From: Oscillospiraceae bacterium | Lineage (GTDB): Bacteria > Bacillota > Clostridia > Oscillospirales > UBA929 | Assembly (NCBI GenBank): GCA_009777475.1 | Contig: WRLU01000007.1 | Location: 6,532 to 70,531, forward strand | Reading direction: 5' to 3' | Length of the DNA stretch: 64,000 bases | Shown: one piece after another, positions 1 to 64,000 of the stretch | Numbering within the stretch: position 1 is the first letter of the stretch | How the letters are laid out: every line of letters starts with the position of its first letter | Position numbers and translations under genes: made by a program | Notes under the pieces: model-generated | Told to the model about the DNA's origin: nothing | The model's database searches: none | The model's input: the letters and a program-made list of their open reading frames with translations, nothing else

Positions 1-678
1 AATAACGCAGAACTTATACTTACATACAGGGTTATTCGTGACAATGTAGACGACCTCATAGATGCGTTAAATGCACATAGAGGGCAAAATAGTGAGGACT
101 ATTATTACCGAGTGCGCGAACAAGATCGTCTCCTTGATTTATTTGCTGAACTGACAGACATTCAAAAGGCAGCTCGATTAATATATCTAAATAAAACGTG
201 TTACAATGGGTTATATCGGGTAAACTCACAGGGAATGTTTAACGTCCCTTATGGAAGATACACGAATCCTGCCATTTGTGATGAACCTGTTATACGAGCC
301 ATTCACAGGTATTTGAGCCACGAAAATACGGAGATAAATATTTTACATGGTGACTTCGCTACCGCGGTAGTAGATGCGGGACGAAGTTCGTTTATATATT
401 TTGACCCTCCTTATCACAGTCCTGACAATACCAATTTTACAGGGTATCAAGCCGGCAGATTTAGCGAAGCTGAACAAGAGCGACTGCGTGATGTGTTTGT
501 TGAGCGTACTAATGCTGGAGCAAAGTGCCTTTTAAGCAATTCTGATACTCCGTTCATTAGAGGGTTATATGATGACGAACGCTTTGAAATCATATCTGTC
601 AGAGCAAGGCGAGCTATAAATTCTGATAGTGCAGGCAGAGGCGAGGTAGACGAGGTTCTGATTAAAAATTGGAGGTGA
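1..678 (+). CDS. Dam-family (D12 class) N6-adenine DNA methyltransferase, 5' end outside the window
   Basis: Frame 1 is open from base 1 (NNAELILTYRVIRDN...) into the listed ORF. It carries NKTCYNGLYRVN and FDPPY (DPPY catalytic motif), both typical of Dam-type enzymes. Stop at 676-678. Confidence 0.85.
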   Translation, partial: NNAELILTYRVIRDNVDDLIDALNAHRGQNSEDYYYRVREQDRLLDLFAELTDIQKAARLIYLNKTCYNGLYRVNSQGMFNVPYGRYTNPAICDEPVIRAIHRYLSHENTEINILHGDFATAVVDAGRSSFIYFDPPYHSPDNTNFTGYQAGRFSEAEQERLRDVFVERTNAGAKCLLSNSDTPFIRGLYDDERFEIISVRARRAINSDSAGRGEVDEVLIKNWR

Positions 679-682
679 AGAT

Positions 683-1981
683 ATGTCCAGCGGCACCACA
701 AAAGTTGACAAAGCATGGGAGCGATTGTTTGACAAATACAACATCATTTCGCAGGTGGATACCGAAGGTTCATTTCGCATTTCCTCAACACAGATCAATG
801 AATTTCATGAAGCGCGGTTGATGGCTAAATTTGATCAGTCGGCACAGTTACCAAACATTTTCCGCGCAAATCAATTATCTATACTCCCTGTTACAAGAGG
901 CGATTATCTCATTGGTTCTTTTGTTACACATGAAAAAATAAATTATTGCCCCTCAGTAAGATCTAAACCAGTAACAGACCCACAATTAGAAACACTCAAT
1001 AAAGAAAATTTATATAGTGAAGCGGCGGCCCTATTTTTCGCCTACAATAGCGGAATAATTGCGGATGTTATGGGAAGCAACAAAATAAATTTCACAGTAA
1101 ACGGTCGGATGGGTTCGGGCAACTTTTCCTTTGCAATAAAAAATCGTTTGAATCCTCAAGTTTCTGTCGAGGTTGATGTCAAAAATTCGCAAATTGAAAT
1201 TGACGCAGGCTTCGAAAGTCCAGAGGCGTTTGTTATATGTGAAGCGAAAAATCAAGCATCAGAAGAAATATTAATACGCCAGTTGTACTATCCGTATAGA
1301 CGGTGGTGCGATAAAATTACCAAGCCCATTATTCCTATGTTTTTGGCATTTTCGAATGACATTTTTCATGTTTTTACATATGAGTTTACAGACAAGCATA
1401 ATTATAATTCCTTAACTCTCAAGGATTATCGAGAATATACCTTTGCTGATGAAGATGTCTCGTTGCAAGATATAATTGAATTATGGCACTCAACTACCGT
1501 CATAACAGAACCAAGCATAACATTCCCACAAGCAGATTCTTTTCCACGTGTGTTGGATTTGTTGTCAGTTCTCCACGAAGAAGAATTAACACGAAGTGAG
1601 GTAACTCTAAAATATGAGTTCGATCCTCGACAAACAAATTATTATGTTTCTGCCTGTGAATACCTTGGCTTAGTTGAACGTTTTTTGACCGGAGGAAATG
1701 AGCGTGGATATCGCTTGACATCCGAAGCAAGAAACGTCATGTCTTTCCCATATAAAAGAAAACATTTGGCACTGATGAAGAAAATATTAGAGAGGTCGGT
1801 ATTTAACAAGGCCTTTGATATTTTTATAAGCAGCAATGAAATTCCAGATAAAAATGCAGTATGTCAAGTTATGAAATCAACCAACTTTCCGATTCCGATA
1901 AATGATACAACGGTAGAGCGTCGCTCATCGACTGTCCTTGGTTGGGTAAAATGGATGCTCGATATTTCTATTGCGGAGTAG
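683..1981 (+). CDS. Putative restriction endonuclease partner of the methyltransferase (PD-(D/E)XK-like motif)
   Basis: Starts 5 nt after the methylase stop with RBS GGAGGTGA. The motif D..(13 aa)..ICEAK (IDAGFESPEAFVICEAKN) fits a D-Xn-E-X-K nuclease core. I recognise no family for the remainder. Confidence 0.45.
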   Translation: MSSGTTKVDKAWERLFDKYNIISQVDTEGSFRISSTQINEFHEARLMAKFDQSAQLPNIFRANQLSILPVTRGDYLIGSFVTHEKINYCPSVRSKPVTDPQLETLNKENLYSEAAALFFAYNSGIIADVMGSNKINFTVNGRMGSGNFSFAIKNRLNPQVSVEVDVKNSQIEIDAGFESPEAFVICEAKNQASEEILIRQLYYPYRRWCDKITKPIIPMFLAFSNDIFHVFTYEFTDKHNYNSLTLKDYREYTFADEDVSLQDIIELWHSTTVITEPSITFPQADSFPRVLDLLSVLHEEELTRSEVTLKYEFDPRQTNYYVSACEYLGLVERFLTGGNERGYRLTSEARNVMSFPYKRKHLALMKKILERSVFNKAFDIFISSNEIPDKNAVCQVMKSTNFPIPINDTTVERRSSTVLGWVKWMLDISIAE

Positions 1982-2153
1982 TGCTATGCGATGGTGACCA
2001 GAACATTTTTCGTTAGGAAATAAATCGGTTTGGAGCTTTCCTGAGACGCAAATCTCCACCCTCAATCCTTGACAAGGCAAAAACCAGTGCATCAGGAAAC
2101 AGGGACAATTAAAGTTTCAACTTACCCCGTCCACTCCCGGGTAAAAATAATGC

Positions 2154-2182
2154 TTGACAATTCATATATAGTGCATTATACT
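2154..2182 (+). promoter_or_regulatory. Sigma-A type promoter upstream of tRNA-Gly
   Basis: TTGACA (2154-2159), a 17-nt spacer, then TATACT (2177-2182). Confidence 0.6.
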
Positions 2183-2335
2183 TGTGGAGTGTGGCAATGC
2201 CCAATAGCTGTGAGGTCATAATCACTTGTCGTGTAGTTGCTTTGCGAGTAGTAATATGCGCCTACTTTATATGGGTCCTGTATAGTCGTTGCACACATGT
2301 AAGGAATGACAGAATTTCGTCCGGCATCGCAAGCC

Positions 2336-2409
<74 letters not shown>

Positions 2410-2414
2410 TCAAT

Positions 2415-2447
2415 AAACGCCCTGCCATTCGGGGCGTTTATTTCTTT
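2415..2447 (+). terminator. Intrinsic terminator after tRNA-Gly
   Basis: AAACGCCC / GGGCGTTT stem followed by a T-rich tail ATTTCTTT. Confidence 0.7.
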
Positions 2448-2501
2448 GCTGTCATGGTATTACTAAACTCCCGAAAAATTAATCTCAAATTACAAAAAAC
2501 C

Positions 2502-2530
2502 GTGGCTCCCCATATCACAAGGGGAGCCAC
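2502..2530 (-). terminator. Intrinsic terminator of the large surface-protein gene
   Basis: GTGGCTCCCC / GGGGAGCCAC stem. On the minus strand it is followed by GGTTTTTTGTA. Confidence 0.7.
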
Positions 2531-2552
2531 GATAACTTTTATTGGATGGTTG

Positions 2553-5500
2553 CTAGGCAGTGACCACAATCTTCATTGTCTTTTTCTTTTTGGGATTGCC
2601 CACCGCAGTTGCCGTAATTTTATATGTACCGGGAATGGTAGGTGTAAAAGTGAATGGCCCGGTGCCGTTTCCGCTCAGGTCAACTATGGTGCCGCCTGTG
2701 TCGCCCCCGCTAAAGACAAAGGTTTTGTTGGTTGCGTTCTCCGGGAGTACCGATGCGTTAAATGTTACCGATTGACCAACACTTATCTTGGTTTCGTTTG
2801 CGGTTAGATGTACGCTCTTAACCATATTGGCGCAGAGTATAACAATAGTGGTTTCCGGTGCGGTCGAATCAAACGGCGCACCGCGCGCTACAAGCCTTAC
2901 CAACCCTTCTTGGTTGGCGGTAACCTTTCCTTTCTCATTTACCGTTGCAACCGGCGTACCGGCAGGCTCTAAGAAGTAACGTACTTCCTTGCTTATTGTT
3001 TTGACAGCTTTAATCTTGCTTTTCAAAGACTTGCTCTTCCCGACAGCCATGACAAACGGAAGCTGATCCGTGCCGTTTATTTTGGTGGAGATCATTCCCG
3101 GTTGCGGGAAATTAAGCACCGTTATATTTATCGACACCTTTTTCCCGGAGTTGTAGTTCTTTCCCGTTACCTTGACCTTGCCCACCTTCAGCGCCTTAAT
3201 GTTCACACTTGCACCGGTTGGATCGGTATCGTCAACCGTGATGTCAACTATTCCCTTGCCCTTATCCGGAACCGTCCACTCAAAGGCAAGCATTGTAGCA
3301 TCCTCAGGTGAGATAAGCCTCGCTTGAAGGTCAATTGATTCAGCGCGAACCGCAAGCATAGGATCGTCTGTAGCATCTATGCAGATGTTGGCCTTTTTAA
3401 CTGGGAGATTGTCGCGATTTTTGTCTGCCAGCTCAAGCTTCTTGATGGGAACTACCGCGTACATTATGAATATCTGCTCCCGGATGACGATTTTCTCCAT
3501 ACCATTGGTACTGCTGCCGAAGTCTCCCGAGCCGGGATCGTCAGGGTCGTATGTGTAGTAGCTGTCCGCCATAACCAAGGCACGCACTATTGTAGGATTG
3601 CCCACTGTGTTTACCTTATCGGCAGTTATCTTCAGGGTATTTCCGGAAATGGCGGTTTTGAAGTGATTGTTTGTCATTCTGTCTACTTCTTTGTCTTCCG
3701 GGTCGTTGCCATCGAATACCCATGTAACGGTGTTGTTAGATGCCCCCAGCATCTTTAGAGTGGCTGATTTGCCAATTCTGAGGACAACATCAGGCTCGCG
3801 GGTAACAATGATCTCGCATTCGGCTGTTTGCACATTACCGTCTTTATCACGAGTATCCTCGGCAGTAGCAACAACGGTAACCCTTCCCGGCTTGAGAGCC
3901 GTAACAATTCCAAGCACGGGCTCAATGTGAACTATGCTCTCATCGCCCGGAGCAAGGTCATTGCCCTTTTCGTCCTTAGCGTTTCTCGTTGTCCACAGTA
4001 CTCTCTTGTTGGAGGCGTTAGCCGGCCTGATCGCGGGGGTACCCAATGTCAGCTTGCTGCCAACAGACATGTTCTCTTTTTTCTGGGACAAGCTTATCCC
4101 GGTAGCAGGCACCCTCAGCACCCTGAACCTTGCCATGTTGGAGGTTACCTGAACTCCGGTCACTGAGCAGGTCCAGACTGCGTAAACACAGGCGAACCCA
4201 TCGCCCCCGGGAGCCGATTTTATCGCGGTAACACGCCCATTGTCATCAACCCTGATGTGGGGACCCTCCTCGCTGTAAGGATCCGCTGGGTCATATTCCC
4301 TGGAAAAAGTGTCAAGCTTATTGGAACTCCGCGTGACCCTCCACTCCAGCCGCTTGTCTGAAACATCCTCCGGGATAAATGTAGTTTTGATCGAAAAGCT
4401 TGAGTTGGCACTCATATCAACAGTTCTCTCGTTTATCATATCCGGTTCAATTATAATGTCCTGCACAGGAACAGGAACGACCTTGACAGCTGTAGTGTAC
4501 TCAAAGCTTTGCGCCGGATTGCCTGAATCTGTTTGGCTGGGAGTTGGGATCAGCCCGGTATCCGGATCTCTGTCAGTGTAGAAAACTGTAACCCTCAGGA
4601 GAAATTCCTTATCATAGTTGAGCGTGTTGCTGGAGGTTTTGATTTTAACGCCCTCTCCCGGGTCCTTTAATGTGAGTATAAATGGAGATTCCACGATTCT
4701 GTCTGAGCTCATGGGCATCCCGCTCGGAAGAGGGGGTGCGTGAAGAATCTCCGGATCGTCCTCATCCTTCCACTTGGGGTACCCTGGAATGCGTACAACA
4801 TCGGGATCTTTGAAAATCGGATCGGTGTATTCGGGGTTGTGCCACATCCGGTCGAAAGCCCCGGCAGTTTTGTTTCCCGCGCCGTCATCGGTTATTTCAG
4901 CAACGTGCCATTGAGTCAGATGGGTTTGAACATTGTTTGCGTTGATGGGCATGTGGTTGGGACCCAAGTCCTCGGTGCTTCCCGGGGCAAGAGCTAAAAG
5001 CGGATGAGTTGTACCGTCAACGTCAAGAGTGCGGTCAGCTCCGTCCTTATCCTTGGACTGAGGAAGCTTTACGCCCCTTACATCCAAGCCTATTCCATCC
5101 TCAACGTGGGCTTTTAGACAAATTGAGCCCTTGTAGTTGCTGGAGGCATCAAGCCAGACATCACCGTTAGCAGAGGCAAAGCCTCTTCCATTGGATGTTG
5201 GGTATCTGGCAGTCGACTGAATCGGTATTGCGGCGGATTTGTTGTAGCTTGTAACAACCGCAACCAGCGCAAACCTGCGGCCCTTTGCCGGAAGGAACAC
5301 CGGGTCGTACGCACCTGAAATGGGCAAATCAACCCCTGAGAACACCGGGTAAGTGTAGTATCCCGGGAGGAGCTCATCCCCTGAGGCCACAAGAACCCCT
5401 TTGCTCTTAACCTCCTCAATTTTGAGGTCATCTGCACTGCTGTATTCATCCAGATAATATACTTCAAATTCATTTTCCTGCCCCATCAAAAACACGGAAA

Positions 5501-6704
5501 CAGCCTGTAAGCTCGCCGCCGGAGTGGCGGCTGAAAAGACATTGGCGTAGTAAACCGTGCCTTTGTTATCACTGGTGTTCATCTTCATGGTGGTCTGTCC
5601 GAAGGGGTCATATTCGTAGGTGTAGCCGAAGGGGTCAGGGGTTGAGCTGGGCCTGGGTGCCGAAAGAGTCGGGAAGTCCGCCGACCAGTCGGGATTAATG
5701 AAACCGTTTACACAATAAGCGGCCCGACCGTTTGCCAAAACAGTCTGGTAAGAGAGCCAGTATTCTTTGCCAAAGCCGTTATAATTACGGCTGTCTAATA
5801 CCCTGAACGCACCGGTACCCGGATCATATGACGGAGGGGGCGAGGGACTCGCGGAGGGTTCCGGCACCCATCCGGTATTCGGGAGCGTATACTCAGGAAG
5901 AGCCTTGTCATCGTCCCATCCAACTATGACCACAGTGTGATCGGGCGTAACATTTGCCTGGTAATCGTAAAAATAGTCTTCGTCTGACCAGCCTGCCGTT
6001 GCGAGCTGATTGTCCGGCTTGTTTTGTGCATCATAACGGTCATCATCCATGTGAAGGGAAAGTGCCGCGCCGCCTTTCTCATAAACAGCCTGCTTGAGCA
6101 GATTCATATAATTAGCCTTGTCGTTTGACGAGGGTTGCTCAGGCAAATCAGGAATATATGAGATGCCGGAAATCCTGCGCCGGGAAGCAGGGTTATCCAG
6201 CGCAGCCAGGGATTCTTCGGGGCCCAGGATGTTCCTGTTGTCAGGCCCGCCGAGCTTGCCGCGCGTCAGATATGCCGAAACCATGCCGCGGTTTCCCTTG
6301 TCATACATAGATCTGCCGAAGCCCAGGCTTGAAGCCGCAGTACTCAGGGATTTATCCATATGTATATATGAATACCTCTCGCTGTTTTCTCCCATGGGGA
6401 AATAGCCGGACTGTTGGGCGGAAATCTCCAGAATCTCTTTAGCGGCGTGAACCCAAGAGTTTCTGTGTATCCCTGCCTGTTGAGAAACAGACGTGGACAC
6501 AGCCGGGAGGTATTCATCAGGGAATGTCCCCGTGGCCAAATCCCCTCCGAGCGTGAAAACATTGTCCTTCTCGTATTCCAGGTTGGACTCGGAGGCCGAC
6601 AAGGCAGCCGCCTCAGGAAAAACAGCCGGACCGTTGCCGGGTGGAAACAGGGAAATTAGAATTGCCGCCGCCAGCAGCCAAGCGAACATACGCATACGTT
6701 TCAT
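2553..6704 (-). CDS. Secreted multidomain surface protein with a papain-like (C1-type) domain followed by many bacterial Ig-like group 2 (Big_2) repeats
   Basis: I chose the ATG at 6704 (MKRMRMFAWLLAAAILISL..., a signal peptide) because it has RBS GAAAGGA upstream. DHTVVIVGWDD and a downstream N..G..YW block resemble the papain His/Asn region. Repeated ...V.W.S.N..VA.V...G.VTA.K.G.V.V.A... units are Big_2-like. Confidence 0.75.
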   Translation of the reverse strand: MKRMRMFAWLLAAAILISLFPPGNGPAVFPEAAALSASESNLEYEKDNVFTLGGDLATGTFPDEYLPAVSTSVSQQAGIHRNSWVHAAKEILEISAQQSGYFPMGENSERYSYIHMDKSLSTAASSLGFGRSMYDKGNRGMVSAYLTRGKLGGPDNRNILGPEESLAALDNPASRRRISGISYIPDLPEQPSSNDKANYMNLLKQAVYEKGGAALSLHMDDDRYDAQNKPDNQLATAGWSDEDYFYDYQANVTPDHTVVIVGWDDDKALPEYTLPNTGWVPEPSASPSPPPSYDPGTGAFRVLDSRNYNGFGKEYWLSYQTVLANGRAAYCVNGFINPDWSADFPTLSAPRPSSTPDPFGYTYEYDPFGQTTMKMNTSDNKGTVYYANVFSAATPAASLQAVSVFLMGQENEFEVYYLDEYSSADDLKIEEVKSKGVLVASGDELLPGYYTYPVFSGVDLPISGAYDPVFLPAKGRRFALVAVVTSYNKSAAIPIQSTARYPTSNGRGFASANGDVWLDASSNYKGSICLKAHVEDGIGLDVRGVKLPQSKDKDGADRTLDVDGTTHPLLALAPGSTEDLGPNHMPINANNVQTHLTQWHVAEITDDGAGNKTAGAFDRMWHNPEYTDPIFKDPDVVRIPGYPKWKDEDDPEILHAPPLPSGMPMSSDRIVESPFILTLKDPGEGVKIKTSSNTLNYDKEFLLRVTVFYTDRDPDTGLIPTPSQTDSGNPAQSFEYTTAVKVVPVPVQDIIIEPDMINERTVDMSANSSFSIKTTFIPEDVSDKRLEWRVTRSSNKLDTFSREYDPADPYSEEGPHIRVDDNGRVTAIKSAPGGDGFACVYAVWTCSVTGVQVTSNMARFRVLRVPATGISLSQKKENMSVGSKLTLGTPAIRPANASNKRVLWTTRNAKDEKGNDLAPGDESIVHIEPVLGIVTALKPGRVTVVATAEDTRDKDGNVQTAECEIIVTREPDVVLRIGKSATLKMLGASNNTVTWVFDGNDPEDKEVDRMTNNHFKTAISGNTLKITADKVNTVGNPTIVRALVMADSYYTYDPDDPGSGDFGSSTNGMEKIVIREQIFIMYAVVPIKKLELADKNRDNLPVKKANICIDATDDPMLAVRAESIDLQARLISPEDATMLAFEWTVPDKGKGIVDITVDDTDPTGASVNIKALKVGKVKVTGKNYNSGKKVSINITVLNFPQPGMISTKINGTDQLPFVMAVGKSKSLKSKIKAVKTISKEVRYFLEPAGTPVATVNEKGKVTANQEGLVRLVARGAPFDSTAPETTIVILCANMVKSVHLTANETKISVGQSVTFNASVLPENATNKTFVFSGGDTGGTIVDLSGNGTGPFTFTPTIPGTYKITATAVGNPKKKKTMKIVVTA

Positions 6705-7075
6705 TAGAACCAATCCTTTCTTTTTTGAGTGACAACAAGCCACCCGCCCCATTAAAGGGCCGTCAAATATCCGGGTCACAACCGGTCTTACCAGTAGTAT
6801 CGTAAGGAAACTTACTAAACTTTAGCCCAAATGAAAAATTTTTTGAAAAAATTTTAGGCACTGCCGAAACCCACCGGCACATAAATTCCCCCAACGCTAT
6901 TATACAGCAAGGGTTTTGTTCTGTCAAGCAGGGAAAAATATTTTTTTACACCAGCCTCCAGGCTGCCTTTGGGCCAGCATGCCGTGCTTAGTGCTTAACC
7001 GTAATTTCAGCTACGACCCTGCGCGGAATATCGGCATTCCCGAAATTACCTTAAGGGCATGGCCAGTCCCGGCAT

Positions 7076-7118
7076 AAGCTTAGCCCCAATTCGGCGGTGC
7101 CGAATTGGGGCTAAGCTT
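7076..7118 (-). terminator. Perfect 20-bp stem-loop just after the rubrerythrin stop (no U-tract)
   Basis: AAGCTTAGCCCCAATTCGGC - GGT - GCCGAATTGGGGCTAAGCTT. Confidence 0.5.
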
Positions 7119-7120
7119 AA

Positions 7121-7663
7121 TCAGTAATTCGTAACAGCGACTTCAAAATAAGCCTGCGGATGCACACACACCGGACAAACCCCAGGGGCATTCACTCCTT
7201 TATGAATATGACCGCAGTTCCGGCAAATCCATTCAGCAGGACTGTCTTTTTTAAAAACAGTGCCACCCTCAATATTGCCCAGCAATGCCAAGTAACGTTC
7301 CTCATGGTGCTTTTCTATGCTTCCGACCATAGAAAACAGTGCGGCAATGTCTGGGAAGCCCTCTGTCTTGGCAGTTTCGGCAAAATTTTTATACATTTCA
7401 GTCCACTCGGCGTGTTCTCCCGCGGCGGCATCCCTGAGGTTTTGTGCAGTACCGGGAATGCTGTCGCCGTGCAGCTTTTTAAACCAAATCTTAGCATGTT
7501 CCTTTTCGTTGTCAGCCGTTTCCTGAAAAATTGCCGCAACTTGCTCAAATCCGTCTTTTTTCGCTCTGGAGGCATAGTATGTGTACTTGTTGCGTGCCTG
7601 ACTTTCCCCTGCAAAAGCATCCATCAGATTTTTTTCGGTTTGAGTCCCTTTTAATTCAGCCAT
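7121..7663 (-). CDS. rbr: Rubrerythrin
   Basis: [31 protein letters not shown]... is a ferritin-like diiron domain, and the C-terminus has a rubredoxin-type CxxC...CPVC. ATG at 7663 has RBS AAAGGAGAAG. The longer listed ORF is an upstream read-through. Confidence 0.9.
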
Positions 7664-7723
7664 GTCATCTTCTCCTTTACAATTATTTTGGGCACTATTA
7701 AAGCCCGGCTGGAAGACACAAAC

Positions 7724-7752
7724 ATTATAAATCACTTCGGAGAAATTTGCAA
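7724..7752 (-). promoter_or_regulatory. Sigma-A type promoter of rubrerythrin
   Basis: Minus strand reads TTGCAA, a 17-nt spacer, then TATAAT. Confidence 0.55.
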
Positions 7753-7944
7753 GCATTTTTATTGCGGGGAAAAACATCTTAATTAAGCAGCCCCTAAGTA
7801 ACTTGCTTTTCAGGATTGGCAAGAAAATTTTGCCCGGGATTTGTTTTGAAACGAATTGATGTCTGATATATTCACGAATATTTGGGACAAAAAACGGACG
7901 AACATTTTCCGGCAAGCCGGAAAATGAGATTTTTAGAGGTTGAC

Positions 7945-8208
7945 TTAATCTTCGGATTTATCACTCCCTTTGTATTTCATTTTGGTAGCCAACCCTCCCC
8001 GCAGATGACGCTGAGCTTTATTTTCTTCCAAAACCTCCTTTACAGATTCATACAGTGTTCTGCTGCAGCCCTTAAGCCGTTCAGATAGGTCTTTATGTAC
8101 GGTACTCTTGGAAATTCCGAATTTTTTGGCGGCGGCACGTACCGTTGCCCTTGTATCTATGATGTAAGCGGCTAATTCATAAACCCGCTCCTCAATGTTA
8201 CACTTCAA
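7945..8208 (-). CDS. spoIIID: Sporulation transcriptional regulator SpoIIID
   Basis: ..[41 protein letters not shown]...[18 protein letters not shown] matches the SpoIIID pattern. TTG start is preceded by GGGGGGAG. Confidence 0.9.
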
Positions 8209-8391
8209 AAATAAACTCCCCCCTTCGCTTCTGTGATATGTATATGCGAATCTTGCGGCAGATATTTCCGGGCTTCAGGAAATATCCCTTGCCTCCTTGT
8301 CCTTATGAGGGTGCCGCCAACTCTTTTCGGGGTTAATAACTGTGTGCGATTTCAGCTTTTTTTAAGCTATGAAAATTTTCAAACTCACCTC

Positions 8392-8420
8392 TTGCCCCAA
8401 TGGGCAAGCTGTGATATACT
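8392..8420 (+). promoter_or_regulatory. Candidate dnaA promoter (extended -10)
   Basis: TTGCCC, a 17-nt spacer, then TATACT preceded by TGA. Confidence 0.45.
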
Positions 8421-8471
8421 TGTCCGGAATTGTTTTTGAATTCCTAAAGGGTATGATCGGGGGAGTAGCCT

Positions 8472-9770
8472 TTGAACAACGACACAGATGTTGTCTGCAA
8501 GCTGTGTGAGGAATTGTCTGTTGATATGGCGCAAAGCGTGGTAAACTCGTGGTTTACCGACCTAGAGGTAGAATCCTTTGCTAATGACAGGCTTGTCCTG
8601 CACTCGCCTGCTGATTTTAAGCGCGATGTTATCTCCTCAAAATATGTGCCTGCACTATCTCGTGCAGCCAAGCATATTTTTGGGAGGGATATTGACGTGT
8701 CCATAGCTCAGGTCGGCGGAGTTAAGTCGCGCCAGCCTGTCCGCCGGGGACCTGAACAACGAAGATATTCCTTTGACGAATTTGTTGTAGGGGAGAGCAA
8801 TAAATACGCCTATTCGGCAGCCAGCGCAGTTGCCAAATCGCCTGGCAAGGCTTATAATCCCCTGTTTTTATACGGCGGTTCAGGGTTGGGCAAAACTCAT
8901 CTGCTCCATGCCATAAAGGATTCGGTAAGACGCAATAACCCCGGGCTTGTGGTGTTAGCCGTTACCGCGGAAGCCTTTACCGGCGAATTGGCAACCGCTA
9001 TTCAAACCAAAACAACAAAGGACTTTAAAGAACGCTACCGGACCCCCGACCTTCTTTTAATAGACGACATACAATTTATCGCCCGCAGTGAATTTTCCCA
9101 AGAAGAAATTTTCCATACCTTCAACGCCATGTACGATGCACAGAATCAGATCGTTATAACCTCCGATCGGCCGCCCCGGGAGCTTCAGGCAATCGAAAAC
9201 CGATTGCGTACCCGTTTCGAGTGGGGACTGATTACCGACATAAGTCCGCCCGACTTTGAAACCCGTATTGCGATTATACAATCAAAATCACAACGGCTGG
9301 GGCTTATTCTGCCTCGTGAGGTTATAGAGCTTGCCGCAGAATCTATCACCACAAATGTAAGGCAGATAGAGGGGATGGTAAACAAGCTTAAAGCAGAGAG
9401 GGATTTGATGGGCAAATCCATTGATGTGGAAATGGCGGGAAAGGCGATTGCTGACCTCATGAGGGAAAACCCCGGATTCAATCCCACACCGATGTATATC
9501 TTGGAAGAAGTTTGCAAGTTTTACAACTTAGAGCCCTCCCAAATAACCGGAAAAAGCCGCAAAGGGGATATTGTCCGGGTGCGCCAGATTGCTATGTACC
9601 TAATCCGCACCATGACCTCCATGTCTCTTGAAAATATAGGTCATAGAATTTTTTTACGTGACCATACCACCGTTTTGCACGCAGTTAAAAAGGTAGAGGA
9701 GCATAAAGAGCATAACCCTGCCTTTAATAACGATATCAAGGCTATTATTGAGAATATTAAGGGGAATTAG
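8472..9770 (+). CDS. dnaA: Chromosomal replication initiator DnaA
   Basis: AAA+ Walker A GGSGLGKTHLLHAI, box VII, and a C-terminal DNA-binding domain (..RQIAMYLIR..T..SL..IG..F..RDHTTVLHA). TTG start has RBS GGGGGAG. Confidence 0.97.
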   Translation: MNNDTDVVCKLCEELSVDMAQSVVNSWFTDLEVESFANDRLVLHSPADFKRDVISSKYVPALSRAAKHIFGRDIDVSIAQVGGVKSRQPVRRGPEQRRYSFDEFVVGESNKYAYSAASAVAKSPGKAYNPLFLYGGSGLGKTHLLHAIKDSVRRNNPGLVVLAVTAEAFTGELATAIQTKTTKDFKERYRTPDLLLIDDIQFIARSEFSQEEIFHTFNAMYDAQNQIVITSDRPPRELQAIENRLRTRFEWGLITDISPPDFETRIAIIQSKSQRLGLILPREVIELAAESITTNVRQIEGMVNKLKAERDLMGKSIDVEMAGKAIADLMRENPGFNPTPMYILEEVCKFYNLEPSQITGKSRKGDIVRVRQIAMYLIRTMTSMSLENIGHRIFLRDHTTVLHAVKKVEEHKEHNPAFNNDIKAIIENIKGN

Positions 9771-9773
9771 ACT

Positions 9774-10880
9774 ATGCGCTGTGTCTGTGAGAGAGAGCTT
9801 CTGAATGAGGCGTTGGGGGCGGCCGTCAGGGCGGTTTCACCCAAGGCTACCATGGATGTGCTGAAGGGAATTCTTTTAAACTGCGAAAACGGAAAATTGA
9901 CCGTTACGGGAAATGATCTTGAAATGGGCATTTCCTCAGTAATTCCCGCCAAGGTCGAGCAAGAAGGTGCCTTTGTGCTTGACAGTCGGATGATTTCCGA
10001 GATAGTACGCCGTGCCTCGGGAGAGGAGGTTGCACTGTCTGTGGATGAACGGTTTACCGCATCGGTTATCTGTGACACGATGTCTTTTGACATAATGGCA
10101 CTGCCCGCGGACAATTACCCTGATTTGCCTGATGTTGCAGAACTTCGCTCCCTTACGCTGTCTCAGGCGTTGCTGAAGTGTCAGCTTACCCAAACCTTGT
10201 TTTCCGTTTCTGAATCCGAGGGCAAGGGCATACACACAGGAGCCTTGTTTGACCTTGAACCGGGCAGGCTGACTATCGTAGCCCTTGACGGTCACAGGAT
10301 GGCCCTGCGGCATGAGGAAATTTCAAATCAGGAGAAATTCAGCTTTGTGATTCCGGGTGCAGCTCTTAAGGAAATTGAAAAAATGCTCTCCTCCGATGAG
10401 GAAAGCGAGGTTACTCTGCATATCGGAAGCAAGCATGTGCTCACAGAATTGTCAGGACAAACGGTTATTTCCCGGCTTTTAGAGGGCGACTTTTTGCAAT
10501 ATAAAAACGCATTGCCTCAGGAATGCTCTTTTTCGGCTGTCTTAGAGGTCAGGCCATTTATTGCCGCACTGGAACGAGTAGGCCTTTTAATTACAGAGCG
10601 GCTTAAAAACCCGGTTAAGCTTTTGTTTTCTGAAAACTCATTGTCTGTTTCGTGCCAAACCTCCCTGGGCAGGGCGCAGGACGATATACCCTCATGGGAG
10701 GCTGGAGAATTGGAAATAGGTTTCAACCACCGCTATCTGCTTGATGCCCTAAAAAAGATGGAGAGTGAACGTTTCCGATTTGAAACATCAGGCCCCCTGT
10801 CCCCCTGCACTCTCCGCCCCGAGGACGATGGCAATGTCGTGTTCATGGTGCTTCCGGTACGCCTTAAGGCTGATTTATGA
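9774..10880 (+). CDS. dnaN: DNA polymerase III beta sliding clamp
   Basis: Position directly after dnaA, a 368-aa size and clamp-like sequence (..LDGHRMA.., ..IGFNHRYLLDAL..). Confidence 0.95.
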   Translation: MRCVCERELLNEALGAAVRAVSPKATMDVLKGILLNCENGKLTVTGNDLEMGISSVIPAKVEQEGAFVLDSRMISEIVRRASGEEVALSVDERFTASVICDTMSFDIMALPADNYPDLPDVAELRSLTLSQALLKCQLTQTLFSVSESEGKGIHTGALFDLEPGRLTIVALDGHRMALRHEEISNQEKFSFVIPGAALKEIEKMLSSDEESEVTLHIGSKHVLTELSGQTVISRLLEGDFLQYKNALPQECSFSAVLEVRPFIAALERVGLLITERLKNPVKLLFSENSLSVSCQTSLGRAQDDIPSWEAGELEIGFNHRYLLDALKKMESERFRFETSGPLSPCTLRPEDDGNVVFMVLPVRLKADL

Positions 10881-11926
10881 CCCTGCAAACCATATCCCTC
10901 CGGTCCTGGCGCAGCTTTGACCATGCAAATTTCTCATTCTATGAGGGTGTCAATGTTATATCAGGGAAAAACGGTACGGGAAAAACAAATCTTTTGGAGA
11001 GTATTTTTTATCTCTCCTGCTGCAGGGGCTTGAAAGGGTCAAAGGAAGCCGACATTATTAACTTTGATGGCAAAGAGGCTGAAGCTCACGCTAGGTTCCT
11101 GTCAGACGGTCGTGAACAAGACATAAGAGCTCTTTTGCGCCGTGGAGCTAAGCGTTCGTTCTGGCTTAACCAATCGGCTTTGCCGTCTCCCCGGCATTTG
11201 ATGGGTGTGTTGCCCGCAGTTTTTTTCCAGCCGGAGGATTTGGGGCTTTTGCGTTCAGGAGCAGCATCCAGAAGAGGGTATATGGATATATCCCTGTGCC
11301 AACTGCACCCGAGATATTTAGAGGCTCTGACTCGTTGCCGCAGGCTCCATGAGGGCAAGCAGAAAATATTGCGTCTTGCCGTGTCAAACCCCTCTTATCT
11401 CAATACCCTGCCCGATTACAATCGCGGACTGTGTGATATGGGGGCAACCCTGACATCCTTTCGTGCCCCCTTTGTTGAGCAGGCGGCGCGTTTGGCACAG
11501 GAACACTACAAAGCCATTTCGGGAAACGGTGAAAGGTTAGAATTTTCCTACCGCACGCAGATGACCAACGCCGATTCAGCGTTTGAGCATATGCAGGAAC
11601 GCCAGGCCGCCGAGCTGGCACGCTGCCAGTGTCTTGTCGGGTCACATAGGGACGATATAGACGTGTTTCTGAATAAACGCTCTGCCAGAGATTTCGGTTC
11701 CCAGGGTCAAACGCGTACCGCTGTCATTGCCATGAAGCTTGCTGTGCGCGATCTGCTGGCACAGGAATTTGGGGAACCACCGCTTTTGCTGCTGGATGAC
11801 GTTCTAAGCGAGCTGGATCAGTCCAGACAAAGGTATTTACTCGACCATACCGGAGGCGGTCAGGTTTTTATAAGCTGCTGCGAGCCGGGAAAGGTAACGT
11901 CAACGGGAAAAAATATAGAGCTGTAG
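10877..11926 (+). CDS. recF: DNA replication/repair protein RecF
   Basis: Walker A GKNGTGKTNLLESI and LLLDDVLSELD. ATGA overlap with dnaN. Confidence 0.95.
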   Translation: MTLQTISLRSWRSFDHANFSFYEGVNVISGKNGTGKTNLLESIFYLSCCRGLKGSKEADIINFDGKEAEAHARFLSDGREQDIRALLRRGAKRSFWLNQSALPSPRHLMGVLPAVFFQPEDLGLLRSGAASRRGYMDISLCQLHPRYLEALTRCRRLHEGKQKILRLAVSNPSYLNTLPDYNRGLCDMGATLTSFRAPFVEQAARLAQEHYKAISGNGERLEFSYRTQMTNADSAFEHMQERQAAELARCQCLVGSHRDDIDVFLNKRSARDFGSQGQTRTAVIAMKLAVRDLLAQEFGEPPLLLLDDVLSELDQSRQRYLLDHTGGGQVFISCCEPGKVTSTGKNIEL

Positions 11927-12001
11927 TTTAAATTGAGGGCTGTGCTAAGTCAAAATACTCGGAATGTCCGGAAGAACAGCGGTAAAGGAGAGATTCACGC
12001 A

Positions 12002-12256
12002 ATGTACCTTCACATAGGACAAAATGCCATATTGCAAACACAAGATATTATCGGCATATTTGATTTAGACAATTCCTCCAGGGGAAAGGATACTCGGAAT
12101 TTACTTGCAAAAAGCGAGCGGGAGGGAAAGGTATACGCCTCGGGTGGGGCTTTGCCCAGAAGCTTTGTCCTTTTAGCTGACGGTGCGGTTTATTTAACTC
12201 CGATTTCAACCGCTACTATCGTCAAAAGGCGAGGAAAATCAATTGATAATTATTAA
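12002..12256 (+). CDS. DUF370 protein (YaaB/RemB-like)
   Basis: Conserved recF-gyrB position. MYLHIGQNAILQTQDIIGIFDL... and ..SFVLLADGAVYLTPISTATIVKR are DUF370-like. ATG at 12002 has RBS AAAGGAGAG. Confidence 0.8.
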   Translation: MYLHIGQNAILQTQDIIGIFDLDNSSRGKDTRNLLAKSEREGKVYASGGALPRSFVLLADGAVYLTPISTATIVKRRGKSIDNY

Positions 12257-12270
12257 ACTATACAAAATAG

Positions 12271-14208
<1,938 letters not shown>

Positions 14209-14288
14209 AGGAAGAAATAAACCATGCTGTCTTATCATGCGGACGGAAAAGTGCCGGTAACTTGGATGCGTAAAGGGAGGGGAACCGC

Positions 14289-15431
14289 TTGAATAAAGGT
14301 ATGTTGTTTTTTATACCCGCATTAATTTTAGGTTTGCTTATGACCCTAAGCTCCTGTGATGACCCCTATCCCTTGGAGGCAACGCCATACGGCGAGCCTG
14401 ACAGGCGTGGTTCATGGTCTCAAATCGACCAGCAAATAGACCGCCCCTATGACTGGAGGCAAATCGTGCAGGACAGTGAGTTTCAATTGGGCGAAAGTGT
14501 ACCGGACTCAAGCCTGGGGGAAATGGGAAGTTCGGGGTATGACCCATACAGAGAGATGTTCGGCACATACCCGCGCATTGACGGCTCAACTGTGGCTCTC
14601 CCCATGGCTTTGGAGTTTGCCCGGCAGCATTTAGAGCTTTCTGATGTGAAATCCGAGTCATTCGTCCGTTTTCAAACAACACACAACGCTTATGCAGAAT
14701 TGATTACAGGCAATCCTATTGAAGGAAGTCTGTATTCATCATATCCCTGGAGAATTAAGGGTGACAATAAAGAGTTCTTCCTTGACCCTGACCATCCTGT
14801 TGACATTATCTTAGCGACTGAGCCGTCTGATGAAGAGCTGGCTTTAGCCAGGGAAAACAACGTAGCCCTGCTGAAAGAGCCTGTATGCTGGGATGCCTTT
14901 GTGTTTATCACACACAAGGACAACCCTGTAAAGAGCCTGACCGTTGAGCAAATTCGGAAAATCTACACAGGCGAAATCACCAATTGGAAGTCATCGGGCG
15001 GCCAAGACAAAGAAATTACCGCCTATCAGAGGGAGAAAAATTCGGGAAGCCAGACCGCTATGGAAAACCTTGTAATGCAGGGGGAGCAGATGGCGGAGCC
15101 GCCCATGGTAATTCCTGTGCTGGAAATGTCAAAGATGGTTGAGGCTATTGCCGAGGAATATCAGAACGACTCCGCCAGCATAGGCTACACCTACAAATAT
15201 TACATTGATGAACTATACAAAAACGAAAACATCAAAATCCTGCAAATCAACGGCATAGAGCCGTCTAACGAAAACATCCGGGGCAAAGCCTATCCCTTTA
15301 CTGTCAATTACTACGGCGTTATCCGGGATACCGACAGGGACAAAACCGGCGGTAAATTTTTAGACTGGATACTGTCGCAAGAGGGGCAGAGATGCGTTGC
15401 CCAGGTGGGGTATATACCGCTGAAGGACTGA
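14289..15431 (+). CDS. PstS-like (PBP type 2) substrate-binding lipoprotein
   Basis: Lipobox LSSC after a hydrophobic leader. LTVEQIRKIYTGEITNWKSSGG...ITAYQREKNSGSQ is typical of phosphate-binding-protein-like domains. The start (TTG 14289 or ATG 14301) is uncertain. Confidence 0.7.
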   Translation: MNKGMLFFIPALILGLLMTLSSCDDPYPLEATPYGEPDRRGSWSQIDQQIDRPYDWRQIVQDSEFQLGESVPDSSLGEMGSSGYDPYREMFGTYPRIDGSTVALPMALEFARQHLELSDVKSESFVRFQTTHNAYAELITGNPIEGSLYSSYPWRIKGDNKEFFLDPDHPVDIILATEPSDEELALARENNVALLKEPVCWDAFVFITHKDNPVKSLTVEQIRKIYTGEITNWKSSGGQDKEITAYQREKNSGSQTAMENLVMQGEQMAEPPMVIPVLEMSKMVEAIAEEYQNDSASIGYTYKYYIDELYKNENIKILQINGIEPSNENIRGKAYPFTVNYYGVIRDTDRDKTGGKFLDWILSQEGQRCVAQVGYIPLKD

Positions 15432-15479
15432 GTGCTACAGACAGCGAAATAAGCTTGCAACCGAGAGGAGAAATAAGTA

Positions 15480-17981
15480 ATGTCAGACAAACACACCGGA
15501 CAAGAACATGAAAACGTAAGTTTTGAGAATCAAAAAATCATACCTGTCGATTTAGAGAGGGAAATGCGAACGGCATTTCTGCAATACTCTATGTCGGTCA
15601 TAACCTCGCGGGCACTTCCCGATGTGCGGGATGGGCTGAAGCCGGTACACAGGCGCATACTCTACACCATGCACGAGGAAAACCTGACGCCGGACAAGCC
15701 CTTCCGCAAGTCTGCAACTGCAGTAGGCGATGTGCTGGGACGGTACCATCCCCACGGCGACCAGTCTGTCTATGATGCACTTGTGCGTATGGCCCAGCCA
15801 TTTTCCATGCGGCATATGCTGATTGACGGCCACGGAAACTTCGGTTCGGTGGACGGCGACCCTCCCGCGGCCTACAGATACACCGAGGCACGCATGAGCA
15901 AGCTTGCGGTGGAAATGCTGCGTTACATTGAAAAGGAAACGGTGGACTTTATACCTAACTATGACGGCTCACGCAAAGAGCCGACAGTCTTACCCTGCCT
16001 CTTTCCCAATCTGCTAGTCAACGGATCTTCGGGAATAGCGGTTGGCATGGCAACTAATATACCACCGCATAACTTAAAGGAAACAGTCGGGGCTATCCTG
16101 TGTGTGATTGACAACGAAGAAGCCGAACTCGAGGATTTGATGGAACATCTGAGCGGTCCGGATTTCCCGACTGCCGGTCAGATTTACGGAAAGGCTGGCA
16201 TACGGCAGGCGTATTCATCCGGCAGGGGCAAGGTGCGTGTACGAGCTAAGGCAGAAATAGAAGAATATAAAAATAAGATGCGTATTGTTGTAAGCGAGCT
16301 TCCCTACCAGGTCAACAAGGCGGAGCTTGTAAAGCATATCGGCACACTGGCACAGAGCAAACAACTCGAGGGCATTTCCGCCCTGCGCGATGAGTCCGGG
16401 CGTGCCGGCATGAAAATTGTCATTGACCTAAAGCGGGATGCCAATGCGCAAGTAGTTCTAAACAAATTATACGCACAAACCAGAATGCAGACAACCTTTG
16501 CCATTAACATGATTGCGCTAGTTGGCGGACAGCCCATGACATTGGGGCTGAGGCCTATTTTAGACCATTACATCGCCCATCAAAAGGAAGTCATCTGCCG
16601 CCGCACAGAGTATGATCTGCGCCGTGCCTTGGAACGTATGCACCTTTTGGAGGGCCTGAAAATAGCGGTTGACAACATTGATGAGGTAATTAAAATCATC
16701 CGCTCAAGCTATAACAATGCTAAATCGCGCCTGATGGAGCGTTTTGGCCTGTCGGATGTACAGGGTCAGGCTATCGTGGATATGCGGCTGGGAAGGCTGC
16801 AGGGACTTGAAATTGAAAAATTACAGGCTGAAATAGACTCTTTGGCGTTAGCAATTGTGGATTACCGTGATATTTTAGCTAAAGACGAGAGAGTAAAGGA
16901 TATTTTACGCAATGAGCTGACGACCCTTTCTGAAAGGTTTGGGAATGTCAGGCGTACCGAAATCGTTGATAATGAAGACGAAATTGATTTAGAGGATTTA
17001 ATAGAGCGTGAGGACTGTGTGTACACATTGACCCAAGTTGGATACATGAAGCGTACTCCCCGCTCAATCTACCGCTCCCAGAGGCGGGGCGGCAGGGGCG
17101 TTGCAGGTCAGACGGTGAGAGATGAAGATTACATCAAGGAATTGTTTGTCGCGAGTACCCATGACGACATTTATTTTTTCACCACCTCCGGGCGTATGTT
17201 CAAAAAACGAGGCTATCACGTGCCCGAGGCATCCCGTACGGCAAAGGGGCTGAATTTGGCAAACCTTCTCCCTCTTGAGGCCGATGAAACAGTTACCTCT
17301 GTTATCCCGATGGGGGATGATGAAGAGGTGGGCTACCTATTCTTCGCAACTAAACACGGTATTGTTAAGCGTACACGCATGGATTTGTTTGCATCTGCCG
17401 GACGGAAATCCGGCTTGCGCGCGGTTAGCCTTGATGAGGGCGATGAGCTTATCGGTGTACGCAAAACCGATGGCAATCAGGATATGCTGCTTGCAACCCG
17501 GGGCGGGCTTGCCATTTGCTTCAATGAAACCGGTGTTAGGGAGGTAGGGCGATCTGCCCGGGGAGTTATCGGCATACGTTTGCTTGAAGACGACTATGTG
17601 ATCGACTTGGCGTGTGCAAGGGCAGGTGCCGAGTTGCTGACTGTAACCGAAAACGGTTTCGGCAAGCGTACCCATATCGATGAATACAAGCGTGGCGGCG
17701 AGGCCCAAAACCGTGGCGGCAAGGGCTTAAAAAACCAGAATTTAACTGAACAAACCGGCAAGGTCGCCGGAGTGCGGGTTGTCGATGAGGACGACGACAT
17801 TATGTTCATCTCAGACGATGGCGTAATTATTAGAACAGCCGTTGCTGGAATCCGCCGTTGCTCAAGAACCTCAAAAGGTGTTATACTCATGCGTTTAGCC
17901 AAGGGCGCAAGAGTAATAACCTTAGCACGTACATTCAAAGAAGAAGAAGAAGAAGAGGAGCAGGAAATCCACGAGGAATAA
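15480..17981 (+). CDS. gyrA: DNA gyrase subunit A
   Basis: [29 protein letters not shown] (active-site Tyr region), a C-terminal beta-pinwheel and an acidic tail. Confidence 0.97.
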
Positions 17982-18165
17982 TGCCGGGTACCATGCCCCT
18001 CTCTGTCACGGCACGGCAAATATATAAAGCAATTAAATCCAGGAGTAAATCTGTATATATCACGAAAAGGTGGGCGTTAGTTGCTTTTATATTGAGGAGG
18101 CTACCAAAAGCGTTTTACATAAAATGGTTTTGGTTTGCTGTACACTACATAGCATAAGCAGAACA

Positions 18166-18200
18166 TAATGGACAGAGCGGTTAAGTGCCGCTCTGTCCAT
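18166..18200 (+). terminator. Stem-loop downstream of gyrA
   Basis: AATGGACAGAGCGG - TTAAGTG - CCGCTCTGTCCATT. There is no clear U-tract. Confidence 0.45.
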
Positions 18201-18338
18201 TAGTCAGATTATCGACATCAATCAAGGCAACCGTTTCTTTTTCTTACGTTCGGCTTTCACCCTGTGGTAGTAGCCCTGTGCTTTATGCCAAGGTGCTGGC
18301 CGAAGTTAAGAATCAATTAAAAGAAATTTCAAAAATCT

Positions 18339-18366
18339 TGTAACGAAATCGAAATTGCTCCGTCTA
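18339..18366 (+). promoter_or_regulatory. ECF-type (autoregulated) promoter
   Basis: TGTAAC, a 16-nt spacer, then CGTCTA. This matches the AAC-N16-CGT architecture of ECF sigma promoters and lies directly upstream of the ECF sigma gene. Confidence 0.55.
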
Positions 18367-18399
18367 ATCGTTGAACCCAAATCGAAGGGAGGTGATGAT

Positions 18400-18879
18400 G
18401 TGGAAGCAGAATTTGAACAGCTATACAATTCCTACTATATGCAAGTTTATTCATTCGTGATGACGCTTGCAAAGAATCGGGATTTGTCCGAAGAAGTCAC
18501 GCAGAAGACTTTTTTCAAAGCGATGACTACCGACAAAAAACATCGCAGAGGCTCGTCCGAATTTACTTGGCTGTGCGCCATAGCAAAGAATCTAATGACT
18601 GATGAGTTCAGGGCGCAGAAAAAGACAAGCGAATTTAGTCAAGATGTCATTTCTGACAGCAGTTTTGAAGACGCTATGATTGATGAAGAGTCCGCTTTTC
18701 GTATACATCAGGCGCTTCATAACTTGGATGAGCCGTATAAAGAAGTGTTTGGGCTTCGGGTTTTTGGTGAGTTGAGCTTTAAGAAAATCGGTTTGCTGTT
18801 TGGTAAGACGGAAAACTGGGCGCGCATTACATATCATCGCGCCCGGCTGAAAATTCAAGAAAGGATGGATGAGAAGTGA
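18400..18879 (+). CDS. ECF (sigma-70 family) RNA polymerase sigma factor
   Basis: Region 2 (..YNSYYMQVYSFVMTL..EEVTQKTFFKA) and region 4 (..FGLRVFGELSFKKIGLLFGKTENWARITYHRARLKI). GTG at 18400 lies 7 nt after AAGGGAGG. Confidence 0.85.
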   Translation: MEAEFEQLYNSYYMQVYSFVMTLAKNRDLSEEVTQKTFFKAMTTDKKHRRGSSEFTWLCAIAKNLMTDEFRAQKKTSEFSQDVISDSSFEDAMIDEESAFRIHQALHNLDEPYKEVFGLRVFGELSFKKIGLLFGKTENWARITYHRARLKIQERMDEK

Positions 18880-19856
18880 AGATTTCGTGCGATGTTGCAA
18901 GGGATTTATTACCCCTTTATCATGATGCCGTTTGCAGCAGCGGCAGCAAGCAGCTTTTGGAGGAGCATTTGGCTGATTGTGATTCATGCAAATCCATGTT
19001 GGCGAAAATTAGGGACAACACGATTGATAACCGGATTAAACACGAGTGCGGGGATGTCGTTGGTCATCACACTAAAGCTGTAAAGCGAAAATCATTCACC
19101 ACCGGGGTTAGCATTGCAGGCATCTTGACGATTCCGATTCTGGTCTGCCTAATCGTAAACCTCGCCGTCGGGCGCGCGCTGGATTGGTTTTTTATCGTGC
19201 TGACCTCGCTGATGACGCTGGCCTCGGTTACGGTCGTTCCGCTCGTCTGCGAAAAAAAAAGAGGCTTATGGACACTAGGCAGCTTCATAGGGAGCTTGAT
19301 TGCGCTTTTGATGACCTGCGCCATATACACAGGAGGGGACTGGTTCTTTGTCGCAGCTATATCAATTCTGTTTGGGGTTTGCATCCTGTTTGCGCCGTAT
19401 GTGTTGAGCCAATTGCCCTTGTCGGGCATCGCATCACGCCATAAGGGGTTTATAGCTATGGCGCTGGATACAGTGTTGCTGTTTGCCGTTATTGTTGCAA
19501 GTGGGTTGTATGTCGGAGCAGACGTGTTTGCCGATTGGCATCTTGGCCTCTTATCTGCGATTGTCGCATTAGCGCTCCCTTGGGGGTTGTTCCTGATAAT
19601 CCGCTATGTCAAAACAAACGCACTTTTGAGAGCCGGACTGTCAACTATTTCCAGCGGGTTGTTCATGTCCTACGGACTTGGCTTGATGGACTGGATATTG
19701 GAAGGCACAGTTCCATACCGTTTCAGCGGTGCCAACCTATTTGTCTGGAACGATGCTACGATAAATCCTAATATCTTTCTTTTGGCTTTGCTTTCCAGTT
19801 TAGTCGTTGGCGGTATACTCAGCCTTGTCGGGTTGCTACGGAATAAGAAAGAGTGA
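18876..19856 (+). CDS. Anti-sigma factor (zf-HC2) with a polytopic membrane domain
   Basis: GTGA overlap with the sigma gene. N-terminal H..C...C..C motif (LEEHLADCDSCKSML) followed by multiple hydrophobic segments. Confidence 0.7.
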   Translation: MKISCDVARDLLPLYHDAVCSSGSKQLLEEHLADCDSCKSMLAKIRDNTIDNRIKHECGDVVGHHTKAVKRKSFTTGVSIAGILTIPILVCLIVNLAVGRALDWFFIVLTSLMTLASVTVVPLVCEKKRGLWTLGSFIGSLIALLMTCAIYTGGDWFFVAAISILFGVCILFAPYVLSQLPLSGIASRHKGFIAMALDTVLLFAVIVASGLYVGADVFADWHLGLLSAIVALALPWGLFLIIRYVKTNALLRAGLSTISSGLFMSYGLGLMDWILEGTVPYRFSGANLFVWNDATINPNIFLLALLSSLVVGGILSLVGLLRNKKE

Positions 19857-19867
19857 GGGCGTGTATA

Positions 19868-19960
19868 ATGATGAATCTTACGATTAACGGTATATCCAAA
19901 AGATACGGAAAAGCGCAGACTTTGTCCGATTGCAACTTGAGTATTTGCTGGCGGCTTTAA
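19868..19960 (+). pseudogene. 30-codon N-terminal remnant of an ABC-transporter ATPase
   Basis: MMNLTINGISKRYGKAQTLSDCNLSI reads like the standard ABC ATPase N-terminus. It stops before the Walker A motif. Confidence 0.45.
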
Positions 19961-20130
19961 ACTCAATTATGACGGCCTTCACCTTGAGTTTTTCATTTTC
20001 TGCAATCAACTTTTGGTTGTGATTGAATAAATCTTTTTCGTAATTCCCAGCCAAAGCCTCGCCGCCTTTTATGATTAAATTGCACCACAAAGCACCTGGA
20101 AAATCAATGGGTCATCAATAAAAACTCAGA

Positions 20131-20152
20131 TTTTATGCGGGTTTTATGCGGG
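20131..20152. repeat. Tandem 11-mer duplication
   Basis: TTTTATGCGGG occurs twice in tandem and is followed by a partial third unit. Confidence 0.8.
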
Positions 20153-20289
20153 TTTTTGGATGTTGTAGACATCATGCTTTGGCACTTGCTTTTTATGGAC
20201 TCATGCCCTTGCTCTGCTATAGATCGAAGCCCGGGCTAGCTGAGTAGTAACGAATAGTTAGATTGACGTGATTTTTTTGCAACAAAGTA

Positions 20290-20318
20290 TTGTATATTTT
20301 TTTGCTGTGTGCTATAAT
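20290..20318 (+). promoter_or_regulatory. Sigma-A promoter of the tRNA-His/tRNA-Gln pair
   Basis: TTGTAT, a 17-nt spacer, then TGC-TATAAT (extended -10). Confidence 0.65.
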
Positions 20319-20361
20319 GCCCTCAGTGTTTTTGCTTTGGGCTTGAGCGCGAGGGCCTTGT

Positions 20362-20439
20362 GGTGGATGTAGTTCAGTTGGTTAGAGCACCAGTTTGTGG
20401 CACTGGAAGTCGCCGGTTCGAATCCGGTCATCCACCCCA
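20362..20439 (+). tRNA. tRNA-His (anticodon GUG) with encoded G-1
   Basis: G-1 plus acceptor GTGGATG/CATCCAC, anticodon loop UUGUGGC, T-arm GCCGGTTCGAATCCGGT, discriminator C and CCA. Confidence 0.95.
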
Positions 20440-20451
20440 TATCTTGTTTAT

Positions 20452-20526
20452 TGGGCTGTCGCCAAGCGGTAAGGCACCAGACTTTGACTCTGGCATTCGT
20501 AGGTTCAAATCCTGCCAGCCCAGCCA
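20452..20526 (+). tRNA. tRNA-Gln (anticodon UUG)
   Basis: Acceptor TGGGCTG/CAGCCCA, anticodon loop CUUUGAC, T-loop GGTTCAAATCC and CCA. Confidence 0.95.
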
Positions 20527-20534
20527 CTTAAATT

Positions 20535-20565
20535 CCCTGTGACTTCAAGGGTTACAGGGTTTTTT
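20535..20565 (+). terminator. Intrinsic terminator after tRNA-Gln
   Basis: CCCTGT...ACAGGG stem followed by TTTTTT. Confidence 0.75.
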
Positions 20566-20677
20566 CTATCCCTCGTTCTGCAACCTCCAAAACCCCTCTT
20601 GACCCCCGCAAACACCCTTTTTACCCTGTCTCTCGGGGTCAAGCTGGGGGTCAGACCCCGACCCAAACAACAAAACA

Positions 20678-20704
20678 AGCGGCACCCTCTTTTCGGGTGC
20701 CGCT
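20678..20704 (-). terminator. Intrinsic terminator of the XRE gene
   Basis: AGCGGCACCC / GGGTGCCGCT stem. The minus strand continues TGTTTTGTTGTTT. Confidence 0.7.
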
Positions 20705-20741
20705 CTTTCTATCACACAATCGCCCCTTGCCGGGTCAAGTG

Positions 20742-20990
20742 CTAAGGTTTAGAGTTGCCGTTTTTTGTCTTGGTGCGTGGGTTCGGGTTTTCTTCACGGA
20801 TAAGTAGGTCAGACACCTCGCACCCCAACGCCTCACAGATTAGGTCTAGGTGGTCGAGCTTCACACGCTCCCCCAATTCGTTATACATATCTCCGATGGT
20901 GCTGGGGCGGATGCCTGTTGATCTGGATAGGTCTGCTTGTGTCCACCGAACTTCGCCAAGCCGGGCGGACAACAGGATTCTGATAGCCAT
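20742..20990 (-). CDS. XRE-family helix-turn-helix transcriptional regulator (82 aa)
   Basis: MAIRILLSARLGEVRWTQADLSRSTGIRPSTIGDMYN...LDLICEALGCEVSDLL is a classic Cro/C1-type HTH. ATG at 20990 has RBS GAAGGGAG. Confidence 0.85.
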   Translation of the reverse strand: MAIRILLSARLGEVRWTQADLSRSTGIRPSTIGDMYNELGERVKLDHLDLICEALGCEVSDLLIREENPNPRTKTKNGNSKP

Positions 20991-21100
20991 AATCTTGCTC
21001 CCTTCAAATAATTTAGCACGGATGATAAAATAAAGGGGCAATTTGTGAGATAATCTCATTTTCCATCATAGCCTATGTCAATTGCTATCGATTTTTCTAT

Positions 21101-21150
21101 GAAAACGACAAAACGCCCTGCATTCCGCACAAAAGGCAAAATACAGGGCG
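21101..21150 (-). terminator. Terminator between the 47-aa ORF and the XRE gene
   Basis: CGCCCTG / CAGGGCG stem. The minus strand then reads TTTTGTCGTTTTC. Confidence 0.5.
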
Positions 21151-21165
21151 ATATAGGAATTTTAT

Positions 21166-21309
21166 TCACTTTTCGCCGATGGCGGCAACCTCGGCTTTGC
21201 CGAATATGCCCTCAACCTCGTGTGCAAGGCTCACAATATGTTCGAGCTTGGCGATGATGTCATCCAAACCCTCCTCGCTGAATTCAAGAACGGATTTTAT
21301 TTTGCTCAT
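21166..21309 (-). CDS. Unlisted 47-aa acidic hypothetical protein
   Basis: MSKIKSVLEFSEEGLDDIIAKLEHIVSLAHEVEGIFGKAEVAAIGEK. ATG at 21309 lies 7 nt after GAGGGGGGTG. It is below the ORF-track size cutoff. Confidence 0.5.
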   Translation of the reverse strand: MSKIKSVLEFSEEGLDDIIAKLEHIVSLAHEVEGIFGKAEVAAIGEK

Positions 21310-21330
21310 CTGTGTTCACCCCCCTCAAAA

Positions 21331-21362
21331 GCACAAACCGCCCCAGCGGAGCGGTCTGGTTT
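21331..21362 (-). terminator. Second terminator-like hairpin just upstream of the 47-aa ORF RBS
   Basis: Minus strand ACCGC..GCGGT stem followed by TTGTGCTTTT. Confidence 0.4.
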
Positions 21363-21371
21363 ATTGATAAA

Positions 21372-21625
21372 CTAAATAAGCAAGAGAGCCTTTCGGCTCT
21401 CCTGTAAGGTTGGCATTTGGCAGGCGTAGCATTCTCCTGCGTCTCTCGGGTTGCCCCTGTCAATACCAGCGGCGTGTGGTCGCTACGAAATCCACCACCT
21501 CAAACACCCAACCTTATTGTTCGACAGGATAAAGGGTTGTCGGCAGGGCCGGCTGTTCCTGCATCACTTTTGGCCGCTGGGGCGCGTGGATGCCGTTGTC
21601 CACCCCAACAACCCATTACCATCAT
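21372..21625 (-). ncRNA. Candidate structured RNA 'A' (~250 nt), family unassigned
   Basis: Begins just downstream of a near-consensus promoter and ends at GAGAGCC-GAAA-GGCTCTC plus TTGCTTATTT. It contains several perfect 7-9-bp long-range complementarities and no credible ORF. Confidence 0.5.
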
Positions 21626-21631
21626 ACGCAC

Positions 21632-21660
21632 ATTATAACACGCTTATTCTTTTTTGTAAA
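21632..21660 (-). promoter_or_regulatory. Promoter A (TTTACA-N17-TGT-TATAAT)
   Basis: Minus strand TTTACAAAAAAGAATAAGCGTGTTATAAT. It is identical at 23 of 29 positions to promoter B. Confidence 0.65.
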
Positions 21661-21827
21661 TAACTTTGTGAGTTAAAATATACCGTTGCAACCGAGGCTC
21701 CTTCATTTCCCACATGGTTATGATTGAGTTTTTCTTTTCTGCTGTTTCTGTACTCAATCTCAAAACGATTTCTGCTACATTGCTGTATCGCTTTATGACA
21801 CCCAGGCGGGGACCTGGACGCTGAGGG

Positions 21828-22868
21828 TCAAAAAAGGCGGTGCGGCACCCATACTCTCCTACGAATGGTCGAAGGCCAGCGGCAAGGGACCCGATGGCAG
21901 CTGGCTGCATCGGCTCGACCCAGCAATTCTCGCTCAATCCGCTTTTTATTGCTGAGTTCAATGGCATCACGGATGGCTTCTTGCTGTGTGTCTATTTTGC
22001 GAAAGATGGCATCGAGTTTTTTATCATCATCATCTTCCTGTTGGTTTTTCCATACTTTAGAGAGAAGCTCATAGAGTTCTTGACCATCCGGGAAGTCGTT
22101 ATATCCCAACAGCATATCGTCCCAAAGGCGAGGGGTGCTTATGGCGGCAACATATTCTGCTTCAGTGCTGTTTTGGTTTAAGTGAGCAAATGCGTAGTGC
22201 ATCACTTGGCGGTCTAAATTCATGCGTACACTCGCAGAGATTGCTCCAACGTTATACAAAAGTTGGGCTGCCTCCAGCATTTCTTGGGGCGAGGAAAACT
22301 TCAACCCACCTAAAATTTCTTTCTGTTGCGCTTCAGGGGAGAGTCCGGCTAAACCGTATTTCTCAGCATAGAACAATGCAGCGATGGGACTCATATAAGT
22401 GTTATCCCGTAGCCCTTGAATCTCTGTCGGCGTGAGAAAAGCATATGATTGGGGATTCGCCTCGTATTCTTCAACGGTCGCTGACTTATGAAAACCAGGG
22501 ATTCCTGCCTCGGCCAATTCGTTACGAAACTCTGATGTTATTTCCGCATATTTTAGCCTTGTAGATGCTGCCTCTGCTGAAAAACCAAGGTCGGGTATAT
22601 TGTTTTTTGTTTCAAAGTCATCCCCATGAAGCGTGGCGTATTTGGTATAAATTTCAGCATATTTATCCAGCCACATCAGCGTTTCAGCATCCAACTCGGA
22701 TCGCACCTCAGCGATGCGGTCAGCAGCAGACGGAACGGCGGTTGCGATAGTTTGCGATTTCTGCAGTTGTGCCAAGATTTTTGTGAAGCCATCACCGGCA
22801 ATGCCTGATGTTTTTGACGACTGTAAATTGTTCACAGAAGGCGTAGTAGTCAAGCCTGATATGTTCAA
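21828..22868 (-). CDS. Hypothetical protein (347 aa from TTG 22868, or 362 aa from ATG 22916)
   Basis: Long ORF with protein-like composition. TTG at 22868 (MNISGLTTTPS...) lies 6 nt after GAGGAGGA, whereas ATG 22916 has no RBS. I recognise no family. Confidence 0.6.
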   Translation of the reverse strand: MNISGLTTTPSVNNLQSSKTSGIAGDGFTKILAQLQKSQTIATAVPSAADRIAEVRSELDAETLMWLDKYAEIYTKYATLHGDDFETKNNIPDLGFSAEAASTRLKYAEITSEFRNELAEAGIPGFHKSATVEEYEANPQSYAFLTPTEIQGLRDNTYMSPIAALFYAEKYGLAGLSPEAQQKEILGGLKFSSPQEMLEAAQLLYNVGAISASVRMNLDRQVMHYAFAHLNQNSTEAEYVAAISTPRLWDDMLLGYNDFPDGQELYELLSKVWKNQQEDDDDKKLDAIFRKIDTQQEAIRDAIELSNKKRIERELLGRADAASCHRVPCRWPSTIRRRVWVPHRLF

Positions 22869-22957
22869 ATTGCTTCCTCCTCGTATAAAGCTATATTTTC
22901 TGCGAAAAATTTTCATGCTTTTCGCAATGTATACATCGACCGAAACCCCATATGTCT

Positions 22958-23124
22958 TTAGGGAAAAAGGGCTGCGGTTATATTTGGAATACCGCAGCCC
23001 TTTTGTTTGGTTTTAGCCGATGAAGAGGTTTTGGCACTTTGGCGAGTGTACCCCTTCCCGCATTTCTTTTGACCCGAAGGGTGCGTAGCAGCACAATCTC
23101 TACTTCAAAGCACCAACCCATTGT
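22958..23124 (-). promoter_or_regulatory. Leader RNA 'B' with an intrinsic terminator (attenuator or riboswitch-like)
   Basis: Runs from promoter B to the AAAAGGGCTGCGGT / ACCGCAGCCCTTTT stem (22965-23004) plus a U-tract, about 50-100 nt ahead of the orphan ORF. Confidence 0.5.
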
Positions 23125-23130
23125 ACGTTG

Positions 23131-23159
23131 ATTATAACATACTTATTCCCATATGTAAA
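23131..23159 (-). promoter_or_regulatory. Promoter B (TTTACA-N17-TGT-TATAAT)
   Basis: Minus strand TTTACATATGGGAATAAGTATGTTATAAT. Confidence 0.65.
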
Positions 23160-23400
23160 GGGCTTTATTTTTGCCCTCCAGCCTTTTTAAGTTCCGCCCT
23201 CGGATTCGATAGAATGTCATAACGGAATTTTTCAAGCCCTTTTGGTTTGCCCCTTGCAGTATCAGGGCTTGTCCATTTTTCACGGAACCAGTTTTTTGCA
23301 AATTGAACGTCCAAAAATGGGCAAAATTTCTACTATTCCGGCAAGAAAAAGCGGCACAAGGCAAAGAGCTTACGGAGAACATCGACAAATCCGTGGGAGC

Positions 23401-23452
23401 AAAAACAAGGTTATAGCTCGCGCGGATTTAAAGGATAGTGACAACTATAACC
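23401..23452 (-). terminator. glmS terminator
   Basis: AGGTTATAG / CTATAACCT stem abutting the stop codon. The minus strand then reads TTGTTTTTG. Confidence 0.6.
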
Positions 23453-25264
23453 TCACTCCACCGTAACGCTTTTTGCTAAGTTTCGGGGCTTGTCTATATC
23501 CAGACCCTTATTTGCGGCTACATAATAAGCGAAAAGCTGTAAAACTATCGCAGAGAGAGACGGCGAAAACAATTCCGTACTCGGGGGCAGGGCTATGACC
23601 GAGAGCTTATCATCCTGTACTGCCTGAGGTACATTACCTATAAGTAACACCTTAGCTCCCCGACTTATTACCTGCTCTATGTTGCTCATGATTTTGCCGT
23701 GCAGGCGCGGACAGTTGGCAATTGCTACAACCAAGGTATCCTCCTCAATAAGAGAAATAGTGCCGTGTTTTAGCTCCCCGCCGGCATATGCCTCGGAGTG
23801 GATATAGGAGATCTCTTTGAGCTTCAGCGAACCCTCCAATGCGATTGCGTAATCTATATTTCTGCCGATAAAGAAAATACTCTTGCAGCCGACACACTCT
23901 GATGCGTGTTTCTGCACAAGGTCTATCTGTCCTAATATGTGCTCAGTTTTTTCGGGCAGAGCCTCTAATTCCGCCAAGAACCCTTTCGCTCCGGCGGGTG
24001 ATAATTCTCCTGCTTGGAGGGCAAAATGTATAGCTAAGCCGTACAATACCGCAAGCTGTGCCGAAAAAGCCTTTGTGGTGGCAACGGCTATCTCAGGTCC
24101 GGCTGCCGTGTATACGCAAAAGTCCGACTCTTTTGCTATAGTACTGCCGGTTACATTGACAATTGACAGGCAAACGGCACCCTTTGACCTCGCCTCACGC
24201 ATGGCGGCTATGGTATCGGCAGTCTCCCCCGACTGGCTGATGAGTATAACCAAGGTTTTTTCATCAATAATAGCATCTTTATACCTAAACTCGCTGGCAA
24301 GCTCAACATCAACAGGTATTCTGCACAGTTTTTCAATAACATATTTGCCCACAACCCCGGCGTTATATGCCGACCCGCAGGCAACTGCCGCGATTTTGTT
24401 AAACTTAGTAATATCTATTTTGTCAATAACCTCCCTGTTATTCCCTGGGTTTACAACGGAGCTAACTGTTTCCCGCAAGACCTTAGGCTGTTCTACAATT
24501 TCTTTTAGCATAAAATGTTCCCATCCGCCCTTTTCGGCACTGTCGGCACTCCATGATATGGTTTCCGCAGTCTTTTGGAGTGGTTCTCTGTTTATGTTGT
24601 AAAATTCTACACCATTGCGCTGCAAAACCGTTATCTCTTTGTCGTTGAGATAGTAGACCTTGTTGGTATGTTGCAGTACGGCGGGAACGTCTGAGGCTAT
24701 AAAATTCCCGTGATCCGAAACACCAATAATCAGCGGATTATCCTTTTTAATAGCGATAAGGGTATCGGGATGGTCAAGGCTCATAACCCCAAGGGCATAG
24801 GATCCCTCCAATGCGTTTGATACATGAATGACTGTTTCAAGTAAATCCCCATTGTAGTAATATTCGGCGAGCTGTGCGATTACCTCGCTGTCGGTCTGAG
24901 AGGCAAAGACCGCCCCTTTGTGCTCCAGCAGCTCCTTCAGTTGCTTGTAGTTTTCAATAATTCCGTTATGTACAATGGCAATTTTGCTCCGGCTTCCCAC
25001 ATGGGGATGAGAGTTTGTATCGGAGGGTTCGCCATGGGTTGCCCATCTGGTATGCCCGATGCCTATATTTCCCTTGATTGTACAATCACGCAGGCGTTCC
25101 TCCAACACATTCAAGCGGCCCTTTTGCTTTACTATATCAAAGCCATTGCCACCCCAAACGGCTATTCCCGCCGAATCATATCCTCTGTATTCAAGTTTTT
25201 TCAGCCCCTGTACAATAATCGGAACAGCGTCCCTCAGACCTACATAACCAATAATTCCGCACAT
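23453..25264 (-). CDS. glmS: Glutamine-fructose-6-phosphate aminotransferase
   Basis: MCGIIGYVG N-terminal nucleophile, two SIS domains and a C-terminal ...KPRNLAKSVTVE. ATG at 25264 has RBS AAAGGAGGA. Confidence 0.97.
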   Translation of the reverse strand: MCGIIGYVGLRDAVPIIVQGLKKLEYRGYDSAGIAVWGGNGFDIVKQKGRLNVLEERLRDCTIKGNIGIGHTRWATHGEPSDTNSHPHVGSRSKIAIVHNGIIENYKQLKELLEHKGAVFASQTDSEVIAQLAEYYYNGDLLETVIHVSNALEGSYALGVMSLDHPDTLIAIKKDNPLIIGVSDHGNFIASDVPAVLQHTNKVYYLNDKEITVLQRNGVEFYNINREPLQKTAETISWSADSAEKGGWEHFMLKEIVEQPKVLRETVSSVVNPGNNREVIDKIDITKFNKIAAVACGSAYNAGVVGKYVIEKLCRIPVDVELASEFRYKDAIIDEKTLVILISQSGETADTIAAMREARSKGAVCLSIVNVTGSTIAKESDFCVYTAAGPEIAVATTKAFSAQLAVLYGLAIHFALQAGELSPAGAKGFLAELEALPEKTEHILGQIDLVQKHASECVGCKSIFFIGRNIDYAIALEGSLKLKEISYIHSEAYAGGELKHGTISLIEEDTLVVAIANCPRLHGKIMSNIEQVISRGAKVLLIGNVPQAVQDDKLSVIALPPSTELFSPSLSAIVLQLFAYYVAANKGLDIDKPRNLAKSVTVE

Positions 25265-25369
25265 AGATAATCCTCCTTTTACAGTTGCGTTTAATTTGGC
25301 ATTCACCAGATGACGGTCGCGGAAAAATGCATGCTTTGCCACAAGTTAAAGCACTAGCGATAAACCACT

Positions 25370-26530
25370 CTATAGAGTTTTTATAAATTCCCTTAGGCGC
25401 GACAGTGCCTGTTTAATGTTATCAATAGAATATGCGTATGAGCATCTGACATGACCTTCCCCGCAATCACCAAATGCTGTTCCGGGAACAACCGCCAGCT
25501 GTTGTTCCCTTAACAGCCGGGTGCAAAAGTCTTCGCTGGACAAGCCAAACCTACTGATAGACGGAAAGAGGTAAAAGGCCCCCTTTGCCTCAAAACAGTC
25601 TATTTTCATTTTACGCAACTCATTCAACATAAAACGTCTTCTAGAGTTATACTCTCTTCGCATATGATCAACCCTTGTCGCCCCATTGCGGAGGGCCTCG
25701 ATTCCTGCGTATTGTGCAATGGTGGGTGCACACATCAGCACATATTGGTGTATCTTGGTCATAGCCTCAATAAGCGAAACAGGTCCGCAAGCGTAGCCAA
25801 GCCGCCAGCCGGTCATGGCAAATGCCTTTGAAAAACCGTTGAGAACTATTGTTTTTTCAGACAGCCCCGGAAAGGAGGCTATGCTTGTGTGTACCGCATC
25901 GCCGTATGTGAGCTCGGCATAGATTTCATCGCTGATTACAACAAGTGCCCTATCCCTAAGCAGGGAAGCTATCTCCTCTAAATCCCTGCCCTCAAGAATA
26001 GCGCCCGTGGGATTGCTTGGATAGCTTATCAGGATTGCTTTAGTTTTTGGAGTGAGTCTTTTCTCAATGTCCCCTGCGGTTACCCTAAAGCTGTTTTCGG
26101 CACTTGATGGGACCGAAACAGGCACACCGCCCGCCATAATTACACAGGGTTTATATGACACAAAGCAAGGTTCAACCACCAAAACCTCATCACCCGGTTC
26201 AACTATTGCCCGCAAGGCTATGTCGATGCCCTCGCTGGCACCGACTGTTACAACAATCTGTCTGTCCGGGTTATAGCTCAGGCTATACTTTGCCGACATA
26301 TAGCGGCTGATTTCATCACGCAGCTCAGGCATTCCGGAATTTGAAGTGTACATGGTGCGGCGGTTTTCCAGCGAAAATATAGCTTCCTCACGAATGTGCC
26401 ATGGTGTGGTAAAATCAGGTTCACCCACACCCAAGGAAACTACATCCTCCATTTCGGAAGCTATATCAAAAAATTTACGTATGCCGGAAGAGGGGAGATC
26501 CTGGACTACTTTCGATATAAAATCATTCAT
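25370..26530 (-). CDS. PLP-dependent aminotransferase, class I/II
   Basis: SKAFAMTGWRLGY (PLP-lysine motif), ..NPTG.. and a 386-aa size. Confidence 0.9.
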   Translation of the reverse strand: MNDFISKVVQDLPSSGIRKFFDIASEMEDVVSLGVGEPDFTTPWHIREEAIFSLENRRTMYTSNSGMPELRDEISRYMSAKYSLSYNPDRQIVVTVGASEGIDIALRAIVEPGDEVLVVEPCFVSYKPCVIMAGGVPVSVPSSAENSFRVTAGDIEKRLTPKTKAILISYPSNPTGAILEGRDLEEIASLLRDRALVVISDEIYAELTYGDAVHTSIASFPGLSEKTIVLNGFSKAFAMTGWRLGYACGPVSLIEAMTKIHQYVLMCAPTIAQYAGIEALRNGATRVDHMRREYNSRRRFMLNELRKMKIDCFEAKGAFYLFPSISRFGLSSEDFCTRLLREQQLAVVPGTAFGDCGEGHVRCSYAYSIDNIKQALSRLREFIKTL

Positions 26531-27009
26531 GGCGAAACAATCATCCTTTCATCGCCCCCATCCTGCTCAAAAATAATCCTATGGTTTTTATATGTTTTCA
26601 TCACAAAATGGGTTGTTGTGCTGAGAACAGATTCAAGGGAGGCTATCTTGTCGGAAACAAACAGCGAAATTTCCTTTAGGCTGTTACCTTCGACAATGAC
26701 TGATAAATCGTATCCTCCCGACATAAGATAAACTGCCTTGACCTCATCAAATCGAGCTATTCTTCCGGCGATTTTGTTAAACCCCTGACCGCGCGCCGGA
26801 GTAACCTTTACCTCAATAAGTGCGGTTAGAAAATCGCTGCCGGCATTCTCCCAGTTAATACAGGCGCAGTATCCGCATATTATTTGCTCTTCCTCCATTT
26901 TTGTAATCTCAGACCTAACCTCGGCCTCCGGCAGACCCAGCCGTACAGAGATTTCCTCCGGTGTCAGCTTGGCATTGTGTTCTAACAGGGATAAAATATC
27001 GTTACGCAT
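26527..27009 (-). CDS. Lrp/AsnC-family transcriptional regulator
   Basis: N-terminal HTH (ILSLLEHNAKLTPEEISVRLGLPEAEVRSEI) plus an AsnC-type ligand domain. ATGA overlap with the aminotransferase gene. Confidence 0.9.
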   Translation of the reverse strand: MRNDILSLLEHNAKLTPEEISVRLGLPEAEVRSEITKMEEEQIICGYCACINWENAGSDFLTALIEVKVTPARGQGFNKIAGRIARFDEVKAVYLMSGGYDLSVIVEGNSLKEISLFVSDKIASLESVLSTTTHFVMKTYKNHRIIFEQDGGDERMIVSP

Positions 27010-27314
27010 TATTTCACATCCTCCTGTACTATCTGTTCATGCTTTAGCTTCCGGGCAAAACCATCAATTTTCCCAAAATGGAAAAGCATCCAAGGCAGTG
27101 ATATTATATCAGAGGCTCTTGAAAAAAGCAACCGAAAGCCTCAAGCCCGCCACCACTTTTCCTGAAAAAACGAAAAAACCCACCACTTTCTCAATCTATA
27201 AAAAATAATTCTGTAGCCCCCCTTATCTCTGCATAGCCGGGGCGAGGGGCTTTTTGGAACACATACACAGGATAGCTCATACTATGGTAATATCAAGGCG
27301 TGAAAAGGAGCTGT

Positions 27315-27497
27315 ATGCGCATGAGAAAGCGGGGCGTAAGATGGGCCGGCGGCAGACGCTGCGGTCATATATGGGGATCGGTTACACTTATAGCGGCAGC
27401 CGGGCTGTTTTTGGCAGTTGTTTATCCCTTAGGGCTTCTGATGCTGTTTTTAGGGGCAGTCATCGCCTGTATTTTGTTTTGCTTTTTGTATGAATAA
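27315..27497 (+). CDS. Possible small two-TM membrane protein
   Basis: Basic N-terminus followed by two hydrophobic segments, with AAAGGAG upstream. The start (27315 or 27321) is uncertain. Confidence 0.3.
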   Translation: MRMRKRGVRWAGGRRCGHIWGSVTLIAAAGLFLAVVYPLGLLMLFLGAVIACILFCFLYE

Positions 27498-27598
27498 ACA
27501 GCTGCCGTCATTGTATGGGTGTGTACCATCCGCCTAATGGCAAAATAGCACCGGACTCGGATACAGGCAGAATCGCTATATAAAGGAGGTGACCAGCC

Positions 27599-27682
27599 TT
27601 GAAAATCGTTGTTTGGAGGTCCCCCAGGCTTTTGAGGGGATTGTTCCGGAGAATGTTTGGTATCAGGGATGAAGGAATTTAA
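27599..27682 (+). CDS. spoVM: Stage V sporulation protein M-like 27-aa peptide (not in the ORF track)
   Basis: TTG start 6 nt after AAAGGAGGTGA. MKIVVWRSPRLLRGLFRRMFGIRDEGI resembles the SpoVM amphipathic pattern (MK..xIKLPKFLxGxxRxxxG). A hairpin follows. Confidence 0.6.
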   Translation: MKIVVWRSPRLLRGLFRRMFGIRDEGI

Positions 27683-27691
27683 GACATCAAA

Positions 27692-27719
27692 AAGATAACC
27701 GCGAATTTGCGGTTATCTT
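27692..27719 (+). terminator. Stem-loop after the spoVM-like ORF
   Basis: AAGATAACCGC / GCGGTTATCTT. Confidence 0.5.
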
Positions 27720-27783
27720 AGCTTGTTAACATGACCACCAACCATAGAAGCCTGACAAGCCTGCTTCAATATCCTCAACAGGC

Positions 27784-28257
27784 CTAATGGTCGCTTAACA
27801 CCTTTTCTAAGTTAATCAGGAGCTTATTGCCGTGGTCAGTCCTGGCAATAGACTTAATATACCGGTTTTGCTGTGCAGCCGCCGCGGCGGGGTCTCCTAT
27901 CTGACTGTCGTCAATCACCAAAACATCCCGGATGGTATCAACGATTAAGCCTATCGAGGTGTTCAAGTGGTTTACCACAATAATACAAGTGCGGTCATCA
28001 TATTCCTGAGGCATCTTATTGAAACGGAGCCTTACGTCCATGACCGGTGTAATTTTACCGCGTAGATTGATGAGCCCCTTAATATAAGAGGGTATATCGG
28101 GAACATCGGTAATAGGCTGTATGCCGATAATCTCCGTGACATAGGCGATTTCCATACCGTATTCCTCATCGCTCACGCAAAAGGTCAGGTATTTCCCCTG
28201 TGTTTCATTAAAATCTCCGCCCAAAAGGTCGTTCAGTTCATCCATACTGAATAACAT
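27784..28257 (-). CDS. cheW: Chemotaxis coupling protein CheW
   Basis: YLTFCVSDEEYGMEIAYVTEIIGIQPITDVPDIPSYIKGLINLRGKI is a CheW domain. Confidence 0.9.
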   Translation of the reverse strand: MLFSMDELNDLLGGDFNETQGKYLTFCVSDEEYGMEIAYVTEIIGIQPITDVPDIPSYIKGLINLRGKITPVMDVRLRFNKMPQEYDDRTCIIVVNHLNTSIGLIVDTIRDVLVIDDSQIGDPAAAAAQQNRYIKSIARTDHGNKLLINLEKVLSDH

Positions 28258-28303
28258 CCTCTCTTAACAAAATGTTTGTTTGCCCGCCAATGGCCTCGCA
28301 TTC

Positions 28304-30433
28304 TTAGTGCGTTAAGCTTTTTACGTCAATAATCAGGCTTATGCTGCCATCGCCCAAAAGGGTACAGCCGGAAATTCCGTAAATCTGACCAATACGCTCG
28401 GTGATAAAGTTGGGAATAGGCTTGACAACTGCCTGCTGCTCCCCTACCAAGGCATCAGCAAAAACCGCGGTCATGCAATCATCGTCTTCTATCATAATCA
28501 TTATGCCGTCCTCAAATTGCTCAATTTCGGTGTCGACACCAAACAGGCTGTGCAAGCGCACAATGCTAAAGCACTCGCCGCGGTACATAATCATCTCATT
28601 GCCATCGGGGTCGATGATGATATTCTCACTCTTGGGCTTGTAGGTCTCGCGTATATTGAGTGTGGGAATGAGGTAGTTGTTTTTTCCCACGCTGATCTCA
28701 ATAGATTGCAAAATTGCCAATGTGAGCGGTATTCGGATATTAACGGTCATGCCCTCGCCCGGCGATGAGTCTAAATCAACGCTCCCGCCGACCTTTTCAA
28801 TATTTTTCTTAACAACATCCATTCCCACACCGCGCCCGGAAAGCTCGGTCACGGCATCATTGGTGGAAAATCCGGCGTTCATTATAAACTGATACACCTC
28901 TTTGTCGGTGTATTCGTTTTCGGGACGAGCCAACAGACCGTTCGCCCTTGCCTTGTTCAGAATTTTTTCGCGGCTGAGGCCCTTGCCATCGTCTGAGCAG
29001 TAGATGATGACATCTGAGCCGGAGTTGCGTGCCTCAAGTACAATTTTTCCTGCAGGCGGCTTGCCTGCATTAATCCGTTCTTCCTTGCTGTCCTCAATGC
29101 CATGATCCATTGAGTTTCTGATGATGTGCATCAGGGGATCTGAAAGGTGGTCGATGATATTTTTGTCAACCTCGGTCTCCTCTCCCAAAATAACAAGCTC
29201 TGCTTCTTTGCCAAGCTTTTTAGCTGTATCACGCACAATCCGGGACATTTTGTGGAATGTGGAGGATATGGGCAACATACGCACCGACATGATAATATCC
29301 TGAAGCTCTCCTGTGTTTTTTAGAAGCTGCACGGATGCTTTTTCAAAATTATCTAATTCCAGCCCATCCAAATCAGGATTGTTGACCACCATGGAAACTG
29401 AAATGACTATTTCACCCATAAGATCCATCAGCTTGTCAAGCTTATCCACATTAACACTAATAAACCTCTGTTTAATTTCTGCGGCCTGAGGCTCCGCTGG
29501 AACCGCCGGAATAGGAAGAGGCGGCTCCTCAACAACGGCAGCCGGAGTCGGCTCCTCAACAATCTCAGGCTTTTTGCTTTTGGCCTTCTTTTTCTTGGGC
29601 TTGGCTTCCTTTGGAGGGGCATCCTCCGGGGATTTCCCCGCAGGAGCATCGGCAGGGGAAGCGTTATTCTCACCATCGACTACAATATCAAAGGTTTTTA
29701 CAAACAGAGCCTCGGAAATTACCGACTCTATCTTTTTCAGCGGAACAGAAGAGTGTATTGACAGCTTTACCCCTGATGCGATAATTTCGTCAGAGCAATC
29801 CTCCAGCAAATCATGCGGCTCTGTTTCTATCTTATCGGCATATTCGTTCAAGGTGCTGACAATGGTGTAGGCTCGGATATTCTCCATTTTACAGCCTGGC
29901 TCAAAGAAAATTTGGCATTTGTACACATTTAACACGTTTAACCCATCCTCTGCTTCCAAGTTTTCTTTAGCTTGGTCATCTTCATCCCCATCATTCTCCC
30001 CGCTGCCTTCCCCTCCGCTATTTTCCGGCACCTGGCCTTCGTTGAGCAAGGAGTCCATGCATTTAGCAATACGATCTAAGGTTTCCGACATATCGCCATC
30101 TGACGGCTTGCCGTCCTGTATCTTAGAGACCTCCTGCTTGAAGAAATCTATTGCCTCCAAGCAAATATCGGTTATTTCTCCCCAGTCCGGCTCTGCCTCC
30201 CCATGCTCCCGGATAAAGAAGAACATATCCTCAATTTTATGCGCCAACGCGGCGATCTCATCGTATTCCATCATGGCCGCCGAGCCTTTGATGGTATGCA
30301 TAATCCGGAAAACCTCATTGATGTGTTCAGAATTAAGACCTCCGGCGTGTTCGCCTTCAATCATAACCTCCTCTAGCTTTTCGGTTAATTGCACATTTTC
30401 AAATATGAACATTTCCAGCATATCATTGGACAT
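28304..30433 (-). CDS. cheA: Chemotaxis histidine kinase CheA
   Basis: HPt motif MHTIKGSAAMM, dimerisation and HATPase domains (DDGKGL, GRGVGMDVV) and a C-terminal CheW-like domain. Confidence 0.95.
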   Translation of the reverse strand: MSNDMLEMFIFENVQLTEKLEEVMIEGEHAGGLNSEHINEVFRIMHTIKGSAAMMEYDEIAALAHKIEDMFFFIREHGEAEPDWGEITDICLEAIDFFKQEVSKIQDGKPSDGDMSETLDRIAKCMDSLLNEGQVPENSGGEGSGENDGDEDDQAKENLEAEDGLNVLNVYKCQIFFEPGCKMENIRAYTIVSTLNEYADKIETEPHDLLEDCSDEIIASGVKLSIHSSVPLKKIESVISEALFVKTFDIVVDGENNASPADAPAGKSPEDAPPKEAKPKKKKAKSKKPEIVEEPTPAAVVEEPPLPIPAVPAEPQAAEIKQRFISVNVDKLDKLMDLMGEIVISVSMVVNNPDLDGLELDNFEKASVQLLKNTGELQDIIMSVRMLPISSTFHKMSRIVRDTAKKLGKEAELVILGEETEVDKNIIDHLSDPLMHIIRNSMDHGIEDSKEERINAGKPPAGKIVLEARNSGSDVIIYCSDDGKGLSREKILNKARANGLLARPENEYTDKEVYQFIMNAGFSTNDAVTELSGRGVGMDVVKKNIEKVGGSVDLDSSPGEGMTVNIRIPLTLAILQSIEISVGKNNYLIPTLNIRETYKPKSENIIIDPDGNEMIMYRGECFSIVRLHSLFGVDTEIEQFEDGIMIMIEDDDCMTAVFADALVGEQQAVVKPIPNFITERIGQIYGISGCTLLGDGSISLIIDVKSLTH

Positions 30434-30635
30434 CCGTTCAGCACCTGCCTTATCTGTCTATATAGCCAAGGGGTTTGCAAGGTATCTCCCGACACCCCAG
30501 AATCCGCCTTAGGGCATTATACATGAAAAGAGAAAAAAACGCCATAGGTATTTTGCATAAACTTTTCCTTAAATGCACGGCACATCCTAACAAGTGATAT
30601 AATTTTTTCGGCACATTGCATAAAAGCTCGCTGAC

Positions 30636-31706
30636 TCAGCCTAACAGCTGCAGTACAGACTGCGGGATCTTGCTTGCCTGTGACAGCATAGCAGCTGCCG
30701 ATTGGGAAAGAACCTGATCCTTTGCAAGCTCCATCATTTCTTTTGCTACATCTGCGTCCCGGATACGGCTTTCAGCCGCCTGGAGATTTTCCCCTGTGTT
30801 GCCTAAGGAGCTCATGGCATGCTCCAAACGGTTCTGCACCGCACCCAGCTGCACCCTCAATTCGCTGACCCGGGCTATGCCGGTTTTTGGGTCCGCCCAC
30901 TCCTCGGGCTGTGTGCCGTCTTCATTCAGGCCGTCTATCACGTTTACCAGAGAGTGGAAAGCGTTGACCGACCAAACATACGGATAGCCCTGAGCCTCCA
31001 ATGTCCCATCCTCTATCGGCAAAAACCCGGGGCCAACGGCATTGCAGCCTTGGCGTATCAGCATTCCCCGCTTCCCTGTCCCATCCGGTGCCTGCCAAAA
31101 CGTTGGGTCATCATCGGTGTCAACGAATGTGAGAAGCGAATGGGCGTTAACGCTTGAAAAGCTGAGCGGAATCGCATCCTGGCATACCGGATCCGCCCCG
31201 GCCTGGAGAAAAATTCTGCCGATTAAATCATCGGCATCCCATCTCGGGTTGAAGTGGTTATCAACATACGGTGAGTCAAAATCACAGTACAGTCCGCTGA
31301 GGATATATTTGCCGTTGAAATCTACACTATCGGCAATGCGGTCTAACTCAAGGCAGAGCTGTTCTATTTCGTCCATGACGGCGATTCTGTCCTCGGGTGC
31401 GTTGATATCGTTCGCGCCTTGAAGGGCCAGCTCTCGTATGCGGTGGAGGATATCGTGGGAGCCTTGAAGGGCACTGTCTGCGGCCTGGAGCATTGATATA
31501 CCGTCCTGGATATTTGCACAGGCCCTGTGTACCCCTCTTATCCGGGAACGCAGCTTTTCCGATATAGAAAGTCCCGCGGCATTGTCTGCGGCACGGTTGA
31601 CCTGGAATCCCGAACTTAACCTTTCGGTAACCTTGGCCTGCTTGCGCCGGGTTTTATCCAGCTGTATCAGGGCATGAGCCGCCGCCGTATTGGTTCTTAT
31701 TCGCAC
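30636..31706 (-). CDS. Flagellin
   Basis: N-terminal RIRTNTAAAHAL...RLSSGFQVNRAADNAAGLSISEKLRS and C-terminal ...LSQASKIPQSVLQLLG. GTG at 31706 gives the usual MRI(R)TN start. Confidence 0.9.
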   Translation of the reverse strand: MRIRTNTAAAHALIQLDKTRRKQAKVTERLSSGFQVNRAADNAAGLSISEKLRSRIRGVHRACANIQDGISMLQAADSALQGSHDILHRIRELALQGANDINAPEDRIAVMDEIEQLCLELDRIADSVDFNGKYILSGLYCDFDSPYVDNHFNPRWDADDLIGRIFLQAGADPVCQDAIPLSFSSVNAHSLLTFVDTDDDPTFWQAPDGTGKRGMLIRQGCNAVGPGFLPIEDGTLEAQGYPYVWSVNAFHSLVNVIDGLNEDGTQPEEWADPKTGIARVSELRVQLGAVQNRLEHAMSSLGNTGENLQAAESRIRDADVAKEMMELAKDQVLSQSAAAMLSQASKIPQSVLQLLG

Positions 31707-31900
31707 AGACTCATCCCCCCGCTTCTGCTCCCGCAGCACAACATCCTCTTTATTCTATCATATCTTAATTAAAAAGAAAAGCTTTTTTTCAGAATCCGCC
31801 CTCTTGTCAAAGCTTAAGGCTTCTGGTATTGTTGTGGTACTGGGCTCCACACTTTAGCTTCCTAATGATGCCCGGAATAGATTTTGGGGGAATTGGTAAA

Positions 31901-32722
31901 ATGAGTGCCGAACCTATGCGGTTGCTGCTGGTAGAGGACGATGTGTGCGAAGCCATCAAGTTTACGGAGGCCGCCAAGCGCAGGACAGACATAGCCTTTG
32001 TGGGAATGACAGATTCATCTGAGGATGGCATGGATCTTGTCAAATCCCGGTTGCCAGAGGGCGTTATATTAGATTTGCAACTGATTAAGGGTTCCGGATC
32101 CGGCATTAAATTTTTGGAGGATTTGAGTGAAGCCGAGCTGACCCTCCGCCCCTTTGTCGTGGTTACAACAAGCAACCAGTCAGAAGCTGTTTGCAGGCTT
32201 GCCGAGGCATTAGGTGCGGATTTCTTTTTCAGCAAAACACAGCAGGGCTACAATGAGGACTTTGTCATTGATACCCTGCTGTCATTGCGAAGGGTTTTTA
32301 ATGCCAAGCAGAAAAAGCAGGCAGACAAGCCTGTCCAAAGTGATTTGCGCAAGTCAGCGGAGCTGGTTGAATCCCCTGACGACAGGCAGAGGCGTATATA
32401 CAGCCGGATTGATACCGAGCTTGACTTAATCGGCCTCCGGGCAAAGCTTAAGGGCCGCCTGTACCTCAGGGATGCCATTTATATTCAAATACATTCTAAA
32501 AAGCACAGGGGCTCGGGGATAGAGGAGGTTGCCGCAAAATACAGCTACACATATGCATCCATCATCAAAACAATGCAGACAGCAATTAACGATGCCTGGG
32601 ATCATGGGGACATAGATGAAATTATGGTTCACTTTACCGCACGCGTTGCCGCACGAAGCGGGGTTCCCTATGTATCCGACTTTGTCCACTATTATGCCGA
32701 CAAGATAGGCAACAGCATCTGA
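31901..32722 (+). CDS. Spo0A-like response regulator (receiver domain plus Spo0A C-terminal-type DNA-binding domain)
   Basis: Receiver RLLLVEDD...VILDLQL. The C-terminus LIGLRAKLKGRLYLRDAIY...IIKTMQTAINDAWDHGDIDEIMVHF parallels Spo0A IGVPAHIKGYxYLREAI...ERAIRHAIEVAW..GNID. Confidence 0.8.
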   Translation: MSAEPMRLLLVEDDVCEAIKFTEAAKRRTDIAFVGMTDSSEDGMDLVKSRLPEGVILDLQLIKGSGSGIKFLEDLSEAELTLRPFVVVTTSNQSEAVCRLAEALGADFFFSKTQQGYNEDFVIDTLLSLRRVFNAKQKKQADKPVQSDLRKSAELVESPDDRQRRIYSRIDTELDLIGLRAKLKGRLYLRDAIYIQIHSKKHRGSGIEEVAAKYSYTYASIIKTMQTAINDAWDHGDIDEIMVHFTARVAARSGVPYVSDFVHYYADKIGNSI

Positions 32723-33002
32723 TGACCTTACAGCAGTGTTAAGGCGGCCTTAGTGGGATGTCCGCCCCCGGGCAGGCTAGAAGCTCCGCCTCCCCCACAA
32801 GGTGCCACAGGGTGTTAAATGGTCGTTTATATACATGCCGCACCATATGGGAATTGTCCTTCCGCATGGTACTGTTTAGACGTAGTTCCAGTCGCAGTGT
32901 CTGTTTTTCTGATTATGCATCTGTTTCCCTGGAGTGCTTAGTTGGTGAAATGAATCCTCCCGGAAGAGGTAGGCTTGTTTTGGCTTTCAACCTACCGATT
33001 AC

Positions 33003-33047
33003 AAGGAAACCGCCGTTTGTGCAGACGGTGGTTTCCTTGTGTTTTTC
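33003..33047 (+). terminator. Strong intrinsic terminator
   Basis: 15-bp stem CAAGGAAACCGCCGT / ACGGTGGTTTCCTTG followed by TGTTTTT. Confidence 0.8.
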
Positions 33048-33130
33048 CGCGGAAAGCGGCGGTTTGTCAGCAGGGGCAGGAAGGATATTGGTTTACATAA
33101 GTTTATTTAATCATCTTTGTGTACACCTCA

Positions 33131-33169
33131 TATCACACAGAGTTATCCGCTCTGCGTGATATCTTTTTA
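33131..33169 (+). terminator. Imperfect 13-bp inverted repeat with a T-run
   Basis: ATATCACACAGAG - 7 nt - CTCTGCGTGATAT followed by CTTTTTA. Confidence 0.5.
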
Positions 33170-33231
33170 TCAGAGCATAATTTACATAACATCGTTGTTT
33201 GGATCTGAGAAAAGAGGGAGGGGAAATATAG

Positions 33232-33273
33232 TGGCATTGTGGAACTGGATTAAGCGTTTGATGGTCCGGTAAT
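33232..33273 (+). CDS. Candidate 13-codon mini-ORF (MALWNWIKRLMVR)
   Basis: GTG lies 7 nt after a very strong RBS, AGAGGGAGGGG. A terminator follows about 40 nt downstream. It sits between the Spo0A-like regulator and the kinase genes. Confidence 0.25.
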
Positions 33274-33313
33274 TATTGTTTGGATAGTTAAAACCTGGGT
33301 TCATTTTTATAAA

Positions 33314-33364
33314 ACAGGAGACAACGGAAGGAAAGTCCGGGTCTCTTGTTTTATATTTTTTTTA
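33314..33364 (+). terminator. Intrinsic terminator after the mini-ORF
   Basis: AACAGGAGAC / GTCTCTTGTT stem followed by TTATATTTTTTTT. Confidence 0.7.
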
Positions 33365-33409
33365 TGATATAATACTAAAAAGGAAGATGATGATACAGGG
33401 GAGTTAAAT

Positions 33410-34927
33410 ATGTTTGAATTTGGCGTTGATGCAGTCAGGGCTATGGGAACATTGCTTGCAAGTCTGTATATTTTCAAAAGGTCGGTCAGGCAGCAGGTGA
33501 CAAATAAACAAACAATGCTTTCTGTGCTGTTCTGCATGGTAGCGGCGGCTTTATATGCGGCAGCAGTGCCTTGGCTGGCTAGACCGAGTACATATTTGAT
33601 GGAATGCCTTTTATCCATTATTTTTATTTTGCTCATAATCAGGAGGAAGATTAATACTGTTATACCAGCCTACCTATTTTCTTATTGTGTTAGCAATATA
33701 CTATATTATATTACTGTGCCTGTTGTTACAGTCATCTTTGCCGCTGTCATTGACCCTCTCTTGGGCAAAGGGTATATTAATTATGATATTGTTGATCTTA
33801 ACCAGCCTGTTTATCTTTTGTTGTATTCAGCCGTATGCGCCCTGCAGCTTTTATTTTCGGCCCTGCTTTTCAAAATCAGGCGGTTTAAGAATGGCTTTCC
33901 CTTTTTATTTGAGAGGGGCTCCGCCATCATGGCATTGGTTTTTGCGGGGACCATAGTGTTTTTTTCAACACAGCTGAATGCCCTTTCAATGCAAAGGAAT
34001 ACCTCTGCCATGGATTATTACATTGCGGGAATTGCCATTGCCGGAACAGGCATTTTCATATGGTCCCGCAGGGGGCTGCAAGCTTACAGACGTAAACGGA
34101 CAAGGGAAAACAATGAAAAGCTTTTAAGGCGGGAAAATACGGAGCTGCAACGTGAAATCTGTCAACTGAAGGAAAACGAGGAGATCTTCAGGATTGCCAA
34201 TCACAGCATAGCCCACCGCCTTAACGCTATGTCCCGGCGTGTTGCGGAATTGCTGGAAAAATCCCAGGAATATAATTTTTCCGCCGAGTTCAGTCGTGAG
34301 CTGGCTGCTGCCGCGGTCGATATTCGCAATCAGCTGAATGAATACGGCGCAGAGATAAACGCCAAAGCAAGAATAGATATAACCCTGCCCTCGACCAATG
34401 TGAGAATGATAGATGAACTATTTGGTTTATTCGCCGAAAAATTTGCCGCCAACGGCATCAAGTTTAGGCTGATAGCTACTGGCAGTATTATATATATGAC
34501 AGAGAATATAATTAAACAGGGCAGGCTGGAAACGCTGATTGGAGATTTGCTGCAAAACGCGCTGATCGCAATCGAGGCGGGAAGAAGCCACGTAAGCAGT
34601 ATTTTAGCTGTAATCGGTGAGTCAGGCAGCTGTTACGAGCTTTCAGTACATGACAGTGGCATACCCTTTGAGCCAAGCACATTAATGCGGCTCGGCACGG
34701 AGCGGATAACAACCCGCCAATCCGGCGGCGGAAGCGGAGCAGGCATGATGAAAACCTTTGAAACCATAAGAGAGTGCAGCGCAAGCCTAATAATCACCGA
34801 AAACAATGGCGGCGAGTTCTCCAAATCAGTTGCCGTCCGCTTTGATAACAAAAATCAGTATATTATCAAAACCCACCGACCCGATGCCTTCCCGCCCGGT
34901 GACAGATACACAGTCTCCGGGTATTGA
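33410..34927 (+). CDS. Polytopic sensor histidine kinase (GHKL ATPase, AgrC-like architecture)
   Basis: About 6 N-terminal TM segments, a coiled coil, a His region (IANHSIAHRLNAM) and a C-terminal ATPase (HDSGIPF...GGGSGAGMM). Confidence 0.8.
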   Translation: MFEFGVDAVRAMGTLLASLYIFKRSVRQQVTNKQTMLSVLFCMVAAALYAAAVPWLARPSTYLMECLLSIIFILLIIRRKINTVIPAYLFSYCVSNILYYITVPVVTVIFAAVIDPLLGKGYINYDIVDLNQPVYLLLYSAVCALQLLFSALLFKIRRFKNGFPFLFERGSAIMALVFAGTIVFFSTQLNALSMQRNTSAMDYYIAGIAIAGTGIFIWSRRGLQAYRRKRTRENNEKLLRRENTELQREICQLKENEEIFRIANHSIAHRLNAMSRRVAELLEKSQEYNFSAEFSRELAAAAVDIRNQLNEYGAEINAKARIDITLPSTNVRMIDELFGLFAEKFAANGIKFRLIATGSIIYMTENIIKQGRLETLIGDLLQNALIAIEAGRSHVSSILAVIGESGSCYELSVHDSGIPFEPSTLMRLGTERITTRQSGGGSGAGMMKTFETIRECSASLIITENNGGEFSKSVAVRFDNKNQYIIKTHRPDAFPPGDRYTVSGY

Positions 34928-34928
34928 T

Positions 34929-35330
34929 TTATTCAGGGAGTGCTGCAATATCGTTCAGTGCTTTGCTATGCATTTGCAGCACCCGCTGTTTGCTGTAATT
35001 CATCTCTAAGGCGATTTTTTCCCATGAGTGACCCTTGATGTACCTATGCCTCAGCACCCTGCGGGATGCACTGTCTAAACTGTCAATCATAACCTCAACC
35101 TTTATGCGAAGCTCTGTTAAGCACCTGAGCCTTTCGCTTAAAAGCTTGTCAACTTTTTGCAGCTTGTCAATCAGAAACGGATATGAGTCACGAAATCCTG
35201 ACTGACCCGGCGTAAGGCTGAGGGCCTTTGTCCACCGCTCCGCCTTATTGCGCCAAACCAAACGCTCGTCCTCTAGCTCCTGAATTTCTTTAAGCATAGC
35301 TATATACTGCCTGAGTTCGTTCTTGCTCAT
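34929..35330 (-). CDS. Small sigma-70 region-4-like HTH protein (DUF1492 / phage late-regulator-like)
   Basis: N-terminal coiled coil. C-terminus SASRRVLRHRYIKGHSWEKIALEMNYSKQRVLQMHSKALNDI is a region-4 type HTH. ATG at 35330 has RBS GAAAGGGG. Confidence 0.6.
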   Translation of the reverse strand: MSKNELRQYIAMLKEIQELEDERLVWRNKAERWTKALSLTPGQSGFRDSYPFLIDKLQKVDKLLSERLRCLTELRIKVEVMIDSLDSASRRVLRHRYIKGHSWEKIALEMNYSKQRVLQMHSKALNDIAALPE

Positions 35331-35350
35331 CGGCAATTGCCCCTTTCACT

Positions 35351-35406
35351 ACAATATCCTTTAATGGATGTTATAGTAGCAGTATATATCCATTAAAGGA
35401 TATTGT
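35351..35406. repeat. Perfect 19-bp inverted repeat with an 18-nt spacer
   Basis: ACAATATCCTTTAATGGAT (35351-35369) and ATCCATTAAAGGATATTGT (35388-35406). Confidence 0.9.
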
Positions 35407-35493
35407 CAAGGCCTTTTGAAAAAAATTTAATGCCCGGCGCATAAGTACGCACCGGACACTTTTTATAGTAAAAATCCCCTATTCTATTTGCAG

Positions 35494-37347
35494 TCACCCA
35501 CGCGCACGCATTGCGTTGAGTACGGCAATAAGTGAAACGCCCAAATCTGCCGCCACCGCTAGCCAGAGGGGGGCGATGCCAATGGCGGCCAGAGCCAGCA
35601 CAGCAACCTTGCATGAGGTTGTAAAAATTATATTCCCACGAGCCAATGCCCGGGTCCTCCGTGCTTTTTCCACAGCCTGGGGCAACTTGAAGAGTTCCCT
35701 GCCCATAAGCACTATATCGGCGGCCTCCATTGCGGCATCATTGCCGGCACCTCCTATGGCAATGCCAACATCGGCTTTTATCAGGGATGCCGCATCGTTC
35801 ATGCCATCGCCTATGTAAGCTGTGGCTCCTGTACATGACCCCATAAGCCCTTCCAGCTCTGAAAGCTTGCCGGAGGGCAAAAGCCCTGAGCTTACGTGGT
35901 CTATGCCAAGCGTTTCCGCAGCCTCTTTAGCCGGCTCCTCTTTGTCGCCTGTTAACATAGCGGTTTTTATGCCCCATTTCCGCAGAGCCTGCACCGTTTC
36001 ACGCGCCTGCTCCCTAAGAGGGGCGGCAAATCGAAAATAACCTATGAGCCGACTGTCAAGAGAAATATACACAACTGTACCCGGCAATTCCGGCAGATCC
36101 TTTACCCCAAGCCTAGTTAAGTATTCATGGCTCCCGGCATGTATAATCTGTCCCGCAAAGCTTGCCGTTACGCCTAGCCCTGGAGTCTCCATATATTTTT
36201 CCGGCTCCGCGCCGACATCCCCGCAATGGGTGCGTAAGCTGACTCCCAATGGGTGGCTCGAGTGGTATTCGGCAATGGCGGCACAGCGGTTAAGCGTAGC
36301 CTCATCGGCACCATCGGCACAAACGGTCTGGGAAATGCCGAAGCTGTCCTGTGTAAGTGTTCCTGTTTTATCAAAAACAGCAAGTGCTATACCTGCCAAG
36401 GAATCCATGGCTGTTCCGCTTTTTACTAATATTCCGGCCTTGGCCGCACCGCCGATTCCGGCAAAATAGCACAAAGGGATTGAAACCACCAACGCACACG
36501 GACAGCTGGCAACTAATAATACTAAAGCCCTGTAAACCCATGTACCCCATTCGCCATCGAAGGCAAGAGGCGGGATAACCGCAACCATAAGAGCTAAAAG
36601 CATGACAATTGGCGTGTATATTTTTGCAAACCGGGTAATAAAGCGTTCGATTTTTGCCTTACCCGACTCTGCCTGTTCAATGAGGCGAAGGGTACGAGCG
36701 GCCACTGTTTCCTGGGCGGCTAAGGTTGTTTCTATTTCAATTACGCCGCTAATGTTAATAGTTCCGGCGAAAACGGCATCCCCCTGCCCTATGCCCCGGG
36801 GCTGTGATTCCCCGGTTAATGAGGCGGTGTTCACAGAGGTTTCCCCTTTTTTAACAATACCGTCTAATGGAATCATTTCCCCCGGTCGAACCAGCAGGCG
36901 AGATCCTACGGCGACTTCTTCTGCGTTTTTTGAAATCACACTGCCATCGCCGGTTATTAAATTAGCCGTATCGGGAGTTATGGCACACAATTCGGTAACC
37001 GAGCGGCGCGAGCGGGCTACCGCGCTTTCCTGCAAGGCTTCACCGATTTGGTAGAGTGCCATAACAATGCCGGCCTCCGCTGCCTCCCCTATACACAGGG
37101 CACCTATGGTTGCCGCCGTCATCAGAAGGTTTTCGTCAAAACGGAATCTGGTGCGGAGAACAACATCATACCCGGCAACCGCCCAGCCTGCAAGCTGCAA
37201 GGCAAAGCCAAGCCCGGAAAAATACGCCCCGGCGAAATGACCGCAGACAATCAACGCAGCTGATACGGCAACTCTTATCCAGATTATATTTCCTGCCGGA
37301 CTATTTACCCGGGCATGCCCATGCCCATGGCTGTACTCGTGTGCCAT
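35494..37347 (-). CDS. Heavy-metal translocating P-type ATPase (P1B)
   Basis: CPC in a TM helix (SCPCALVVS), DKTGTLT, GDGMNDA and a His-rich N-terminus MAHEYSHGHGHA. Confidence 0.95.
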   Translation of the reverse strand: MAHEYSHGHGHARVNSPAGNIIWIRVAVSAALIVCGHFAGAYFSGLGFALQLAGWAVAGYDVVLRTRFRFDENLLMTAATIGALCIGEAAEAGIVMALYQIGEALQESAVARSRRSVTELCAITPDTANLITGDGSVISKNAEEVAVGSRLLVRPGEMIPLDGIVKKGETSVNTASLTGESQPRGIGQGDAVFAGTINISGVIEIETTLAAQETVAARTLRLIEQAESGKAKIERFITRFAKIYTPIVMLLALMVAVIPPLAFDGEWGTWVYRALVLLVASCPCALVVSIPLCYFAGIGGAAKAGILVKSGTAMDSLAGIALAVFDKTGTLTQDSFGISQTVCADGADEATLNRCAAIAEYHSSHPLGVSLRTHCGDVGAEPEKYMETPGLGVTASFAGQIIHAGSHEYLTRLGVKDLPELPGTVVYISLDSRLIGYFRFAAPLREQARETVQALRKWGIKTAMLTGDKEEPAKEAAETLGIDHVSSGLLPSGKLSELEGLMGSCTGATAYIGDGMNDAASLIKADVGIAIGGAGNDAAMEAADIVLMGRELFKLPQAVEKARRTRALARGNIIFTTSCKVAVLALAAIGIAPLWLAVAADLGVSLIAVLNAMRARG

Positions 37348-37368
37348 GTTTTGATGCTCCTTGCCGAC

Positions 37369-38301
37369 CTATTTGTCATTTACCATTTCCTTTAGCCCTG
37401 CCGCCAACCCGGCTATGCCTTGGATTTCAGAAGGAATAATGATTTTGGTGGCCTTCCCGTCGGCGGCTTTACTAAAAGCCTCTAGTGCTTTGATTTTGAG
37501 TACCGAATCATTGGCGTTGGCATCGTTTAGCAACCGGATTGAATCTGCAAGTGCCGTTTGCACTCGCATAATGGCACCCGCCTCGCCCTCCGACTCTAAA
37601 ATTCGCGCCTGCTTAACCGCATCGGCACGCAGGATGGTGGATTCCTTGTCTCCTTCCGCCCTTAATATCTGGCTTCTTTTTTCACCCTCTGCCTCTAATA
37701 TGACCTGGCGGCGTTCCCGTTCTGCCTTCATCTGCTTTTCCATTGCTGTTTGAATTTCACGAGGAGGGATAATGCTCTTTAGCTCAACGCGGTTGACCTT
37801 GATGCCCCATGGGTCGGTGGCTTCGTCTAAAATAGTCTGCATTTTAGCATTGATAGTGTCACGAGAGGTTAGAGTTTGGTCTAATTCCAAGTCGCCTACA
37901 ATGTTGCGGAGTGTCGTGGCAGTCAGGTTCTCAATCGCCGCCATGGGATGCTCCACTCCGTAGGTATACAGCTTGGGATCGGTGATTTGGAAGTATATTA
38001 CTGTGTCGATTTGCATGGAGACATTATCCCTGGTAATTACGCTTTGGGGATGAAAATCAACAACCTGCTCCTTGAGAGATACGATTTTAACAACTCTGTC
38101 GAAAAAGGGCACCTTCCAGTGCAAGCCGTTTTCCCAGATGGTGTGAAATGACCCCAGCCTTTCAATGACAAAGCGTTTTGACTGCTGGACTATTTTGATG
38201 TTGGCAGTGAGGATAAGCAAGCCGACTATCCCCAAAAAAATTAAAGCAATAATGCCGGGTGACGGGCCTGAGATCCCAAAGGTATCAATTTCTAAAAACA
38301 T
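37369..38301 (-). CDS. SPFH/Band 7 (stomatin-like) protein
   Basis: N-terminal TM segment, an SPFH core (..VSLKEQVVDFHPQSVITRDNV..), and a coiled-coil tail. Confidence 0.9.
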   Translation of the reverse strand: MFLEIDTFGISGPSPGIIALIFLGIVGLLILTANIKIVQQSKRFVIERLGSFHTIWENGLHWKVPFFDRVVKIVSLKEQVVDFHPQSVITRDNVSMQIDTVIYFQITDPKLYTYGVEHPMAAIENLTATTLRNIVGDLELDQTLTSRDTINAKMQTILDEATDPWGIKVNRVELKSIIPPREIQTAMEKQMKAERERRQVILEAEGEKRSQILRAEGDKESTILRADAVKQARILESEGEAGAIMRVQTALADSIRLLNDANANDSVLKIKALEAFSKAADGKATKIIIPSEIQGIAGLAAGLKEMVNDK

Positions 38302-38318
38302 ATATTCTTCCTCCTAAT

Positions 38319-38774
38319 TTAACGTAAATTGTTTTGAAGCTGACCCACAGGGGTCACGACTAGCTTGGAGCCTTCAATCGCCTCTATGCGAACAGTCTGC
38401 CCCGGTTCGGCAGTACTCCCCCCCAGGGTGCGTGCTGTCCAGACAATGCCTGAGATTTTTACCGCCCCCGAACCCTTGATATTGTCAATGCGCTCGGTAC
38501 AGACAGCAATCTCACCTATGTTTCTGTCAGCATTGGTCGCCACGTTTTTTCTGATTAGGAAGCGTTTGCAAAACGGTCTCAACGCCGCTAAGGTAATCCC
38601 GGAAACCAATACGAAAACGGCCCATGCCACCCAGGGCTCCGCGCCAAGCAGTGAGGCGATCAGGGCACACAACGCCCCAGCGGCAAACCAAATGCTGATT
38701 AAATTAACCGCTAGCGCTTCGATTATAACCAAGCCAACGATTGAAGCCAACCAGAAAAAATCAACTCCCTGCAT
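38319..38774 (-). CDS. NfeD-family membrane protein
   Basis: Three N-terminal TM segments, a C-terminal OB-like domain and the canonical position upstream of an SPFH gene. Confidence 0.85.
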   Translation of the reverse strand: MQGVDFFWLASIVGLVIIEALAVNLISIWFAAGALCALIASLLGAEPWVAWAVFVLVSGITLAALRPFCKRFLIRKNVATNADRNIGEIAVCTERIDNIKGSGAVKISGIVWTARTLGGSTAEPGQTVRIEAIEGSKLVVTPVGQLQNNLR

Positions 38775-39331
38775 ATCATCACCTCCATTCCACTCCTACC
38801 CTGGCAGTGTATCATATGAAAAGAAAAAAATCAAATAGAACTTTTTCTCATTTTTCTTCACAATGCCAATTCTTATGCCGCGACTGTTTTTCACCCGGTG
38901 TACTTTAAGCTGTATTGTACTACTTTAATAACCTCTTTTACCGCGCTGGAGGCGGCTCTAGATAAGCGGATGGGCAGCAAGTAAAAAATTTTCTAAAAAC
39001 GCTAAAGTTTTGATATTAGGAAACGATATAATAGGTAGACAGGGGAAGCATGTGTATGGATGATGTGACCGTTTCTGCTGTTTGAGCTACCACCTTTGCA
39101 AGAGCTATTGACTTTTTTTATTGAGTGCTGTAATGTTGTAGAGGCAGAGTTGCTGACAAAACGGCGGCTTTATACCAAAAATCCCCTGAGAGCAGGAAGG
39201 AGAGGACTTATTATGGTACCGCAATAATTATATCGCCGCCAGTGGAAGGCTGATGCCCTAAAAATGACCACAGCATTCAAAAGCAAAGAGAAAGAGAAAA
39301 CTAAACAAAAATAGGAAAGGAAGTATTTGAA

Positions 39332-41485
39332 ATGAAAAGAAAAATCACAAGAAGCCTCTCGTTAGCCCTTGCGTTGATCTTCGCGCTAACCCTAATGCCC
39401 ATGGCGGGTCTGTCGGCTCCGGCGGGAGCCAGGTACACCGAGCTGGTAGCTCCGACTCTTGATGTTTCCCCCGGAATGTTCTCTGAGGGACTGGCGTTTG
39501 TGCGGACAAACGGTGCTGGGGCGCAATATCCCACATGGGGATACATGGATGCTTACGGCGATATTGTAATTTCCCTTGACGAGTATGATGAGAATCCCTT
39601 CTACGGCTCTAAGGGAGCGCAGTTTAGCGATGGACTTGCGGTTGTATGGAAAAATGGAAAAGCCGGCTACATAAATAGGGCAGGCGAAGCTGTCATACCC
39701 CCGCAATTTGTGTATGCTCATTTATTTGTTGATGGGTATGCCTATGCCCAGACCGATGAAAAGAGTGGAATTATTGATAAAACCGGGGCATTTGTTCACT
39801 CTACTCCTGTAGGCGGCGGGTCCGATGGCTATATGTATATCTACCAAGGTGGCATGGCGCGTATATCTGACGGATACAACGGTCTCCTAATTGACATTGA
39901 GAGCGGTGCCCACCTTGATGATGGTATGGGTGAGTTTATCTCGTGCAGCAACGGATTGATTTTATTCGTTGAAGAGGCTTCATCTGGCTATGTGTACCGT
40001 TTCTGGGAAAAAGACGAATTGATCCGATTAGGGGAAACCGGAGCTGGTTCACCGGCACATAAGTTCAGCCTGCCGTATTCTGTCAGCGACTTTGAATCGG
40101 GATTGATTATTGTTGAGGATGATACCGGTCGTGCTGCCGCCTTCAATGTGCAGGGGGATATAGTCGTTGACTGGTCTGAGTGTCTTGAGTTTTACGATGG
40201 CTTTGGTTATGTGGAAGATCCTGTACCCTGCCCCTGCGGCTGTGTTTTTGACGGTTGGGAATTAGAGGATTGGGAAGACGGCTACCAATACTGGACTGAG
40301 AAATTCTCCGGCGGCTGCGGAAATTACGAAGACTGCGATGACTGCAACCATTACGATTACGAGGATAAAATAGTTAATAAAAGCGGCAAAACTATTGCGA
40401 TAGTCGGTTATGGGGAAGACGAAAACGGCAGTTGGGATCGTTATGGCGACTGGGCAAGCGAGCATATGCTCGTTGTTCATGAGTCCACCTATGACGAAAG
40501 CACCGGGCAGGAAACAAGTGGCTCTTGCCTGATGGACTCAGAGGGTGAATACATCATTGCCCCCGGCATATATGATGAAATCGTTCCTAATCTTAACGGC
40601 GGCCTGATAACAGTAACCAAAAACACCAAAACAGGCATACTTCTGCTTGACGGCTACGAAATCCCCGAATATCCTAACTATTCCGGTTCAGGCACGACCG
40701 CCGGGAATGTTACCATTGTTGATAATGAAACCGGTGTTTCTCTTGACCTGAGTTCAGAGAGCTTTGATTTTGGCTCGGGTGCCGATGAATTTGTACCTAA
40801 GTCTGTCAGCATAATCACAAAAGCCGGAAAAGACGACAAATGGGTTGCCTACAACGAATCTAAGCATGAAATTGGCAAGCTGCTCAAGAAAGGCTGGCTT
40901 AGCCTCAAGTTTGCCAGCGAGGTCAACGGCGGCGGAACAGTTGTTGAGATTCCAGCCGTGGAGAAACGCGCAAAAACAGCCAAGACCCGCGATGACATAA
41001 GCAAAAAGCTTGCCGCATGGTATCCGAGCAGCACACCGAGCAAATGGATATTGGGCGACAGCGGCAAATTTAAGTCAGGAGATGTTTCAGCTGTTCGTGA
41101 CGGCTTAGAGTACTGTGTATTTGAGGGCAAAAAGCCTGACGAAAACTGGAAGCCTGTGCCTGCCGGAGGCTTCGATATAGCAACCGCCAAAACAGTTTAT
41201 GCTGTGCGCGAGGCTGCCAAAGAGGCCGGCGGCAAGTTCTACCCGGCAACCGCGTTTGTTAAGATTACCGACAAGGGCTACGGCAAGGCAACAAAGGTAA
41301 GCGTTAAAAATGGTACCGCTAAGCTGAAAAAAGGAATGATGTACAGGGTTAACAACGGAGCAATCACAGGACCCTTAGCTGACAAAGCCGCAGTTGATTT
41401 TACACCCGGTCAAAAGGTAGAATTCTGGATGGGAGCAACGGGCAAAAAACCTGAAACTATTAAGCAAACTGTTACTGTGTCATAG
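39332..41485 (+). CDS. Secreted WG-repeat (KWG-type) protein with a Cys/acidic-rich middle and an unknown C-terminal domain
   Basis: Signal peptide, then repeated GLA.V..NGK.GYI...G..VIPP.F units. Confidence 0.8.
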   Translation: MKRKITRSLSLALALIFALTLMPMAGLSAPAGARYTELVAPTLDVSPGMFSEGLAFVRTNGAGAQYPTWGYMDAYGDIVISLDEYDENPFYGSKGAQFSDGLAVVWKNGKAGYINRAGEAVIPPQFVYAHLFVDGYAYAQTDEKSGIIDKTGAFVHSTPVGGGSDGYMYIYQGGMARISDGYNGLLIDIESGAHLDDGMGEFISCSNGLILFVEEASSGYVYRFWEKDELIRLGETGAGSPAHKFSLPYSVSDFESGLIIVEDDTGRAAAFNVQGDIVVDWSECLEFYDGFGYVEDPVPCPCGCVFDGWELEDWEDGYQYWTEKFSGGCGNYEDCDDCNHYDYEDKIVNKSGKTIAIVGYGEDENGSWDRYGDWASEHMLVVHESTYDESTGQETSGSCLMDSEGEYIIAPGIYDEIVPNLNGGLITVTKNTKTGILLLDGYEIPEYPNYSGSGTTAGNVTIVDNETGVSLDLSSESFDFGSGADEFVPKSVSIITKAGKDDKWVAYNESKHEIGKLLKKGWLSLKFASEVNGGGTVVEIPAVEKRAKTAKTRDDISKKLAAWYPSSTPSKWILGDSGKFKSGDVSAVRDGLEYCVFEGKKPDENWKPVPAGGFDIATAKTVYAVREAAKEAGGKFYPATAFVKITDKGYGKATKVSVKNGTAKLKKGMMYRVNNGAITGPLADKAAVDFTPGQKVEFWMGATGKKPETIKQTVTVS

Positions 41486-41518
41486 AGATGGCCCAACAGG
41501 GACGTCAAGACAAAACAG

Positions 41519-41546
41519 GCGGCACCCTAAGGGGTGCCGCTTTGTT
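41519..41546. terminator. Bidirectional terminator between the convergent WG-repeat and spoVT genes
   Basis: GCGGCACCC - TAAG - GGGTGCCGC, with T-runs on both strands. Confidence 0.7.
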
Positions 41547-41558
41547 GGCCGCGGGAAG

Positions 41559-42101
41559 CTATGCTTCCATTTGTTTTCCCAGGAAATTAGCTACTGTTTG
41601 CGCCAGCTTGTGTTCGGTATCGGAAAAAGGCTGCCCGGATTCGCCAAGTATAAACATAACACAGCCCGATACATCGCCCTCTGCTAAAATAGGGGCGGCT
41701 ATGCCGGCAAAATGCTTGTCGGCATCATCCACGACACGAAGCTTGTTTTCGCCCTGCTTATACTGATAAACCTGACGGTTTTCCATAACCTTTTCCAAGT
41801 CCTCCCCAATGCGTTTTTCCAAGAGCTCGCGCTGGGGCGCGCCGGCAACTGCTATTATAGCATCCCGATCGCTGATGCAGACCATTCCGCCCGTGGTTTT
41901 TCTCATGGTTTCACAAAGCTGTCCTGCAAAATCAGAGAGCTCCCCCATAGGCGAATATTTTTTGAAAATAACCTCGCCGTCTTTATCAGTATAAATTTCA
42001 AGGGGGTCACCCTCACGTATACGCATGGTTCTGCGGATTTCCTTGGGGATTACAACACGCCCCAAATCATCAATTCGCCTGACAATTCCCGTTGCTTTCA
42101 T
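41559..42101 (-). CDS. spoVT: Stage V sporulation protein T (AbrB-type N-terminus plus GAF-like C-terminus)
   Basis: MKATGIVRRIDDLGRVVIPKEIRRTMRIREGDPLEIY... and a 180-aa size. Confidence 0.9.
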   Translation of the reverse strand: MKATGIVRRIDDLGRVVIPKEIRRTMRIREGDPLEIYTDKDGEVIFKKYSPMGELSDFAGQLCETMRKTTGGMVCISDRDAIIAVAGAPQRELLEKRIGEDLEKVMENRQVYQYKQGENKLRVVDDADKHFAGIAAPILAEGDVSGCVMFILGESGQPFSDTEHKLAQTVANFLGKQMEA

Positions 42102-42244
42102 GGTTTACCTCCTACACATGATTTAGGAGTAGTATCCGCAAAATTTGACAGACTATACAGCTTTTACGATGTTGGAAATACTTTGCAATAATTCTTCATG
42201 ATTTTATCGGATAAAGAGGGAACGGCGGAGAGGAGCCGCAGCCC

Positions 42245-43537
42245 TCAAACACAAAATGCGGCATAGTGCGGTATGGCTCGAATGCTGCCGTCTGTACCGA
42301 AATTCTTTTCAGAAAACCGGATAGAATAGGCAGCTTGGTATCTCTCCATGAACACACTTATGCTCTTGGAGCGTGTTTTGATGCCCTTCTTAACCTCTAT
42401 GCCGATAATGTCTGTTTCCTTTTGCATTACAAAATCAATCTCAGCGGTGTGTTCGCTCGTCCAGTAAAACAGCGGGTGTCCGTTTGCGGCCAAAGCCTGT
42501 GCGATATAATTTTCTGCCACTGACCCCATAAACAAATTAGACTCACCGCTTAATATGGTCTGTTGGGGAATGCCTGAACGCATAGCAAGCAGACCGACAT
42601 CGCCTGAATAGAGTTTGAACGATGAGAGGTCTTCGTATACTGCGATGGGGTTTGCGGCATGGTCAATCCTGCGGCACTTCAACACAACGCCCGCCTGAAC
42701 CAGCCAGTCGATAGACGCACCAAACAGAGATGCACCGCCGCCCTTTTGCACCACCTTGTACTGGAATTTTTTATTTTTCTTGGCGAGCTGGGCCGGGATA
42801 GACTCATAGCAAGCACGGATTTTTACCGTTTCAGAGGACTCTGCGTATTTCGCCATATCTGCCACATAGTTGTTGGCAATCTCATTTTGCAGCGGCGGAA
42901 TCAACACCGCTTTTCCGTTTTTGGAAAACGCCAAGACACAAGCGGGCATCCCCCCCACAATGAGATAGCAACGGTAATGCTCTATTGCTTTCTGGTGCAA
43001 TGCGGCTGGCATCGGCTCCATACTTGCACAGCAGGTACGAATGTCCTCAGCTAGCCGTTCTTCCCCAAGCGACCAAAGAAACTCCTCGAAATCCAAGGGA
43101 TACAAGGTCAGGCTTTCCACCTTGCCTACAGGGAAAGAATACTGCTCTCTATTGATAGCCACGCCTAGCAGACTGCCCGCGGCCGCCACATGGTATTCCG
43201 GTGCATTTTCGGCAAAGTATTTCAGTGAGGTCAATGCCCGCTCACAAGATTGGATTTCATCAAAGATAATTAGTGTCTCCCCGGGCAGTATGACATCGTT
43301 GGCCGTGGTTTCCAAAAACCGAATCAGCCGCTCGGGGGTTATATCCCCGGAAAAATATTGGGCAACCGCTTGGTTGGTTTCCAGATTTACATAAATCGCA
43401 TTTTTATAATGCTGCTCCCCGAACTGATTGAGAATGTAGGTTTTGCCCACTTGTCTAGCCCCATACAACAAGAGCGGCATTCTGCCCTCTGATTTGTTTT
43501 TCCAGTCAAACAGCCGCTCTTCAATTTTTCTTTGCAT
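42245..43537 (-). CDS. AAA-family ATPase with a DUF4143-type C-terminus
   Basis: Walker A YGARQVGKTY, Walker B LIIFDEIQ and a 430-aa size typical of the AAA_14/DUF4143 family. Confidence 0.85.
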   Translation of the reverse strand: MQRKIEERLFDWKNKSEGRMPLLLYGARQVGKTYILNQFGEQHYKNAIYVNLETNQAVAQYFSGDITPERLIRFLETTANDVILPGETLIIFDEIQSCERALTSLKYFAENAPEYHVAAAGSLLGVAINREQYSFPVGKVESLTLYPLDFEEFLWSLGEERLAEDIRTCCASMEPMPAALHQKAIEHYRCYLIVGGMPACVLAFSKNGKAVLIPPLQNEIANNYVADMAKYAESSETVKIRACYESIPAQLAKKNKKFQYKVVQKGGGASLFGASIDWLVQAGVVLKCRRIDHAANPIAVYEDLSSFKLYSGDVGLLAMRSGIPQQTILSGESNLFMGSVAENYIAQALAANGHPLFYWTSEHTAEIDFVMQKETDIIGIEVKKGIKTRSKSISVFMERYQAAYSIRFSEKNFGTDGSIRAIPHYAAFCV

Positions 43538-43623
43538 CCAACCGCCTCCCTCGGTTTATCATACTAGGGAGTTTGCCATTATGTCAAGAATAATATATTT
43601 ATATATTATTCTTTCCCACATAA

Positions 43624-44709
43624 CTATCTTGTGTTCATTTTCACCATTTGAAGTGTTTTCACCATCCACTCCAATGCACCGTTAAACCGATAGCCCTTAA
43701 ATCCCGAGGCTTCAAGAATTTCTGCAATCTCATTTTTAGAAATGTCAAGATTGATAAGTCCCTCCAGTCCGCCGCGTTCCTTGGCGATTTCCTGTGCATA
43801 GTCCCAATAAGTGCCGGAATAACCGAAGCTAGTGGACAACTCAGCCGGATTACCCACCGCCTGTACCACCATTTCCTCCGTGTCTTCGTAGAACAGGCTG
43901 CGTCCGTTATCATAAAGCGGATAAAAGGACTCGCCTTGTCCGCTCATTTTAATGGCCACATTGGAAAGATGCCGGTCGTCCTGCCGTGTGATAAAGTCCA
44001 GCAAAATCATTCGGACAATATCGTCTTTGTACTGTGGACGGACAGAAATCAGGTTTTGATATTCGTTGTCAGATCTGGCCCCCTCAAATAGGCGGCGAAA
44101 ATGCACAATGTATTCTCGAGAAAAGTCATAGAGAAAACTTGAAAATACTGTGTCTTTATCAACACGGCAAGCCGGGCAGCAGGGGACACCCAGCTTTTGT
44201 GCCAGCAGATAGACCGCTGTTTCTGATTCCACATCGGTATGCAGGGGGCTGATTCGCTGCTTATAGATGCCGTATTCACCGTTGTGTACGCCATAACGCT
44301 TGATGTTGTAGCCCTCCGGTGTATCAATGCTGTCGCCGATTAGGTCGATTTTCTGACGAAACACCGATGCGAATACATCGGTCATAATTGTTTCCAGTTG
44401 CTCATCCTCACTATGTGCGATCCACAATAGGTCTTTGGGATGGATGCCACGGGTAATTTCCGCAATTCGCAAAACATCGTAGTGAGACAGACCGCAGCGG
44501 AACAATATCCGCTCAATGTCCCGCCGGTCACGGCTGACCGTCCGTTCGGATAAGAACTCTGTGAATTGCTCGGGTGTCCAAAATTTTGCTCCGTGGGTGT
44601 ACAGAGAGACGGCTTGGTTATATTCAGGCAAGGCGAACGTAACGGCACCCGAACGGCTGACGGTGCCAATGGTTTCATCATTCCATTTCAAAATGCGTTG
44701 GTCGCCCAT
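43624..44709 (-). CDS. HipA-like kinase-fold protein (orphan)
   Basis: QDDRHLSNVAI fits the HipA catalytic D-x-H-x-x-N loop, and FYPLYDNG fits the PLYD Mg-binding motif. The start was moved to 44709 because the listed N-terminus overlaps its own promoter. Confidence 0.55.
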   Translation of the reverse strand: MGDQRILKWNDETIGTVSRSGAVTFALPEYNQAVSLYTHGAKFWTPEQFTEFLSERTVSRDRRDIERILFRCGLSHYDVLRIAEITRGIHPKDLLWIAHSEDEQLETIMTDVFASVFRQKIDLIGDSIDTPEGYNIKRYGVHNGEYGIYKQRISPLHTDVESETAVYLLAQKLGVPCCPACRVDKDTVFSSFLYDFSREYIVHFRRLFEGARSDNEYQNLISVRPQYKDDIVRMILLDFITRQDDRHLSNVAIKMSGQGESFYPLYDNGRSLFYEDTEEMVVQAVGNPAELSTSFGYSGTYWDYAQEIAKERGGLEGLINLDISKNEIAEILEASGFKGYRFNGALEWMVKTLQMVKMNTR

Positions 44710-44731
44710 AATCATCACTTTCCCTGAGGAT

Positions 44732-44759
44732 ATTATAGTATAATACGAAATAATGTCAA
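44732..44759 (-). promoter_or_regulatory. Sigma-A promoter of the HipA-like gene
   Basis: Minus strand TTGACA, a 16-nt spacer, then TATAAT. Confidence 0.6.
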
Positions 44760-44799
44760 TCAGCATTGCTCCGCGCCCTCTTCGTTAAAATGGATGCAA
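44752..44799. repeat. 48-bp promoter-upstream element, copy 1
   Basis: AATGTCAATCAGCATTGCTCCGCGCCCTCTTCGTTAAAATGGATGCAA. It matches copy 2 at 43 of 48 positions. Confidence 0.85.
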
Positions 44800-44829
44800 A
44801 AAGCACTGGCCGGTTTTCGGCTGGTGCTT
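44795..44829 (-). terminator. Terminator of the 133-aa membrane-protein gene
   Basis: AAGCACTGGCCG / CGGCTGGTGCTT stem. The minus strand continues TTTTTGC. Confidence 0.65.
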
Positions 44830-44844
44830 GGGATACATTGTGAT

Positions 44845-45246
44845 TTAGACCCACGGAACAGTTATATCATATTTCGCAAATATGATTTCCAACTTTTCTC
44901 TATTTTTTATGTTGTAGTATATATCGCCATCCCCTAGCCGCATTGTGTTGCAGCTATCTCCCGCCGGATAGATATGTAGTTTTTTACCGTTTCCCTCAAA
45001 AATCAACTCCACCACCCCAAAAGCACAAGCATAACCTTCCGGGTGGGCGATCCCTTTACAGAGGGAAATCAGTTCAACGAAATCCGCACCGTTTTTAATC
45101 TCCAAATGGATATTTTTATCGTGATGAATCAAGGTGATTTTTTCGGCAAAGCTCAAATTAACTGGTCTGAAGAAGAAAGCACAACAACTTCCAATGAGGA
45201 TGATTGGAATGAAAACTATTAGCGCAATTCGTATCCGTTTATTCAC
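44845..45246 (-). CDS. Hypothetical N-terminally anchored small protein (133 aa)
   Basis: GTG at 45246 lies 5 nt after GGGGGG. MNKRIRIALIVFIPIILIGSCCAFFF is a TM anchor. I recognise no family. Confidence 0.55.
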   Translation of the reverse strand: MNKRIRIALIVFIPIILIGSCCAFFFRPVNLSFAEKITLIHHDKNIHLEIKNGADFVELISLCKGIAHPEGYACAFGVVELIFEGNGKKLHIYPAGDSCNTMRLGDGDIYYNIKNREKLEIIFAKYDITVPWV

Positions 45247-45287
45247 GTTTACCCCCCAATACCAGTGCAATGTTATACCCTTGTCCA

Positions 45288-45316
45288 ATATTACCACGCC
45301 TTACCCAAAATGTCAA
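45288..45316 (-). promoter_or_regulatory. Sigma-A promoter of the 133-aa gene
   Basis: Minus strand TTGACA, a 17-nt spacer, then TGG-TAATAT. Confidence 0.6.
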
Positions 45317-45356
45317 TCAGCCGTGCTCCGCACCCTCTCCGTTAAAATGGGTGCAA
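45309..45356. repeat. 48-bp promoter-upstream element, copy 2
   Basis: AATGTCAATCAGCCGTGCTCCGCACCCTCTCCGTTAAAATGGGTGCAA. Confidence 0.85.
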
Positions 45357-45373
45357 CTTTTTTATTTGCACAG

Positions 45374-45402
45374 TTGACTTGAACTCGAAAATATCATATA
45401 AT
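45374..45402 (+). promoter_or_regulatory. Sigma-A promoter of the aspartate aminotransferase gene
   Basis: TTGACT, a 17-nt spacer, then TATAAT. Confidence 0.6.
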
Positions 45403-45438
45403 AAGTGCTATGTTGAGAAATACTAGGGAGGAACATCT

Positions 45439-46632
45439 ATGAAAAAATCATTATCCAGAATCGCCTCAAATGTCAAGGCCTCCAGCACCATCACCATTGA
45501 TGCCTTATTCAAAAAGATGAAGGCAGAGGGTCAAGACGTTATCGGCTTCGGCACCGGGGAGCCGGACTTTAATACACCTGATCATATCAAACAGGCGGGC
45601 ATTGATGCTATCGGCAAAAACCAGACCCGCTACACCCCGGCAGCAGGAACTCTGGAGCTGCGCCAGGCAATATGTGACGCGGCCAAAAAGGACTATGGGC
45701 TGAAATACGCACCAACACAGGTCGTTGTTTCCTGCGGTGCCAAGCACACTATTTCACAGCTTATGATGATACTCTGCAACCCCGGTGACGAGGTTATCCT
45801 GCCCTCCCCTTACTGGGTTAGCTATCCGGAAATGATTAGCATGGCAGGAGCCGTGCCTGTTGTTGTGGAGGGCTTGGAGGAAAACGGATTTTTGATTACC
45901 CCTGAGCAGCTTGCCAAGGCAATTACCCCGAAAACCAAGGCGGTTATCTTTAATTCGCCGTCTAACCCAACCGGCATGATCTACAAAAGAGAAGACCTCA
46001 AGGCCCTTTGTGATATTTGCGTTAAAGAGGGTATTTATATCGTATCCGATGAGGTATATGACAAGCTTGTATACGATGGAATCTCCTTCACCAGCATACC
46101 CGCCCTTGGCGAAGAGATCAAGGAGCTTGCAATTCTTGTAAACGCTGTTTCCAAAACCTACTGCATGACCGGCTGGCGTATCGGCTGGGCCTGCGCCAAT
46201 GCTGAAATCGCTAAAATTATGAGTGCCTATCAAAGCCACAGCGCATCGGCCCCGGCAAGCATGTCCCAGGCTGCCGCACTTGAGGCCATTAAAGGCGACC
46301 AGAGCGGAATTGAAAAAATGAGAAAAGAATTTGAAGGCCGCCGTGATTTTTTTGTAAAAAGAGTTTCTGAGATTGAGGGAATCAGTTGTTGCAAGCCTGA
46401 GGGTGCATTCTACATCATGCTCAATGTCAATGCCCTCATGGGGCGTACCATTTCGGGCAGAGCCATCAACAGCTCAGATGCTTTTGCCGAGACGTTGCTT
46501 GAAAAACAGGGTGTAGCAGTTGTCCCCTGTGAGGGCTTCGGCTCACCGGGATATGTTCGTATGTCCTACGCCGCTTCTATGGAAAACATCAGCAAAGGAC
46601 TTGACCGGATTGAAGCCTTTATAAAAGGGTAG
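45439..46632 (+). CDS. Aspartate/aromatic aminotransferase (class I PLP enzyme)
   Basis: FGTGEPDF, NSPSNPTG and SKTYCMTGWRIGW. 397 aa. Confidence 0.92.
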   Translation: MKKSLSRIASNVKASSTITIDALFKKMKAEGQDVIGFGTGEPDFNTPDHIKQAGIDAIGKNQTRYTPAAGTLELRQAICDAAKKDYGLKYAPTQVVVSCGAKHTISQLMMILCNPGDEVILPSPYWVSYPEMISMAGAVPVVVEGLEENGFLITPEQLAKAITPKTKAVIFNSPSNPTGMIYKREDLKALCDICVKEGIYIVSDEVYDKLVYDGISFTSIPALGEEIKELAILVNAVSKTYCMTGWRIGWACANAEIAKIMSAYQSHSASAPASMSQAAALEAIKGDQSGIEKMRKEFEGRRDFFVKRVSEIEGISCCKPEGAFYIMLNVNALMGRTISGRAINSSDAFAETLLEKQGVAVVPCEGFGSPGYVRMSYAASMENISKGLDRIEAFIKG

Positions 46633-46732
46633 CAGAGAGCCTGCTTTATAATAACCCCTCTGGCACCGGATGTCGGAGGGGTTTTGCAAGGGACTACCCA
46701 AAAAAAGATGAGAGGAGAACGCTGAATTCAAA

Positions 46733-47464
46733 ATGCCAACAGAAAACCGAAACCGATTCTCCGCGTTATTTAGAGCAGAACCGGACAGAGCTCAAGCAAA
46801 ATCCTCAATCGCGGATGCATGCTGCTTGCCGGCTTCCCCGCTGCTAATGGTTTTAGCGGCAGTATTTGCGGGAATATTGCTTATATCAAACGTAATCGCA
46901 AACCATATGCTCCAATTTTTCCAATGGACTGTTGATGCAGGGGCATTGACATTCCCGATTACCTATATTCTTTCGGATATTTTTTCTGAGGTATATGGTT
47001 ACAAGTGGTCACGCCGCATAGCCTGGACATCCCTTGCCGTTAACGGTGCATTTGCCCTAATTGTGCAACTGATCCTGCTATTGCCCCAGCCGGAGTGGTA
47101 TGACGGAATATTTTTCGCAACAGCGTTAGGCAATTCATGGAGGATTATCATAGCAAGCTTAATCGCTTATTGTATAGGTGATCTGGCAGACGACAGAGTA
47201 TTCCGCCACATGAAACGCAGGCATAAATCAACAAAAGGCTTTGCCGGACGAGCGTTAATTTCCTCATTTATAGGAAATTGCCTTGACACATCCCTTTTCT
47301 GCGTGACAGCGTTTGCGTTTGTCATGCCGTGGGATGAATTGCCGGGGATGATTATCACAGGCATATGCCTAAAGCTTGCGTATGAGTGTGTTCTGTTGCC
47401 TGTAACATGGAGAGTAGTAAAGGCGGTGAAAAAGCATGAAGATATTGATAACAGGGACAAGTAG
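46733..47464 (+). CDS. Queuosine-precursor transporter (YhhQ/DUF165, VUT family)
   Basis: LTFPITYILSDIFSEVYGYKWSRRIAW is the family signature. The protein is polytopic, and the true start may be internal. Confidence 0.8.
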   Translation: MPTENRNRFSALFRAEPDRAQAKSSIADACCLPASPLLMVLAAVFAGILLISNVIANHMLQFFQWTVDAGALTFPITYILSDIFSEVYGYKWSRRIAWTSLAVNGAFALIVQLILLLPQPEWYDGIFFATALGNSWRIIIASLIAYCIGDLADDRVFRHMKRRHKSTKGFAGRALISSFIGNCLDTSLFCVTAFAFVMPWDELPGMIITGICLKLAYECVLLPVTWRVVKAVKKHEDIDNRDK

Positions 47465-48086
47465 GGGAATCGGCTGCGCTACGGCGTTAAGGTTTTTGTC
47501 CGCGGGACATCATGTTGTTGGAATTGACAAAAACAACCCGGCGATCAACCATGCCGAATACCAGCATATAGTCTGCGATATATGGGCAGACAGCCTCCCC
47601 GGCATTCCTGATGTAGATATTCTCATCAACAATGCCGGTCAGCAAAAAATGTCTATGGAGGACATTGACGTAAACCTTAAAAGCCTTATCAAGTGTACTG
47701 AAAAATACGGAATTAGGCAAGGCATCAAAGCTATTGTGAATATAGCATCTGTTTCGGGGCACAACGGTGCTGAATTCCCGGAATATGCCGCAAGTAAAGG
47801 AGGAGTACTTGCGTATACCAAAAATGTTGCTAACTCGGTAGCCGAGTTTGGTGCAACGTGCAACAGTATTTCCCCCGGCGGTGTATTGACAGAAAGCAAC
47901 AACCACATCATTAAAAACCCGCAGTTATGGGACAAGGTTATGAAGGAATGCCTCCTGCCTAAGTGGGCACTAGCTGAGGAAATTGCAGAATGGATTTATT
48001 TTATTGCGGTTGTGAACAAAAGCATGACCGGCCAGGATGTTGTGATAGATAACGGTGAGACGGCAAAGTTTAATTTTGTCTGGTAA
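47436..48086 (+). CDS. SDR-family oxidoreductase
   Basis: TGTSRGIG cofactor motif, NNAG and the YAASKGG catalytic YxxxK. Confidence 0.85.
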   Translation: MKILITGTSRGIGCATALRFLSAGHHVVGIDKNNPAINHAEYQHIVCDIWADSLPGIPDVDILINNAGQQKMSMEDIDVNLKSLIKCTEKYGIRQGIKAIVNIASVSGHNGAEFPEYAASKGGVLAYTKNVANSVAEFGATCNSISPGGVLTESNNHIIKNPQLWDKVMKECLLPKWALAEEIAEWIYFIAVVNKSMTGQDVVIDNGETAKFNFVW

Positions 48087-48116
48087 CAGGACCTCTATAC
48101 ACAAACCGCCGGGATG

Positions 48117-49499
48117 TTATACATATAAATCCCTCTCCCCATTTTTAATCCGGCGCAAAATTTCGCGTGTTCTTTCACGCATAGATTCATCAGTAATGCC
48201 ATCAAGCTGATCGGCAATTAGCTTGCCGGCTTTTTGTATTATTTCCTCGCTACCATAGTCGGCGGCGTATTCCGCTAAGGTTATCAGTGAATTGGGAAGG
48301 CAAAGGTTTTTAATATTTCCAGATTTTGCCATATCCATAAAGTACTCGCCTGTACGCCCTGAGCGGTAACAGGCGGTACAAAAACTGGGGATATTCCCCT
48401 GGCGTATCAAACATTCAATAATTTCAGATACCGGACGTTCATCATCAACATCAAATTGGGCGGCAACACCGGAGCCGGAGTAACCCCCAACTCCTGCGCG
48501 GCTCCCCCCGCTAAGCTGGGAAATGCCGCAGTCAATCAGCTTTTTCCGCATCCCGGGGGATTCCCTGGTTGAAATAATTATCCCGGTAAAGGGTACTGCC
48601 AAGCGAAGCACCGCCGCCGTACGCAAAAATTCTTGATCCGAGGGCATATACTGGGGAGCAAAGACCGAGCCTTGCGCGGGGCGGATGCGAGGCAGGGAAA
48701 TTGTATGGAATCCAACACCGTATTCCCTCTCTAAATGCTCATTGTGCAAAATCAGGGCTATTGCTTCAAATCTGGAGTCATACAGCCCAAATAAAACCCC
48801 TGCGCCTACATCGTCAAGTCCTGCCTCCATGGCACGGTCGAGGGCAGTAAGGTGGTACAAATAATCGGATTTTGGTCCGGCAGGGTGTACTGTCTCATAT
48901 GTCCGGCGGTGATAGGTCTCTTGAAAGAGGATATATGTCCCTATCCCCGCCTCTTTGAGCTTCCGATAGTCCTCAGTGCCAGTTGCGGCGATATTTACGT
49001 TGACCCTGCGTATATCTCCGGACTTGTGTTTTTCTGAATAAATAGTTTTCAGAGCATCTACAACATACTCTATGGGGCAAGCATCAGGATCCTCCCCCGC
49101 TTCAAGGGCGAGTCGCTTATGACCCATAGCCTCCAAGGCACGCACCTCGGCGCGTATTTGCTCCTGAGAAAGTTTTTTCCGGGAAAATCCCCTGCCATGC
49201 CGAAAGGAGCAATAGAGGCAGCTGTTAACACATAAATCGCTGATATACAACGGCGCGAACAGTACTATCCTGTCACCGTAAACCTGCTCGCGCACCTGCT
49301 TTGCAGCCTCAAAAATGCGCTGGATTTGCTCTTGGCTTCCGGTTGACAGCAGTGCGGCTGTTTCTTGATGAGTCAGGCCCTTTAATTTTAAGGCCTTGTC
49401 TAAAATATCGCCGAAAGCCGCACCGGGGATATCCCGGGTATCCCCTAAAAGCCTATGTATGTATTCTTCGTCAATAAATTGCAGACTCTCATTGCTCAT
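48117..49499 (-). CDS. hydG: Radical-SAM [FeFe]-hydrogenase maturase HydG
   Basis: CVNSCLYCSF (CX3CX2C), a ThiH-like core and a C-terminal extension with FCTACYRSGRTG. The 460-aa size fits HydG rather than ThiH. Confidence 0.8.
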   Translation of the reverse strand: MSNESLQFIDEEYIHRLLGDTRDIPGAAFGDILDKALKLKGLTHQETAALLSTGSQEQIQRIFEAAKQVREQVYGDRIVLFAPLYISDLCVNSCLYCSFRHGRGFSRKKLSQEQIRAEVRALEAMGHKRLALEAGEDPDACPIEYVVDALKTIYSEKHKSGDIRRVNVNIAATGTEDYRKLKEAGIGTYILFQETYHRRTYETVHPAGPKSDYLYHLTALDRAMEAGLDDVGAGVLFGLYDSRFEAIALILHNEHLEREYGVGFHTISLPRIRPAQGSVFAPQYMPSDQEFLRTAAVLRLAVPFTGIIISTRESPGMRKKLIDCGISQLSGGSRAGVGGYSGSGVAAQFDVDDERPVSEIIECLIRQGNIPSFCTACYRSGRTGEYFMDMAKSGNIKNLCLPNSLITLAEYAADYGSEEIIQKAGKLIADQLDGITDESMRERTREILRRIKNGERDLYV

Positions 49500-49632
49500 A
49501 AGGACTCACTCCCCCTGTTTTAGATTTGTAAAAGCTTGCCCCCTCCACTATACATCACCAGTGAAAGAAAAACAAGAGACAATAAACCGGGATAACCGCT
49601 GGCGTCTGATTGTTCCATATTGCCAGTCACCT

Positions 49633-50466
49633 TTAACTAAATATATCCGCGTCATTTAGTTTTGTGCGGTTAATGCGCGAAAAATCCACGCGTGTGAAAA
49701 CAATTGCAGATAATGTTAAAAACAAAGCCCCAAAAGCAATTACAATGAACATACTTATCAAAGGAGTTATGGTAAATCCACCTATCTCAAAGGCAATGCC
49801 CTCGGCAACCATTTCTCCCTTTGGCAACCCCATCTTTTCAAGGATTACCGCCCTGAAAAATGCTATAGTATAAGTCAAAGGATTGAAGTAGGCGATTTTT
49901 TGCAGTGCTGCAGGCAGAATAGCCAAAGGAACATACGCGCCGCACAAAAACATCATTGGCATCTGCACAACCATCCCAACAACTTGGTATGTCTGCGCGT
50001 TTTTAACAACGCTGGCTAAAAACAGTCCCAAGCCGCCAAAAACAAAGCCTATGGCTATTATTGCCACCAATGCAAACAGCGGTGTAAATACATTTGTATA
50101 CCTAAGACCCAAAAACCATCCTAAAATCATCACCGGAACAGACTGTGCAACCGCTATGGTAGCTGCCGCCAGCAGCTGACCAACGGCAATATGACTGCGC
50201 TTTACAGGGCTTACAAGCACCTCTTTCATGAAGCCTGATACAATGTCGGTTATGGTTGATGATGAAAGGGCAAGTGCCGTTCCAAAGGCATTTACAATTA
50301 TTATGCCTGCTAGCATATAGCTCATAGGGTTATCGCTCTGCAAGCTAAATATTGAGCTGAAAATATACATAAAGAAAAACGGTGCGATCAGTGTAAAAAT
50401 CAGCTGTACTCTATTACGGGCAAATGTTTTTAGATTACGTACCCATAAACTTACAATCACTCTCAT
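49633..50466 (-). CDS. ABC-2 type transporter permease
   Basis: Six hydrophobic segments, and it is translationally coupled to the ATPase gene upstream. Confidence 0.85.
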   Translation of the reverse strand: MRVIVSLWVRNLKTFARNRVQLIFTLIAPFFFMYIFSSIFSLQSDNPMSYMLAGIIIVNAFGTALALSSSTITDIVSGFMKEVLVSPVKRSHIAVGQLLAAATIAVAQSVPVMILGWFLGLRYTNVFTPLFALVAIIAIGFVFGGLGLFLASVVKNAQTYQVVGMVVQMPMMFLCGAYVPLAILPAALQKIAYFNPLTYTIAFFRAVILEKMGLPKGEMVAEGIAFEIGGFTITPLISMFIVIAFGALFLTLSAIVFTRVDFSRINRTKLNDADIFS

Positions 50467-51410
50467 TATACTTTGTCCTCCTTATTCCCCATATCGGCCT
50501 GGCGTATATCCTTGCCCGTGATAGCAATAAAAACATCGTTAAGTGTACCCTTTTTGACCTCCAGCTCGCCTATAAACCTCTTTTGATCACTCAAAAGATC
50601 TAAAAGAGTACTGATATTATCCACCTCAATGGAATAATGGGTGCCCTTATTTTTGTACACAAAGTTGTGTTTTTGTAAAAAACACTCTAATTCAGTGCTG
50701 TTTGATGTGTTTATGTACGCCTTGTCTTTAGTATATTTCTTTTTGAGGTTAAAGGGGGTATCCATTGCCACAATTTCACCATTGTCTATAATTGCCGCCA
50801 TGTGCGAAATCTCCGCCTCGTCCATGTAATGCGTTGTGAGGAAAATAGTCATATTTTCATCCCTCTGTAGCTTTACAATATAATCCCAGATATGCGCTCT
50901 GGTCTGTGGGTCTAACCCGGTGGTAGGCTCATCTAGGAAGAGAACCTTAGGCTTGTGCAGCAAGCCCCTGGCAATCTCGACACGGCGTTTCATTCCGCCT
51001 GAAAGGCTTGATACTATAGCATTTCTCCATTTTTGCAAATCCACAATGCCCAATGCAAAGTCAATACGTTCTGCCACCTCATTTTTAGGAACGGCATAAA
51101 AACAGCAGTGCATTTTTAAATTTTCATCCACCGTCATTTTCGTATCAAGGGTACTGTCTTGAAAAACTACGCCAATTGCAGCCCTTACAGCATCCTTTTG
51201 GGTTGTTGTATCTTTGCCATCGATCAGCAGGGTTCCCGATGTTTTATCAAATATTGTAACAAGAGTGTTTATTGTTGTGCTTTTTCCGGCCCCATTAGGT
51301 CCCAGAAAGGCAAAAATACTACCCTCGGCAACATTAAACGAGATATTCTTAACAGCCGTAAACTGCCCATATTGTTTTGTGAAGTTTTTTACTTCAATAG
51401 CATTTTTCAT
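50466..51410 (-). CDS. ABC transporter ATP-binding protein (DrrA-like)
   Basis: GPNGAGKST, LSGGMKRR and LFLDEPTTGLD. Confidence 0.93.
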   Translation of the reverse strand: MKNAIEVKNFTKQYGQFTAVKNISFNVAEGSIFAFLGPNGAGKSTTINTLVTIFDKTSGTLLIDGKDTTTQKDAVRAAIGVVFQDSTLDTKMTVDENLKMHCCFYAVPKNEVAERIDFALGIVDLQKWRNAIVSSLSGGMKRRVEIARGLLHKPKVLFLDEPTTGLDPQTRAHIWDYIVKLQRDENMTIFLTTHYMDEAEISHMAAIIDNGEIVAMDTPFNLKKKYTKDKAYINTSNSTELECFLQKHNFVYKNKGTHYSIEVDNISTLLDLLSDQKRFIGELEVKKGTLNDVFIAITGKDIRQADMGNKEDKV

Positions 51411-51424
51411 AAAAAAATCTCCCT

Positions 51425-52159
51425 TTATACAAACTTGACCTCAATTCCGCCCAATGTGACACTACCTGTAAGTGTTAGCAGTGGAGGATTTTCACATGGC
51501 GAGTCAAATCTATTGTCTATCTCAACGCCGCCAAGCGTACAACTCATTTTATCTATTATCTGCCAATGCCGCGGAACAACAATTTCAATGCCTCCAAAAT
51601 TGCAATTTATATTCATAACAGCACCATATGGACTAAGCTGTGCCTGATCGAAAAAAACTTCAATCGCACCAAAATTGCAATGCAGCTGTATCGTTTCCAA
51701 GCAGTCAGAGTGTAAATATTGGCTTACCCCGCCAAAATCGGCACTGATTGATGGGTTTCTGTCATTATCTATACCTGGGTTCAGTTTATTGCCGTTTTTA
51801 TGCTTTCCTGTATGAACACCTCCAAAGCACACACTGTTTTTGTTAAAATGCTTTCGCGGAAGAAGTATGTTCAGACCGATACAGGCAAGCAGGGCAGTTA
51901 GCCCTAAAGCCCATGGAGCTATATAGGGCAAACCAAGCTGTTTATGGAATAAAATATACAGCACCGCAATAGGGAAAGGGAGCGGGGCAAAAGACAGCCG
52001 TGCCGCACACTGCACAAAAAAAGCTACCGCTAAAAAAGCAGCAACAATGCCTAGCGCACCTACGTTGTAAAAGCTTCCCCTATGAAGCTGGTTATACAGC
52101 ACAAGCATTGCAGCAAGAAGCATAAATGTACCCCATAGCCAATTAAAATTTTTTTTCAT
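51425..52159 (-). CDS. LiaF/DUF2154-like membrane protein
   Basis: N-terminal TM segments and C-terminal repeated GG(I/V)E(I/V) beta-strand motifs. ATGA overlap with the LytTR gene. Confidence 0.65.
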   Translation of the reverse strand: MKKNFNWLWGTFMLLAAMLVLYNQLHRGSFYNVGALGIVAAFLAVAFFVQCAARLSFAPLPFPIAVLYILFHKQLGLPYIAPWALGLTALLACIGLNILLPRKHFNKNSVCFGGVHTGKHKNGNKLNPGIDNDRNPSISADFGGVSQYLHSDCLETIQLHCNFGAIEVFFDQAQLSPYGAVMNINCNFGGIEIVVPRHWQIIDKMSCTLGGVEIDNRFDSPCENPPLLTLTGSVTLGGIEVKFV

Positions 52160-52611
52160 ACTGATGAACTCCTTTCTTCTAATTTTTGTTTAAGAGATTT
52201 GTAATAGTGCCGTGATGCATAAACATTTTTGTAGGTCCCTGAAAACTGTATCTTGCTTGCCGAGGCTAAGTTGCGGTTGATTGCATAAATCATCAATGTG
52301 TTAACAATGGCACCTTTTGCAGCTCTGACAAAATAAGCGGGAAGCAGACGTTCAAGGGCATACAGTCTGTGTTTTACCGTAAAGACATCCTTAGCCGTAT
52401 GTGCGTATACTCTGTCACCGTCTGTTTCAAAAAAGAATATAGATTCAACCGGAAAATAAAATTCCTTTTCGCCCTTGTAAAAGGTCATCTCGTCAGAGCA
52501 GAGGTTATGTATACGCTCCTGCAGCCTTTGAGCAGCTCCATCTTCCGCACCGCATCGTATAATTACTTCAGGCTCCACAATCCCTTCAAGCACCTCAATA
52601 CTTATTTTCAC
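52156..52611 (-). CDS. LytTR-family DNA-binding protein (no receiver domain)
   Basis: IFFFETDGDRVYAHTAKDVFTVKHRLYALERLLPAYFVRAAKGAIVN is a LytTR domain. GTG start has RBS GGAGGTGGGG. Confidence 0.85.
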   Translation of the reverse strand: MKISIEVLEGIVEPEVIIRCGAEDGAAQRLQERIHNLCSDEMTFYKGEKEFYFPVESIFFFETDGDRVYAHTAKDVFTVKHRLYALERLLPAYFVRAAKGAIVNTLMIYAINRNLASASKIQFSGTYKNVYASRHYYKSLKQKLEERSSSV

Positions 52612-52745
52612 ACAAACCCCACCTCCATTCTACCACGGTAGCCATATTCTATCAGCAGGCAAAGACAAATACAATAGAAAAACCGCAAGAGGCAGTATTT
52701 CAGCGTCAAGAGGTAAGGAGAGGATTAAACAGAAGCTCTAGGTAT

Positions 52746-52838
52746 TTATCCACAAAACTCTGTGGATTGTTAAAAACACCTTTTTCTCCACTTTTTAGCT
52801 TATGTGGATAAGTACAGCTAAATACATTCTTGTCCACA
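52746..52838. promoter_or_regulatory. DnaA-box cluster
   Basis: TTATCCACA (52746-52754, perfect), TGTGGATTG (52761-52769, 2 mismatches), TGTGGATAA (52803-52811, perfect, inverted) and TTGTCCACA (52830-52838, 1 mismatch). Confidence 0.7.
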
Positions 52839-52875
52839 TAACCGTGTTAATAAAAAAGCCCCTGCCCTTCTGCAA

Positions 52876-52960
52876 TTTACTTACTTTTCAACAATTCACA
52901 TATACAATAGAAATAAAAAAAACAATAAATATCTTATATATATATTATTTATTCAGACTC
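52876..52960. other. A+T-rich tract next to the DnaA boxes (possible unwinding element)
   Basis: TTTACTTACTTTTCAACAATTCACATATACAATAGAAATAAAAAAAACAATAAATATCTTATATATATATTATTTATT. Confidence 0.45.
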
Positions 52961-53050
52961 AACGTTCCCAATGCAAAAGAAAAAGCGTCGCTATGGTGCT
53001 TTTTCGGAATAGAAGTCCATTAGGACTATTACCGGCAGTGATACGCCAGG

Positions 53051-53908
53051 CTACACCGGATATCCTATGAAGGTGGCACTATATTCGCGCCGCAGTTGAT
53101 TATAGGCGTTTTGTGCAGCACTTTCTTTGGCAAATAGGCCGAACATTGATGGTCCCGAGCCACTCATAGCCGCACCCATGGCATCGTTCTGAAGATATAC
53201 GTCCCGGATTTCGCCAAGTGCTGTTTTTTTTGAAGCCTGAAATTCCTCAAATACATTGAACATACGCCTGGCAAGACTTTTAATGCTTCCATCCCTTATT
53301 GCCTGTTCCAAGCCATGCCAGTCGGGGCGGCGGCAAAGCGAGTGGGCGTTTATGGATGAATATGCTTCCTTTGTTGAAATAGCAACTGGTGGGCAGCAAA
53401 TTACAAATACACATTCAGGAAGCTTTCCCAGGCCGATGAGTATTTCGCCCTTCCCTTCGGCCAGGCACAAGCCGCCCTGATAACAATAGGGGACATCTGA
53501 GCCGATTTCCAGTGCCCATTCCATCATAGTTTCATGGGGTGTAGGGTCGCAAAAATACTCCTTCAAGGCACGCAGAACGGCGGCGGCATCACTGCTTCCG
53601 CCTCCTAATCCGGCACAAATTGGTATATTTTTTTTAATATGTATGTTGATTCCTAAATTGGCACGTCTAGTCCGAGATAAAAATATCTCCGCCGCCTGAC
53701 CGGCTAAATTCCGCCTCCCGCCAACCAGGCCTGCCAAATTGGAACGCACCGTGATGCGCCTGTCCTGGGTTATGTTAATTGACAGCTCATCATACAGCGA
53801 TACCGATTGCATAATCATGCGCAGATCATGGTATCCGTCCTGCCTTTTTCGCAAAACGTCCAGAGCAAGATTCAACTTGGCTGGTGCTTTGACCTGTATA
53901 TCCGGCAT
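53051..53908 (-). CDS. ispE: 4-diphosphocytidyl-2-C-methyl-D-erythritol kinase
   Basis: APAKLNLAL start and the GHMP kinase motif PICAGLGGGSSDAAA. Confidence 0.93.
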   Translation of the reverse strand: MPDIQVKAPAKLNLALDVLRKRQDGYHDLRMIMQSVSLYDELSINITQDRRITVRSNLAGLVGGRRNLAGQAAEIFLSRTRRANLGINIHIKKNIPICAGLGGGSSDAAAVLRALKEYFCDPTPHETMMEWALEIGSDVPYCYQGGLCLAEGKGEILIGLGKLPECVFVICCPPVAISTKEAYSSINAHSLCRRPDWHGLEQAIRDGSIKSLARRMFNVFEEFQASKKTALGEIRDVYLQNDAMGAAMSGSGPSMFGLFAKESAAQNAYNQLRREYSATFIGYPV

Positions 53909-54010
53909 AGTTTACCCCCTCCCCTTTCTTGATAGCAACTAAATTTCGACTGAAAAAATCAGCCCCCTGGTGATATGCTCCTGTCATATTGAAGACAGGA
54001 GGCCGAGTTT

Positions 54011-55087
54011 ATGAAAATATTAAATGATCCGGTTTGGTATAAAAGAATATTAGCCTGGTCGGCGATTGTGATAGGAGGCTGTTTGTTTTTTAAGTTTTTT
54101 CTGCCCTTTGTGCTTCCCCTTCTTATAGGCGTGCTGATTGCCTGCATGATGGAACCGGCGGTAAAAGTCCTGCAATCTAAATTTCGCTTGCCGCGCTTTG
54201 CCGGGGCAGGCTTGGTCATGGTACTCGGTATAGGAGCAGGTATATTTTTAATCCACAGGATAGTGAGAAGAATTTTAGCTGAGGCCGGCACACTTATAGA
54301 TCAAGCACCTAGACTTATGGGCAAGCTTTCATCCCCATTTCAAAGATGGCAGGAAAATATAACTGCCTGGATACAGTCAATGCCGCCGCCGCTCAAAGGT
54401 ACCTTTGAATCTGCATATGACCAGGTGCTTAAAGAGAGTTCAGCCTTGCCTGGTGAAGTCTATAACACCGCAGCGGGATGGATACCGGAGCTTGCCGGTT
54501 CCCTGCCGTCGGCCATATTGTTTCTATTTACCCTGATTCTTTCGGCGTTTTTAATTTCGGGTGAATATCCCAGACTGTCACAAAAAGCCCTGAATCTCTT
54601 TCCCGAAGCTCTTAGCAGTAAAGTCCTAGGCTTAAAAAACCAGACCATCAAAACCTTGGGTAAATGGGCTAAAGCGCAGGGGATTATGATGGGCCTCACC
54701 TTTCTGCTGCTACTGTCGGGATTTGCCATACTCAGGTTAGATGCTATATTCGTCCCGGCACTGCTAATATCCTTAATTGATGCACTCCCGGTATTAGGGC
54801 TTGGGATTTGCCTTCTGCCATGGGCAGGGGTAGCATTTTTAACAGGGGACATTGAGACAGCGATAGGATTGCTGATTGTATACGGCACGGCTGTTGTCAT
54901 ACGCGGGGTATTAGAACCCAAGCTCATAGGCTCCCAGCTGGGGATGAAAGCCTTGACCACCGTTGCCGCAATGTATATAGGGTTTAAAGCAGGCGGTGTG
55001 GTGGGCATAATACTGTTCCCTATTTTTGCTGTCGTTGGCAAGCAGATATGGCTCTCATTCAGTGACCGTCCGCCGCCAGCCAGCTAA
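54011..55087 (+). CDS. ytvI: AI-2E/PerM-family membrane protein (sporulation YtvI-like)
   Basis: About 8 TM segments with the family-typical ...IDALPVLGLG... region. Confidence 0.75.
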   Translation: MKILNDPVWYKRILAWSAIVIGGCLFFKFFLPFVLPLLIGVLIACMMEPAVKVLQSKFRLPRFAGAGLVMVLGIGAGIFLIHRIVRRILAEAGTLIDQAPRLMGKLSSPFQRWQENITAWIQSMPPPLKGTFESAYDQVLKESSALPGEVYNTAAGWIPELAGSLPSAILFLFTLILSAFLISGEYPRLSQKALNLFPEALSSKVLGLKNQTIKTLGKWAKAQGIMMGLTFLLLLSGFAILRLDAIFVPALLISLIDALPVLGLGICLLPWAGVAFLTGDIETAIGLLIVYGTAVVIRGVLEPKLIGSQLGMKALTTVAAMYIGFKAGGVVGIILFPIFAVVGKQIWLSFSDRPPPAS

Positions 55088-55098
55088 AGAGATAAATA

Positions 55099-56457
55099 TT
55101 AACCGAAAAACTCAGCGTACAACGAGCGGACCGCCTCCCTGTCATCGGAACCCTTGACAGCAAAGGCCATGCTGACCTCAGAGGAACCCTGGGTAATCAT
55201 TTCAATATTTATTCCCGCCCTGGCAATAGCAGAGGCGGCGCGGGCCGCGATGCCTACAGAACGCGACATACCCTCTCCTGCAACTGTAATCATAGACAAA
55301 TCATAGGCAAAATCCACTTTTTCTACATTCAGCTCGGTGAAAAGCCGCTTTGTAATGCTGCTCTTGGCTTCATCTGTTAACTGAGCCTGCTTGAAAACAA
55401 CCGACATATCATCAATCCCCGTTGGTGTATGGTCGTATGAGATGCCGTTTTCCTCTATTATTTGTAGTACATGGCGACCAAAACCGTACTCATGGTTCAT
55501 CAGATACTTGCTGATATACATACAGCAAAAATCACCATCGTTAGCAATTCCGGCAATGGGCGCACCCGCGCAATCTCTTTCTAAGACAATTCGTGTTCCC
55601 ATACAGGAGGGGTTGTTGACATTTCTTACATTAACCGGAATACCGCGTTTATAAACCGGCAGCAACGCCTCCTCCTGATATACCGCAAATCCGGCACTTG
55701 AAAGCTCACGCATCTCGCGGTAGGTAATCTCTAAAATAGGATCGGGATTTTCGGCAATTTTTGGGTTCACTCTGTAAACATAATCAACATCAGTAAAGTT
55801 TTCATATACCTTGGCATTGACAGCCGCCGTCAAAATGGATCCAGTAATGTCTGACCCACCCCTGGGAAATGTTGCTATATCCCCCTTTTGGGTTGTACCG
55901 AAAAATCCGGGGAAGATTGTGAGATAATCCTTGCCAGCCAAAGCAGACAGGCTTTTGTAAGATTCTTCAAGTAATCGGGCATTGCCAAAGTCGTCTGTCA
56001 GCCGCATGCCTGCCTGACCCGGGTTGATATATTTAGCATCATTTCCGGTCTTTCTCAGATAAGCCGCTACCAATTTTGCCGTGGTATCCTCACCAGCTGC
56101 TTTAAGGGCATCCATAAACATACCTGAATGTGCCCTGCTCAAGGTCAGCAGCTTTTCCAAATCAGCCCGCAGTGCCGGAAGCTCCTCCGGTATTCCCAAG
56201 CCGGCTGTAATATCGTCAAACCGGCTTACAACAGCATCAAGCTCAGGCCGCCCATCATTGCCGCCTAAGCAGGCATTTGCCAGATCAATCAGTAAGTCGG
56301 TTACTTTTATATCACTGTCACTCCGTTTTCCGGGGGCGGACACAACCACAATGCGCCGGGAGGGATCCGCTAAAACAACATCACATACCTTTTTAATCTG
56401 GTCGGCATCCGCCAACGATGTGCCTCCGAATTTGCACACTTTCATGTAAAATATCAT
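55099..56457 (-). CDS. Aspartate kinase
   Basis: KFGGTSLAD, VVVVSAPG and C-terminal ACT domains. ATG 56445 (MKVCKFGGTS) is an alternative start. Confidence 0.93.
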   Translation of the reverse strand: MIFYMKVCKFGGTSLADADQIKKVCDVVLADPSRRIVVVSAPGKRSDSDIKVTDLLIDLANACLGGNDGRPELDAVVSRFDDITAGLGIPEELPALRADLEKLLTLSRAHSGMFMDALKAAGEDTTAKLVAAYLRKTGNDAKYINPGQAGMRLTDDFGNARLLEESYKSLSALAGKDYLTIFPGFFGTTQKGDIATFPRGGSDITGSILTAAVNAKVYENFTDVDYVYRVNPKIAENPDPILEITYREMRELSSAGFAVYQEEALLPVYKRGIPVNVRNVNNPSCMGTRIVLERDCAGAPIAGIANDGDFCCMYISKYLMNHEYGFGRHVLQIIEENGISYDHTPTGIDDMSVVFKQAQLTDEAKSSITKRLFTELNVEKVDFAYDLSMITVAGEGMSRSVGIAARAASAIARAGINIEMITQGSSEVSMAFAVKGSDDREAVRSLYAEFFG

Positions 56458-56655
56458 TCCTCTCCTTCAATGTACCCACTAAATGACTTTGATTTAGATT
56501 TTATCATATGTTATCCCCTGTGTCAAACTGCATAAAAGCTTTACAAAACGGTTCAAGTTACTGCTCGCACTAATTTCAAGGCATGGCCATGACCCATTCA
56601 AGGGTGTGGAGGATTTTGTTTTCAAATTTCCCTACGGATTTTTTCAGAAAAAGTA

Positions 56656-56684
56656 TTGACAAGGGAGGCACAATCTGACATAAT
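56656..56684 (+). promoter_or_regulatory. Sigma-A promoter of the giant surface-protein gene
   Basis: TTGACA, a 17-nt spacer, then CATAAT. Confidence 0.55.
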
Positions 56685-56724
56685 TGGATTGTTAGGATTT
56701 TGTCATGGGAGGCAGACAAATATT

Positions 56725-59700
56725 ATGGCATTGAAAAACCTTTTTAAATCGACCCTTTCGCTGATATTGGCTCTGTGTATCTTAGCAGGGCTGGTGCCCT
56801 TTGGCACTATGGACACACACGCTGCTGCCGCCTCATACTATTTTACCGAAGCCGGCGCAGGTAATATGGACGCTACGAGCTGGGCAAACGCGGGTTCTTC
56901 TGAGATGTTTGCGGATAAATTGAATGACGCCACAGACGGCGATTCGTTTTATCTTGCCGGTGGTACATATTATCCGAAATATGATCAAGATAAAAATGAG
57001 GCAACTGGCGTAAGTTATGCAGATACTAGATATAAAAAAACATTCTACATAGACTGTGCTGTTTCAATCTACGGCGGGTATAATGATAAAGGTGAAAGAT
57101 TTTTATCAGCAGATGCCACTGACCCCACCATACTCCACGGTAATAATGAAAATCGTGTTATAATGATTGACACTAACAACAATGTTATGCTTGACGGGCT
57201 GACGATAACCGGTGGTCTTTTGAGTGGCAGTGGTAACGTTGATGGTGTGGGCATTTATATAAATGGCACGGCAACAACAATTCAGCGTTGTATAATAAAA
57301 GAAAATAATTCGAGAAACTCTGCCTCACATGGGGGAGCTATTTATTCGCGTCTTTCCCTTACTCCTAATCCGAAGGTTTACGACTGTATATTCATCGGCA
57401 ATACAGCAACCTCATACGGCGGCGTTCATGGGGTTGATGTATATAATTCATATTTTGAAGGGAACACCACTACAAACGGACCAGGTGCTATTTATGGAAA
57501 TGCTGAAAACTGTACCATTATAAATAATACCTCTGGAGATGCGAGTGGGGCATTGAGCGCTATCGACTGGGCAAGGAACAATACAATTATAAACAATTCG
57601 TCACAGTATGGATCCGGTGGTCTTTCTGCTGGCTATGCAGTTGGGAATATAGTAGTTGGCAATACTGCCTCGCCAAGTTTTAGTAAATACGAAGTGTCTC
57701 TGGGTTCATCATCCAGGGCTATGTATAACATTATAGGGGTTGTGGATGAATCAATACTGGGTACAAATAATTTCAACGTATCCGAAGAAACCATGCGAAC
57801 AATCCTCGACTATAGCGACGGCAAATATAACGTTAAAAATAACGGCGGGTTTGCGCCTACAATCGCTGTGGTAAATCCAACTGTGGATATAGGCAACGGC
57901 AAAACGATAATGTGTATGCCTGTTGGAGCGGATGCTGCACCGGAAACAGACCAGCGCGGAGTTGAGCGCAGAACCAACGGTACAGCAACTATCGGCGCAT
58001 TTGAAGCGGCTTATCAGGTTACATACAACTCACAGGGGGGAAGTCTTGTTTCCCGGGGCTATGGATACTACAACAGCACAATTACCGCACCATCACCGCC
58101 CACAAGAGATGGGTATGATTTTGCGGGGTGGTATAGGGATTCATCTTACACGAATGTGTGGAATTTCTCCGCAGACAAAGTAACCGGTCCAATAACCCTA
58201 TACGCAAAATGGGGGCTGAAAAAATACACCGTCACATTTGATTTGACAGGAGGCACCCGCACCGGGGGCGGAGCATTGACACAGACAATAGAGCATGGAG
58301 CTGATGCTGCTGAGCCGTCAGTGACAAGGGCTGGATATGTCTTTGACAGTTGGGAAGGGTCACTTACCAGTATCTCCAGCAACCGAACTATTACAGCGCA
58401 GTGGAATGCCAACACCAATACACTAAGCTTCAGTGCCAACGGCGGCACAGGCTCAATGGCTCCTCAATCATATAAAACAGATGAAACAAAGAACATCATC
58501 GACTGCACCTTTACCCGCGATGGATACACCTTTGCTGGGTGGTCTGTAAGTGCTGATGGGGCTGTTGTTTATGATAACAAGGCATCCTATGCCATGGGCG
58601 CAAGCAGCGAATATACCCTATATGCCCAATGGACACCTAACAACAACATCATCACCTTTGATGCCAACAACGGCACGGATGAAGCCCACACTCAAGCTAT
58701 TGCAACAGATGCAACGGCTAATCTAACCAACTATGATGACTGGTTCACCCCTCCAACCGGACACAGCTTTTCAAGCTGGAACACAGCCGCTAACGGAAGC
58801 GGCATGTCTTACATCAACGGTGCGAGCTACACAATGGGAGCCAGCGCAAGCTATACCCTGTTCGCTCAATGGAGTCCAAACACATATGATGTTACATTCG
58901 ATAAAAACGCGGATGAAGTAGCTGGTACAATGTCTGACCAGCCCTTTATATATAATACTAATGCTGCCCTATATCCAATAGGATATGACCGTCAAGGCTA
59001 CAGCTTTACAGGTTGGGCAAAGGACCCGGATGGCTCTGTTGAGTATAATGATGAGGCTGATTTTACTATGAATGTATTGGGTGCAACCCTATATGCCGTA
59101 TGGGAACCTAAGACTAATAGCCTTGTATTCAACGCCAACGGCGGAGCCGGGACAATGCCGGCTCAAAGCATAAAAACCGCGTCTGCCGCCCAACTGAACG
59201 ATAATCAGTTTACTCGTGCGGGATATATATTCAGCGGCTGGAATACCAAAGCAGACAGCACAGGAGTGTCATACAATGACGGCGATGACTACACTATGGG
59301 CGCAAACAGCGAATACATCCTGTATGCCCAATGGGAGGCTAAGCTCAACACGCTGACCTTCTATCCGGGAAACGCAAACGGTGAAGGCTATACCCAAGCC
59401 ATTGCCACGGATGACTCAGATGAGTTGCTTGAGAGCCGCTTTAGCAGAACCGGTTATACGCAAACAGGCTGGCAATTAGATGGAACAGGGGCTGTGATTC
59501 CCCTTGGTTCGCAGTATACGATGGGAACAAGCTCAAATTACAATCTGTATGCCGTGTGGGAGCCGAATATATATCCCCTGCATTTTGACGCGGGCAATGT
59601 TGTTGTTGCTGGATATATGCCTCCTGTAGATGTTGCCTTTGATGATGCCGTTGCCCTGCCGGAATGTGCCTTTACCAAGCCCGGATATACATTTTCCGGC

Positions 59701-62700
59701 TGGGCGGAATATGAGGCCGGCAATGTTGTATATCTTGACGGAGATATATACCCCCTGAGAACCGAGGGGGCGGTGCTGTATGCTGTATGGGAGGCTAAAG
59801 CCAACACGGTTACCTTTCATTCCAATGACGGAACAAACAATATATATAAGCAGACTCTGAAAACAGACCAAATCGCCTTGCTGGATGCCAACACATTTAC
59901 ACGTATCGGATATACATTCTCCGGTTGGGCAACAAGCTCCGGCGGCACCGCTTTGTTTGATGACTCTGACGATTACATTATGGGTTATGAAGAAAACTAT
60001 GATTTATATGCCGTCTGGCGGCCCAATATATATCAGGTTACATTCAGCGGAAACGGCGCGGTTTCGGGAAGTATGCCCAAACAAGCCATGGCTTTTGACG
60101 ATACCGTACAGCTTAATGCTAATCTGTTTACACGTCCAGGGTACACTTTTATTGGTTGGCGTGATGCGGTCAGCGGAACAGAATATGCAGACCAAGGCGG
60201 CTACAGCATGAAATCTGAGGGTGCGGTCCTCGTTGCTATATGGAGTGCAAATGATAATTTCGTTCTCTTTAATGCAGGAGGCGGGGAAGGGTTTATGCCC
60301 CCGCAAGCTATTAAATCAGGCCTTGAGACACCTTTATCTGGCAATAAATTTACCAAAACAGGCTACAGCTTTGCCGGGTGGGCGTTGTCGGAAAATGGGG
60401 AAATTGTGTATGAAGACGGTGAATTGTTTGATATGCCGTTAGAATCTGTGGTTCTATACGCTGTTTGGACAGCTAATACATATACCCTCTCCTTCCGTGG
60501 GAACGGTGCAAGCTCCGGCAATATGCAGCCTCAGCAATTTGTGTATGATACTCCGGCGGCTTTATTAAAAAATAATTTTTCAAGAGATGGCTACGAGTTT
60601 GTTGGCTGGTCTGCAAAACAAACCACAGACCGCCCAATCAACCCGGTATTTGATTTTTCGGATGAAGAAATATACGCCGTGGATGCCGCGAATGCGGTAC
60701 TGTATGCTGTTTGGAAGCCAAGGGTTTTCAGCGTAACCTTTAAATCAGGCGGTAACGGTACGTTAAACGGCGGTACGGGCGATGTTGTATATAAGTTCTA
60801 TTGTGATGATGATTTGACGCCTCCTGTCCCTGCTCCGGAGGCCGGGTACTTTTTCGGAGGCTGGGATAAGCCCTTGGAGCTGATTGTGCGGGGTGACTCC
60901 GAATATACCGCTGCTTGGACAGAACAGCCCGTATACACCGTGGCGTTCGATCCAAACGGCGGGGCGGGTAAAATGCCGGATCAGCCAATCCAGCGTGACA
61001 CAGCTGCCGTCCTGTATAAAAGCACCTTCAGCAAGCCGGGGCATACGTTTGCCGGATGGTCTGTTTCGGCTGCTTCAAGCACTGAAAACCCGGACCCTGA
61101 CTATGCCGACAATGCGGCTTATACGATGGGTGACAACAGTGTTACGTTATATGCCGCCTGGAGAGTAAATTATTATGATGTGGAGTTTTTCGATTATGAC
61201 GGTGCCTTGTTGAAGTCAAGGCAAGCTGTAAAATACAACATGCCGGCCGTTCCGCCGCAAGAGCCTTTACGTCCGGGCTATACCTTCGCCGGATGGGAGC
61301 CCGGTTATGACAAAATTACTGAAAATAGCGCGATTACGGCGGCATATACTGCCAATGAGAACACTGTCACATATCAAAATGGGGGCGGCACAGGCAGCAG
61401 TATGACCCAAATAATAAACACAGACCAAAGGGCGCGGCTGATGATGAACGCCTTCAGCAAAACCGGGTATTCGTTTGCCGGGTGGCGTGAGGGTGAAAAT
61501 ACCCCTGTTTTGGCTCAAAATGCTTGGTATGTTATGGGCGCGGGCGATGTTACACTCAGTGCTGTTTGGGTGCCGAAGCTGTATGAACTTACCTTTGCCC
61601 CCGGCGGCGGCTCGGGTTCTATGCCTAAAATACCAATGTATTTTGACGATTCGGTAACTCTTCCCGAAGGCTTGTTTACTCGTGCCGGATATACCTTCAC
61701 CGGATGGAATGACGGCCAGAGGACTGCTAGGGCGGGAGAAAGCTATAAGCTGACTGCCACAGGAGCAACCTTAACCGCTGTGTGGTCTGCTGATGAAAAT
61801 ACTATTACTCTTATGCCAAACGGTGGTATGGGAGAGGTGTATTCCGTGTCTGCAAAGACAGACCAAATACTGACTGTCAAAAATCAATTCACCCGCCCGG
61901 GCTACACCTTTGCCGGTTGGGCGGAAGCACCGGGCGGCAGAATCCTGACCCCTGCCGGGGTGCAATATAAGATGGGTGTCTCCGGTATTACGCTGTATGC
62001 CGTATGGGAGGCTAATGAGAATAACATCAGGTTTGTAAACGGAAACGAAGGCTATAATCAGCCGGCCAGAACCGGTGCCAATATTAAGCTTGTGCCAAAC
62101 AGGTTTAGCCGTGCCGGGTATACCTTTGCCGGGTGGGCCTCCTCCCGCGGTCAGGCCAAATCCGAATATAATGACGCCGCCTCAATTACCGTGCCGCCGC
62201 GGGATTTAACCCTTTATCCTGTATGGTCGGCAAATACCAACAATATCGTTTTCAACGCTGACAACGGCAGCAGCGAAACGCTGCGCGGTAAAACAGATGA
62301 GACAATTGCTCTGCCCGAATGCAAGACACCCAAAAAAGGCTACACCTTCACTCACTGGAGTACAAAGGCCGGTGGGGGCGGCGATTCTTATAAGCCCGGC
62401 GGTGCATATACTGTTACCGCTGCCTCCAATAACCAGCTGTACGCCGTATATACCCCTAATAAATACAAAATTGCCTTTGACGCAAACGGAGGCGGGGGCG
62501 CAATGACAGGGCTGAGTGCCGTGTTCGATGACAGTGCTGCGCTGCCAAAAAACAAATTTACAAGAGCTGGCTATAAATTCAAGCAATGGGCAGTCAGCCC
62601 TGACGGACGCGGCGGGGTATATAACAATAAAGAAAAATTTACCTATACATATGACAAAAATATTACCCTGTATGCCATATGGGAGGCCGAGGCGGGGCGG

Positions 62701-64000
62701 GTTGTGTTTGAGCCAAATGGGGCCGGGGGTAAGGTCTATACACAGGAAATCCTTCAGGATGAAGCTAAAAATCTCCTGAAATGCGCCTTTACACGCGAGG
62801 GCTACAGCTTTGCCGGGTGGGCCTTGGAGGAGGATTCTTATGAGATAGAATACCAGGATAAGGCCAAGTTTACCATGAGCCAGTCCCCTAATGTGTTGTA
62901 CGCCGTGTGGATGCCTGAGCTGAATACCATAACCTTTAAGGGCAATGGCGCCGACAGCGGCGAGATGCCCCGGCAGGAAATATTTACTGACGAGACCGCT
63001 GTTCTCCTGCCCAATATGTACGAGCGTTACGGCTGTGTTTTCGCCGGGTGGAGCAGTAATCCTAACATCAGTTCGGTTGAATACGGTGATGAAGCCGAAT
63101 ACCAAATGGGTGTAAAAAATGTAACATTATATGCTGTGTGGAAGGACGATGCGGGTACCGTTATCTTCGACGCCAACGCGCCGCATTCGGGCGGTATGCC
63201 CAGCCAGGCCAACGAGCTGGGTCAGCGGTTTACCCTGATTCCCAACGGCTTTGTGCGCGAGGGCTACTACTTTGAGGGCTGGTCGGTTACGCCCGGAGGT
63301 CAGGCCGAGTATTTGGATGAGGCTGAATTTGTCCTTAGAAAAAAGAGCCTTATTCTGTATGCTGTGTGGAAGCCTGAGTTAAATTATGTTATTTTTGATA
63401 CCTGCGGCGGAGAAGGGCAGGACTTCTATATGCAGGTATATACCGGTGAAACCAAGGCGTTGACACCCAACTCCTTCCATAATCCGGGCTACACCTTTGC
63501 CGGGTGGTCTGTTGTGTCGGGGTTTGAGGAGTCCGTGGACCCCGAGGAGGCTATGCTCACCGAAAAGCCTGTCGGGCGTAAAATTGACTTTTTCGACAAA
63601 GCTCCTTATATTTCGATAATCGGCAGCACCCGGCTGTATGCTGTGTGGGAGCCTGTTGAATATACGGTTATTTTCAACAGCGGGTATGACTTAGGGGCGG
63701 AATACACCCAAAAAGCCCTGTGTTATGAAACATTTACGCTCACGTCCGGCAAGTTTGAGCGGCGGGGCTACACCTTTGCCGGGTGGACAACGGTTGAGGA
63801 GGGCGAGGCGGATGACGCCGAGTATGAGGACGGCGCGGAATTTACCATGGGCATTGAAAATGTGACACTTTACGCGCTGTGGACGCCCAACGAATACCTG
63901 GTAATTTTCGACTCAAACGCCCCCGGGGTCATAGGCGAGATGCCTGCGGAGGCGTATGCATACGACAGCTGGAGCGTGCTGCCGGACTGTGAATTCGACC
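56725..64000 (+). CDS. Giant secreted repeat protein, 3' end outside the window: N-terminal beta-helix-like domain followed by at least 26 Listeria-Bacteroides-type (InlB B-repeat-like) repeats
   Basis: Not in the ORF track. ATG at 56725 gives MALKNLFKSTLSLILALCILAGLVPFGTMDTHAAAA (a signal peptide). My own translation was done at spot-check segments (the start through the first repeats, 59101 and 63901 onward), and these keep frame 1 open to base 63999. All plus-strand ORFs the track lists in this span are in frame 2. The repeats read F.R.GY.F.GW......Y.DG..Y.M....LYA.W. Confidence 0.85.
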   Translation, partial: MALKNLFKSTLSLILALCILAGLVPFGTMDTHAAAASYYFTEAGAGNMDATSWANAGSSEMFADKLNDATDGDSFYLAGGTYYPKYDQDKNEATGVSYADTRYKKTFYIDCAVSIYGGYNDKGERFLSADATDPTILHGNNENRVIMIDTNNNVMLDGLTITGGLLSGSGNVDGVGIYINGTATTIQRCIIKENNSRNSASHGGAIYSRLSLTPNPKVYDCIFIGNTATSYGGVHGVDVYNSYFEGNTTTNGPGAIYGNAENCTIINNTSGDASGALSAIDWARNNTIINNSSQYGSGGLSAGYAVGNIVVGNTASPSFSKYEVSLGSSSRAMYNIIGVVDESILGTNNFNVSEETMRTILDYSDGKYNVKNNGGFAPTIAVVNPTVDIGNGKTIMCMPVGADAAPETDQRGVERRTNGTATIGAFEAAYQVTYNSQGGSLVSRGYGYYNSTITAPSPPTRDGYDFAGWYRDSSYTNVWNFSADKVTGPITLYAKWGLKKYTVTFDLTGGTRTGGGALTQTIEHGADAAEPSVTRAGYVFDSWEGSLTSISSNRTITAQWNANTNTLSFSANGGTGSMAPQSYKTDETKNIIDCTFTRDGYTFAGWSVSADGAVVYDNKASYAMGASSEYTLYAQWTPNNNIITFDANNGTDEAHTQAIATDATANLTNYDDWFTPPTGHSFSSWNTAANGSGMSYINGASYTMGASASYTLFAQWSPNTYDVTFDKNADEVAGTMSDQPFIYNTNAALYPIGYDRQGYSFTGWAKDPDGSVEYNDEADFTMNVLGATLYAVWEPKTNSLVFNANGGAGTMPAQSIKTASAAQLNDNQFTRAGYIFSGWNTKADSTGVSYNDGDDYTMGANSEYILYAQWEAKLNTLTFYPGNANGEGYTQAIATDDSDELLESRFSRTGYTQTGWQLDGTGAVIPLGSQYTMGTSSNYNLYAVWEPNIYPLHFDAGNVVVAGYMPPVDVAFDDAVALPECAFTKPGYTFSGWAEYEAGNVVYLDGDIYPLRTEGAVLYAVWEAKANTVTFHSNDGTNNIYKQTLKTDQIALLDANTFTRIGYTFSGWATSSGGTALFDDSDDYIMGYEENYDLYAVWRPNIYQVTFSGNGAVSGSMPKQAMAFDDTVQLNANLFTRPGYTFIGWRDAVSGTEYADQGGYSMKSEGAVLVAIWSANDNFVLFNAGGGEGFMPPQAIKSGLETPLSGNKFTKTGYSFAGWALSENGEIVYEDGELFDMPLESVVLYAVWTANTYTLSFRGNGASSGNMQPQQFVYDTPAALLKNNFSRDGYEFVGWSAKQTTDRPINPVFDFSDEEIYAVDAANAVLYAVWKPRVFSVTFKSGGNGTLNGGTGDVVYKFYCDDDLTPPVPAPEAGYFFGGWDKPLELIVRGDSEYTAAWTEQPVYTVAFDPNGGAGKMPDQPIQRDTAAVLYKSTFSKPGHTFAGWSVSAASSTENPDPDYADNAAYTMGDNSVTLYAAWRVNYYDVEFFDYDGALLKSRQAVKYNMPAVPPQEPLRPGYTFAGWEPGYDKITENSAITAAYTANENTVTYQNGGGTGSSMTQIINTDQRARLMMNAFSKTGYSFAGWREGENTPVLAQNAWYVMGAGDVTLSAVWVPKLYELTFAPGGGSGSMPKIPMYFDDSVTLPEGLFTRAGYTFTGWNDGQRTARAGESYKLTATGATLTAVWSADENTITLMPNGGMGEVYSVSAKTDQILTVKNQFTRPGYTFAGWAEAPGGRILTPAGVQYKMGVSGITLYAVWEANENNIRFVNGNEGYNQPARTGANIKLVPNRFSRAGYTFAGWASSRGQAKSEYNDAASITVPPRDLTLYPVWSANTNNIVFNADNGSSETLRGKTDETIALPECKTPKKGYTFTHWSTKAGGGGDSYKPGGAYTVTAASNNQLYAVYTPNKYKIAFDANGGGGAMTGLSAVFDDSAALPKNKFTRAGYKFKQWAVSPDGRGGVYNNKEKFTYTYDKNITLYAIWEAEAGRVVFEPNGAGGKVYTQEILQDEAKNLLKCAFTREGYSFAGWALEEDSYEIEYQDKAKFTMSQSPNVLYAVWMPELNTITFKGNGADSGEMPRQEIFTDETAVLLPNMYERYGCVFAGWSSNPNISSVEYGDEAEYQMGVKNVTLYAVWKDDAGTVIFDANAPHSGGMPSQANELGQRFTLIPNGFVREGYYFEGWSVTPGGQAEYLDEAEFVLRKKSLILYAVWKPELNYVIFDTCGGEGQDFYMQVYTGETKALTPNSFHNPGYTFAGWSVVSGFEESVDPEEAMLTEKPVGRKIDFFDKAPYISIIGSTRLYAVWEPVEYTVIFNSGYDLGAEYTQKALCYETFTLTSGKFERRGYTFAGWTTVEEGEADDAEYEDGAEFTMGIENVTLYALWTPNEYLVIFDSNAPGVIGEMPAEAYAYDSWSVLPDCEFD
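58052..64000 (+). repeat. Array of diverged coding repeats of ~75-80 codons inside the giant gene
   Basis: Unit boundaries recur every ~220-240 nt at (L/V)YA(V/Q)W(E/T/K/S)(P/A)N..Y.V.F..NGG. I saw no long identical DNA copies. Confidence 0.85.

Follow-up and report, generated by a model that had tools for sequence, protein, structure and literature searches.

Skipping-rope RNAs behind truncated PBECR2-type nuclease genes in an Oscillospiraceae contig

The two promoter-led RNA units on the minus strand of the DNA analysed here (the window, a stretch of 64,000 nucleotides) represent three copies of a small RNA that is already catalogued as skipping-rope (Rfam RF02924), an assignment of which we are practically certain. 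Each unit has its own sigma-70-type promoter and its own intrinsic terminator, and both are placed at the usual site of the family, about 30 nt past the stop codon of a gene for a PBECR2-type (BECR-fold) ribonuclease. Because both of these genes retain no more than their C-terminal 35-50 codons, the RNAs of the window are orphans. Taken together as one explanation, the skipping-rope identity, the orphan state and a trans-acting, nuclease-neutralising role of the RNAs would, in our judgement, fall slightly short of an even chance of being right.

The two units and their RNA family

Both minus-strand promoters reported in the preliminary description of this locus, at 23159-23131 and 21660-21632, are real; they are the two best matches between 20200 and 24200 and are identical at 23 of 29 positions. 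The intrinsic terminators were also found as described, each consisting of a hairpin and a T-run (21404-21381 for the hairpin of unit A, 23000-22964 for unit B); the one of unit B was missed by the scanner because of its 12-nt loop. The two units are composed as follows:

Remnant B, 23143..23268, minus strand: decayed C-terminal ~35-40 codons and stop codon of a PBECR2-type nuclease gene, ending in GLKNSVMTFYRIRGRNLKRLEGKNKALYIWE and the stop
Promoter B, 23131..23159, minus strand: TTTACA, 17-nt spacer, TATAAT, TG extension; 11/12
Skipping-rope RNA B, 23026..23119, minus strand: Rfam core 23113-23034, flanks lengthening P1; 80-nt subtype
Terminator B, 22964..23000, minus strand: GGGCTGCGGT, 12-nt loop, ACCGCAGCCC, then TTTTT; read from the sequence
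Remnant A, 21644..21796, minus strand: C-terminal 50 codons and stop codon of a PBECR2/PBECR3-type nuclease gene, IKRYSNVAEIVLRLSTETAEKKNSIITMWEMKEPRLQRYILTHKVIYKKE and the stop
Promoter A, 21632..21660, minus strand: TTTACA, 17-nt spacer, TATAAT, TG extension; 11/12
Skipping-rope RNA A1, 21528..21620, minus strand: Rfam core 21613-21535, P1 extended
Skipping-rope RNA A2, 21406..21515, minus strand: Rfam core 21508-21412; 'long' subtype of 96-99 nt
Terminator A, 21374..21404, minus strand: CAGGAGAGCC-GAAA-GGCTCTCTTG, then CTTATTT

The preliminary description had failed to fit the units by eye to a list of known RNA classes and had recommended a search with the Rfam covariance models. This search was run and found a known family: RF02924 was matched on the minus strand by RNA B with 50.4 bits, by RNA A1 with 47.1 bits and by RNA A2 with 39.2 bits, all three reaching the gathering score of 36.7 bits. 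The E-values for the 64-kb window were 5e-9 (B), 5e-8 (A1) and 1e-5 (A2), placing the structuring of these RNAs far above chance. A confident hit to a known family had been named beforehand as the result that explains the pair without a new class, and there is no new RNA class at this locus. The alternative wording as a pair of paralogous sRNAs was right in substance, but the number is three: unit A contains two tandem skipping-rope RNAs and unit B one, all inside 1.7 kb.

At the gathering score, the RNAs of the window are like skipping-rope in sequence and in their four-helix structure, and they share the 3' Rho-independent terminator and the neighbouring copies of the family. They differ from the norm in that the associated nuclease genes are only C-terminal stubs, and otherwise in nothing essential. 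Weinberg et al. (2017, PMC5737381) place skipping-rope in Firmicutes and phages, associated with a nearby protein gene, and describe the 3' terminator; the DUF3800-I and drum RNA motifs of the same paper appear unrelated to skipping-rope in sequence and structure and have other partner proteins. In the literature searched, we found no function for skipping-rope RNA. Its resemblance to tRNA is one of topology only, and a tRNA identity is not supported for the RNAs of the window, none of which was called by ARAGORN or by the Rfam tRNA model (E up to 1).

The sequence AATGGGTTG is present downstream of each promoter, as are the GCCAAA..GCCAA..CC elements further on; the proposed pairing of these elements back to the 5' segment does not hold for unit A, where A1 and A2 are each closed by their own P1. 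Over 72 nt, RNA B shares 87.5% identity with copies from three viral loci (L036, L112 and L119); it retains the P2-P4 loop pairing UGUGCU/GGUACA and shows the long P1 in its predicted fold. RNA A2 belongs to a longer subtype that is poorly scored by the Rfam model and whose P3 carries an inserted GNRA hairpin in its 3' bulge. Because it agrees nearly base for base with the consensus of this subtype (e.g., L175), its low score reflects the insertion and not decay; it has a 7-bp loop-loop pairing (CGUAGCG/UGCUACG), and the junction is present in its MFE fold. The closest relative of RNA A1 is the RNA following the intact PBECR2 gene of locus L315. The MFE fold of A1 gives the four-helix junction, and it differs from this relative by GAGG to GGGG and GAGAUG to GUGAUG, both changes affecting family-conserved junction bases, and has a loop-loop pairing of only 4 bp. 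At least copy A1 may be decaying.

Reading the units as riboswitch or attenuator leaders, as had been suggested, draws on the fact that each terminator-ended unit precedes a co-directional ORF (a 362-aa orphan for B, a 47-aa ORF and an XRE gene for A). We consider this reading next to negligible: the RNAs belong to a known family, the terminator directly follows the RNA, and no downstream gene family recurs across 44 viral and 120 genomic loci (164 in all). Moreover, homologues of the 362-aa ORF are present in four other contigs without such an RNA, and according to PMC5737381, skipping-rope is rarely located in 5' UTRs and showed no self-cleavage when tested in vitro.

Neighbouring genes were also considered as partners of the RNA and rejected. 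The resident 362-aa orphan ORF, locus tag FWH04_03215, which is flanked by units A and B, has no Pfam, PHROG or PADLOC match and only 10 homologues, with the four loci just mentioned lacking skipping-rope; the 47-aa ORF and the XRE gene have no match in any RNA-bearing locus. The adjacent tRNAs may, as had been suggested, mark a landing site for accessory DNA. A relative (L002) carries the orphan gene beside the same anti-sigma/sigma pair, without the RNA units, the XRE gene and the tRNAs, indicating that material was inserted or lost at the window locus, where neither an integrase nor att repeats were found.

Nuclease remnants and the linkage of RNA and nuclease gene

To identify the coding remnants, a profile built from 47 RNA-adjacent PBECR2 domains was searched against the six-frame translation of the window. 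Remnant A was matched in profile searches at E=2.2e-8 and 4.9e-9 over profile positions 83-134 only. Remnant B ranked second among 1154 segments, with E=0.0048 over profile positions 100-131; its match extends without a gap to the stop codon, which lies in the same register to the RNA as that of intact genes. The surviving parts are thus homologous to bona fide PBECR2 domains, and their C-termini read ..VIYKKE (A) and ..ALYIWE (B). Remnant A was further matched to the PBECR2 gene of locus L005 by tblastx (E=2e-10) and shares 70% identity with the C-terminus of P0011, the protein of L315, which NCBI names 'PBECR2 nuclease fold domain-containing protein'. The intact relatives are recognised by Pfam: the L008 protein and the 136-aa L005 protein score 43-50 bits with PF18810 (cutoff 27.1), and P0011 reaches 30.2 bits with the PBECR2 model and 36.5 bits with that of PBECR3. 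Pfam called neither remnant, even at E up to 10, and an index-word homology search with remnant A gave no match because the 50-aa query is too short.

Members of the PBECR2/PBECR3 families (PF18810/PF18812; PMC5512222) precede the RNA in related loci, either as stand-alone genes or fused to MuF, and both remnants correspond to the C-terminal part of these proteins. Remnant A lacks the His-bearing N-terminal helix and remnant B the catalytic N-terminal half; no QxxHIxxRH motif of this helix was found upstream in the frame of either. Because the helix with the catalytic His is absent, the remnants, as judged from their sequences, cannot be active nucleases, and the profile search of all six frames detected no intact PBECR2 anywhere in the 64-kb window. 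An AF2 model of a PBECR2 nuclease reached a pLDDT of 95, its only PDB neighbours being weak matches to the RelE, YoeB, ParE and HigB toxins; no solved structure of a relative was found by sequence, nor by fold at E<=1e-3. Because the fold matches are only weak ones of the RelE/YoeB type, the target of the nuclease cannot be inferred from them.

The linkage of the RNA to this gene was analysed from both sides. Starting from the RNA, 28 of 44 viral loci have a PBECR2 domain (PF18810, 43-50 bits) on the same strand whose end lies 23-144 nt upstream. Starting from the PBECR2 protein alone, skipping-rope was present in 79 of the 80 viral contigs selected, and the first RNA lies about 30-50 nt past the stop codon on the same strand in 78 of them, with one to three tandem copies. 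For the clade closest to remnant A, the distance is 28-30 nt in all five complete loci. In viral contigs, a loose DNA pattern for the RNA matched often by chance, and the model confirmed only about 40% of its matches. In the data collected here, the PBECR2 gene is found almost only upstream of the RNA on the same strand, and the coupling of skipping-rope to the nuclease, within one clade of predicted phage ribonucleases, is almost obligatory. A search for a named cultured phage carrying the module gave one weak, unannotated record, and the literature searched on PBECR2 and PBECR3 makes no mention of an adjacent RNA.

In bacterial genomes, PBECR2 usually stands alone as a gene of about 133 aa, and nuclease gene and RNA look like a two-part module among housekeeping genes. 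Cultured carriers in the genome scan include Blautia caecimuris DSM 29492 (L252), Blautia acetigignens (L220), Jutongia huaianensis NSJ-37 (L258) and Desulfotruncus alcoholivorax DSM 16058 (L254). An intact nuclease gene precedes about 40% of the genomic copies, whereas for about 45% none lies within 900 nt upstream. A C-terminal nuclease fragment followed by the RNA, the only form in which the associated gene exists near the RNAs of the window, was present in 8 of 108 assessable genomic loci (at least 7%); one of them, L276, consists of a fragment and two RNAs exactly as in unit A. One MAG holds both an intact and a truncated module.

Promoters and structural conservation of orphan copies

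The similarity of the two promoters, which the preliminary description had taken as part of a duplicated promoter-leader-terminator unit, is real but partly coding, as TTTACA and GAATAAG represent the last codons and the stop codon of the PBECR2 remnants. In unit A, the -35 box and the spacer overlap the codons I-Y-K-K-E-stop (predicted start near 21625), and in unit B, the -35 box overlaps the last codons of the remnant (predicted start near 23124); the TATAAT boxes are located in the 30-nt non-coding spacer at a fixed distance. The same layout of a promoter over the stop codon is present in phage and genome loci. A promoter-like element was scored in 49 of 58 linked genomic copies (84%), compared to 21 of the 50 unlinked ones and 56 of the 2400 random windows (2%).

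The helices of the RNA are supported by alignments fitted to the model, in which both partners vary at 13/23 and 15/23 pairs and 94-97% of the cells form pairs, values reached by none of 500 shuffles; the MFE folds of A1 and A2 show the junction independently of the model. In RNAs without a nuclease gene upstream, P1 retains 7.8 of 8 pairs, and the pseudoknot comprises at least 6 bp in 41 of 44 copies, formed by 19 different helices. This conservation is as good as in the linked copies, read with the bias towards intact cores of a sample picked by a strict core pattern, and the helices of the nuclease-less copies are retained through compensatory changes.

These observations bear on whether the copies of the window are merely non-functional debris of two decayed phage-derived modules, no longer under selection. 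In favour of decay, both nuclease genes are truncated with no intact PBECR2 gene in the window, A1 deviates from its closest relative at the two conserved positions and has the short loop-loop pairing, and the score of A2 is close to the gathering score. On the other hand, both promoters still score 11/12 with the TG extension, even in unit B, where the coding remnant has decayed almost beyond recognition (E=0.005), B and A2 keep P1 and a pseudoknot of 6-7 bp, both terminators are intact, and the low score of A2 stems from its subtype insertion. On this balance, we regard debris as a rather unlikely account of the window copies.

No terminator was found between the stop codon of the nuclease gene and the RNA, so the nuclease mRNA includes the RNA, as expected for a 3' UTR element acting in cis on the stability, termination or translation of this mRNA. 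Such a role appears very improbable to us, because the RNA has its own conserved promoter and because structurally preserved copies are common even where no nuclease gene lies upstream. An antisense effect of the RNA on translation of the nuclease was also considered and rejected: the complementarity of the RNA to the initiation region of its cognate nuclease gene amounts to 8.27 nt, compared to 8.19 nt for non-cognate genes.

A possible role as a nuclease partner

We tentatively propose, on the basis of gene neighbourhood and conservation, that skipping-rope is a trans-acting partner of the nuclease, most likely a neutralising one resembling an RNA antitoxin or immunity factor; this seems plausible to us while falling short of probable. 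The mRNA of the nuclease would read through into the skipping-rope RNA, and the internal promoter would supply extra free RNA. The compact four-helix RNA, locked by the loop-loop pseudoknot, may then bind the nuclease and keep it inactive. Orphan copies would shield the cell from related nucleases that arrive with phages, often fused to MuF head proteins; alternatively, they may be what is left after the toxin half of a module was lost. The immunity logic is suggested by the position of the RNA, which here takes the place where a small immunity ORF normally follows polymorphic MuF toxin genes (PMC5576092). It is weakened by the prediction of PBECR domains as injected effectors against host or CRISPR RNAs (Iyer et al. 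2017, PMC5512222), which needs no immunity factor, by a gene order unlike that of type III toxin-antitoxin systems, and by the fact that a role as cofactor or substrate would explain the linkage just as well. The preserved helices of orphan copies could also result from recent orphaning.

Among known systems, the type III toxin-antitoxin systems (ToxIN, CptIN, TenpIN, AbiF) also combine a small ribonuclease gene with a structured RNA, sometimes in tandem and ended by a terminator, are likewise borne by phages, prophages and chromosomes, and are expected to follow the same logic of RNA in excess over protein. They differ in having an upstream repeat array parted from the toxin gene by a terminator, whereas skipping-rope lies downstream with its own promoter; in a repeat of about 35 nt instead of a four-way junction of 80-100 nt with a pseudoknot; and in a ToxN-like protein fold instead of the BECR/RelE-like fold. 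The orphan modules of polymorphic toxins (CDI, Rhs and MuF; PMC5576092) similarly keep a C-terminal toxin fragment with the following element, with such units side by side. Unlike in these modules, the retained element is here an RNA and not an immunity protein, and immunity is what we infer for it.

The RNA may instead be a cofactor or substrate, i.e. a subunit, an activator, an RNP scaffold or the nuclease's own processing substrate, and orphan copies would then be idle unless the nuclease is encoded elsewhere in the genome. The tight linkage suits this equally well, and so do the many highly conserved unpaired bases and the pseudoknot, features that the describers of the family (PMC5737381) read as a sign of a 'sophisticated biochemical function'; the MAG with both module forms suggests that orphans could serve a nuclease in trans. 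We nevertheless find it fairly improbable, as the copies lacking a nuclease gene nearby keep their structure, the RNA has no variable single-stranded segment that could serve as a guide, its variable parts all lying in helices, and a strong constitutive-type promoter that would yield RNA in excess fits an inhibitor better than a stoichiometric subunit.

A more specific form of the proposed neutralising role would make skipping-rope an antitoxin or immunity RNA directed against PBECR2-type ribonucleases and acting as a tRNA-like decoy, with promoter-bearing orphans collected as a defence against phage-injected nucleases, which we consider doubtful at present. It is suggested by the tRNA-like layout of the RNA, in which a stem closes the structure, the linkers measure 2, 1, 4 and 0 nt and the loop of the second arm contacts that of the fourth; with such a fold, the RNA may act as a decoy. 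If this were true, orphan copies of differing subtypes would be the RNA counterpart of the islands of orphan immunity genes.

In the window, the suspected new riboswitch class thus turns out to be an RNA already listed in Rfam, and the promoter similarity derives in part from the tails of broken genes. For the family, skipping-rope is a well-conserved bacterial and phage RNA described in 2017. In the data collected here, its promoter is built into the end of the nuclease gene, and its structure is preserved even at loci that have lost this gene; the present findings lead to a concrete two-component hypothesis of a nuclease and an RNA that may neutralise it.

Skipping-rope RNAs and promoters of units A and B

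The two promoter-RNA-terminator units, A and B, were examined on the minus strand between positions 20800 and 23600, and the entire 64-kb window was scanned with the Rfam covariance models at the gathering threshold. Three matches to skipping-rope RNA (RF02924) were obtained, all on the minus strand, and the only other matches were three tRNAs. The window RNAs are therefore additional members of a known family, and not of the unfitted, possibly new class considered in the preliminary description, whose observation stood with respect to promoters and RNAs but not to novelty. Its suggestion of paralogous sRNAs was right, as there are three copies of one RNA family, and its two promoters were the top-scoring sites of the region in our promoter scan. 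Unit B consists of a promoter, a single RNA and a terminator, and unit A of a promoter, two RNAs in tandem and a terminator. Three different RNA subtypes are found inside 1.7 kb, each unit adjoining a nuclease gene stub.

Features of units A and B
23159-23131, minus: promoter B (TTTACA, 17 nt, TATAAT; 11/12, TG before the -10 box)
23113-23034, minus: skipping-rope RNA B (RF02924, 50.4 bits; gathering score 36.7)
23000-22964, minus: terminator B, ending unit B
21660-21632, minus: promoter A (TTTACA, 17 nt, TATAAT; 11/12, TG before the -10 box)
21613-21535, minus: skipping-rope RNA A1 (RF02924, 47.1 bits; gathering score 36.7)
21508-21412, minus: skipping-rope RNA A2 (RF02924, 39.2 bits; gathering score 36.7)
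21404-21374, minus: terminator A, ending unit A

The pairing proposed earlier between a 5' segment, AATGGGTTG, and a 3' element, GCCAAA..GCCAA..CC, corresponds to the strands of the extended P1 helix, but the strings noted in unit A belong to separate RNA copies. The low Rfam score of A2 is due to a subtype insertion and not to decay: A2 is a typical member of the 96-99-nt subtype, in which the A-rich 3' bulge of P3 contains an extra hairpin, capped by a GNRA loop, that the 80-84-nt subtype lacks. The Rfam helices were well supported in alignments that had been fitted to the model. In 63 of the 67 distinct sequences aligned from the window and related loci, 6-7 nt of the P2 loop can pair with the P4 loop, through at least 15 different combinations of complementary sequence, and we interpret this as a predicted loop-loop pseudoknot, which is missing from the Rfam secondary-structure line and may already be present in the published drawing. 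Copies B (UGUGCU/GGUACA) and A2 (CGUAGCG/UGCUACG) show this pairing, and A1 retains CGGC/GCCG only. The succession of P1, 2 nt, P2, 1 nt, P3, 4 nt, P4 and 0 nt resembles a tRNA cloverleaf, and the predicted loop contact of arm 2 with arm 4 resembles the elbow of D-loop and T-loop. This possible tRNA-like topology is a lead only; tRNA detectors run on the window did not call the skipping-rope copies.

Weinberg et al. (PMC5737381) judge skipping-rope RNA an improbable riboswitch because it rarely occurs in 5' UTRs, record no self-cleavage in vitro, regard a nearby-encoded protein as compellingly associated with the RNA and offer no functional hypothesis. The riboswitch or attenuator proposed for the two units appears very improbable. 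A literature search found no later paper assigning a function to the family.

Coupling to PBECR2 nuclease genes

Viral contigs were scanned with a loose pattern, and the candidates were tested with a covariance model built on copies B and A1 with the Rfam structure, which confirmed 47 skipping-rope copies in 43 viral loci. When the neighbouring ORFs of these loci and the window (44 loci) were clustered, 28 loci proved to have a same-strand gene whose end precedes the RNA by 23-144 nt. Its product carries the phage BECR-fold nuclease domain PBECR2 (PF18810) at the C-terminus or, in some loci, over the whole protein of 125-136 aa, with domain scores of 43-50 bits against a cutoff of 27.1; in one large lineage, PBECR2 is fused to a MuF head-morphogenesis domain. 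The reverse test gave stronger evidence than this search from RNA to neighbour. Among 80 viral loci chosen only by PBECR2 protein similarity (43-100% identity), 79 contained the RNA, and in 78 the first of 1 to 3 tandem copies, oriented like the PBECR2 gene, began about 30-50 nt past its last codon. The 79th (L166) carries it about 2.3 kb downstream of the PBECR2 gene, and the sequence of the sole RNA-free locus stops 88 nt past that gene. This shows that the order of nuclease, then RNA, is near-obligatory.

In three loci (L131 and L132, 3432-3741; L263, 7613-7946), a single nuclease gene is followed by three copies in tandem, each of a different length subtype (84, 91 and 97 nt), and the subtype of the first copy seems to track the nuclease clade. 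Other copies follow portal or MuF-like genes whose C-termini do not match the PBECR2 profile (L102, L098), or a 166-179-aa protein without Pfam match in a head-tail block (L072-L074 and L104 types), or lie in an element (L010) that carries FtsK-like and Rep-like genes.

In bacterial genomes, a search with a strict core pattern yielded 120 loci, mostly in Clostridia; the covariance model was applied to 100 of them and confirmed every one as a true copy. The 900 nt ahead of each RNA were checked for a nuclease gene.

PBECR2 matches upstream of skipping-rope RNAs in bacterial genomes
Full PBECR2 domain: 43
C-terminal PBECR2 fragment only: 8
Other partial PBECR2 match: 7
No PBECR2 upstream: 50
Too near the locus end: 13

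Only one neighbour recurred, the stand-alone nuclease (about 133 aa). One MAG contains intact and truncated nuclease-RNA modules together, and locus L276 is arranged like unit A, two RNAs lying behind a fragment that starts at profile position 85. RNAs without upstream nuclease equal the linked ones in maintaining their helices: they keep 7.8 of 8 P1 pairs and a pseudoknot of at least 6 bp in 41 of 44 cases (19 different helices), as compared to 7.95 of 8 pairs and 39 of 41 cases with the nuclease; both P1 and the pseudoknot lie outside the strict search pattern. This conservation argues that the RNA may be useful even where no nuclease gene lies in cis; the alternative is recent orphaning.

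The promoter core reported for both units (TTTACA and GAATAAG) is a real promoter match, but its letters are also codons of the conserved nuclease C-terminus, reading ..I-Y-K-K-E-stop in unit A and ..L-Y-I-W-E-stop in unit B, with the -10 box in the spacer past the stop codon. This layout is kept in six phage loci (L005, L034, L039, L097, L008 and L055). In the bacterial sample, a promoter-like element (at most one mismatch per hexamer) was present at 49 of 58 RNAs with an upstream PBECR2 match, mostly 16-20 nt ahead of P1, at 21 of 50 without such a match and in 56 of 2400 random windows; the spacings in the window are 17 and 18 nt. Because there is no terminator between nuclease gene and RNA, the RNA would be made twice over, as the 3' segment of the nuclease mRNA and as the product of its own promoter, which we infer to be active. 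That it acts only in cis, as a 3' UTR element of this mRNA, seems quite improbable.

Truncated nuclease genes and neighbouring genes in the window

A profile of RNA-adjacent PBECR2 domains was run on all six frames of the window, also in a broader version from 47 sequences. Remnant A, the stub upstream of unit A, matched at 21796-21647 (E=2e-8; 5e-9 with the broader profile) over profile positions 83-134 only, and its stop codon lies 30 nt ahead of RNA A1, which is the phage spacing. Remnant B, directly upstream of unit B in the frame ending at 23146, was the runner-up of the entire window with the 47-sequence profile (E=0.005, positions 100-131). The N-terminal helix that bears the conserved QxxHIxxRH motif is missing from both, which shows that both genes are truncated; Pfam called neither fragment. 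Remnant A shares 70% of its residues with the C-terminal end of its relative P0011 and about 90%, as judged by eye from the alignment, with that of P0013. NCBI lists P0011 as 'PBECR2 nuclease fold domain-containing protein', and the protein scores above the cutoffs of both PBECR2 and PBECR3 (PF18812); its locus (L315) contains an intact 121-aa nuclease gene, the same promoter, one near-identical A1-like RNA and a terminator, placed between a GNAT gene and smc. The window copies may themselves be dead remnants, which would fit any function of the family and is likeliest for A1; we regard this as somewhat unlikely.

Among the window remnants and L209, L276, L226 and L269, independent C-terminal fragments start near profile positions 83-102, and a second group near 45-56. 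Such clustering may point to preferred breakpoints, of the kind expected where toxin C-termini are exchanged by recombination.

Genes around units A and B
Upstream: glmS (25342-23453), aminotransferase, AsnC-type regulator, CheW, CheA, flagellin
21828-22916, minus: orphan ORF between the units, 346-362 aa
21309-21166, minus: 47-aa ORF, with its own strong terminator (21150-21114)
21059-20742, minus: small XRE (HTH_26) regulator, with its own strong terminator (20705-20677)
Further downstream: tRNA-Gln and tRNA-His on the other strand, zf-HC2 anti-sigma factor

Searches of Pfam, PHROG and PADLOC gave nothing for the orphan ORF. A hypothetical protein encoded in an Oscillospiraceae MAG has the identical sequence, and a search of 5.8 billion proteins turned up just ten homologues. 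Because four homologous loci contain no skipping-rope RNA and the orphan gene adjoins the same anti-sigma/sigma (ECF) pair in L002 as in the window, we conclude that it is probably a resident gene, to which the RNA units were added on both flanks. Homology to its relatives ends near 21900, and the last ~30 residues (GRADAASCHRVPCRWPSTIRRRVWVPHRLF) lie beyond this point; where the gene meets the inserted unit, its original 3' end has probably been replaced. The XRE gene likely starts at the ATG at about 20991, past a ribosome-binding site (GAAGGGAG), and the skipping-rope loci fetched contained no match to it or to the 47-aa ORF. The glmS gene begins 27 nt past the aminotransferase gene (gap 25343-25369). 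A glmS ribozyme is present in many Firmicutes; none was detected ahead of the window glmS. A sub-threshold Rfam match to 'Plastid-ycf2 5'UTR' (20452-20524, minus; 30 bits, gathering score 65.7), antisense to tRNA-Gln, is almost certainly an artefact of tRNA symmetry.

Possible role of the RNA

We tentatively favour, at somewhat less than even chances, that skipping-rope RNA binds and neutralises the PBECR2 nuclease. The nuclease would be held inactive by the bound RNA, the supply of which would be set up to exceed that of the protein. This reading is suggested by the arrangement for production in excess, by the compact two-part module of nuclease and RNA among housekeeping genes, and by the position of the RNA, which occupies the spot where polymorphic MuF toxins normally have a small immunity ORF (PMC5576092). 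The C-terminal nuclease fragments retained with the element downstream also resemble orphan toxin-immunity modules. Furthermore, the AF2 model of the nuclease (pLDDT 95.3) has weak structural neighbours, all of them RelE/YoeB/ParE/HigB toxins; no PDB match to the model was obtained at E<=1e-3. The same partnership might instead make the RNA a required cofactor or substrate of the nuclease, which we consider rather unlikely. An antisense mode of action was unsupported.

The window is notable mainly for its three subtypes within 1.7 kb and the nuclease stub beside each unit. With the coupling to PBECR2, the function of the skipping-rope family becomes testable.

Follow-up and report, generated by a model that had tools for sequence, protein, structure and literature searches.

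Two orphan skipping-rope RNA genes behind PBECR gene stubs in an Oscillospiraceae chromosome: putative inhibitory partners of predicted phage RNases

A compact, structured segment on the minus strand of a 64-kb stretch of Oscillospiraceae DNA (hereafter the window) raises the question of which RNA it encodes, whether its two parts belong to a single fold, and what such an RNA might do in this genome. A preliminary description had proposed a structured non-coding RNA of two helix-closed domains, linked by a 7-bp inter-domain pairing and possibly controlling read-through into a downstream 47-aa ORF and an XRE gene. The three complementarities on which this proposal was built (GGGTTGT/ACAACCC, TAAGGTTGG/CCAACCTTA and CCAGCGG/CCGCTGG) are exact, position for position. 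The segment is also richer in G+C than its surroundings, as had been noted, with a G+C fraction of 0.555, compared with 0.474 in the window as a whole and 0.35 in the 75 nt immediately upstream.

Two skipping-rope units in one predicted transcript

Scanning the window against Rfam 15 returned three full-length matches to the skipping-rope RNA (RF02924; gathering score, 36.7 bits), all on the minus strand. Both domains of the segment are matches above this threshold, which bears out their reading as structured non-coding RNA. Because all three matches are full-length, however, the two "helix-closed domains" are two complete units of a known RNA and not halves of one fold; viral arrays carry one, two or three such units. 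Our covariance model R1 scored unit 1 at 68.2 bits, unit 2 at 52.4 bits and the third unit at 80.7 bits. The subtype names T1, T2, T5 and T8 are those of this analysis; unit 1 belongs to T8 and unit 2 to T5. The two RNA genes and their expression signals are arranged as follows.

21632-21660, minus strand: predicted promoter of the two-unit gene (TTTACA, 17 nt, TATAAT with a TG extension; 11/12 match)
21535-21613, minus strand: skipping-rope unit 1 (Rfam 47.1 bits, E 4.8e-08, model positions 1-80 of 80)
21412-21508, minus strand: skipping-rope unit 2, Rfam core (39.2 bits, E 1.1e-05, model positions 1-80 of 80)
21405-21516, minus strand: skipping-rope unit 2 with its extended P1 (UAAGGUUGG..CCAACCUUA)
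21381-21404, minus strand: first intrinsic terminator (10-bp stem, GAAA loop, then CUUAUUU)
21334-21358, minus strand: second intrinsic terminator (11-bp stem, then UGCUUUU)
23131-23159, minus strand: predicted promoter of the third unit (TTTACA, 17 nt, TATAAT with TG; near-consensus, 11/12)
23034-23113, minus strand: third skipping-rope unit, subtype T1, a separate single-unit gene (Rfam 50.4 bits, E 5.2e-09)
22964-23000, minus strand: third-unit terminator (GGGCUGCGGU..ACCGCAGCCC, then UUUUU), read from the sequence

Given the promoter at 21660-21632 and the two terminators, which confirm the tandem terminator hairpins described earlier, the flagged coordinates closely match a predicted primary transcript of ~250 nt. 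Positions 21625-21375 of the minus strand are thus predicted to form an independently transcribed small-RNA gene carrying two tandem, non-identical units. The third unit sits 1.4 kb upstream of this gene, with its own promoter and terminator; the loop of that terminator exceeds the loop limit of our terminator scan. The two promoter regions form a 49-nt direct repeat that is 71% identical (other copy, 23118-23166), and this promoter repeat was the only one detected when direct repeats were sought around the cassettes as insertion scars.

The units fold into four-way junctions, in each of which the closing stem P1 and the hairpins P2, P3 and P4 are locked by a pseudoknot between the loops of P2 and P4. 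The first two of the complementarities named above are the P1 closing stems of unit 1 and unit 2, respectively.

Unit 1 helices: P1 GGUUGUUG/CGACAACC; P2 GUGGA/UCCAC; P3 GCC-CCAGC-GGC; P4 GCAGG/CCUGC
Unit 2 helices: P2 GUGGU/ACCAC; P3a GCC-GCU-GGU; GNRA hairpin GGG-GCAA-CCC; P4 GCAGG/CCUGC

The internal hairpins GTGGT/ACCAC and GCAGG/CCTGC of the preliminary description correspond to P2 and P4 of the RF02924 matches. Its domain-1 hairpin was right in part: GTGGA/TCCAC is P2, whereas the extended GGGG..CCCC version lies outside the family structure because it competes with P3. In subtype T5, to which unit 2 belongs, a small GNRA hairpin takes the place of the AAAA linker after P3, a feature found in all T5-type relatives. 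In unit 2 this is GGG-GCAA-CCC, and its counterparts at the same place in relatives (AGG-GAAA-CCU and GGG-GAAA-CCC) differ compensatorily; the tetraloop hairpin is therefore real and covarying. Thermodynamic folding was consistent with these assignments, the minimum free energy structure recovering all four helices of unit 2 and three of unit 1 (P1, P3 and P4).

For comparative analysis, a degenerate pattern taken from the family core retrieved 120 viral contigs, and 40 distinct units, the window's three included, made up alignment A2, from which model R1 was derived. Across these 40 sequences the family structure is paired in 94.9% of cells, compared with only 31-45% in slid controls. Thirteen of the 23 pairs change on both sides, among them all eight pairs of P1, and the covariation score of the alignment was reached by none of 500 shuffles. 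The closing helices and internal hairpins lie far beyond chance.

The conserved long-range contact of the family runs within each unit, from the P2 loop to the P4 loop. Its helix measures at least 6 bp in 106 of 120 parsed RNAs, with a mean of 5.98 bp versus 4.46 bp for shuffled P4 loops and 4.41 bp for loops swapped in from other RNAs. The 120 RNAs contain more than 20 compensating versions, including CGUUGC/GCGACG, CGUAGC/GCUACG, CGUGGC/GCCACG, CGCACG/CGUGCG, CGUACC/GGUACG and UGUGCU/GGCACA. Unit 2 carries a 7-bp version (CGUAGCG/UGCUACG), and the one read in unit 1 (CGGC/GCCG) comprises only 4 bp. The family junction consensus (uGAGG; ACGC; AAAAGAGAUGC) appears as UGGGG, ACGC and AAAAGUGAUGC in unit 1 and as UGAGG, ACACGC and CCCGAGAGACGC in unit 2, with single-position deviations. 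In view of the weak pseudoknot of unit 1 and the deviant J3/4 sequence of unit 2, the functionality of both units is not assured.

The third complementarity, proposed as a pseudoknot or kissing contact between the domains, fared differently from the closing helices, which covary among homologues. It spans 8 nt rather than 7 (CCAGCGGC/GCCGCUGG) and joins the P3 loop and 3' strand of unit 1 to the P3a 5' strand and loop of unit 2, both segments being already paired in their local P3 hairpins. Mononucleotide shuffles of both units yielded matches of at least 7 nt with a probability of 0.33 and of at least 8 nt with a probability of 0.09, and random pairs of family members gave 0.155 for at least 7 nt. 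A P3-to-P3 match of at least 7 nt was found in none of 15 other adjacent unit pairs (10 after removal of near-identical loci), where the longest matches were 6-7 nt and mostly outside P3. The sole homologue of unit 1 that we found (locus L152, Clostridiales UBA929) has CUUAACGG at this place (GCC-UUAA-CGGC) and no second unit after it; an exact 23-mer of unit 1 had no match in metagenome contigs. A metagenome scan with a T5-specific pattern, of the unit-2 type, retrieved 120 loci, at which T5 units are nearly all solitary and the P3a loop is variable (GAU commonest, then GCU, GUU, GAC, GCC and GAA).

Hence a single bipartite RNA, held together by the inter-domain contact or switching between alternative folds with possible control of read-through, is very improbable. 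Its two units are co-transcribed from one predicted promoter and the 8-nt complementarity is exact; against this, the match is at chance level (P 0.09-0.33), it engages segments used locally, and it is absent from the other arrays, from the unit-1 homologue and from the ~120 unit-2 homologues. Read-through control of the 47-aa ORF and the XRE gene is unsupported, in view of the separate promoter of the RNA, the two terminators that intervene and the lack of homologues of either protein at any of ~240 other skipping-rope loci, on which ground both were also rejected as regulated targets. A cis-regulatory leader or riboswitch was discarded likewise, since the downstream genes do not recur with the RNA at other loci, two terminators intervene and the motif rarely occurs in 5' UTRs; Weinberg et al. 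2017 (PMC5737381) describe it as carrying a Rho-independent terminator at its 3' end and as rare in 5' UTRs.

The segment combines a full-length match above the gathering score with the four-way junction, the junction nucleotides, the P2/P4 contact and the 3' terminator of RF02924. We are all but certain that it consists of skipping-rope units; it is a new instance of this catalogued family and not a new bipartite RNA.

A phage PBECR cassette and its stubs in the window

Weinberg et al. 2017 (PMC5737381) reported that skipping-rope RNA is compellingly associated with a nearby protein, the domain of which is not named in the text proper. We clustered the ORFs within 3.5 kb of the RNAs at 101 loci, which form 37 groups after dereplication. 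The predominant neighbour, a protein of ~490-590 aa, is encoded on the same strand and ends a median of 30 nt upstream of the RNA. According to Pfam, its N-terminal part is Phage_Mu_F or Phage_min_cap2, and its C-terminal ~125 aa are PBECR2 (E 4e-13 and 6e-11) or PBECR3. PBECR domains are phage Barnase-EndoU-ColicinE5/D-RelE-like nuclease domains. The gene order at these loci is terminase large subunit, SPP1-type portal, MuF::PBECR, RNA and scaffold. Copies located upstream on the same strand were counted with an HMM of the C-terminal PBECR domain.

Viral locus groups: PBECR upstream on the same strand in 25 of 36, 19 of them within 26-48 nt
True genome matches: PBECR upstream on the same strand in 9 of 18 (6 intact, 3 fragmented)
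Informative metagenome T5 loci: PBECR upstream on the same strand in 74 of 108 (61 intact within 60 nt), none in 34

Iyer et al. (PMC5512222) predicted PBECR domains to be RNases that are packaged in the virion and injected with the DNA, and a 2026 preprint places them in the colicin-like BECR group. The domains at the skipping-rope loci show the HIxxRHP helix and KNS(V/I)x(T/S) strand expected from the published description. In the collection of papers that we searched, no publication joins skipping-rope with PBECR. DUF3800, to which the 2017 paper hints at a link, had no match on any of the neighbours scanned. A search for cultured phages with these PBECR classes yielded only one record, of an uncultured faecal phage; among bacteria, a prophage of Butyricicoccus pullicaecorum ET57 (L203) carries a PBECR2/3 domain.

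Of the 36 viral groups, 21 have a TTTAC[AT]-N17-TATAAT-like motif located 10-32 nt upstream of their first unit. In a control set of 20000 random 90-nt windows, 70 (0.35%) contain it. In the viral cassettes, the -35 element is formed by the conserved final codons of the PBECR gene (..LYKKE*), and the -10 element lies just past the stop codon. With its promoter embedded in this way, the RNA is equipped to be expressed separately from the late head operon. The phage cassette thus consists of PBECR2/3 on a MuF or minor-capsid-2 protein, an embedded sigma-70-type promoter and one to three RNA units ~30 nt downstream.

Using R1, we found two units at 11 loci and three units at a further three, several of them confirmed independently by Rfam. 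Spacers in these arrays measure 12-41 nt (27 nt in the window), and units within one array differ in subtype. The subtype of the first unit follows the PBECR class, P2 occurring with T2 in 6/6 groups and P3 with T1 in 7/7, and this pairing holds across differing N-terminal carriers (MuF or minor capsid 2). Later units in an array are of subtypes whose cognate PBECR classes occur in other phages. Among 49 dereplicated cassettes (1176 pairs), PBECR identity and RNA-core identity correlate with a Spearman coefficient of 0.48, and the RNA of a cassette is 91% identical to that of the cassette with the nearest PBECR, against 74% overall; this correlation could come from linkage alone, because the two elements are 30 nt apart.

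The arrangement varies between loci. One or two small ORFs stand between the PBECR gene and the RNA in five viral groups, so that the RNA does not occupy the immediate slot there. PBECR-RNA gaps of 180-590 nt (L021, L023, L109, L118 and L120) contained no extra skipping-rope units and no other Rfam families, and their ORFs matched no significant Pfam family, with one sub-threshold match to DUF7244. At L021, an intact PBECR gene is followed by a small ORF and then by a PBECR stub and the RNA. Orphan RNA genes, preceded by a fragmented PBECR, by the LYKKE tail only or by nothing of the kind, are common in genomes and metagenomes. Skipping-rope units also occur directly after tRNA genes (L082, L087 and L101), where PBECR of the tested classes was not detected. 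The same holds for Lactococcus phage 949, in which a unit at 45118-45196 lies between tRNA-Asp and tRNA-Pro and PBECR of the tested classes was not found.

In the window, a PBECR remnant precedes each of the two RNA genes.

21647-21841, minus strand: PBECR2-like 3' remnant, ~65 aa (tblastn of viral PBECR C-termini, E 1.5e-09)
23146-23265, minus strand: PBECR 3' remnant, ~35-40 aa, ending in ..LKNSVMTFYRIRGRNLKRLEGKNKALYIWE* (tblastn, 60-70% identity, E 2.8e-09)

The first remnant falls inside the listed ORF 21644-21970 and covers only HMM positions 81-128 of 128, without the N-terminal HIxxRHP catalytic helix. The second, with a stop codon further up its frame, resembles P3-class domains, the class that precedes T1 RNAs. 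Both window promoters match the viral type, with the -35 element in the last codons of PBECR; that of the two-unit gene overlaps the codons for ..IYKKE*. An intact PBECR was not found anywhere in the 64-kb window. The window holds two cassettes in which the RNase gene is cut down to a 35-65-aa 3' stub and the promoter, RNA and terminator are intact. It is highly likely that these RNA genes derive from a phage PBECR cassette.

The surrounding genes are chromosomal: glmS (23453-25342), a gene for a 362-aa protein, an ECF sigma/anti-sigma pair, tRNA-His and tRNA-Gln. The 362-aa protein is rare and is annotated as FWH04_03215 in an Oscillospiraceae MAG. Its homologues align only to residue ~340, and the 3' end of its gene appears overwritten at the junction. 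Together with the lack of skipping-rope RNA at the loci of these homologues and with a syntenic locus (L002) at which the homologue of the 362-aa gene is directly followed by the anti-sigma gene, this makes the cassette look like an insertion. The 362-aa ORF, situated between the two RNA genes, was also considered as a protein partner of the RNA and rejected: it belongs to no family in Pfam, PADLOC, NCBIfam or PHROGs and has only 10 homologues, and four homologous loci are without the RNA.

Proposed function and alternatives

We propose that skipping-rope RNA is the cognate partner of the PBECR RNase. Most likely the RNA would act by inhibition, as a pseudo-substrate decoy or as an RNA immunity factor or antitoxin of a kind comparable to type III antitoxins, so that the virion-borne RNase stays silent in the cell that makes it. 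Additional or orphan units, among them the three of the window, would neutralise PBECR effectors injected by other phages; with subtypes T1, T8 and T5, the bacterium would be protected against three classes of such effectors. An inhibitory role is favoured by the position of the RNA directly downstream of a MuF-borne toxin domain, by its independent, constitutive-type promoter, by the way in which its subtype follows the toxin class across carriers, by the gathering of heterologous subtypes in arrays, and by the persistence of intact RNA genes behind dead toxin stubs, as in orphan toxin-CT/immunity cassettes. In MuF polymorphic toxins, the downstream slot is where an immunity gene is expected (PMC5576092).

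Taken as a whole, the best explanation of the locus, PBECR-derived orphan skipping-rope cassettes with the RNA as a putative inhibitory partner, stands in our judgement at an even chance. The inhibitory or immunity function of the RNA is by itself a possibility to which we assign somewhat less than even likelihood. More tentative still is the extended proposal that skipping-rope RNAs are subtype-specific putative immunity factors against capsid-borne PBECR2/3, with extra subtypes collected by phages and bacteria against rival phages.

Several counterpoints to immunity deserve mention. A late virion protein, made in a cell near lysis, may need no immunity. Some units reside in tRNA clusters where no PBECR of the tested classes was detected, the co-variation of RNA and PBECR may be simple linkage, and five viral groups have small ORFs between the two.

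The adjacency and the correlation between subtype and class apply equally if the RNA serves the RNase instead of restraining it, as a guide, activator or scaffold, or as a cargo packaged and injected via PBECR, with chromosomal copies as prophage leftovers. The location of the RNA among head-morphogenesis genes fits such a role, as does the suggestion by Iyer et al. (PMC5512222) that some MuF-C/PBECR domains are inactive RNA binders. Yet arrays hold subtypes whose cognate PBECR class is absent from the phage concerned, genomes and metagenomes often contain orphan RNA genes that have full promoters but lack PBECR, the 64 kb of the window hold three intact units but no intact PBECR, and the promoter is of an independent, constitutive type rather than part of a late operon. 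We regard a cofactor or cargo as unlikely. That the RNA is a tRNA-sized decoy or mimic acting on anticodon nucleases or on tRNA-modifying or tRNA-processing enzymes, its linkage to PBECR being positional only, appears improbable. This idea draws on the size of the units (~80 nt), their closing stem and three hairpins, the tRNA-like look of the arrays and the units described above next to tRNA genes, that of phage 949 included. However, the Rfam tRNA model and ARAGORN do not recognise skipping-rope units, the P3 loops have only 3-4 nt, and the PBECR-embedded promoter, the constant ~30-nt spacing and the tracking of class by subtype are hard to explain without PBECR.

There is also a small chance that the window units no longer function and are merely what is left of decayed phage cassettes. 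Each RNA gene adjoins a truncated PBECR gene, the 362-aa gene seems to have had its 3' end overwritten at the junction, the pseudoknot of unit 1 is short and unit 2 lies only 2.5 bits over the Rfam threshold. Nevertheless, no helix is missing from any of the three units, their promoters are near-consensus (11/12), their terminators are preserved, and similar orphan units recur across many genomes. Self-cleavage was excluded in the tests of skipping-rope RNA reported in its description (PMC5737381).

Skipping-rope, described in 2017, is an orphan RNA family with features of a "sophisticated function". The comparative picture, comprising the ~30-nt position, the embedded promoter, the tracking of class by subtype, the mixed arrays and the orphans behind dead RNase stubs, brings this function within reach of a direct test. 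Should inhibition be confirmed, polymorphic-toxin-like systems would have their first immunity partner made of RNA, and a function would be assigned to PBECR2/3 domains. On the immunity reading, skipping-rope RNAs would do as RNA what polymorphic-toxin immunity genes do through protein, and would add a new branch to type-III-like toxin-antitoxin (TA) biology.

Comparison with known systems

Both domains and the third unit share with the described skipping-rope RNA (RF02924) the helices P1-P4, the junction nucleotides, the P2/P4 pseudoknot and the 3' terminators. The locus differs in that two units of different subtype lie in one predicted transcript, and in that unit 2 has an extended P3 region with the GNRA hairpin in place of the AAAA linker. 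Moreover, the associated protein gene, a PBECR2/3 neighbour elsewhere, survives in the window as a stub.

The resemblance to tRNA is one of size (~80 nt) and layout, with a closing stem and three hairpins, occurrence in arrays and, for some units, adjacency to tRNA genes. Skipping-rope RNA, in contrast, is devoid of an anticodon-type 7-nt loop, a T-loop and CCA, and it has a pseudoknot between the loops of its first and third hairpins; in the window, the Rfam tRNA model and ARAGORN found only genuine tRNAs elsewhere.

Type III antitoxin RNAs of the ToxI/ToxN type are tandem pseudoknotted units beside an endoribonuclease gene, which neutralise the nuclease by direct RNA-protein contact; they consist of near-identical repeats of ~36 nt, which the toxin processes and which are located upstream of the nuclease. 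The skipping-rope cassette has in common with them tandem pseudoknotted RNA units by a nuclease gene, expression signals of its own and a proposed direct neutralisation. It differs in that the RNA is downstream of the nuclease, that its units are heterogeneous and measure 80-100 nt, and that the linked nuclease is a BECR-fold domain attached to a virion protein. The window contains no intact toxin gene, whereas many phage loci have one, with the RNA downstream. The cassette thus resembles type III TA systems but is not a member of them.

The orphan toxin-CT/immunity cassettes of polymorphic toxins (CDI, Rhs and MuF; PMC3482391, PMC5576092) likewise combine a truncated 3' toxin with an intact partner gene. 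They also form arrays of several partner genes of differing specificity, and their C-terminal toxin and partner are swapped as a module among N-terminal carriers, as in the phage loci studied here. The difference lies in the partner, which in the skipping-rope cassettes is an RNA, putatively conferring immunity, and not a small protein.

Architecture of the skipping-rope family

The pseudoknot that joins the P2 and P4 loops of skipping-rope RNAs (Rfam RF02924) is divided, family-wide, into a constant half (CGU/ACG) and a highly variable half of 3 nt whose partner is matched. The triplets seen in the latter include UGC, AGC, GGC, ACC, GUC, CCC and CCG, among others, and differ even among units of a single subtype (one of our T classes). 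This variation suggests that the variable half could be a specificity determinant. In many units, P1 carries a conserved outer extension, GGCUUUACC..(unit)..GGUUUAGC, which pairs as a helix interrupted by a U-U/U-U internal loop and is absent from the Rfam model; examples among other skipping-rope loci are L030:8300-8440, L014, L193, L245, L261 and L106.

Surroundings of the RNA genes in the window

Three minus-strand segments define the neighborhood:

22964-23265 (-), separate third skipping-rope gene, unit at 23034-23113
21828-21925 (-), 3' end of the 362-aa ORF and its junction with a PBECR stub
20742-21309 (-), 47-aa ORF followed by a 105-aa XRE-type HTH gene

The third skipping-rope gene, flanked by glmS and the 362-aa ORF, has its own promoter and terminator, along with a stub of about 35 aa of PBECR, a predicted phage RNase domain. 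At the other PBECR stub, the final ~21 codons of the 362-aa ORF, which have no counterpart in its homologues, cross a G+C-rich palindromic stretch, GGTCGAGCCGATGCAGCCAGCTGCCATCGG..GCTGGCCTTCGACC, where the stub adjoins; no second copy of this stretch was found elsewhere within the 64-kb window. We consider the segment probably an insertion or recombination junction. The 47-aa ORF has a strong ribosome-binding site and its own terminator (21150-21114), and neither it nor the XRE-type gene has homologues at other skipping-rope loci.

Two further RNA calls were set aside. The tRNA-Thr(CGU) that ARAGORN called at 8519-8588 (+), within a 432-aa ORF (8472-9770), is probably a false positive because the Rfam tRNA model reported no match there. 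The Rfam Plastid-ycf2 call at 20452-20524 (-) is spurious, scoring 30.1 bits against a cut-off of 65.7 and lying antisense to tRNA-Gln.

Gene context at other loci

In some phage loci the RNA does not directly follow the PBECR gene, and one or two short ORFs (49-80 aa) with ribosome-binding sites lie between the two:

L021:541-1082
L120:5866-6360
L109:3876-4192
L118:3605-3869
L023:7267-7449

These ORFs gave no significant Pfam family, only one sub-threshold match to DUF7244. They are candidates for genes encoding immunity proteins to other PBECR classes.

Elsewhere, some skipping-rope units accompany tRNA genes. In L082, L087 and L101, a tRNA 3' end lies no more than ~20 nt from the unit start, and the cultured, virulent Lactococcus phage 949 has an unannotated skipping-rope RNA, scoring 57.8 bits, within its tRNA cluster, between tRNA-Asp and tRNA-Pro:

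L365 3471-3549 = NC_015263.1 45118-45196, Lactococcus phage 949 skipping-rope RNA

Follow-up and report, generated by a model that had tools for sequence, protein, structure and literature searches.

A Spo0A-like response regulator, a tryptophan-rich micro-ORF and a polytopic kinase as a candidate signalling cassette in Clostridia

Does a protein that joins a receiver domain to a Spo0A-type output domain have to be Spo0A, and what could such a regulator be doing between a flagellin gene and a gene for a membrane kinase? This question is raised by a locus in an Oscillospiraceae contig (WRLU01000007.1), of which a stretch of 64,000 nucleotides, here called the window, was analysed. A first-pass annotation had seen in it a regulator-kinase circuit embedded in a motility locus. 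We compared the window (Table 1) with about 90 related loci from Clostridia of the termite, rumen and human gut; the closest relatives share 69-73% identity with the window locus.

Table 1 Features of the locus, in window coordinates.
Feature	Position	Strand	Basis
Flagellin gene, outside the cassette, divergent from the regulator gene	30636-31739	-	Flagellin_N and Flagellin_C
Candidate sigma-A promoter of the regulator gene (TTGTCA, 17 nt, TATTGT, with TG), weak	31804-31832	+	Consensus scan alone
Response regulator, REC + Spo0A_C, 273 aa	31901-32722	+	ORF and profile matches
Strong hairpin (19-bp stem) followed by T-run, window-specific	33001-33040	+	Inverted-repeat scan and comparison with relatives
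term1, hairpin and T-run, likely terminator of the regulator gene	33130-33168	+	Inverted repeat I7
Extended -10-like element TGATATCTT, candidate micro-ORF promoter	33157-33165	+	Positional conservation
Shine-Dalgarno sequence GAGGGAGGGG, 7 nt 5' of the micro-ORF GTG	33214-33223	+	Sequence reading
Micro-ORF, 13 codons, GTG start, encoding MALWNWIKRLMVR; proposed signalling/modulator peptide	33231-33272	+	Conservation in relatives
term2, hairpin and T-run, ending the predicted micro-ORF transcript	33308-33364	+	Inverted repeat I5
Extended -10 TGATATAAT, predicted promoter of the kinase gene, 37 nt 5' of its ATG	33365-33373	+	Recurrence in relatives
Polytopic sensor histidine kinase, 505 aa	33410-34927	+	ORF, weak HATPase_c match, AlphaFold2 and Foldseek
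Sigma70_r4 protein, 135 aa, phage-type transcriptional regulator, convergent with the kinase gene, not a conserved cassette part	34929-35336	-	Pfam Sigma70_r4 30 bits; phrog_36 E = 8e-22

A Spo0A paralogue and its neighbouring kinase

The output domain of the regulator had been described as clearly Spo0A_C-like, and the profile match bears this out (46.5 bits in Pfam, GA 25). The C-terminal domain aligns with the Spo0A structures 1FC3 and 1LQ1 (E ~1e-8), and in an AlphaFold2 model of the protein (pLDDT 85) it forms six predicted helices. The protein shares the REC + Spo0A_C architecture of canonical Spo0A (TIGR02875, PF08769). The receiver is, as had been stated, strongly diverged in sequence (Response_reg, 29.3 bits, GA 30.2), but its residues are intact: the phospho-acceptor set E12/D13, D58, T89/T90 and K112 is kept in the family alignment, giving the acidic pocket, phospho-acceptor aspartate and threonine and lysine switch residues of a classical two-component receiver, and the modelled receiver has a CheY-like fold with TM-scores of 0.85-0.88 to Spo0A receiver structures.

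With this architecture, a SpoVT-like sporulation gene in the window and flagellin alongside, the protein might be taken for the organism's single, diverged Spo0A, served by a dedicated sporulation kinase and possibly coupled to motility. We regard this as extremely improbable. Against TIGR02875, the NCBIfam equivalog of canonical Spo0A, the regulator scores 85.2 bits and falls below the curated cut-off of 200, as does its whole family (best E = 3.3e-26 for 17 representatives). The recognition helix, aligned to the Spo0A structures, reads ASIIKTMQTAINDAW in the window regulator versus SRVERAIRHAIEVAW in Spo0A, the latter being the sequence that reads the 0A box. The R-H of Spo0A is replaced by Q-T throughout the family, Q226 and T227 being invariant, and the E-R by K-T in the clade of the window; many gut-clade regulators retain S-V-E-R, yet still have MQTAI. 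Spo0A is an orphan regulator, dependent on orphan kinases or a phosphorelay and present as one master copy in a conserved spoIVB-spo0A neighbourhood, whereas this regulator has a cognate kinase next to it, has no adjacent spoIVB and occurs in at least two copies in several genomes. SpoIVA, found adjacent in two loci of the neighbour census, was also counted against the reading, as was the fact that flagellin never adjoins the gene in relatives. According to published counts, Clostridiales have spo0A paralogues (doi 10.1101/2022.02.25.481979). By profile and alignment, then, the regulator is paralogous to Spo0A and distinct from the canonical protein, in agreement with the first-pass annotation.

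That annotation had also placed the regulator downstream of cheW, cheA and flagellin. The CheA and CheW genes do adjoin with flagellin in the window and are neighbours of the regulator gene, but they lie divergent from it and are not part of the same operon because they are on the opposite strand. Neither flagellin nor che genes were found beside the cassette in any of the roughly 90 related loci, the closest relatives included. The proposed link to motility is thus not upheld, and the adjacency of flagellin in the source genome is incidental.

In 73 of 85 loci the regulator gene is followed on its own strand by a kinase homologue. Of the remaining 12 loci, ten offer less than 900 nt of downstream sequence, one (L048) is cut off by the end of its contig, and one (L068) is the single true exception. 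The pairing proposed for the window is accordingly close to universal in its conservation, which marks regulator and kinase as a dedicated pair as far as gene order can tell.

The kinase is annotated by NCBI as 'hypothetical protein'. Its AlphaFold2 model (pLDDT 81) starts with an N-terminal helical bundle, read as about seven transmembrane helices where about six had been counted, with a predicted topology of N-terminus out and C-terminus in and, by model and sequence, only short extracellular loops. A DHp helix with His265 and then a GHKL ATPase follow, the latter as first reported. Foldseek matches of the model are DHp-CA kinase cores, for example HK853, ZraS and KinB. H265, D379/N383, D415-x-G417 and G441-x-G443-x-G445 are invariant, so the phospho-acceptor histidine and the N, G1 and G2 boxes of a classical two-component kinase are present. 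Pfam assigns no sensor or DHp family to the protein. The label AgrC-like, if meant as family membership, does not hold: the AgrC-type HATPase_c_5 was matched in only 2 of 25 kinases of the family, and neither the window nor the censuses of neighbouring genes showed an AgrB or a LytTR partner. Judged by these comparisons, the protein is a member of a new kinase family. Mean identity across this family is 23% in the sensor half and 42% in the kinase half, the sensor half evolving at about double the rate of the kinase half and of the regulator.

The regulator family comprises 331 clusters at 50% identity (E <= 1e-30), and its gut branch alone more than 1000 clusters at 90% identity. Some pipelines label its members 'stage 0 sporulation protein A', and in published work the Spo0A_C domain is taken to be diagnostic of Spo0A alone (PMC6136694). 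A protein with REC and Spo0A_C domains is not necessarily Spo0A, and inference of sporulation capacity from spo0A in metagenomes can therefore be inflated.

A micro-ORF in the spacer

The regulator and kinase genes of the window are separated by 687 bp with three hairpin/T-run elements (33001-33040, 33130-33162 and 33308-33355), which confirms the spacer of about 690 bp and the three terminators noted earlier. In most relatives the gap measures 200-450 bp. About 300 bp between the regulator stop codon and the second hairpin of the window, including the first hairpin, are missing from the relatives.

The spacer had been called untranslated. It contains a conserved ORF of 13 codons with a strong ribosome-binding site, however, which is probably translated. 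Such a micro-ORF was found on the plus strand in 51 of 65 gaps and on the minus strand in 3, against a mean of 0.28 and a maximum of 2 in dinucleotide shuffles, and nearly all orthologous micro-ORFs are preceded by a strong ribosome-binding site. The 62 distinct peptides that they would encode are 11-19 aa long, consist to about 19% of tryptophan and share the motif W-[ED]-W-[LI]. There is no independent annotation of these ORFs because peptides of 11-19 residues are below the size that gene callers report. About ten loci have no recognizable micro-ORF. Tandem duplicates occur in two loci (L001 and L012), and in three loci of a sister clade the micro-ORF is inverted while still lying between regulator and kinase genes. 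The spacer can therefore be said, on this conservation, to carry a gene for a Trp-rich mini-peptide, and the peptide-sensor-like architecture earlier ascribed to the kinase gains support from the presence of this gene between the two partners.

The signals around the micro-ORF recur as well. A hairpin equivalent to term1 is present in 42 of 56 loci, with a conserved stem base, (C/T)CAC...GTG(G/A)TATTTTT, and the 3' arm and T-run of term1 overlap the extended -10 element. A single match to an extended -10 is no evidence by itself; the evidence is its positional conservation, as TGnTAnnnT occurs in the scanned upstream segment of 47 of 56 loci and in most of those lies 40-80 nt 5' of the micro-ORF. 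An equivalent of term2 was found in 40 of 55 loci, and TATAAT or TGnTATAAT follows right behind it in most loci listed. In most relatives the micro-ORF thus appears as a mini-unit of its own, consisting of a hairpin with an overlapping extended -10, the ORF, a terminator and the TGnTATAAT promoter predicted for the kinase gene.

A terminator just 5' of the kinase gene, together with the strong enrichment of Trp codons (19%), would also suit a cis-regulatory element or a functional small RNA. Kinase expression would then be controlled by this RNA, or by a leader or arrest peptide in the manner of the Trp-sensing attenuators trpL and tnaC, while the two-component system senses an unrelated signal. 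We consider this distinctly unlikely. In most loci the kinase gene has its own -10 behind the terminator, so read-through control is not needed, and the 5'UTR of the micro-ORF is short and unstructured. The Trp codons are not all that is conserved, as W-[ED]-W-[LI] and a C-terminal [YF]W-G are kept too; conservation is at the amino-acid level, with 69 synonymous codon differences counted in related pairs and with synonymous changes at conserved residues; and duplicated and inverted copies are hard to square with an attenuator.

Short Trp-rich peptides are often membrane-active, and lantibiotics are autoinduced by the product itself. The peptide could on these grounds be a small leaderless antimicrobial or another membrane-active effector, with the two-component system acting as producer-side regulator or immunity sensor, as in nisin with NisRK. 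This we judge very unlikely, given that 55 of the 62 peptides are neutral or anionic and that no immunity or ABC transporter gene is conserved nearby in the nearest-neighbour censuses.

A proposed circuit and its alternatives

We favour, with a probability of roughly 0.55, the reading that the window carries one of many copies of a self-contained, quorum-sensing-like peptide-signalling cassette conserved in gut and termite Clostridia, and neither a motility gene nor a canonical sporulation gene. The cassette would be made of the Spo0A_C regulator, a separately transcribed gene for a Trp-rich peptide and the seven-TM kinase, in which the kinase senses the peptide and the regulator feeds back. 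The peptide, unprocessed and 11-19 residues long, would be made from its own short mRNA, with a promoter that overlaps the regulator terminator, a strong ribosome-binding site and a terminator of its own. It would enter or cross the membrane, in which the sensor half of the kinase lies embedded and would detect it; the kinase would then autophosphorylate at His265 and pass the phosphate to Asp58 of the regulator. The regulator, in turn, is proposed to bind phased direct repeats 5' of the peptide promoter (0A-box-like TTCGACA in several clades), which would close an autoinduction loop, and to control further targets.

The last step is suggested by direct repeats 5' of the peptide promoter, helically phased at 10-11 bp, whose mean best score is 10.5 versus 8.25 in shuffles and which exceed all 40 shuffles in 13 of 49 loci. 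Perfect 0A-box 7-mers are enriched 8-fold upstream of the peptide promoter, where tandem CGACA-N5/6-CGACA occurs 6 times in 32 kb versus once in 642 kb elsewhere. In one locus (L086) the same repeat is also found, inverted, 5' of the regulator gene. The repeats of several clades include the 0A-box-like TTCGACA, a resemblance to canonical Spo0A in the presumed target region.

The peptide might instead never leave the cell and act as a membrane-resident modulator of the kinase, in a feedback or timer loop like that of MgrB or SafA with PhoQ, while the kinase responds to something else, for instance the condition of the membrane or a compound from the host or the diet. Here too a tiny hydrophobic product near or under two-component control may act directly on the membrane domain of the kinase; very hydrophobic, Trp-flanked and mostly uncharged peptides suit interfacial membrane binding, and both the short extracellular loops of the kinase and the lack of conserved export and processing genes nearby fit. 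We nonetheless hold this to be unlikely. MgrB and SafA are 47-65 aa long with a full transmembrane helix, and 11-19 residues are fewer than in known membrane-spanning kinase modulators. The diverged peptides of paralogous cassettes within one genome and the tandem duplication of the micro-ORF fit pherotype-like signals better; several MAGs hold at least two cassettes per genome or contig, and in the cases with both peptides readable (L042 and L057) the peptides differ. Against the cassette model stands a crude test in which no co-variation of peptide and sensor beyond shared phylogeny was found (partial correlation 0.008).

The cassette model, in which a leaderless peptide would have to leave the cell to act as an extracellular signal, is also weakened by the nearest-neighbour censuses, which show no conserved gene for an exporter, a protease or a modification enzyme. 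AgrB and ComQ genes were sought without result in the window and among the families listed for the nearest upstream and downstream ORFs of 65 loci. No ABC-transporter or peptidase family is among those listed families either, and no leader peptide or exporter gene turned up in the surveyed neighbourhoods.

In 40 of 65 loci the upstream neighbour is a divergent gene for an XRE HTH_3 protein of 105-130 aa with only HTH_3-type family matches. This repressor-like gene is an added part of the cassette in most relatives and is missing in the window, which holds no XRE homologue and where flagellin occupies the position of the divergent gene. The window copy is atypical also in its GTG start, in the roughly 300 extra bp with an additional terminator and in showing no significant phased repeats upstream of the micro-ORF promoter in the shuffle comparison; it may be rewired or decaying. 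The Sigma70_r4 protein downstream of the kinase has no homologue among the sigma-like genes that lie close to other cassettes.

Comparison with known systems

No description of the cassette was found in the searchable literature. It resembles the Agr systems (AgrBDCA of Staphylococcus and the clostridial Agr-like systems with VirSR) in design, not by homology: a polytopic kinase with a fast-evolving sensor half and a small peptide gene share one locus, diverged copies occur within a genome, and an autoinduction loop is presumed. The cassette differs in having no AgrB in the window or in the censuses of 65 loci, in an output domain that is Spo0A_C and not LytTR, in the rarity of the HPK10/AgrC-type HATPase_c_5 and in the order regulator, peptide, kinase, which would make up three transcription units. 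AgrD-type precursors have about 40-50 aa and a ring-closing Cys or Ser, whereas the cassette peptides have neither leader nor tail; as in addition only 7 of 62 contain Cys, a thiolactone is not expected.

As in ComQXPA of Bacillus subtilis, a Trp-containing peptide would be sensed by a multi-pass membrane kinase. Unlike there, no ComQ prenyltransferase was found in the window or among the listed neighbour families, a 55-aa precursor of the ComX kind is missing, the kinase does not resemble ComP, and the regulator is of a type other than NarL/ComA. Streptococcal Rgg/SHP and ComRS (XIP) share with the cassette very short, hydrophobic, often Trp-rich and unmodified peptides from unannotated micro-ORFs beside receptor and XRE-type HTH genes. 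Their peptides are excised from precursors of 17-35 aa, taken up again and bound in the cytoplasm by an RRNPP receptor that has a TPR-like domain, whereas the candidate receptor of the cassette is a membrane kinase and its XRE partner is too small for a peptide-binding repeat domain. The genes for PptAB, the exporter of these streptococcal systems, lie at another place in the genome (PMC7564271). Systems with a double-glycine leader (ComCDE, BlpRH, Pln) are set apart by that leader, present in 0 of 62 cassette peptides, and by a C39-peptidase ABC exporter, which does not appear among the listed nearest-neighbour families.

In a broader reading, which we regard as doubtful, the cassettes would represent an unrecognized class of cell-cell signalling that is widespread among Clostridia of the gut, the rumen and termites, with a leaderless, unprocessed, Trp-rich peptide of 11-19 residues from a transcript of about 100 nt as the extracellular signal for the new seven-TM kinase family, and with a regulator that reads 0A-type boxes so that population density feeds into or competes with the Spo0A regulon. 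Population density would then reach the decisions on sporulation, colonization and transmission that this regulon governs.

If the cassette model holds, gut anaerobes have a new signalling system that is easy to approach experimentally, with peptides that are short, apparently unmodified and cheap to synthesize. The micro-ORFs would exemplify functional genes that, at 11-19 codons, fall beneath the reporting limit of gene callers. Among cultured organisms, the cassette is carried by Ruminococcus intestinalis NSJ-71 and Eubacterium sp. OM08-24.

A micro-ORF between the regulator and kinase genes

The first-pass annotation had described an untranslated spacer of about 690 bp with three terminators between the Spo0A-like regulator gene and the histidine kinase gene; the length (687 bp) and the three hairpin/T-run elements stand, but the spacer contains a predicted micro-ORF (Table). 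Judging from the sequence, this conserved micro-ORF in a supposedly untranslated spacer is our main new point. In most relatives the gap measures 200-450 bp, and on its coding strand lies a Shine-Dalgarno-led ORF of 11-19 codons, encoding peptides such as MWHWLMQLFAFGVA, MWQWFIQMFAWGAY, MSFWEWLAYWFGL, MWEWLMELLSYWGGV and MWDWLIRMIGGGL; the peptides predicted for R. intestinalis NSJ-71 and Eubacterium sp. OM08-24 are MWDDIYEFLKQLLGK and MWETLYELLKRLWG, respectively. Under a fixed definition (11-19 codons, a ribosome-binding site, and at least two Trp residues, one of them in residues 2-6), a plus-strand micro-ORF was present in 51 of 65 gaps and a minus-strand one in three; in dinucleotide shuffles, the count averaged 0.28 and never exceeded 2. 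The minus-strand cases, in three loci of one sister clade (L037, L062, L067), appear to be true inverted copies, with the Trp-rich micro-ORF (e.g., MWNDFWETVRRILNGR) located on the opposite strand between regulator and kinase.

The 62 distinct peptides are mostly neutral or acidic, contain 19% Trp and 33% aromatic residues, and have in common the motif W-[ED]-W-[LI] towards the N-terminal end and, in many cases, [YF]-W-G towards the C-terminal end. A double-glycine leader is absent from all 62, and only seven contain Cys. Pairs of related peptide genes differ by 69 synonymous and 130 non-synonymous changes, the synonymous ones falling at conserved residues. On rival readings, the peptide would be an antimicrobial effector or a cell-autonomous membrane modulator. 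Two loci (L001 and L012) have tandem micro-ORF duplicates, each copy with its own ribosome-binding site, and the exact 10-nt direct repeat flanking the window micro-ORF may be a remnant of a tandemly duplicated peptide unit of the kind that is intact in those two loci.

A hairpin with a T-run upstream of the micro-ORF (term1) was detected in 42 of 56 loci, and an extended -10-like element, TGnTAnnnT, in 47 of 56; because the 3' arm and T-run of term1 double as this element, the base of the stem is conserved as (C/T)CAC...GTG(G/A)TATTTTT. The predicted 5'UTR of the micro-ORF is unstructured and 26-60 nt long in most loci; a stem TGTCA...TGACA, spotted visually in a few loci, did not hold across the set and was dropped (mean folding z-score -0.28). 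Downstream, a second hairpin and T-run (term2; 40 of 55 loci) is followed by TATAAT or TGnTATAAT approximately 30-50 nt before the kinase start codon. From these signals, regulator, peptide and kinase appear to form three separate transcription units. The micro-ORF might instead be a cis-regulatory leader or a small RNA; a unit that encodes the micro-ORF alone speaks for the peptide as the product and against an attenuator leader. An Rfam search of the spacer matched no known RNA.

Upstream of the micro-ORF promoter, many loci carry two or three direct repeats at 10-11 bp spacing (mean best score 10.5 versus 8.25 in shuffles, with 13 of 49 loci beating all 40 shuffles), which are candidate binding sites of the regulator. 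The repeat unit varies by clade (TTTGCAT, ATGTAA, TTCAAC or CTGTAAATAC), and in several clades it is TTCGACA, complementary to the Spo0A '0A box' TGTCGAA. Perfect 0A-box 7-mers occur here at 0.56 per kb versus 0.07 per kb elsewhere in the loci, and tandem CGACA-N5/6-CGACA was found six times in the 32 kb that follow regulator stop codons versus once in 642 kb elsewhere. In one relative (L086), the repeat is also located upstream of the regulator gene, inverted.

Table. Features of the window in and around the cassette
Feature	Position	Strand	Remarks
tRNA genes	2336, 20363, 20452		
gyrB + gyrA	12286-17981	+	place the window in the gyrB/gyrA region
Skipping-rope RNA motif (RF02924)	21412-21508, 21535-21613, 23034-23113	-	three copies
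ORF, 362 aa	21828-22916	-	unassigned; bracketed by skipping-rope copies; no NCBIfam match
CheW	27784-28257	-	upstream of regulator
CheA	28304-30433	-	upstream of regulator
Flagellin	30636-31739	-	upstream of regulator
Regulator, 273 aa	31901-32722	+	Pfam Spo0A_C 46.5 bits (residues 172-269); Response_reg 29.3 bits, just under threshold
Regulator-kinase gap, 687 bp	between 32722 and 33410		hairpin/T-run elements 33001-33040, 33130-33162, 33308-33355
Extra hairpin	33001-33040		strong, 19-bp stem; inside window-specific segment 32723-33130
term1	33130-33168	+	hairpin + T-run
Extended -10-like element	33157-33165	+	TGATATCTT; formed by term1 3' arm and T-run
Direct repeat, 10 nt	33195-33204, 33276-33285		TTGTTTGGAT
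Micro-ORF	33231-33272	+	GTG start 7 nt after GAGGGAGGGG; encodes MALWNWIKRLMVR
term2	33308-33364	+	hairpin + T-run
Kinase -10 element	33365-33373	+	TGATATAAT
Histidine kinase, 505 aa	33410-34927	+	sole Pfam match a weak HATPase_c
Sigma70_r4 protein, 135 aa	34929-35336	-	convergent with kinase gene, stop codons adjacent; P-type ATPase beyond
SpoVT-like gene	41559-42101	-	TIGR02851 234.2 bits (cut-off 235.9)

The regulator and the kinase

As the first-pass annotation had proposed, the regulator is a paralogue of Spo0A and not Spo0A itself: it scores 85 bits against the NCBIfam Spo0A equivalog TIGR02875, whose cut-off is 200, and all 17 diverse family representatives examined behave likewise (best E = 3e-26). 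Its C-terminal domain aligns with the Spo0A DNA-binding-domain structures 1FC3 and 1LQ1 (E ~1e-8), the recognition helix reading ASIIKTMQTAINDAW versus SRVERAIRHAIEVAW in Spo0A. The receiver, noted earlier as strongly diverged, is so in sequence, yet it retains the phospho-acceptor set (E12/D13, D58, T89/T90, K112), and its predicted structure is a normal CheY-like fold. On an unlikely rival reading, the regulator would be the sole, diverged Spo0A of its host. With the SpoVT-like gene in the window, the host retains at least one gene for a forespore regulator, suggesting that a true sporulation pathway, and with it a canonical spo0A, is present elsewhere in the genome.

The regulator family is large: a profile search of 1.84 billion representatives yielded 331 clusters (50% identity) at E <= 1e-30, and a single gut-clade member as query yielded 1029 clusters (90% identity) at E <= 1e-20. 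The literature on spo0A paralogues makes only passing mention, namely that some Clostridiales have two or three (doi 10.1101/2022.02.25.481979), and Spo0A_C is otherwise taken as diagnostic of Spo0A (PMC6136694). Possible members of the family are three 'Spo0A homolog' proteins found by proteomics in Faecalibacterium duncaniae, which does not sporulate (PMC13020158). Some pipelines name family members 'two-component system response regulator, stage 0 sporulation protein A', and with such naming spo0A-based counts of spore-formers in metagenomes could be inflated. In the NCBI entries of the window, the regulator (FWH04_03255) and the kinase (FWH04_03260) are each named 'hypothetical protein'.

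The kinase is real and belongs to a family without assignment. Alignments of 25 and 31 homologues revealed an invariant His265 within N-H-x-x-x-H-R, an N-box (D379, N/D383), a G1 box (D415-x-G417-x-x-F) and a G2 box (G441-x-G443-x-G445). In the AlphaFold2 model (pLDDT 81), which drew on database homologues, an N-terminal membrane helix bundle ends in a helix that continues into a long DHp helix with His265, followed by an alpha/beta ATPase domain, and Foldseek matched the model to the DHp-CA cores of HK853, ZraS, KinB and others. The model helices and the positive-inside rule point to seven transmembrane segments and an N-terminus on the outer side. Only 2 of 25 kinases matched the AgrC-type HATPase_c_5 model; therefore the earlier label 'AgrC-like' describes a design and not membership of that family. 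In the sister clade of L037, L062 and L067, the gaps are short and the H-box differs, reading H-[RK]-D-N-K-L-[IV]-P-A.

Mean identity is 23% in the sensor half versus 42-43% in the kinase half and the regulator, the sensor half evolving about twice as fast, a pattern that receptor-ligand diversification would produce. A crude test of peptide-sensor co-variation, in which the transmembrane regions align poorly (23% identity), gave nothing beyond phylogeny.

Conservation of the cassette and proposed function

We collected 91 related loci. In 73 of 85 loci, the regulator gene is followed immediately, on the same strand, by a gene for a kinase homologue; in ten of the other 12 the downstream sequence is shorter than 900 nt, L048 is cut off where its contig ends, and L068 is a true exception. 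Upstream of the regulator, 40 of 65 loci encode a divergent XRE/HTH_3 protein (105-130 aa), and the genes downstream of the cassette vary. Several genomes have two or more cassettes. L086 has a second, more diverged cassette at 12636-15496, which again comprises a divergent XRE gene, a regulator and a kinase and is oriented oppositely to the first. Some 4 kb, with a SpoVT/AbrB-like gene, separate the two, and we recognised no micro-ORF in the 230-bp gap of the second.

The best-supported model is a peptide-sensing two-component system with autoinduction, in which peptide translation, export and binding, phosphotransfer and DNA binding are steps that we infer. The cassette would combine a leaderless mini-peptide, a Spo0A_C-type regulator, a kinase from a new 7-TM family and, in most cases, an XRE partner, which would place it within peptide-pheromone two-component signalling, a known kind of system. 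Its logic would be analogous to that of Agr, ComQXPA and double-glycine pheromone systems, but the parts differ, and the gene neighbourhoods surveyed contained no dedicated processing or export genes. We found no description of the cassette or the peptide family in the searchable literature, including Sberro et al.

A phage or plasmid origin was rejected: searches found no relative in IMG/VR and no matching plasmid DNA in PLSDB, and PADLOC matched no defence system. Some cassettes adjoin toxin-antitoxin genes together with an integrase and excisionase, or Tn916-like Sigma70_r4/HTH_16 genes (L088 4514-6186; L004 1-7263), which hints at occasional carriage on mobile elements.

The window's copy and its surroundings

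The first-pass annotation had placed the cassette within a motility locus. In the window, flagellin, CheA and CheW lie on the minus strand. This placement was not supported: flagellin or chemotaxis genes adjoin the cassette in none of the related loci, including the closest at 69-73% identity. The motility link was thus rejected, and the position next to flagellin seems a chance feature of this genome, which is an Oscillospiraceae MAG of termite-gut type.

The window cassette is atypical, having a GTG-start micro-ORF, no XRE-protein homologue in the window and no significant phased repeats when scored against shuffles. About 300 extra bp separate the regulator stop codon from the first conserved hairpin, and the 408 bp at 32723-33130 resemble nothing in the other loci or in the rest of the window. 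Because all three ORFs are intact and the catalytic residues present, this cassette may be functional but rewired.

Other genomes do not conserve the Sigma70_r4 gene next to the cassette, and it was rejected as a cassette part, the sigma-like genes near the cassettes of the window, L002 and L004 being mutually non-homologous. The product of the window's copy matches the phage-type transcriptional regulator phrog_36 (E = 8e-22), and the gene may be a mobile-element remnant. The gyrB/gyrA region lies near the replication origin in many bacteria. The flagellin ORF as listed has an 11-residue N-terminal extension, MLREQKRGDES, and its true start is probably an internal GTG, giving the usual flagellin N-terminus (M)RIRTNTAA.
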